Shown here: positions 1 to 3,264 of the stretch, one piece after another | Layout of the letters: each line of letters starts with the position of its first letter | Position numbering within the stretch: position 1 is the first letter of the stretch | Program-made: the position numbers and the translations under genes | Virus record (IMG/VR): IMGVR_UViG_2531839178_000018 | DNA length: 3,264 nucleotides | Reading direction: 5' to 3' (one strand) | Source of the DNA: a virus | Taxonomy: Duplodnaviria > Heunggongvirae > Uroviricota > Caudoviricetes | The notes under the pieces: generated by a model | Told to the model about the DNA's origin: nothing | Database searches by the model: none | The model's input: the letters and a program-made list of their open reading frames with translations, nothing else

Positions 1-83
1 TGCTCAGTCCGGTTGGTGATTTGTTTTGATTTGGCGATTGATCAGATCGCACAATCCGGGCTAAGTTCCCTCAAAGTGATCTA

Positions 84-884
84 CTATTCCGCGCAGCTAT
101 TTAGTTTTGTATAATTCCGGCGGATGGTTATAGTCCTCGCTTTAAGGTCTATATCTTCCCAGGCCAGTGATACCAGCTCCCCGTGACGAATACCCGTGTA
201 TACAGCGATAATCCACAGGTTTTTTGTTTGTTGATGACGGCAAGCCTCAATAAAACGAATAAATTCGTCACGGGTGAGGGGATCTGGTTCTATCTTGGAC
301 TTTTTTAATGGTGTCAGACCGTTAAATGGATTTCCTGATGTATAACCATTATCTGTTGCAAATTGAAACATTCCAGCTATGGTTGTCATATAGTAGTTTA
401 CTGTGACCACTGAGCGTCCTTTTATGGAAGAAATTTTTCCGTTAGAAAGCTTTTGATAACCGGTCAACAGATCTCTCCTTACGAAAAGCAAATCCTCTTT
501 TGTTACAGATGAAACCAGTCTTTTTTCACCTAACATTGGCAACATGTTTTTAATTACTGACTGGTAACGGTTAAGTGCATTTGCACAAATCTCTATTTTC
601 TTCAGTTCAAGCCATCTTTCCGAAAGTGCTTTAATGGTTATCTCTCTTTTCCCCAGACCAAAGTGTTTCAGGTTAGGGGACTCAGGGAACTGTGCTGCAT
701 AGTCGAAACTCCCCATTCTGATTGCAAAACAAACGGAAGTGCGGAGGTCACCTGCGATTTTCCGGTTTTTGGCGGTGTCAGGAACACCGAGGTTTTCTCT
801 GACACGTTTGCCGTTATAGTGAAACCATATGCGGAGTGATCCGCCATGATTTTCAACGCCTGTTGGGTATGATGTATTACTCAT
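84..884 (-). pseudogene. Phage tyrosine integrase, Rac/IntR-like; only the N-terminal 266 codons are intact, ending at tandem in-frame TAG-TAG (81-86); catalytic C-terminal region absent
   Basis: Translation (MSNTSYPTGVENHGGSLRIWFHYNGKRVRENLG...FDYAAQFPESP...) resembles from memory the N-terminal arm-binding and core-binding regions of IntR-type integrases. Box I-like motif TGIRHGELVSLAWEDID is present near the C-terminus with the conserved Arg, but the ORF stops about 20 codons later, before any box II (HxxR) or catalytic Tyr. ATG at 884 is preceded by GGGAGG (complement of 891-896). Full-length relatives are about 400 aa (recalled). Confidence 0.72.
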
Positions 885-917
885 TAAACCTCCCAGACGT
901 CCAGGAGCATTAACAGG

Positions 918-1172
918 TTAACCGGAACTTGCATTTTTAACACCTGGTTGTTTCTGATTTTCGATCCAGCGCATAATTTCCTCTATGTTGTATACGCATT
1001 CACTGTTGCTCTTCGGAATTCCATCGACAGCGTAATGTCGATATTCTTTCCCCTGTAGCCATGATTTTTTCCTGGCTCGCTCAATGGTGCCTGGTTTTAG
1101 CCCTGTCGAAGCAATGAGGGTGCTTTCTGTACACCATTTACTTGGTGTTATTTGATAGATGATTGTCTGCAT
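918..1172 (-). CDS. Excisionase-like small DNA-binding protein (Xis; putative excisionase, DUF1233-like)
   Basis: 84-aa ORF immediately upstream of int on the same strand, the canonical xis-int arrangement. Sequence has the pattern of small winged-helix excisionases (ITPSKWCTESTLIASTGLKPGTIERARKK...GKEYRHYAVDG...IEEIMRWIE). ATG at 1172 is preceded by GAGG with a 5-nt spacer, and that GAGG overlaps the TGA stop of the upstream ORF. Family assignment is by recall, not search. Confidence 0.6.
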   Translation of the reverse strand: MQTIIYQITPSKWCTESTLIASTGLKPGTIERARKKSWLQGKEYRHYAVDGIPKSNSECVYNIEEIMRWIENQKQPGVKNASSG

Positions 1173-1179
1173 GTCAACC

Positions 1180-1326
1180 TCATAAAACTTTCAGCCCACG
1201 GCAGTGGCACCACACCTCAAACATTCGTTTCACAACTTCACGGCAGTAGAAACCGTCAACATCTCGCGTCAGGTCATAACGATTGCCGTAACGCTGGCGT
1301 ACCCATAGCTCAAACGCTTTATTCAT
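1180..1326 (-). CDS. Small hypothetical protein, 48 aa, Cys/His-containing (not in the supplied ORF track)
   Basis: Hand translation of the minus strand: MNKAFELWVRQRYGNRYDLTRDVDGFYCREVVKRMFEVWCHCRGLKVL. ATG at 1326-1324 lies 3 nt after the TAG of the 80-aa ORF and is preceded by AAGGAAG with a ~6-nt spacer. Its TGA (1182-1180) sits inside the SD of xis. It exactly fills the apparent 157-bp gap between the 80-aa ORF and xis. Confidence 0.45.
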   Translation of the reverse strand: MNKAFELWVRQRYGNRYDLTRDVDGFYCREVVKRMFEVWCHCRGLKVL

Positions 1327-1329
1327 TCG

Positions 1330-1572
1330 CTACTTCCTTTTCATGGCTCGTAATTTTTTCAAATGAGCTTCCTGCTCTGTTTCTACCAGAATTTGTCGGT
1401 ATTCCTGGTGATCGATCCGTTCAAACAGTTCATTAAAATCGTTTATTTTTACCGACTGTGTTCGCCCATCCATTCTTCTGTACAACACAGAGTTGTTTAT
1501 GCAGCGAATAATTTTTATCGGGTAGCCAGCACTATCGGTGTATATCTGACCACTTTGAATCAGAGCGAACAT
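1330..1572 (-). CDS. Hypothetical phage protein, 80 aa (possibly DUF4222-like; tentative)
   Basis: ORF in the tiled minus-strand operon. No alternative in-frame start upstream before a stop. GGGGA lies about 7 nt upstream of the ATG. The motif GYPIKIIRCINNSVLYRRMDGRTQSVKINDFNELFERI resembles small phage DUF4222-type proteins from memory only. Confidence 0.55.
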   Translation of the reverse strand: MFALIQSGQIYTDSAGYPIKIIRCINNSVLYRRMDGRTQSVKINDFNELFERIDHQEYRQILVETEQEAHLKKLRAMKRK

Positions 1573-1576
1573 TCCT

Positions 1577-1663
1577 TTATCCCCAGCGGAAAAGTGAATA
1601 CAGAATAAATGCCACCGCTATTGCAACTCCTACTGCGGTGAATGCTTCAGGCCAATTCATCAT
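1577..1663 (-). CDS. Small hydrophobic peptide, 28 aa, predicted single transmembrane helix (not in the supplied ORF track)
   Basis: Hand translation: MMNWPEAFTAVGVAIAVAFILYSLFRWG. ATG at 1663-1661 overlaps the TGA stop of the 209-aa ORF (ATGA overlap); a second ATG follows immediately. GGAGG (complement of 1668-1672) lies 4-7 nt upstream. Its TAA (1579-1577) is 4 nt before the ATG of the 80-aa ORF. It fills the apparent gap 1573-1659. Confidence 0.42.
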   Translation of the reverse strand: MMNWPEAFTAVGVAIAVAFILYSLFRWG

Positions 1664-2289
1664 TTCACCTCCACGCCGATCCCGGCAATAACACAATCCC
1701 GTTTGATAGCTTCTTTCACCCAGCGTTTATAGGTTTCCGGATGGAATTTTGCGCTTTTTCCAGTACCGCTCCAGAATGCCTTTGATGTGATATCGGGCAG
1801 GGTGATGGTCAGACCTTTCTTCCTGATGTCTCCAGAACTTTTGCAAAAAGTTAATGCGACGCGTAGTTCTTTAACGCACGCATAGTTTTCTGCTTTCTCT
1901 GGATCGCCGGTACGGTGTTCAGCTTCTTGTCTGCACCATTTGATGACTTTCTCAGCGGCTGCGTGGAGACGCTGACGTTGCCGGTCGTATGTGTCGACCA
2001 GCCCAAATGCATGATCCTTTGCTTTGCTTAATTCAGCGACGAGGCATTCGGAATCAATCAGATTATTTTCCGCAGCGGACAGTGCATGTTTCAGTCGCTC
2101 GATTTCTTGAGCCATGTAGTAACCGGTTTTGCTCCAGGTATCTACATCATCGCCACTCATATCCGGTTCCATCGTCGCCATCAGAACGGCGTCGTGATAG
2201 TCCAAGCTACCGCAGGTGATTGCAACGGCGTAGGAGTCACTATTTTCTCGTTTATGGATAAGTACAACTGGGTTTTTGATCTTGCTCAT
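1660..2289 (-). CDS. Hypothetical prophage accessory protein, 209 aa; function not assignable from sequence
   Basis: Longest intact ORF in the window. ATG at 2289 is preceded by GAGGTG with a ~5-nt spacer. Acidic N-terminal region (MEPDMSGDDVDTW), a central region that looks helical/charged (EIERLKHALSAAENNL...RQRQRLHAAAEKVIKWCRQEAEH), and a basic C-terminus (KFHPETYKRWVKEAIKR). No catalytic motif recognised. Confidence 0.75.
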   Translation of the reverse strand: MSKIKNPVVLIHKRENSDSYAVAITCGSLDYHDAVLMATMEPDMSGDDVDTWSKTGYYMAQEIERLKHALSAAENNLIDSECLVAELSKAKDHAFGLVDTYDRQRQRLHAAAEKVIKWCRQEAEHRTGDPEKAENYACVKELRVALTFCKSSGDIRKKGLTITLPDITSKAFWSGTGKSAKFHPETYKRWVKEAIKRDCVIAGIGVEVK

Positions 2290-2297
2290 CCCGCACC

Positions 2298-2393
2298 TCA
2301 GTAATTCATTAAAAATTTATATTCAATCAGCGCACCGAAAACGACGGACGCCAGCAGCAGACCAAACAGCATGGACAGGAGGAATGACTTCAT
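2298..2393 (-). CDS. Small hydrophobic peptide, 31 aa, predicted single transmembrane helix (not in the supplied ORF track)
   Basis: Hand translation: MKSFLLSMLFGLLLASVVFGALIEYKFLMNY. ATG at 2393-2391 overlaps the TGA stop of the 74-aa ORF (ATGA overlap). GGGAGG (complement of 2401-2406) lies 7 nt upstream. Its TGA (2300-2298) is embedded in the SD of the 209-aa ORF. Confidence 0.45.
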   Translation of the reverse strand: MKSFLLSMLFGLLLASVVFGALIEYKFLMNY

Positions 2394-2614
2394 CGCTTTG
2401 CCTCCCGCTGTACGATTTTGTAGGCGCGCAGGATGTCGAGTGTTTTTCCTGACAACGATGACTTAACCCAGAAAAAGCCGCTGCGGTTTTCATAGATCCC
2501 CTGTACATTAAACAGTACCGCATCAACAACGCGGTTATGCTTTTGCAATGTCAGGCGGGAACTGGTGATCACGATGTTCGCTACGGCGCCATAGTCCTGG
2601 TATTGGATTTTCAT
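2390..2614 (-). CDS. Hypothetical phage protein, 74 aa
   Basis: ORF in the tiled operon. ATG at 2614 directly abuts the TAA of the upstream fragment (TAAATG), with GGGGAA about 8 nt upstream. No recognisable domain. Confidence 0.55.
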   Translation of the reverse strand: MKIQYQDYGAVANIVITSSRLTLQKHNRVVDAVLFNVQGIYENRSGFFWVKSSLSGKTLDILRAYKIVQREAKR

Positions 2615-2823
2615 TTACATGTTCCCCATAACGGTATCGCTCATGTCGTTAACCATGCTCTGCCAGATTTCTTTGCCGCTTTGCGTCAGCTCGTTTCCAC
2701 GAACGCATTTGCTTAACAGCTGAATACCAACGGCTTCCCATTGGGGGTAATTTTCTTTGATAGCCTTCAGAGCATAACCATCGATTAAGTCCCTGATGCC
2801 TTTAACCCCACCGATGATGTTTA
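2615..2823 (-). pseudogene. 5'-truncated ORF remnant (about 68 native codons) whose N-terminal coding region is replaced by the IS911 left end
   Basis: The track ORF 2615-2896 uses a TTG inside IS911 as its start, and its first 24 codons are encoded by the IS911 inverted repeat/leader (2824-2896). The native part begins at the IS junction and has no internal start until the last few codons. So the listed ORF is chimeric and the original gene was interrupted by the insertion. Confidence 0.5.
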
Positions 2824-2859
2824 TGAAGTGGCACACTGAATTTGGCCACCTGAACAGAG
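2824..2859 (+). repeat. IS911 left terminal inverted repeat (IRL, about 36 bp)
   Basis: Begins with the TGAAGTGG terminus characteristic of IS911/IS3-family ends. The 36-bp length is from recalled literature; the partner IRR is not in the window. Confidence 0.65.
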
Positions 2860-2895
2860 GTGATATGCTCACCTCAGAACAACACAGGTGCTCCA

Positions 2896-3158
2896 ATGAA
2901 AAAAAGAAATTTTAGCGCAGAGTTTAAACGCGAATCCGCTCAACTGGTTGTTGACCAGAAATACACGGTGGCAGATGCCGCCAAAGCTATGGATGTTGGC
3001 CTTTCCACAATGACAAGATGGGTCAAACAACTGCGTGATGAGCGTCAGGGCAAAACACCAAAAGCCTCTCCGATAACACCAGAACAAATCGAAATACGTA
3101 AGCTGAGGAAAAAGCTACAACGCATTGAAATGGAGAATGAAATATTAAAAAAGGCTAC
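2896..3158 (+). CDS. insN: IS911 OrfA (transposase N-terminal/regulatory protein), about 87 of ~100 codons; 3' end disrupted by IS30, reading frame continues into IS30 sequence
   Basis: ATG at 2896 preceded by AGGTG with a 5-nt spacer. Helix-turn-helix region and leucine-zipper-like heptads ([20 protein letters not shown]) typical of IS3-family OrfA. The track's start at 2860 is a GTG extension with no SD. After ...ILKKAT the translation ([18 protein letters not shown]...) is IS30-derived, not IS911. Confidence 0.8.
3147..3153 (+). promoter_or_regulatory. IS911 programmed -1 ribosomal frameshift heptamer A-AAA-AAG
   Basis: AAAAAAG at 3147-3153 in the orfA frame, at the position where IS911 OrfAB is produced by -1 frameshifting (established for IS911). 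The downstream stimulatory region and orfB have been removed by the IS30 insertion 5 bp downstream. Confidence 0.7.
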
Positions 3159-3184
3159 TGTAGATTCAATTGGTCAACGCAACA
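3159..3184 (+). repeat. IS30 left terminal inverted repeat (about 26 bp)
   Basis: Starts at the abrupt break in IS911 homology. The 26-bp length is from recalled literature. Confidence 0.65.
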
Positions 3185-3220
3185 GTTATGTGAAAACATG
3201 GGGTCGCGGAGGTTTTTTGA

Positions 3221-3264
3221 ATGAGACGAACATTTACAGCAGAGGAAAAAGCCTCTGTTTTTGA
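3221..3264 (+). CDS. insI: IS30 transposase, first 14 codons (3' end beyond the window)
   Basis: ATG at 3221 preceded by GGAGG (3207-3211) with a 9-nt spacer. Translation [14 protein letters not shown] runs to the window end without a stop. Confidence 0.8.

Follow-up and report, generated by a model that had tools for sequence, protein, structure and literature searches.

The three minus-strand genes at positions 1577–2393 of the window (the whole 3,264-nt stretch of DNA that was analyzed) are probably three independently shuffled mosaic cassettes in the tail of a lambdoid early-left operon, and not the components of one system. The open reading frames (ORFs) are where the initial annotation placed them: a gene for a 209-aa protein (1660–2289), one for a 31-aa hydrophobic peptide upstream of it (2298–2393) and one for a 28-aa hydrophobic peptide downstream of it (1577–1663). 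That annotation went on to propose a single module of a soluble protein and two membrane peptides with an exclusion, abortive-infection or toxin role, which our data do not support, and nothing found here indicates a new kind of system. When conservation of the block was examined, the small ORFs proved to be missing from otherwise syntenic homologous loci. Within −400/+600 nt of the homologue of the 209-aa gene there was no hydrophobic small ORF at L007–L009, L143, L145, L147 and L149, and in syntenic loci of Salmonella, Klebsiella, Citrobacter, Pantoea and other E. coli the flanking slots were occupied by soluble genes of 70 aa and of 103–109 aa. In E. coli M8 (L012) the downstream peptide was present and the 31-aa ORF absent, and each peptide family was found adjoining several unrelated genes. 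A search of seven proteins of the stretch (the 209-aa protein, the peptides and their neighbors) against the defence models of PADLOC-DB 2.0 returned no family at E ≤ 0.1.

As had been claimed, the genes lie in the variable accessory part of a lambdoid early-left (pL-type) operon, close to the integrase. The stretch forms the integrase-proximal tail of that operon within a decayed lambda-like prophage, and in annotated relatives these genes sit between the repressor region and xis-int. The earlier description as a "native operon" has to be qualified, as this is a prophage remnant bounded by IS elements, in which int is cut at ~102 and a 112-aa gene at ~2823. The end of an IS630-type (DDE_3) element (1–101) interrupts the integrase gene, based on homology to intact int, which stops at ~102, and on a DDE_3 transposase that adjoins in L136 and L137. 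An IS3-family (IS911-like) element on the plus strand (2824–3264), recognized from the end of intact-prophage homology at 2823, from HTH_Tnp_1 and rve genes in L133–L137 and from IS911 annotation, truncates the 112-aa phrog_37628 gene and separates the operon from its upstream promoter region, which has been replaced by IS elements. Because the cluster lies in an IS-truncated remnant with no recognizable promoter, it is probably silent, or merely read through, in this genome. The upstream neighbor of the three genes, retained in nearly all homologous loci, encodes a 74-aa protein matching phrog_1001 (2390–2614, minus strand). On the other side, the minus-strand gene for an 80-aa DUF4222 protein (1330–1572; Pfam PF13973, E = 1.4e-15) begins 4 nt past the stop of the 27/28-aa ORF (TAA-AGGA-ATG). 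A named equivalent in K-12 was sought and rejected, there being none at the left end of the Rac prophage and no convincing similarity of the DUF4222 neighbor to RcbA.

Purifying selection acts on the 209-aa protein, for which comparison with the Citrobacter orthologue gave a pN/pS of ~0.19. It has 665 homologues ranging from 150 to 336 aa, a spread that results from insertion or deletion of the middle part. The phrog_492 profile matches its residues 1–159 (E = 1.4e-17), and relatives with the N-terminal domain alone also match that profile. As had been stated, the protein belongs to no characterized family that could be recognized in Pfam, NCBIfam, PADLOC or PDB searches: the Pfam search of 54 homologues gave nothing besides the coiled-coil noise matches that members of this family draw, and the NCBIfam, PADLOC and PDB-chain searches gave no real match. 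The remote-homology route that had been recommended led to the same result. An AlphaFold2 model of the protein with 54 homologues was of low confidence (pLDDT 62) and contained a predicted 78-residue helix, a model of the 153-aa short form with 42 homologues reached a pLDDT of 48, and a Foldseek search with the pLDDT-62 model against BFVD and PDB gave nothing below E = 0.1 and only long-helix proteins, matches that were discounted.

On sequence evidence the 209-aa protein is a domain-swapped mosaic. In a library of 1.84 billion proteins only ~10 clusters matched its profile over the full length; more than 100 clusters matched positions ~143–202 only, at their own C-termini, and ~40 matched positions 1–80 only. 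These domain-only matches point to a small N-terminal domain (~residues 1–66, within phrog_492), probably of alpha/beta type, and a portable C-terminal domain of ~55 aa (~residues 158–209), and the low-confidence model (pLDDT 62) places a long central helix or coiled coil at ~residues 50–151. The clusters that end in the C-terminal domain are otherwise unrelated to each other, and one partner, at 75% identity, carries a dATP/dGTP pyrophosphohydrolase domain. Given the low quality of both structure models (pLDDT 62 and 48), the coiled coil and the domain folds can only be suggested. The protein is not an orphan, being one combination within an Ea22/DUF551-style network of swapped lambdoid early proteins, and it ends in a portable module that is common yet has no Pfam or PHROG family; phrog_492 covers the N-terminal 159 residues and not this domain.

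The genes for lambda Ea22 and its variants in Stx phages (PF13935, IPR025153) occupy the same place in the early-left operon, between the recombination or regulatory genes and xis-int. Ea22 consists of an N-terminal segment, a coiled coil and a portable C-terminal domain, is mosaic among Stx phages, is tetrameric with a dimeric C-terminal domain and has a pro-lysogenic phenotype (PMC10834534). The 209-aa protein resembles it in its short N-terminal domain, long coiled-coil-like helix and small exchangeable C-terminal domain, and it shows the same mosaicism, as its N-terminal domain is joined elsewhere to DUF551 or to Ead_Ea22 (PF13935) C-terminal parts (52% identity to P0261). It differs in that its C-terminal domain is a distinct, undescribed module which, by residue count, is net basic in this copy, whereas those of Ea22 are reported to be acidic (PMC10834534). 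PF13935 gave no match to the 209-aa protein at E ≤ 0.1 and was absent from the 25 families listed at E ≤ 1 for the 54 homologues. Direct homology to Ea22 was rejected, with no alignment from BLASTP and an hhalign probability of 0.2% (in which the Ea22-side alignment was small, at 5 sequences). As neither sequence nor profile comparison links the 209-aa protein to Ea22 itself, an Ea22-like role for it would be an analogy drawn from architecture and position. The C-terminal module (~55–65 aa), which terminates many unrelated early-operon proteins, occupies the same architectural slot as DUF551 (PF04448), but its motifs are LTITLPD...FHPETYKRWVKEAIER...GIGVEVK as opposed to ...GWISCSE...HWMPLPEPPQEV in DUF551, and the DUF551 profile matched neither the 209-aa protein nor the 54 homologues, and was present solely in further proteins with a shared N-terminal domain. 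The strand LTITLPD followed by helices is reminiscent of ribbon-helix-helix DNA binders, an idea that no Pfam model backs.

Both small ORFs are, as noted initially, credible genes for membrane peptides. Scanning the minus strand for ORFs of 18–60 aa with a 17-residue Kyte-Doolittle mean >2.0 returned exactly these two (means of 2.28 and 2.41), compared with 0.13 ± 0.36 in 200 shuffles. Among the copies gathered for the two families, for which exact DNA seeds were used and which are therefore biased toward conserved copies, a strong Shine-Dalgarno (SD) sequence was present at 5–9 nt in every case, peptide length was conserved with in-frame variants only, and the end motifs WPEA...RWG and GALIEYKFL as well as the hydrophobicity persisted though synonymous sites were near saturation (pS ~0.75). 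They represent two unrelated, separately conserved families of predicted single-pass membrane peptides, and we infer that they are translated. Neither peptide matched a Pfam, NCBIfam, PHROGs or PADLOC model, and there was no mention of them in full-text literature searches with the peptide sequences or in the supplementary material of a ribosome-profiling study on small EHEC genes. The possibility that the blocks encode a non-coding RNA was rejected, with no Rfam match and no fold of greater stability than in shuffles on either strand (z −0.6 to +1.8). E. coli and its prophages encode other small hydrophobic proteins, among them the type I toxins Hok, Ibs and Ldr and the regulatory peptides AcrZ, KdpF and MgtS. 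The peptides described here are like these in having 27–31 residues and one predicted transmembrane helix and in being frequently missed by annotation, but they have no promoter of their own or antisense RNA and are translationally coupled within a phage operon. Two conserved families of very small membrane peptides share this operon tail, and standard annotation mostly skips both.

The upstream peptide, MKSFLLSMLFGLLLASVVFGALIEYKFLMNY, is preceded by a GGAGG ribosome-binding site (2401–2405, minus strand) that is located 7 nt before its ATG, within the end of the 74-aa gene, and is kept in L140 and related loci. It had been thought that both peptide ORFs were coupled to the 209-aa gene through ATGA overlaps, which is correct for the downstream peptide (ATGA at 1660–1663) and incorrect for the upstream one, whose ATGA overlap (2390–2393) is with the stop of the 74-aa gene. 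Between the 31-aa ORF and the start of the 209-aa gene there is a gap of 8 nt, and the TGA of the ORF (2298–2300) overlaps the GAGG that serves the 209-aa gene as ribosome-binding site (2296–2299, minus strand), a stop-plus-SD arrangement that recurs in the other gene contexts of the family. The 73 copies (26 distinct peptides) share the ...VFGALIEYKFL... tail and were found with at least four upstream and three downstream gene contexts; the exact sequence is present on 854 contigs and is annotated in phage phi467 (CUW01254.1). A polar residue was the outcome of only 1 of 38 nonsynonymous changes (p = 0.001), with avoidance in this frame only, and pN/pS did not distinguish the frames (0.76 in frame versus 0.68 in frame +1).

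For the downstream peptide, M(M)NWPEAFTAVGVAIAVAFILYSLFRWG, the start common to the family is the second ATG (MNWPEAF...), which is preceded at 7 nt by GGAGG and overlaps the preceding stop as TGATG, and a product of 27 aa from the ATG at 1660–1658 is more likely than one of 28 aa. The GGAGG (1668–1672, minus strand) lies inside the codons for V-E-V-K at the end of the 209-aa gene and marks the upstream edge of a conserved mobile block (1576–1672), as homology stops at 1672 in genomes with unrelated upstream genes. In 78 copies (37 unique nucleotide sequences) pN/pS was 0.45 in frame versus 0.68 and 2.14 out of frame, and polar outcomes were seen in 2 of 26 nonsynonymous changes, a borderline result (p = 0.05). 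A blastn-detectable block was present in 1468 of 5426 complete E. coli genomes (~27%), and the family was identified in 80 phage records, including Stx phages such as VT2-Sakai, Min27 and BP-4795; the ORF is not annotated in the RefSeq records examined. Its commonest upstream neighbors are proteins ending in DUF551. Exact-sequence clusters hinted at a fusion of the peptide to such proteins, a candidate that was rejected as the member sequences revealed a clustering artefact. A conserved G-x-A-x-A-x-A face in this family hints that the helix packs against another helix, either of a second copy of the peptide or of a membrane protein of the host.

We propose that the long predicted helix of the 209-aa protein, which is probably a coiled coil, would oligomerize the protein, and that soon after infection or induction the resulting stalk would display the exchangeable domains at its ends to partners from the host or the phage. 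Such a protein may tune development, through the lysis-lysogeny decision or host physiology, and would have no essential job. Each peptide gene has its SD in the last codons of whichever gene is upstream and would pass ribosomes on to whichever gene is downstream. Owing to this embedded SD and ribosome hand-on, the peptides would be translated with the operon, and their genes move between phages as self-contained blocks of ~100 nt.

Several other explanations were weighed against this model of shuffled cassettes. A single functional unit, in which the flanking peptides anchor or gate the soluble 209-aa protein, would fit the tight packing and translational coupling seen here and in the close relatives L001, L002, L003, L050 and L109, and the location is a known accessory-gene hotspot. 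We nevertheless consider this highly improbable, as the distribution of the genes comes close to refuting it: the three-gene block is confined to a single narrow lineage (at least 87% identity), both peptides are missing beside homologues of five other lineages, M8 does without the 31-aa ORF, members of the 27-aa family are mostly found behind DUF551-type and other proteins, those of the 31-aa family lie ahead of three different genes, and PADLOC gave no match. It is rather unlikely, also, that the small ORFs are conserved linker DNA at mosaic joints, carrying ribosome-binding and coupling signals and recombination homology, with the peptide as a by-product. Such linkers would explain why both blocks start and end exactly at SD and stop signals common to their neighbors, with sharp breaks in homology beside unrelated genes as at recombination joints, and would be compatible with the pN/pS of the 31-aa family and the missing annotation of the downstream ORF. 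A linker, however, has no need of ~27 or 31 sense codons, of length changes in multiples of three only, of hydrophobicity and end motifs that hold across classes near synonymous saturation, or of an avoidance of polar substitutions restricted to the ORF frame, and coupling is achieved without such a spacer in syntenic loci.

A membrane-damaging toxin (of the type I, holin or Kil kind) encoded by one or both small ORFs, for host killing or post-segregational maintenance of the prophage, appears improbable. The size and hydrophobicity of the peptides are typical of type I toxins, and hokD or mokW-hokW directly follows the 27-aa ORF in some prophages and Stx phages. Conversely, a consensus-based, non-exhaustive scan of 1577–2393 detected no site resembling a promoter, whether on the minus strand or in antisense, no antisense-RNA (Rfam) family or stable RNA fold was identified, and no PADLOC, Pfam or NCBIfam toxin model matched. 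Furthermore, the coupling inside an operon is unlike known type I toxin loci, and the ORF has stayed intact in remnants that lack a promoter and in ~27% of E. coli genomes, with no sign of counter-selection. A minor but real possibility is that the 27-aa peptide, and less widely the 31-aa peptide, is an overlooked early membrane protein expressed from pL that acts on a host membrane target, and, separately, that the 209-aa protein ends in an undescribed portable targeting domain comparable to DUF551. If this were true, annotation would have passed over a peptide carried by Shiga-toxin phages and by roughly a quarter of E. coli genomes, which might, for instance, prevent superinfection, change transport or membrane potential, or affect induction of the prophage. 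If functional, the peptides would be easy targets for genetic approaches of the kind in use for the exo-xis region of Stx phages.

RefSeq annotation of the locus is affected at the 209-aa gene as well. In several E. coli genomes the intact gene is labeled as a "partial pseudogene", a mislabeling that likely arose because reference support existed for the C-terminal module alone.

All native genes of the window lie on the minus strand, and the three ORFs reported there in the initial annotation were all present: a 209-aa ORF (1660-2289), a hydrophobic 31-aa ORF upstream of it (2298-2393) and a hydrophobic 27/28-aa ORF downstream (1577-1663), followed by an 80-aa DUF4222 gene (1330-1572). These two peptides were the only small hydrophobic ORFs on that strand, for which 0.13 were expected from shuffled sequence. 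ATGA coupling had been described on both sides of the 209-aa gene; this held downstream, where the peptide ORF overlaps the 209-aa stop, but the ATGA overlap of the upstream peptide is with a 74-aa gene (phrog_1001, 2390-2614). The 209-aa gene has a GAGG ribosome-binding site 6 nt before its ATG, and this site overlaps the TGA stop of the 31-aa ORF. For the downstream peptide, the start conserved across its family is the second ATG, which yields 27 aa and has GGAGG 7 nt upstream.

The 209-aa ORF is a real gene, as shown by its pN/pS of 0.19 against a Citrobacter orthologue, a value that was similar across all three parts of the protein. As first described, the protein has no recognisable motif: neither the single sequence nor a 54-sequence profile matched Pfam, NCBIfam, PADLOC or PDB sequences, and residues 1-159 match phrog_492. 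Domain shuffling was evident among its relatives. A word-index search identified 665 of them in Enterobacteriaceae (150 to 336 aa), which share a near-invariant N-terminal domain (~65 residues) and a C-terminal one (~55 residues), with a middle part that is variably present, absent or expanded. When 1.84 billion representatives were searched exhaustively with the family profile, there were 256 hits: ~10 matched over the full length, ~40 in the N-terminal domain alone and >100 in the C-terminal domain alone, which was always at the hit's own C-terminus behind unrelated sequence (68-360 aa). Proteins sharing the N-terminal domain bear DUF551 or Ead_Ea22 (P0261, 52% identity over 83 residues), a dATP/dGTP pyrophosphohydrolase domain occurs in one protein that shares the C-terminal domain (75% identity), and the 102-aa STM0895 of Fels-1 ends in that same C-terminal domain. 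The AlphaFold2 model was poor (pLDDT 62), with two strands and a helix, a 78-residue helix and a strand-helix-strand C-terminal part; fold searches with it returned zero matches, and the short 153-aa form gave a worse model.

This mosaicism explains how an intact gene came to be labeled a partial pseudogene. In E. coli LH50-c, KC-Dl-1, M8 and A41 the ORF is intact, yet RefSeq (PGAP) annotates no more than its final 52 codons, as a pseudogene ("hypothetical protein, incomplete, missing N-terminus"). This affects at least four complete genomes of E. coli, and the apparent reason is that reference support existed for the portable C-terminal domain alone. The gene or its partly annotated homologue lies at 7557-8186 and 6484-7113 in two intact relatives (L001 and L002, respectively), at 3861-4019 in M8 (L012) and at 1785-1943 in the related locus L142.

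Lambda Ea22 has been described as a tetrameric protein, pro-lysogenic by an unknown mechanism, in which a central coiled coil connects a short N-terminal segment to a C-terminal domain; among Stx phages its gene is mosaic, and the C-terminal domains, DUF551 among them, are portable (PMC10834534). The 209-aa protein is similar to Ea22 in build and genomic position and exchanges domains with the same network, but has no detectable homology to Ea22 itself, and on these grounds we place it with the Ea22-style modular accessory proteins, outside the Ead_Ea22 family. Mosaic phage accessory proteins of this kind are known, and the 209-aa protein is a new combination among them. By analogy it may act, like Ea22, as a non-essential modulator, and may oligomerise via its helix while the end domains bind partners. 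In phage Cyrano (108 kb), a cluster of Ead/Ea22/Eae-like genes includes one with the N-terminal domain of the 209-aa protein.

Blastn detected the downstream peptide block (1576-1672) in 1468 of 5426 complete E. coli genomes, nearly always as the sole matching part of the query. A further 80 records that contain it are from phages, among them BP-4795, VT2-Sakai, Min27 and other Stx phages. None of the RefSeq/phage records examined annotates the peptide; a few GenBank submissions name it a hypothetical or bacteriophage protein. Among 78 collected copies of this WPEA...RWG family (37 distinct nucleotide sequences), every one has GGAGGTG or GGAGGA at a distance of 5-9 nt from the ATG. The encoded peptides have 24-28 aa, their length variants differing by whole codons, and the ends WPEA and RWG and a G-x-A-x-A-x-A pattern are conserved. 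In frame, pN/pS was 0.45 versus 0.68 and 2.14 in the remaining frames, with some classes near synonymous saturation, and 2 of 26 single-step amino-acid changes led to polar residues, versus 28 of 65 and 25 of 66. At least five types of gene precede the ORF (DUF551-ending, ...ISVEDILR-ending, the C-terminal domain of the 209-aa protein, a coiled-coil protein and others), and DUF4222, other genes or hok/mok loci follow it. The place of DUF4222 directly downstream of the ORF is taken by a type I toxin locus, hokD or mokW-hokW, in some prophages and in Stx1/Stx2 phages (Stx1 converting phage, Min27), as at L011 2501-2586 and at L138 and L139 1501-1595. More than 100 copies of the block reside, adjoining DUF551 genes, on ~95-100 kb E. 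coli plasmids that are probably phage-plasmids (e.g., matches H44, H45, H89 and H90). An apparent fusion of the peptide to DUF551 proteins was rejected as a clustering artefact, as the 121-aa and 185-aa proteins grouped with it in exact-sequence clusters 2 and 3 do not contain its sequence.

The upstream peptide (GALIEYKFL family) was rarer in E. coli, occurring in 18 of the 5426 genomes, and was common in viral contigs (73 copies, 26 distinct peptides, nearly all 31 aa); phage phi467 annotates it. It has at least four different upstream and at least three downstream genes, and in each context it is preceded by a Shine-Dalgarno sequence, while its stop codon merges with the ribosome-binding site of the gene that follows. 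Its frames were not separated by pN/pS, and single-step changes added a polar residue in 1 of 38 cases versus 22% expected (p=0.001), the other frames being unbiased. A deletion variant, L220 (IMGVR_UViG_2751185945_000008), is an in-frame fusion of the N-terminus of the 74-aa protein (MKIQHQDYGAV) with the C-terminal half of the peptide (...AVVFGALIEYKFLIGF).

While the observation of three ORFs was confirmed, their interpretation as an exclusion, abortive-infection or toxin-like module was not. Several syntenic loci are without the peptides, and E. coli M8 has only the downstream one, its 74-aa gene being joined straight to the 209-aa homologue. The homologue is flanked by a gene ending ...ETAK upstream and a larger soluble gene downstream in Citrobacter youngae, a C. 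freundii MAG and Pantoea stewartii; contigs of Salmonella, Klebsiella, Citrobacter and E. coli (153-aa form) have the order 74-aa, 70-aa, homologue, 103-109-aa and 48-aa genes, xis and int. The hydrophobic-ORF scan that found both window peptides detected none in six such loci, and the full trio, at 87% identity or above, is confined to one lineage. As judged by these sequence comparisons, the 209-aa gene and the two peptides are not a three-gene unit, and we regard the module as highly improbable.

The best-supported reading is of three independent cassettes at the tail of the early-left operon, and both peptides have an independent distribution, ribosome-binding sites and frame-specific constraint. 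The main rival, that the peptide ORFs are merely conserved joints bearing coupling signals, was judged unlikely because lengths change by whole codons and substitutions preserve hydrophobicity, both of which point to a protein. Neither peptide block, on either strand, folded as RNA more stably than shuffled sequence. That the peptides are toxin-like seemed to us less likely still. The peptides make two credible families of small membrane proteins, which would insert in the inner membrane, and any phenotype of the three would likewise be conjectural. Both the large protein and the peptides are of modest interest.

The whole cluster in the window is a promoter-less remnant. The integrase gene (84-884) lacks its 3' part; the DUF1233 excisionase gene (918-1172) and a 48-aa gene (phrog_3871), which lies between it and the DUF4222 gene, come next, and of the 112-aa gene (phrog_37628), last in gene order, the 3' part alone is present. 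Homology to intact prophages ends at ~102 and ~2823, and beyond these edges lie the end of an IS630-type element inside int (1-101) and an IS3-family (IS911-like) element (2824-3264). As the latter sits inside the phrog_37628 gene, a 93-aa ORF (2615-2896) is a chimera running into the IS end. The operon promoter region is lost, no promoter-like sequence turned up in a scan of the minus strand, and Rfam gave zero family matches. A simple scan of both strands identified 9 terminator-like hairpins versus 2.9 ± 1.6 in shuffles, none at any gene end in the region of interest and one, on the minus strand, within the 74-aa gene (2535-2517). Both an ORF6N-domain gene and a toxin-like gene of the ParE family lie upstream of the 112-aa gene in the intact relatives (L001 8850-11321; L002 7777-9365), L001 additionally having an SPFH-domain gene; none of these is left in the window. 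Sister genomes (L133-L137) have different IS arrangements at the same two sites. Two loci of assembly GCA_002968135.1, which we take to resemble Shigella, are 99.9% identical to the window, and there the remnant adjoins mlrA amid many IS elements. Codon 103 of the 209-aa gene (1981-1983) encodes Arg in place of the Trp that is conserved, within a DTYDWQRQRL motif, in 41 of 43 homologues, and this W103R change may reflect relaxed selection on the remnant.

Follow-up and report, generated by a model that had tools for sequence, protein, structure and literature searches.

A family of small, largely unannotated genes encoding predicted transmembrane peptides in the early-left region of lambdoid prophages

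The window analyzed here, the whole 3,264-nucleotide stretch of IMG/VR record IMGVR_UViG_2531839178_000018, carries on its minus strand the left arm of a lambdoid prophage, close relatives of which are E. coli prophages and phage phi467. The genes on this strand comprise a truncated integrase (84-884), an excisionase of the DUF1233 type (918-1172), a 48-aa gene (1180-1326), an 80-aa DUF4222 gene (1330-1572, with its ATG at 1572; Pfam PF13973, E = 1.4e-15), a 209-aa gene of phrog_492, the function of which is not known (1660-2289), a 31-aa ORF (2298-2393), a 74-aa gene (2390-2614, with its stop at 2390-2392) and, at the upstream end of the operon, a gene of phrog_37628 that is truncated by IS911. 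The apparent 87-bp gap between the DUF4222 and 209-aa genes is occupied by a further small ORF (1577-1660 or 1577-1663, minus strand), the start of which is overlapped by the stop of the 209-aa gene. The prophage is lambdoid and degraded, and this ORF, the subject of the present analysis, is located in its non-essential early-left region (ea/exo-xis type).

The extent of that degradation is evident at both ends of the window, where regions 1-104, 2824-3158, and 3159-3264 belong to inserted elements. At approximately position 104 the integrase is cut by a repeated, unannotated element that recurs in 1185 E. coli genomes; the phrog_37628 gene is truncated by IS911, whose insertion point is 2824; and an IS30 sits within IS911 orfA, with its insertion at approximately 3159. 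The small ORF is still intact despite the decay of the surrounding prophage. In the closest intact prophages, the leftward operon extends upstream with genes encoding an ORF6N (KilA-N/Bro-N type) protein and a membrane protein with an SPFH (HflK/C-like) domain (5140-5720 and 4350-5096 of L001).

Read on the minus strand, the locus runs GGAGG TGAA ATG ATG AAT TGG ... TGG GGA TAA AGGA ATG. The Shine-Dalgarno sequence GGAGG (1672-1668), which was read directly, lies inside the last codons of the 209-aa gene, and is followed by two consecutive ATG codons, the first of which (ATG1, 1663-1661) forms an ATGA overlap with the TGA of the 209-aa gene (1662-1660), and the second of which (ATG2, 1660-1658) forms a TGATG overlap with the same stop. 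The ORF closes with TAA at 1579-1577, and a 4-nt spacer (AGGA) separates this stop from the ATG of the DUF4222 gene at 1572. Translation from ATG1 (1577-1663, 28 codons and TAA) yields MMNWPEAFTAVGVAIAVAFILYSLFRWG, in which A7-F25 form a 19-residue hydrophobic stretch with a best 19-mer Kyte-Doolittle mean of 2.28; across the family this mean is 2.1-2.3. A first-pass annotation, made from the letters of the window alone, had described just such a peptide, with a 19-residue hydrophobic core, a GGAGG ahead of an ATGA overlap on the 209-aa stop, and an end 4 nt before the next ATG, and each of these details of the reading was borne out. As gap-filling ORFs of this kind arose through composition alone in 305 of 20,000 dinucleotide shuffles (approximately 1.5%), the ORF on its own is only suggestive; it is the comparative data which lift it far above chance.

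The same annotation proposed a product of 28 aa, and although the ORF exists as described, its likely start is the second ATG. The spacing from GGAGG is 4 nt to ATG1 and 7 nt to ATG2, and the sole ATG in relatives aligns with ATG2 of the window; among 172 listed copies the distance from GGAGG to the start is 7 nt in 88 and 10 nt in 64, together accounting for 152. Given the alignment of the relatives' single ATG with ATG2, and the distance of just 4 nt between GGAGG and ATG1, a product of 27 aa (MNWPEAF...) is more likely than one of 28, and our preferred gene model consists of 27 codons from ATG2 plus the stop (1577-1660, minus strand), encoding MNWPEAFTAVGVAIAVAFILYSLFRWG, with a single predicted transmembrane helix. 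Both versions occur in GenBank as entries named "hypothetical protein", the exact 28-aa peptide as ASL58468.1 and the exact 27-aa peptide as ETI78407.1.

The peptide is widespread within a narrow host range. Searching with 116 nt by blastn gave approximately 2600 E. coli hits; of 5426 complete E. coli genomes, 1497, or about a quarter, contain a DNA match, and many of these matches are of only 75-80% identity and limited to the ORF itself. By tblastn the peptide was found in 99 phage records, including those of 933W, VT1-Sakai, VT2-Sakai, BP-4795, YYZ-2008, JLK-2012, and Min27. Prophage Sp15 of strain Sakai encodes a peptide identical to that of the window. Further IMG/VR copies were retrieved using a degenerate DNA pattern and a 23-mer from the 3' end, and the counts given throughout refer to the matches listed. 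Together these amount to at least 172 copies in E. coli and Shigella prophages, Stx phages (933W, VT1-Sakai, and VT2-Sakai) and phage-plasmids. A strict pattern applied to one genome per species (185,579 species) returned only E. coli, Shigella flexneri, an Escherichia sp., and two tiny contigs. The latter, assigned to Xanthomonas pisi DSM 18956 (L015, 431 nt) and Acinetobacter idrijaensis MII (L017, 369 nt), are 96-99% identical to DNA of 933W-type E. coli phages, and almost certainly represent contamination.

Within this range, frame, length and stop are all kept: 167 of the 172 listed copies encode exactly 27 aa with an ATGA start. Loss of the frame in related prophages, which the first-pass annotation had named as a contrary finding, was not found. 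The family consensus is M-[T/S/N]-W-P-E-A-F-x-x-V-G-x-A-x-A-V-A-L-x-x-Y-S-I-C-R-W-G, and per-position conservation identifies W3, P4, A6, G11, A15, A17, Y21, S22, and W26 as nearly invariant. Distant members, namely MTWPEAFANVGTVMAVVLVVYSICRWR (933W), MTWPDAFAIVGVAMSIALIVFAICRWG (Stx2a_WGPS2), and MSWPDAIVTLGMVFAAAFVVYSICRWG (PhiR12_1), represent types with approximately 48-54% amino acid identity, and retain the same length and termini. When a 45-aa NCBI entry enclosing the peptide served as query, a homologue search returned only three clusters.

Substitution patterns argue for translation of the proposed frame. In the listed set retrieved by pattern, pooled Nei-Gojobori pN/pS was 0.33 in this frame versus 0.9-1.7 in three other frames. 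To control for ascertainment bias, we considered only those copies retrieved via the 3' 23-mer and scored codons 2-19, which again returned 0.33, versus 1.1-2.0 in the other frames (the antisense frame that shares wobble positions apart). A value of 0.33 is moderate, and not strong. Variable sites in the same 3'-anchored codons are concentrated at third positions (17 of 18, compared with 12 of 18 first and 9 of 18 second positions), and the commonest peptide is encoded, as an identical product, by 14 distinct nucleotide sequences. The window differs from phage JLK-2012 by three substitutions, each of which is silent and falls at a third position. Taken as a measure of constraint, these alignments show purifying selection on the family at the amino acid level.

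The 3'-anchored listed sample also contains exceptions, with 115 of 125 copies being canonical. The remaining ten comprise one GTG start, four copies with in-frame deletions (representing three different deletions), two stop losses, and three copies bearing the same 1-nt frameshift. This last lesion, a 1-nt deletion in codon 2, is common to L013 (1199-1281), L146, and L149, and the L013 record annotates a spurious 36-aa CDS in the wrong frame; in Shigella phage POCJ13 (L187, 1201-1281) an amber codon replaces W3. The occurrence of broken copies in a few lineages (the 1-nt deletion and the POCJ13 amber) indicates that the gene is dispensable.

The first-pass annotation had judged the gap to be probably coding, and had named a non-coding element such as a promoter or terminator at 1573-1659 as the other contrary finding to look for. 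No such element was found. A consensus scan of both strands, albeit crude, returned no promoter-like or terminator-like site in 1300-2000; an Rfam search gave no relevant match and no sRNA family over the ORF; and the RNA was predicted to fold no better than shuffled sequences on either strand, no unusual stability being evident (z = 0.68). The antisense frame that shares wobble positions with the proposed gene is open, with a pN/pS of 0.28-0.35, and its low ratio is explained by those shared positions. We rejected it as a real gene only for want of a conserved start, Shine-Dalgarno sequence, and stop; in the window it lacks an ATG, and the longest ORF that a GTG could open there spans 17 codons. 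The earlier judgment is thus supported by the retention of a 27-aa product in nearly all listed copies together with a pN/pS well below that of the other frames, and positions 1577-1660/1663 of the minus strand constitute a genuine protein-coding gene of a previously uncharacterized family.

The family behaves as a self-contained cassette, consisting of the Shine-Dalgarno sequence and 27 codons, which recurs between unrelated upstream genes and downstream sequences. Prophages in which another gene (DUF551) lies upstream become homologous to the window from 1672, immediately 5' of GGAGG; in other relatives homology breaks off at 1573, right behind the stop, and mosaic junctions lie directly 3' of the TAA. 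Upstream, the genes encountered are of no fewer than four unrelated kinds, encoding DUF551 proteins, an approximately 114-aa "ACLAME 31" protein, L0139 of 933W, and the 209-aa protein of the window. Each terminates at a TGA that overlaps the ATG, or 3 nt earlier, and the median length of open frame ahead of this stop is 122 codons. In the window the 209-aa gene closes with tandem stops, TGA TGA (1657-1662, minus strand), the second of which occupies the position of the stop of DUF551-type upstream genes in relatives; a recombination junction therefore seems to lie among the final 3-4 codons of that gene (EV[K/NQ]*). Downstream, the 172 listed copies divide among a hok/sok locus (65), a DUF4222 gene starting 4 nt past the stop (28), another ORF starting 2 nt past the stop (12), and other sequences (67, of which 52 carry a stable terminator-like hairpin within 50 nt). 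Both upstream and downstream genes vary, and no constant neighbor that would point to a partner was found among the listed copies.

Public databases have largely passed over the gene. RefSeq and phage records carry no annotation over the stretch homologous to 1573-1659, and a few GenBank submissions name the peptide "hypothetical protein", "bacteriophage protein", or "prophage protein". Profile searches yielded nothing above threshold: the best Pfam-A matches were DUF7512 (16.4 bits) and DUF883_C (13-14 bits) against a cut-off of 27, the best NCBIfam match was KdpF (E = 0.23; 11.5 bits against a cut-off of 26.85), PHROGs gave nothing better than E >= 0.02, and PADLOC did not match the product. 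Prodigal, for its part, imposes a minimum gene length of 90 nt. A literature search found no paper mentioning the peptide or its string, and the peptide is absent from the searchable supplements of the Sakai, EDL933, and Enterobacteriaceae microproteome studies; from the Sakai Ribo-seq screen (Hücker et al.) it was excluded because ORFs shorter than 30 aa, the minimum of that screen, were left out.

Three partial NCBI entries (P0003, P0016, and P0045), named "DUF551 domain-containing protein, partial", consist of the small-peptide frame extended upstream (GEMMNWPEAF..., GGESMTWPEAF...), and through these mis-named entries the peptide is probably joined to real DUF551 proteins in 90% clusters. 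A fusion of DUF551 with the peptide, or a programmed frameshift between them, was considered and dropped, given that the clustered DUF551 proteins of 121 aa and 185 aa lack the peptide, that there is no slippery sequence, and that the upstream genes vary.

From the anatomy of the gene we infer that its product is essentially one bare single-pass inner-membrane helix. The A7-F25 stretch is flanked by conserved W3, E5, R25, and W26 (these and the residues below being numbered on the 27-residue consensus), as expected at sequence level of a small single-pass membrane protein, and the two tryptophans W3 and W26, 23 residues apart, would be positioned at the two membrane interfaces. The P-E pair at the N-terminal end and the arginine at the C-terminal end suggest an N-out/C-in topology, placing P4-E5 on the periplasmic side and R25 on the cytoplasmic side. 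Since the ribosomal exit tunnel is longer than the peptide, membrane insertion would follow release, and since it has no soluble domain, it would act within the inner membrane. The best-conserved positions of the core are occupied by small residues (G11, A13, A15, and A17), which together make up two overlapping small-xxx-small motifs that may favor tight helix-helix packing. No single conserved helical face was detected, as the observed helical moment was reached by 3193 of 10,000 permutations. Other classes of product were considered and rejected. A lipoprotein is at odds with the lack of a lipobox before C24, where the window variant has F; and a role as an arrest or leader peptide for sensing membrane insertion is at odds with the length of the chain, whose 27 aa have yet to leave the ribosome tunnel when termination occurs.

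The placement of GGAGG inside the end of the upstream gene, combined with the overlap of ATG and TGA, positions the cassette for translation by ribosomes that are finishing the upstream gene. Our best guess is that, once a prophage has been induced or a cell infected, the resulting peptide binds an inner-membrane protein of host or phage and modulates it, much as small membrane-protein regulators such as AcrZ, KdpF, MgtS, and MgtR do. In the window, a probable by-product of its translation would be to help bring ribosomes to the DUF4222 gene. Taken as a whole, a genuine coding cassette, whose transmembrane helix modulates an inner-membrane protein, is on balance the probable explanation of the locus. 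More speculatively, the peptide could be a dedicated phage effector that docks on a host inner-membrane machine, for example FtsH/HflKC, which governs the lysis-lysogeny decision, or the ManYZ/PtsG route of DNA entry; we hold this reading tentatively, and regard it as rather doubtful.

Several features of the peptide would also suit a membrane-damaging role, in which the 27-aa helix oligomerizes and depolarizes or permeabilizes the inner membrane, in the style of Hok, TisB, DinQ, ShoB, or Ibs, or of a mini-holin, so as to bring about host shut-off or abortive killing after induction. The size and pure hydrophobicity of the peptide resemble those of type I toxins, its tandem small-xxx-small motifs could support self-association, and the operon is silent in the lysogen, hence toxicity would be tolerable. 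The hok/sok locus lies directly downstream in 65 of the 172 listed copies, but this is only one among at least four downstream contexts. Type I toxins possess their own promoter and an antisense RNA and are poorly translated, whereas the crude consensus scan of 1300-2000 found neither a promoter for the ORF nor an antisense promoter, there was no sRNA match, and the strong, well-spaced GGAGG and upstream coupling are the opposite of the tight translational repression to which these toxins are typically subject. Nor is there a PADLOC or toxin family match. Holins and pinholins are encoded in the lysis cassette beside the endolysin, span approximately 60-150 aa, and carry a charged C-terminal tail; the peptide lies instead outside any lysis cassette, in an early-left location by xis/int, hok/sok, or ea genes, comprises 27 aa, and has only R-W-G after its hydrophobic stretch. 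We thus consider membrane damage unlikely, and a modulator to be the better fit to a gene with a strong Shine-Dalgarno sequence, a position within an operon, and no antisense partner.

It might also be argued that the peptide itself is irrelevant, and that the act of translation serves to bridge the upstream gene and DUF4222/xis/int by termination-reinitiation. The geometry of the locus is suited to such a role, with an ATGA/TGATG overlap upstream and a 4-nt spacer downstream; moreover, the DUF4222 gene has no well-spaced Shine-Dalgarno sequence apart from TGGGGA (1585-1580), which is contributed by the last two codons of the peptide (W26-G27), lies 7 nt before the DUF4222 ATG, and probably serves in this capacity. 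In relatives of the L007/L011 type, where the spacer before DUF4222 reads CCAC, there is likewise no other Shine-Dalgarno-like sequence. Against a pure coupling role stands the conservation of the peptide sequence itself, evident in the low pN/pS and the 14 synonymous versions, also where nothing follows to couple: 52 listed copies have the terminator-like hairpin within 50 nt of their stop, and 65 precede the hok/sok locus, which in 933W has its own annotated sok RNA. Coupling without a functional product is therefore, in our estimation, very unlikely. The least probable of the explanations weighed is that the ORF has no selected function, and reflects either an 81-nt segment recently spread by recombination, for instance as a conserved junction, or a real gene on the opposite strand. 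The copies are indeed closely related and confined to Escherichia/Shigella, the segment is located at mosaic junctions, some copies are broken, and the antisense frame is open with a low pN/pS of its own. Neither version, however, is readily reconciled with the concentration of variation at third positions (17 of 18, versus 12 of 18 and 9 of 18), with indels that are mostly in-frame, with a start, Shine-Dalgarno sequence, and stop that are conserved on the sense strand only, or with divergent members (approximately 48-54% identity) that keep their length and termini.

The locus belongs, in sum, to a real new family of small genes for predicted transmembrane peptides, largely unannotated, to which a modulatory function is provisionally ascribed from anatomy only. 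The peptide is a conserved phage microprotein present in reference Shiga-toxin phages, and has been overlooked for purely technical reasons, namely length cut-offs. Were it to modulate a membrane protein of the host, it would have a bearing on Stx-prophage induction and lysogeny; otherwise, its recognition corrects the annotation and may explain how the downstream DUF4222 gene obtains ribosomes. Should the peptide prove to be a dedicated effector, then altered lysogenization, induction or superinfection could be expected in Stx phages, and their biology would gain a player that is new, very widespread, and hitherto unannotated.

Comparison with characterized systems places the peptide among, but apart from, several groups of small proteins. 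Closest to hand is the 31-aa ORF of the same operon, which the first-pass annotation had correctly singled out as sharing its coupling geometry: it starts at 2393 in an ATGA overlap with the upstream stop (2390-2392), behind a GGGAGG located 7 nt upstream. Its product, MKSFLLSMLFGLLLASVVFGALIEYKFLMNY, is also a single hydrophobic helix and widespread, the exact peptide occurring on 854 contigs and being annotated in phage phi467. Whether the two peptides are akin had been posed as a matter for alignment, and no kinship emerged: BLASTP produced no alignment even at E <= 100, and the charge layout of the 31-aa product is reversed, K2 standing at its N-terminus and EYK close to its C-terminus. 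Lambda CIII (54 aa), Kil, Orf63, Ea8.5, and proteins of the Ea22 region are likewise small and encoded within the same early-left, non-essential portion of the genome, near ea22/eaA/DUF551 genes, and the small proteins of the exo-xis region are in general presumed to modulate host physiology after infection or induction (PMC10789677, PMC4195576). These proteins are, however, soluble or amphipathic and have been studied, whereas the 27-aa peptide is a predicted integral membrane helix, and the literature searched makes no mention of it.

With type I toxins (Hok/Gef, TisB, DinQ, ShoB, Ibs, and Ldr), a group of hydrophobic, helical peptides that measure just 18-50 aa and are often prophage-associated, the peptide shares its general form, but it differs in having a strong Shine-Dalgarno sequence coupled to an upstream gene, and in lacking its own promoter, an antisense RNA, and a long structured 5' UTR. 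Enterobacteria also encode a set of single-pass inner-membrane regulators, including AcrZ (49 aa), KdpF (29 aa), MgtS (31 aa), MgtR (30 aa), PmrR (29 aa), and CydX (37 aa). The peptide has no sequence similarity to these regulators and, unlike them, is encoded by prophages and not beside a partner gene. It nevertheless belongs to the same size class, with one predicted transmembrane helix and almost no soluble part, and its gene resembles theirs in having a normal Shine-Dalgarno sequence, in lying inside an operon, and in having been overlooked by annotation for its shortness, while helix-helix contacts are the presumed mode of action in both cases (see the review PMC12648545).

Follow-up and report, generated by a model that had tools for sequence, protein, structure and literature searches.

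A conserved 31-codon gene for a predicted small membrane protein in enterobacterial prophages

We identified a 31-codon gene on the minus strand (positions 2298..2393, stop codon included) of a 3,264-nucleotide stretch of Caudoviricetes DNA (IMG/VR record IMGVR_UViG_2531839178_000018, hereafter the window). Judged by comparison with its homologues, this open reading frame (ORF) is a genuine protein-coding gene, because its frame and peptide persist from genus to genus and from one gene context to another and because substitutions in it are concentrated at synonymous sites. Its product (MKSFLLSMLFGLLLASVVFGALIEYKFLMNY) would be a small membrane protein. The reading that we prefer, and to which we give a probability of about 0.6, is that a small single-pass inner-membrane protein is made by coupled translation in an early-left operon and binds a larger membrane protein via its conserved tail. 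A preliminary description, made from the letters of the window, had already proposed a real, unannotated membrane peptide at this place; it was right in this conclusion, while its reasoning was partly wrong. The family to which the peptide belongs (28-34 residues; temperate phages and prophages of Enterobacteriaceae) is new and so far unnamed, whereas small membrane proteins as a kind are already known.

Genomic setting and translation signals

The genes of the window between positions 84 and 2896 all lie on the minus strand and follow each other, in the direction of transcription, in the order 93 aa, 74 aa, 31 aa, 209 aa, 28 aa, DUF4222, 48 aa, xis, and int. The small gene is preceded by a 93-aa ORF that matches phrog_37628 (2615-2896, 5' end cut) and by a 74-aa gene (2390..2614, phrog_1001), and it is followed by a 209-aa gene (1660..2289, phrog_492), a second small ORF of 28 codons (1577-1663), a DUF4222 gene (1330-1572), a 48-aa gene (1180-1326), an excisionase gene (xis, DUF1233, 918-1172), and a tyrosine integrase gene (int, 84-884). 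When the small ORF and the 28-codon ORF are counted, the operon runs from 2896 to 918 almost without non-coding sequence. The 28-codon ORF is also found in Stx phages. An IS911 element, 100% identical to the IS911 copy of phage Sf6, occupies the plus strand from position 2824 to the window end. We assign the window to a decaying lambdoid prophage within a Shigella chromosome, because positions 102-3264 have 99.9% identity with CP026824.1, positions 102-2822 have 99.96% identity with CP026836.1, and public records list the exact 74-aa and 209-aa proteins under Shigella names. This prophage is a remnant, in which IS911 interrupts the operon 430 nt upstream of the small ORF and integrase homology ends at position 102 (266-aa ORF here vs 428 aa in relatives); the intact small gene may therefore be silent here. 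Sequence searches with the 103-aa and 209-aa neighbour proteins gave no PDB match, and the functions of neighbouring genes bear weakly on the peptide because the operon is mosaic.

Intact relatives carry, on one strand, a cI-like S24 repressor, an HTH protein, about eight small genes, and then the 74-aa, 31-aa, 209-aa, DUF4222, xis, and int genes. In all, about ten small genes separate the repressor from the 74-aa gene, among them those for a ParE-like protein and ORF6N and, in some cases, one for an SPFH/Band_7 protein. By its location between the immunity region and xis-int, the small gene occupies the equivalent of the lambda early-left or 'exo-xis' region. The genes of that region are conserved and affect lysogenisation and induction, although most of them have no assigned function (PMC4195576). 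A simple scan detected no sigma-70-like site on the minus strand of the window and, around 2298-2393, nothing promoter-like on the opposite strand either; a non-canonical RNA could escape such a scan. The small ORF is embedded within the operon, flanked by neither a terminator nor a promoter-like site, from which we infer that its expression depends on that of the operon and follows induction or infection.

The start codon of the small ORF (ATG, 2393-2391) is separated by a 7-nt spacer (CAAAGCG) from a Shine-Dalgarno (SD) sequence, GGGAGG (2401..2406, minus strand), that lies within the final codons of the 74-aa gene. Three bases are common to this ATG and the TGA of the 74-aa gene, which together form an ATGA stop/start overlap (2390..2393, minus strand) of the kind expected for translational coupling. 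Because the ATG overlaps the upstream stop, the small gene has space for neither a separate promoter nor a separate 5' leader. At the other end, the stop codon (TGA, 2300-2298) overlaps an SD-like sequence for the 209-aa gene, GAGGTG (2294..2299, minus strand), situated 4 nt ahead of the ATG of that gene (2289). The sequence downstream of the peptide stop is TGAGGTGCGGGATG, so that the minus strand reads, in order across both junctions, GGGAGG CAAAGCG ATGAAG...AATTAC TGAGGTGCGGG ATGAGC..., and several subfamilies have TGAGGT(G/A) after the small ORF. All sequence statements of the preliminary description (the ORF, the SD, the spacer, the ATGA, and the stop within the next SD) were correct when we rechecked the letters, and the tight coupling within a prophage operon that it implied agrees with the ATGA overlap, the SDs, and the near-gapless run of genes on a single strand. 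Taken by itself, a 31-codon ORF is unremarkable in the window, which contains 55 ORFs of at least 20 aa.

How much the SD and the ATGA say about the small ORF was judged from 86 loci with homologues of the 74-aa gene (six from one genome per species and 80 from IMG/VR). The C-terminus of the 74-aa protein reads ...(R)EA(K/T)R before the stop in 86/86 loci, encoded as ...GAGG...CG(A/G)TGA, and the next gene, whatever its kind, begins at the overlapped ATG or GTG in all 86 as well. The genes found in this place are the small ORF, 209-aa-type, 70-aa, 102-aa, 48-aa, and 300-aa genes, and several others. Since the SD and the ATGA are kept whatever follows, they are part of the 3' end of the 74-aa gene, and they are therefore not independent evidence of selection on the small ORF. 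On this comparison, the 3' end of the 74-aa gene is a general-purpose coupling junction, at which anything placed would be set up for translation. The earlier argument that so much translational signal would hardly arise by chance thus stands only in its first part: the signals are present, but most of them come with the 3' end of the 74-aa gene and would serve any gene placed behind it.

Cassette, distribution, and coding selection

The small ORF forms a single-gene cassette of 104 nt (2290..2393, minus strand) with a direct repeat, GATGA, at 2389-2393 and 2285-2289, and in cassette-less relatives the 74-aa gene is joined straight to the 209-aa-type gene at a single GATGA. These bounds derive from comparison of the window with loci without the ORF (L134, L136, L176) and with the ORF (L045, L058). 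An intact small ORF is present in 44 of the 86 loci of the 74-aa gene, always starting at the ATGA, and one further copy is truncated. Scanning IMG/VR for back-translated GALIEYKF gave 93 matches, 90 of which lie inside family ORFs of 28-34 codons with a common architecture, M-K-x-F...hydrophobic...GALIEYKF(L)xx(F/Y). The family ORFs are preceded by at least six unrelated genes (phrog_1001, ParE-like (PF24732/phrog_1525), phrog_1886, phrog_24826, phrog_1515, and the gene of a 146-aa protein) and followed by at least eight different genes. The 4-nt start/stop overlap recurs in five of the six upstream contexts, phrog_1001 included, with an 11-nt gap in the remaining one, and in each of the five non-phrog_1001 contexts a separate purine-rich, SD-like run precedes the ATG by 3-8 nt. 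These runs are independent evidence for putative translation signals and could not have been obtained from the window alone. Frame and start codon, which the preliminary description had suggested checking in homologues, are both kept in Escherichia/Shigella, Citrobacter, and Trabulsiella, so that the check brought no refutation.

Two explanations that tie the peptide to one neighbour were rejected. The small ORF is absent beside about half of the 74-aa genes and is carried by five other upstream genes, which argues against an obligate partner of the 74-aa protein; the peptide is kept across at least eight downstream families, which argues against a leader or regulatory upstream ORF for the downstream gene. 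Some copies have decayed, namely L121, truncated by a 7-nt duplication, L082 and L213, in which a deletion has left the beginning of the 74-aa gene joined to the small ORF's tail, and L257, a remnant without start codon. The small gene is thus dispensable, since decayed copies exist.

The exact peptide of the window is called on 854 contigs, and the hosts seen for the family are Escherichia/Shigella, Citrobacter, and Trabulsiella, including at least 18 of 5426 complete E. coli genomes. A phmmer search against 1.84 billion cluster representatives recovered five family clusters (about five at 50% identity) and one spurious repeat protein. By these counts of matching sequences, the family is narrow and not abundant. 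The peptide had no match in Pfam, PHROG, NCBIfam, PADLOC, PDB, or Rfam, and the best match to a curated model, Prli42 (E = 0.27), was far below the cut-off of that model. A tblastn search against phages aligned residues 17-31 only, in phi467 alone, and a full-text literature search for GALIEYKF found no paper. That the gene is unannotated, as had been stated, applies to RefSeq, where PGAP calls it in none of the copies examined and leaves a gap of about 100 nt, but not to phage phi467 (CUW01254.1), the temperate phage isolate LMessi (XNS37525.1), and a few GenBank genomes, which annotate it as 'hypothetical protein'.

Substitutions were analysed at loci found via the neighbouring 74-aa gene only, and the motif was thus not selected for. 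Pooled over pairs of related, recombining sequences, which are not independent observations, codons 2-30 of the small ORF have a pS of 0.377 and a pN of 0.072 (pN/pS 0.19). The values are 0.337 and 0.085 (pN/pS 0.25) for codons 2-19 and 0.485 and 0.015 (pN/pS 0.03) for codons 20-28 (GALIEYKFL), and the 74-aa gene at the same loci has a pS of 0.462 and a pN of 0.101 (pN/pS 0.22). The peptide, not the nucleotides, is conserved, because pS is 0.38-0.49 vs a pN of 0.015-0.07, and by this measure the peptide is under purifying selection. Across the hydrophobic half, variation is far lower at codon position 2 than at positions 1 and 3, as would be expected if hydrophobic residues were selected for. 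Every copy has stops in both of the other sense frames. One antisense frame remains open in each of them, with a pN/pS of 0.40 vs 0.18 for the small-ORF frame; with this ratio, no SD, and an overlap with two genes, the antisense 58-aa ORF (2276-2452, plus strand) was rejected as a candidate. An RNA element was also rejected, as the fold is no better than that of shuffled sequence (z = 0.19) and Rfam gave no match. Together, the comparative conservation across contexts and the pN/pS of 0.19 bear out the earlier suggestion of a genuine gene that standard annotation omits.

Predicted peptide, conserved motif, and phrog_36586

The predicted product consists of a Met-Lys N-terminus, a hydrophobic helix of about 20 residues, and an 8-residue tail. 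Its best 19-residue Kyte-Doolittle window scores 2.54 (runner-up ORF 2.28), and no other of the 24 ATG-started ORFs (≥25 aa) in the six frames of the window is as hydrophobic as the small ORF. AlphaFold2 modelled a single continuous helix over residues 2-30 with a mean pLDDT of 96.8, and a transmembrane helix is predicted, by Kyte-Doolittle and AlphaFold2, for codons 3-23 (SFLLSMLFGLLLASVVFGALI; 2325..2387, minus strand). The single hydrophobic helix read earlier from the sequence is thus supported by both methods. At 31 aa, the peptide is within the size of small single-pass membrane proteins (≤50 aa), and it has one hydrophobic segment of membrane-spanning length. Its charges, K2 on one side and E24/K26, with or without R/K30, on the other, do not settle the topology. 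The positive-inside rule weakly favours an N-in/C-out orientation, which would probably place IEYKF at the periplasmic interface.

At its C-terminal end, the helix carries a near-invariant motif, G-A-L-I-E-Y-K-F-L (codons 20-28; 2310..2336, minus strand). The family comprises 45-56 distinct peptides, and M1, G20, L22, E24, Y25, K26, and F27 are invariant in the set of 56, part of which was chosen by motif scan; since that part was found with a pattern that fixes the motif, its invariance rests mainly on the neighbour-anchored samples. K2, F4, S7, L13, L14, I23, and L28 are nearly invariant, and position 16 is A, S, or T in 55/56 peptides and forms a small-xxx-small motif with G20. Many hydrophobic exchanges are tolerated in the N-terminal half of the helix. 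Outside the motif-selected set, the exceptions to the motif are A21T in one Escherichia lineage and Y25S in locus L251.

The small ORF is often linked to phrog_36586, a soluble protein of 94-107 aa with no Pfam or PDB match. It lies upstream of all 61 full-length phrog_36586 homologues in IMG/VR (directly upstream in 54 loci, directly upstream as the Y25S variant of L251 in one and as a deletion remnant in another, and one gene away in five), and this linkage is seen in five different upstream contexts. Viewed from the small ORF, a phrog_36586 gene is located within 1.5 kb downstream in 63 of 98 family members (directly in 56) and is absent in 35, the window included. A co-occurrence test over the 86 loci, in which all ORFs were clustered (Fisher), returned only lineage-linked neighbours and overlapping spurious ORFs. 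The two genes could form a module in which the small protein serves, for example, as membrane anchor or regulator of phrog_36586, and the lineage of the window would then retain an orphaned half. The linkage speaks for such a module, but the 35 members without phrog_36586 keep the peptide intact and constrained, and the linkage may as well reflect a shared preferred slot beside xis-int; we regard the module as unlikely.

Putative role and relation to known systems

Small membrane proteins act by binding a larger membrane protein (reviewed in PMC12648545), and the small gene may be read in the same way. Upon transcription of the operon, the small ORF would be translated by coupling to the preceding gene and its product would insert in the inner membrane as a single-pass protein. 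The helix might then pack against a larger host or phage membrane protein and alter its activity, with binding mediated by the small-xxx-small motif A16-x3-G20 and the IEYKF tail. The outcome could be host takeover by blocking an envelope process, e.g. division or the entry of competing DNA; host takeover is the likely outcome because the product would be made early after induction or infection. The near-invariant nine-residue motif argues for a specific partner and not for generic membrane damage, because the constraint falls on nine residues covering all faces of the helix end, while for the rest of the helix hydrophobicity is enough. A wider proposal is tentative and to our minds doubtful: the GALIEYKF peptides may represent a new class of phage host-takeover or exclusion factor, helix ligands whose juxtamembrane motif locks one conserved enterobacterial inner-membrane machine, in most lineages together with phrog_36586. 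Such a machine would be, for example, a component of the divisome, FtsH/HflKC, or a channel for phage DNA entry such as ManYZ or PtsG.

None of our results singles out the toxin-like, division-inhibiting, or exclusion role that the preliminary description had suggested. In size and hydrophobicity the peptide matches the type I toxins Ibs, Ldr, TisB, and ShoB. It could accordingly be imagined as a membrane-damaging toxin, type I toxin-like or holin-like, that oligomerises, depolarises or permeabilises the inner membrane and has a part in prophage maintenance, abortive infection, or the timing of lysis. Helices can self-associate through small-xxx-small motifs, but the strong constraint on the nine-residue motif is unexpected for a generic pore-former, and the gene adjoins xis-int, not the late region, and has no lysis-cassette neighbours. 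Prophage-borne type I toxins have precedent (PMC12648545), whereas the architecture of a type I system is absent here: the searches described above found no promoter of its own, no promoter on the opposite strand, no structured 5' leader (fold z = 0.19), and no Rfam antitoxin RNA, and the small ORF is predicted to be co-translated with many other operon genes. A gene with a ParE-like toxin domain belongs to the same operon and is directly upstream in one subfamily, but each neighbour that might act as an 'antidote' is present beside some copies and absent beside others. A toxin thus seems an improbable account of the family.

The chances are slimmer still for a superinfection-exclusion factor that is expressed in the lysogen and blocks DNA entry of other phages at the inner membrane. 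The cassette-like, moron-like distribution would fit an accessory fitness gene, and prophage-encoded small or membrane proteins provide precedents, such as P22 SieA (PMC10883804) and DicB, which acts on ManYZ (PMC6832061). The small ORF, however, lacks a separate promoter and sits far inside an operon that, if it behaves like the one of lambda pL, would be repressed in lysogens, and it showed no PADLOC match and no homology to known Sie proteins. A functionless peptide, acting as a ribosome spacer or relay between genes or conserved at the DNA or RNA level, would be compatible with the coupling signals on both flanks, the absence from half of the related operons without obvious replacement, and the antisense frame that is open in all copies, but is already largely refuted by the peptide-level conservation in pS and pN, the retention of the same peptide with at least six upstream and at least eight downstream partners, an RNA fold no better than shuffled, and the higher pN/pS, missing SD, and two overlapped genes of the antisense frame.

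Bacterial and phage annotation systematically misses small membrane proteins, as seen in the gap of about 100 nt that PGAP leaves in every RefSeq copy examined. The small ORF is a cleanly delimited and evolutionarily validated case of this kind, a 104-nt cassette moving between prophage operons at GATGA junctions, and its near-invariant nine-residue motif gives an obvious starting point for mutagenesis and for identifying a partner. If a host target were found for the single-pass membrane protein that we propose, it would add a membrane-embedded function to the host-manipulating functions of the early-left region (Kil, cIII, DicB, Ral) and might also explain the frequent linkage to phrog_36586. 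The family and the 28-codon ORF should enter small-protein models for annotation pipelines. The finding will not surprise specialists, yet it provides a clean, testable case.

Among known systems, type I toxins (Hok, Ldr, Ibs, TisB, ShoB; prophage BsrG, TxpA, YonT) are, like the product of the small ORF, hydrophobic peptides some 30 aa long that a mobile element encodes. They differ from the small ORF in having an antisense RNA, their own promoter, and a leader, whereas the small ORF is coupled in a long operon and its peptide has a strongly conserved specific motif. Caulobacter SidA is a 29-aa transmembrane division inhibitor. By analogy with SidA, DicB, and lambda Kil, the peptide may be a small product of an early or SOS-type prophage operon that plausibly targets proteins of division or inner-membrane transport, although DicB and Kil are not transmembrane and none of the three has sequence similarity to it. 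DicB, a prophage protein of 62 aa, acts on MinC/FtsZ and ManYZ (PMC6832061).

The exo-xis genes of lambda and Phi24B (orf60a, orf61, orf63, orf73, ea22, ea8.5; PMC4195576, PMC10789677) are likewise small, non-essential, mosaic genes of unknown function in an operon that ends at xis-int, for which expression is expected after induction or infection. The peptide has no homology to any of them (no family match), these papers on the region mention no membrane ORF, and the operons that carry the small ORF, unlike the lambda region, are without exo/bet/gam. The small inner-membrane proteins of up to 50 aa (in E. coli AcrZ, MgtS, MgrB, KdpF, CydX, YohP; PMC12648545) differ in being chromosomal, whereas the small ORF is phage-borne and cassette-like and matches no NCBIfam or Pfam small-protein model. 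In size, in its single predicted helix, and in its omission from annotation, the peptide nevertheless resembles them, and by analogy with AcrZ and MgtS it would likely act by helix-helix binding to a larger membrane protein.

Junctions, partners and alleles of the small gene

GATGA flanks the cassette of the 31-codon membrane-peptide gene (small ORF, 2298–2393, minus strand) on either side (2389–2393 and 2285–2289, minus strand). The 3' end of its upstream neighbour, the 74-aa gene (phrog_1001, 2390–2614, minus strand), reads ...GAGG...CGATGA and is a universal junction among related prophage loci (L004–L009 and L106–L182), where the overlapped ATG is the start of at least seven different genes that vary by prophage. 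Taken together, the universal junction and the cassette with GATGA at both ends suggest that the mosaic operons of these prophages are reshuffled at gene-boundary microhomology.

Among the IMG/VR loci L193–L251, the small ORF is tightly linked to phrog_36586, a 94–107-aa protein of unknown function. All full-length phrog_36586 copies found in IMG/VR have the small ORF directly or one gene upstream, and the linkage spans five upstream contexts; the lineage of the window is devoid of the phrog_36586 gene. Also frequent in the operon (L185–L192, L001, L010) is a gene with a ParE-like toxin domain (PF24732), for which no obvious antitoxin is annotated in the same operons. In one subfamily the small ORF lies directly downstream of this ParE-like gene with an ATGA overlap, and the operon of some relatives additionally encodes an SPFH/Band_7 membrane-scaffold protein.

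Several related loci carry naturally mutated versions of the small gene. A deletion in L082/L213 joins MKIQHQDYGAVA, with which the 74-aa gene begins, to AVVFGALIEYKFLIGF, and a 7-nt duplication in L121 introduces a stop after residue 24 of the small peptide. The small gene of L257 is a decayed remnant from which the start codon is absent, and L251 carries the motif variant Y25S.

Remnant state of the prophage

Likeness of the window to all related prophages ends at position 102, and the 3' part of the tyrosine integrase gene (int; 84–884, minus strand) has thus been replaced by unrelated sequence; its ORF encodes 266 aa as compared to 428 aa in relatives. At the other end of the window, IS911 is inserted at 2824 (2824–3264, plus strand) and has replaced the first ~24 codons of the phrog_37628 gene (2615–2896, minus strand), the 93-aa ORF of which matches the phrog_37628 profile only from residue 25. 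The replaced 3' part of int and IS911 mark the prophage as a remnant. From ~3150 of the window, the reading frame of IS911 orfA diverges from the IS911 OrfA sequence, and the DNA there resembles an IS30 end. The near-identical locus L188 contains an HTH_38 transposase fragment at the place matching ~3150; the arrangement would then be one of nested IS elements.

Unannotated reading frames around the 209-aa gene

The gene downstream of the small ORF, the 209-aa gene (phrog_492, 1660–2289, minus strand), is intact in the related prophage L001 (RefSeq NZ_CP100500.1, 4557–5186), where PGAP gives only a 159-nt pseudogene ('partial, missing N-terminus') and thereby leaves ~570 nt and the small ORF unannotated. 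L002 (RefSeq NZ_CP028735.1) is annotated in the same way, with a partial pseudogene.

A second small hydrophobic ORF, likewise unannotated, is located at 1577–1663 (minus strand) and encodes the 28-aa peptide MMNWPEAFTAVGVAIAVAFILYSLFRWG (Kyte-Doolittle 2.28), which has no sequence kinship to the 31-aa family. The SD GGAGGTG precedes this ORF, which starts at an ATG that overlaps the terminal TGA of the 209-aa gene; the ATG of the DUF4222 gene follows 4 nt past the stop of the ORF. In Stx1 phage BP-4795, an identical MMNWPEAFTAVGVAIAVAFILYSLFRWG peptide fills the 87-nt unannotated gap between ORF4 (DUF4222) and ORF5 (DUF551), and the window DNA at 1600–1672 shares 98.6% identity with VT1-Sakai, YYZ-2008, and many Stx1a phages.
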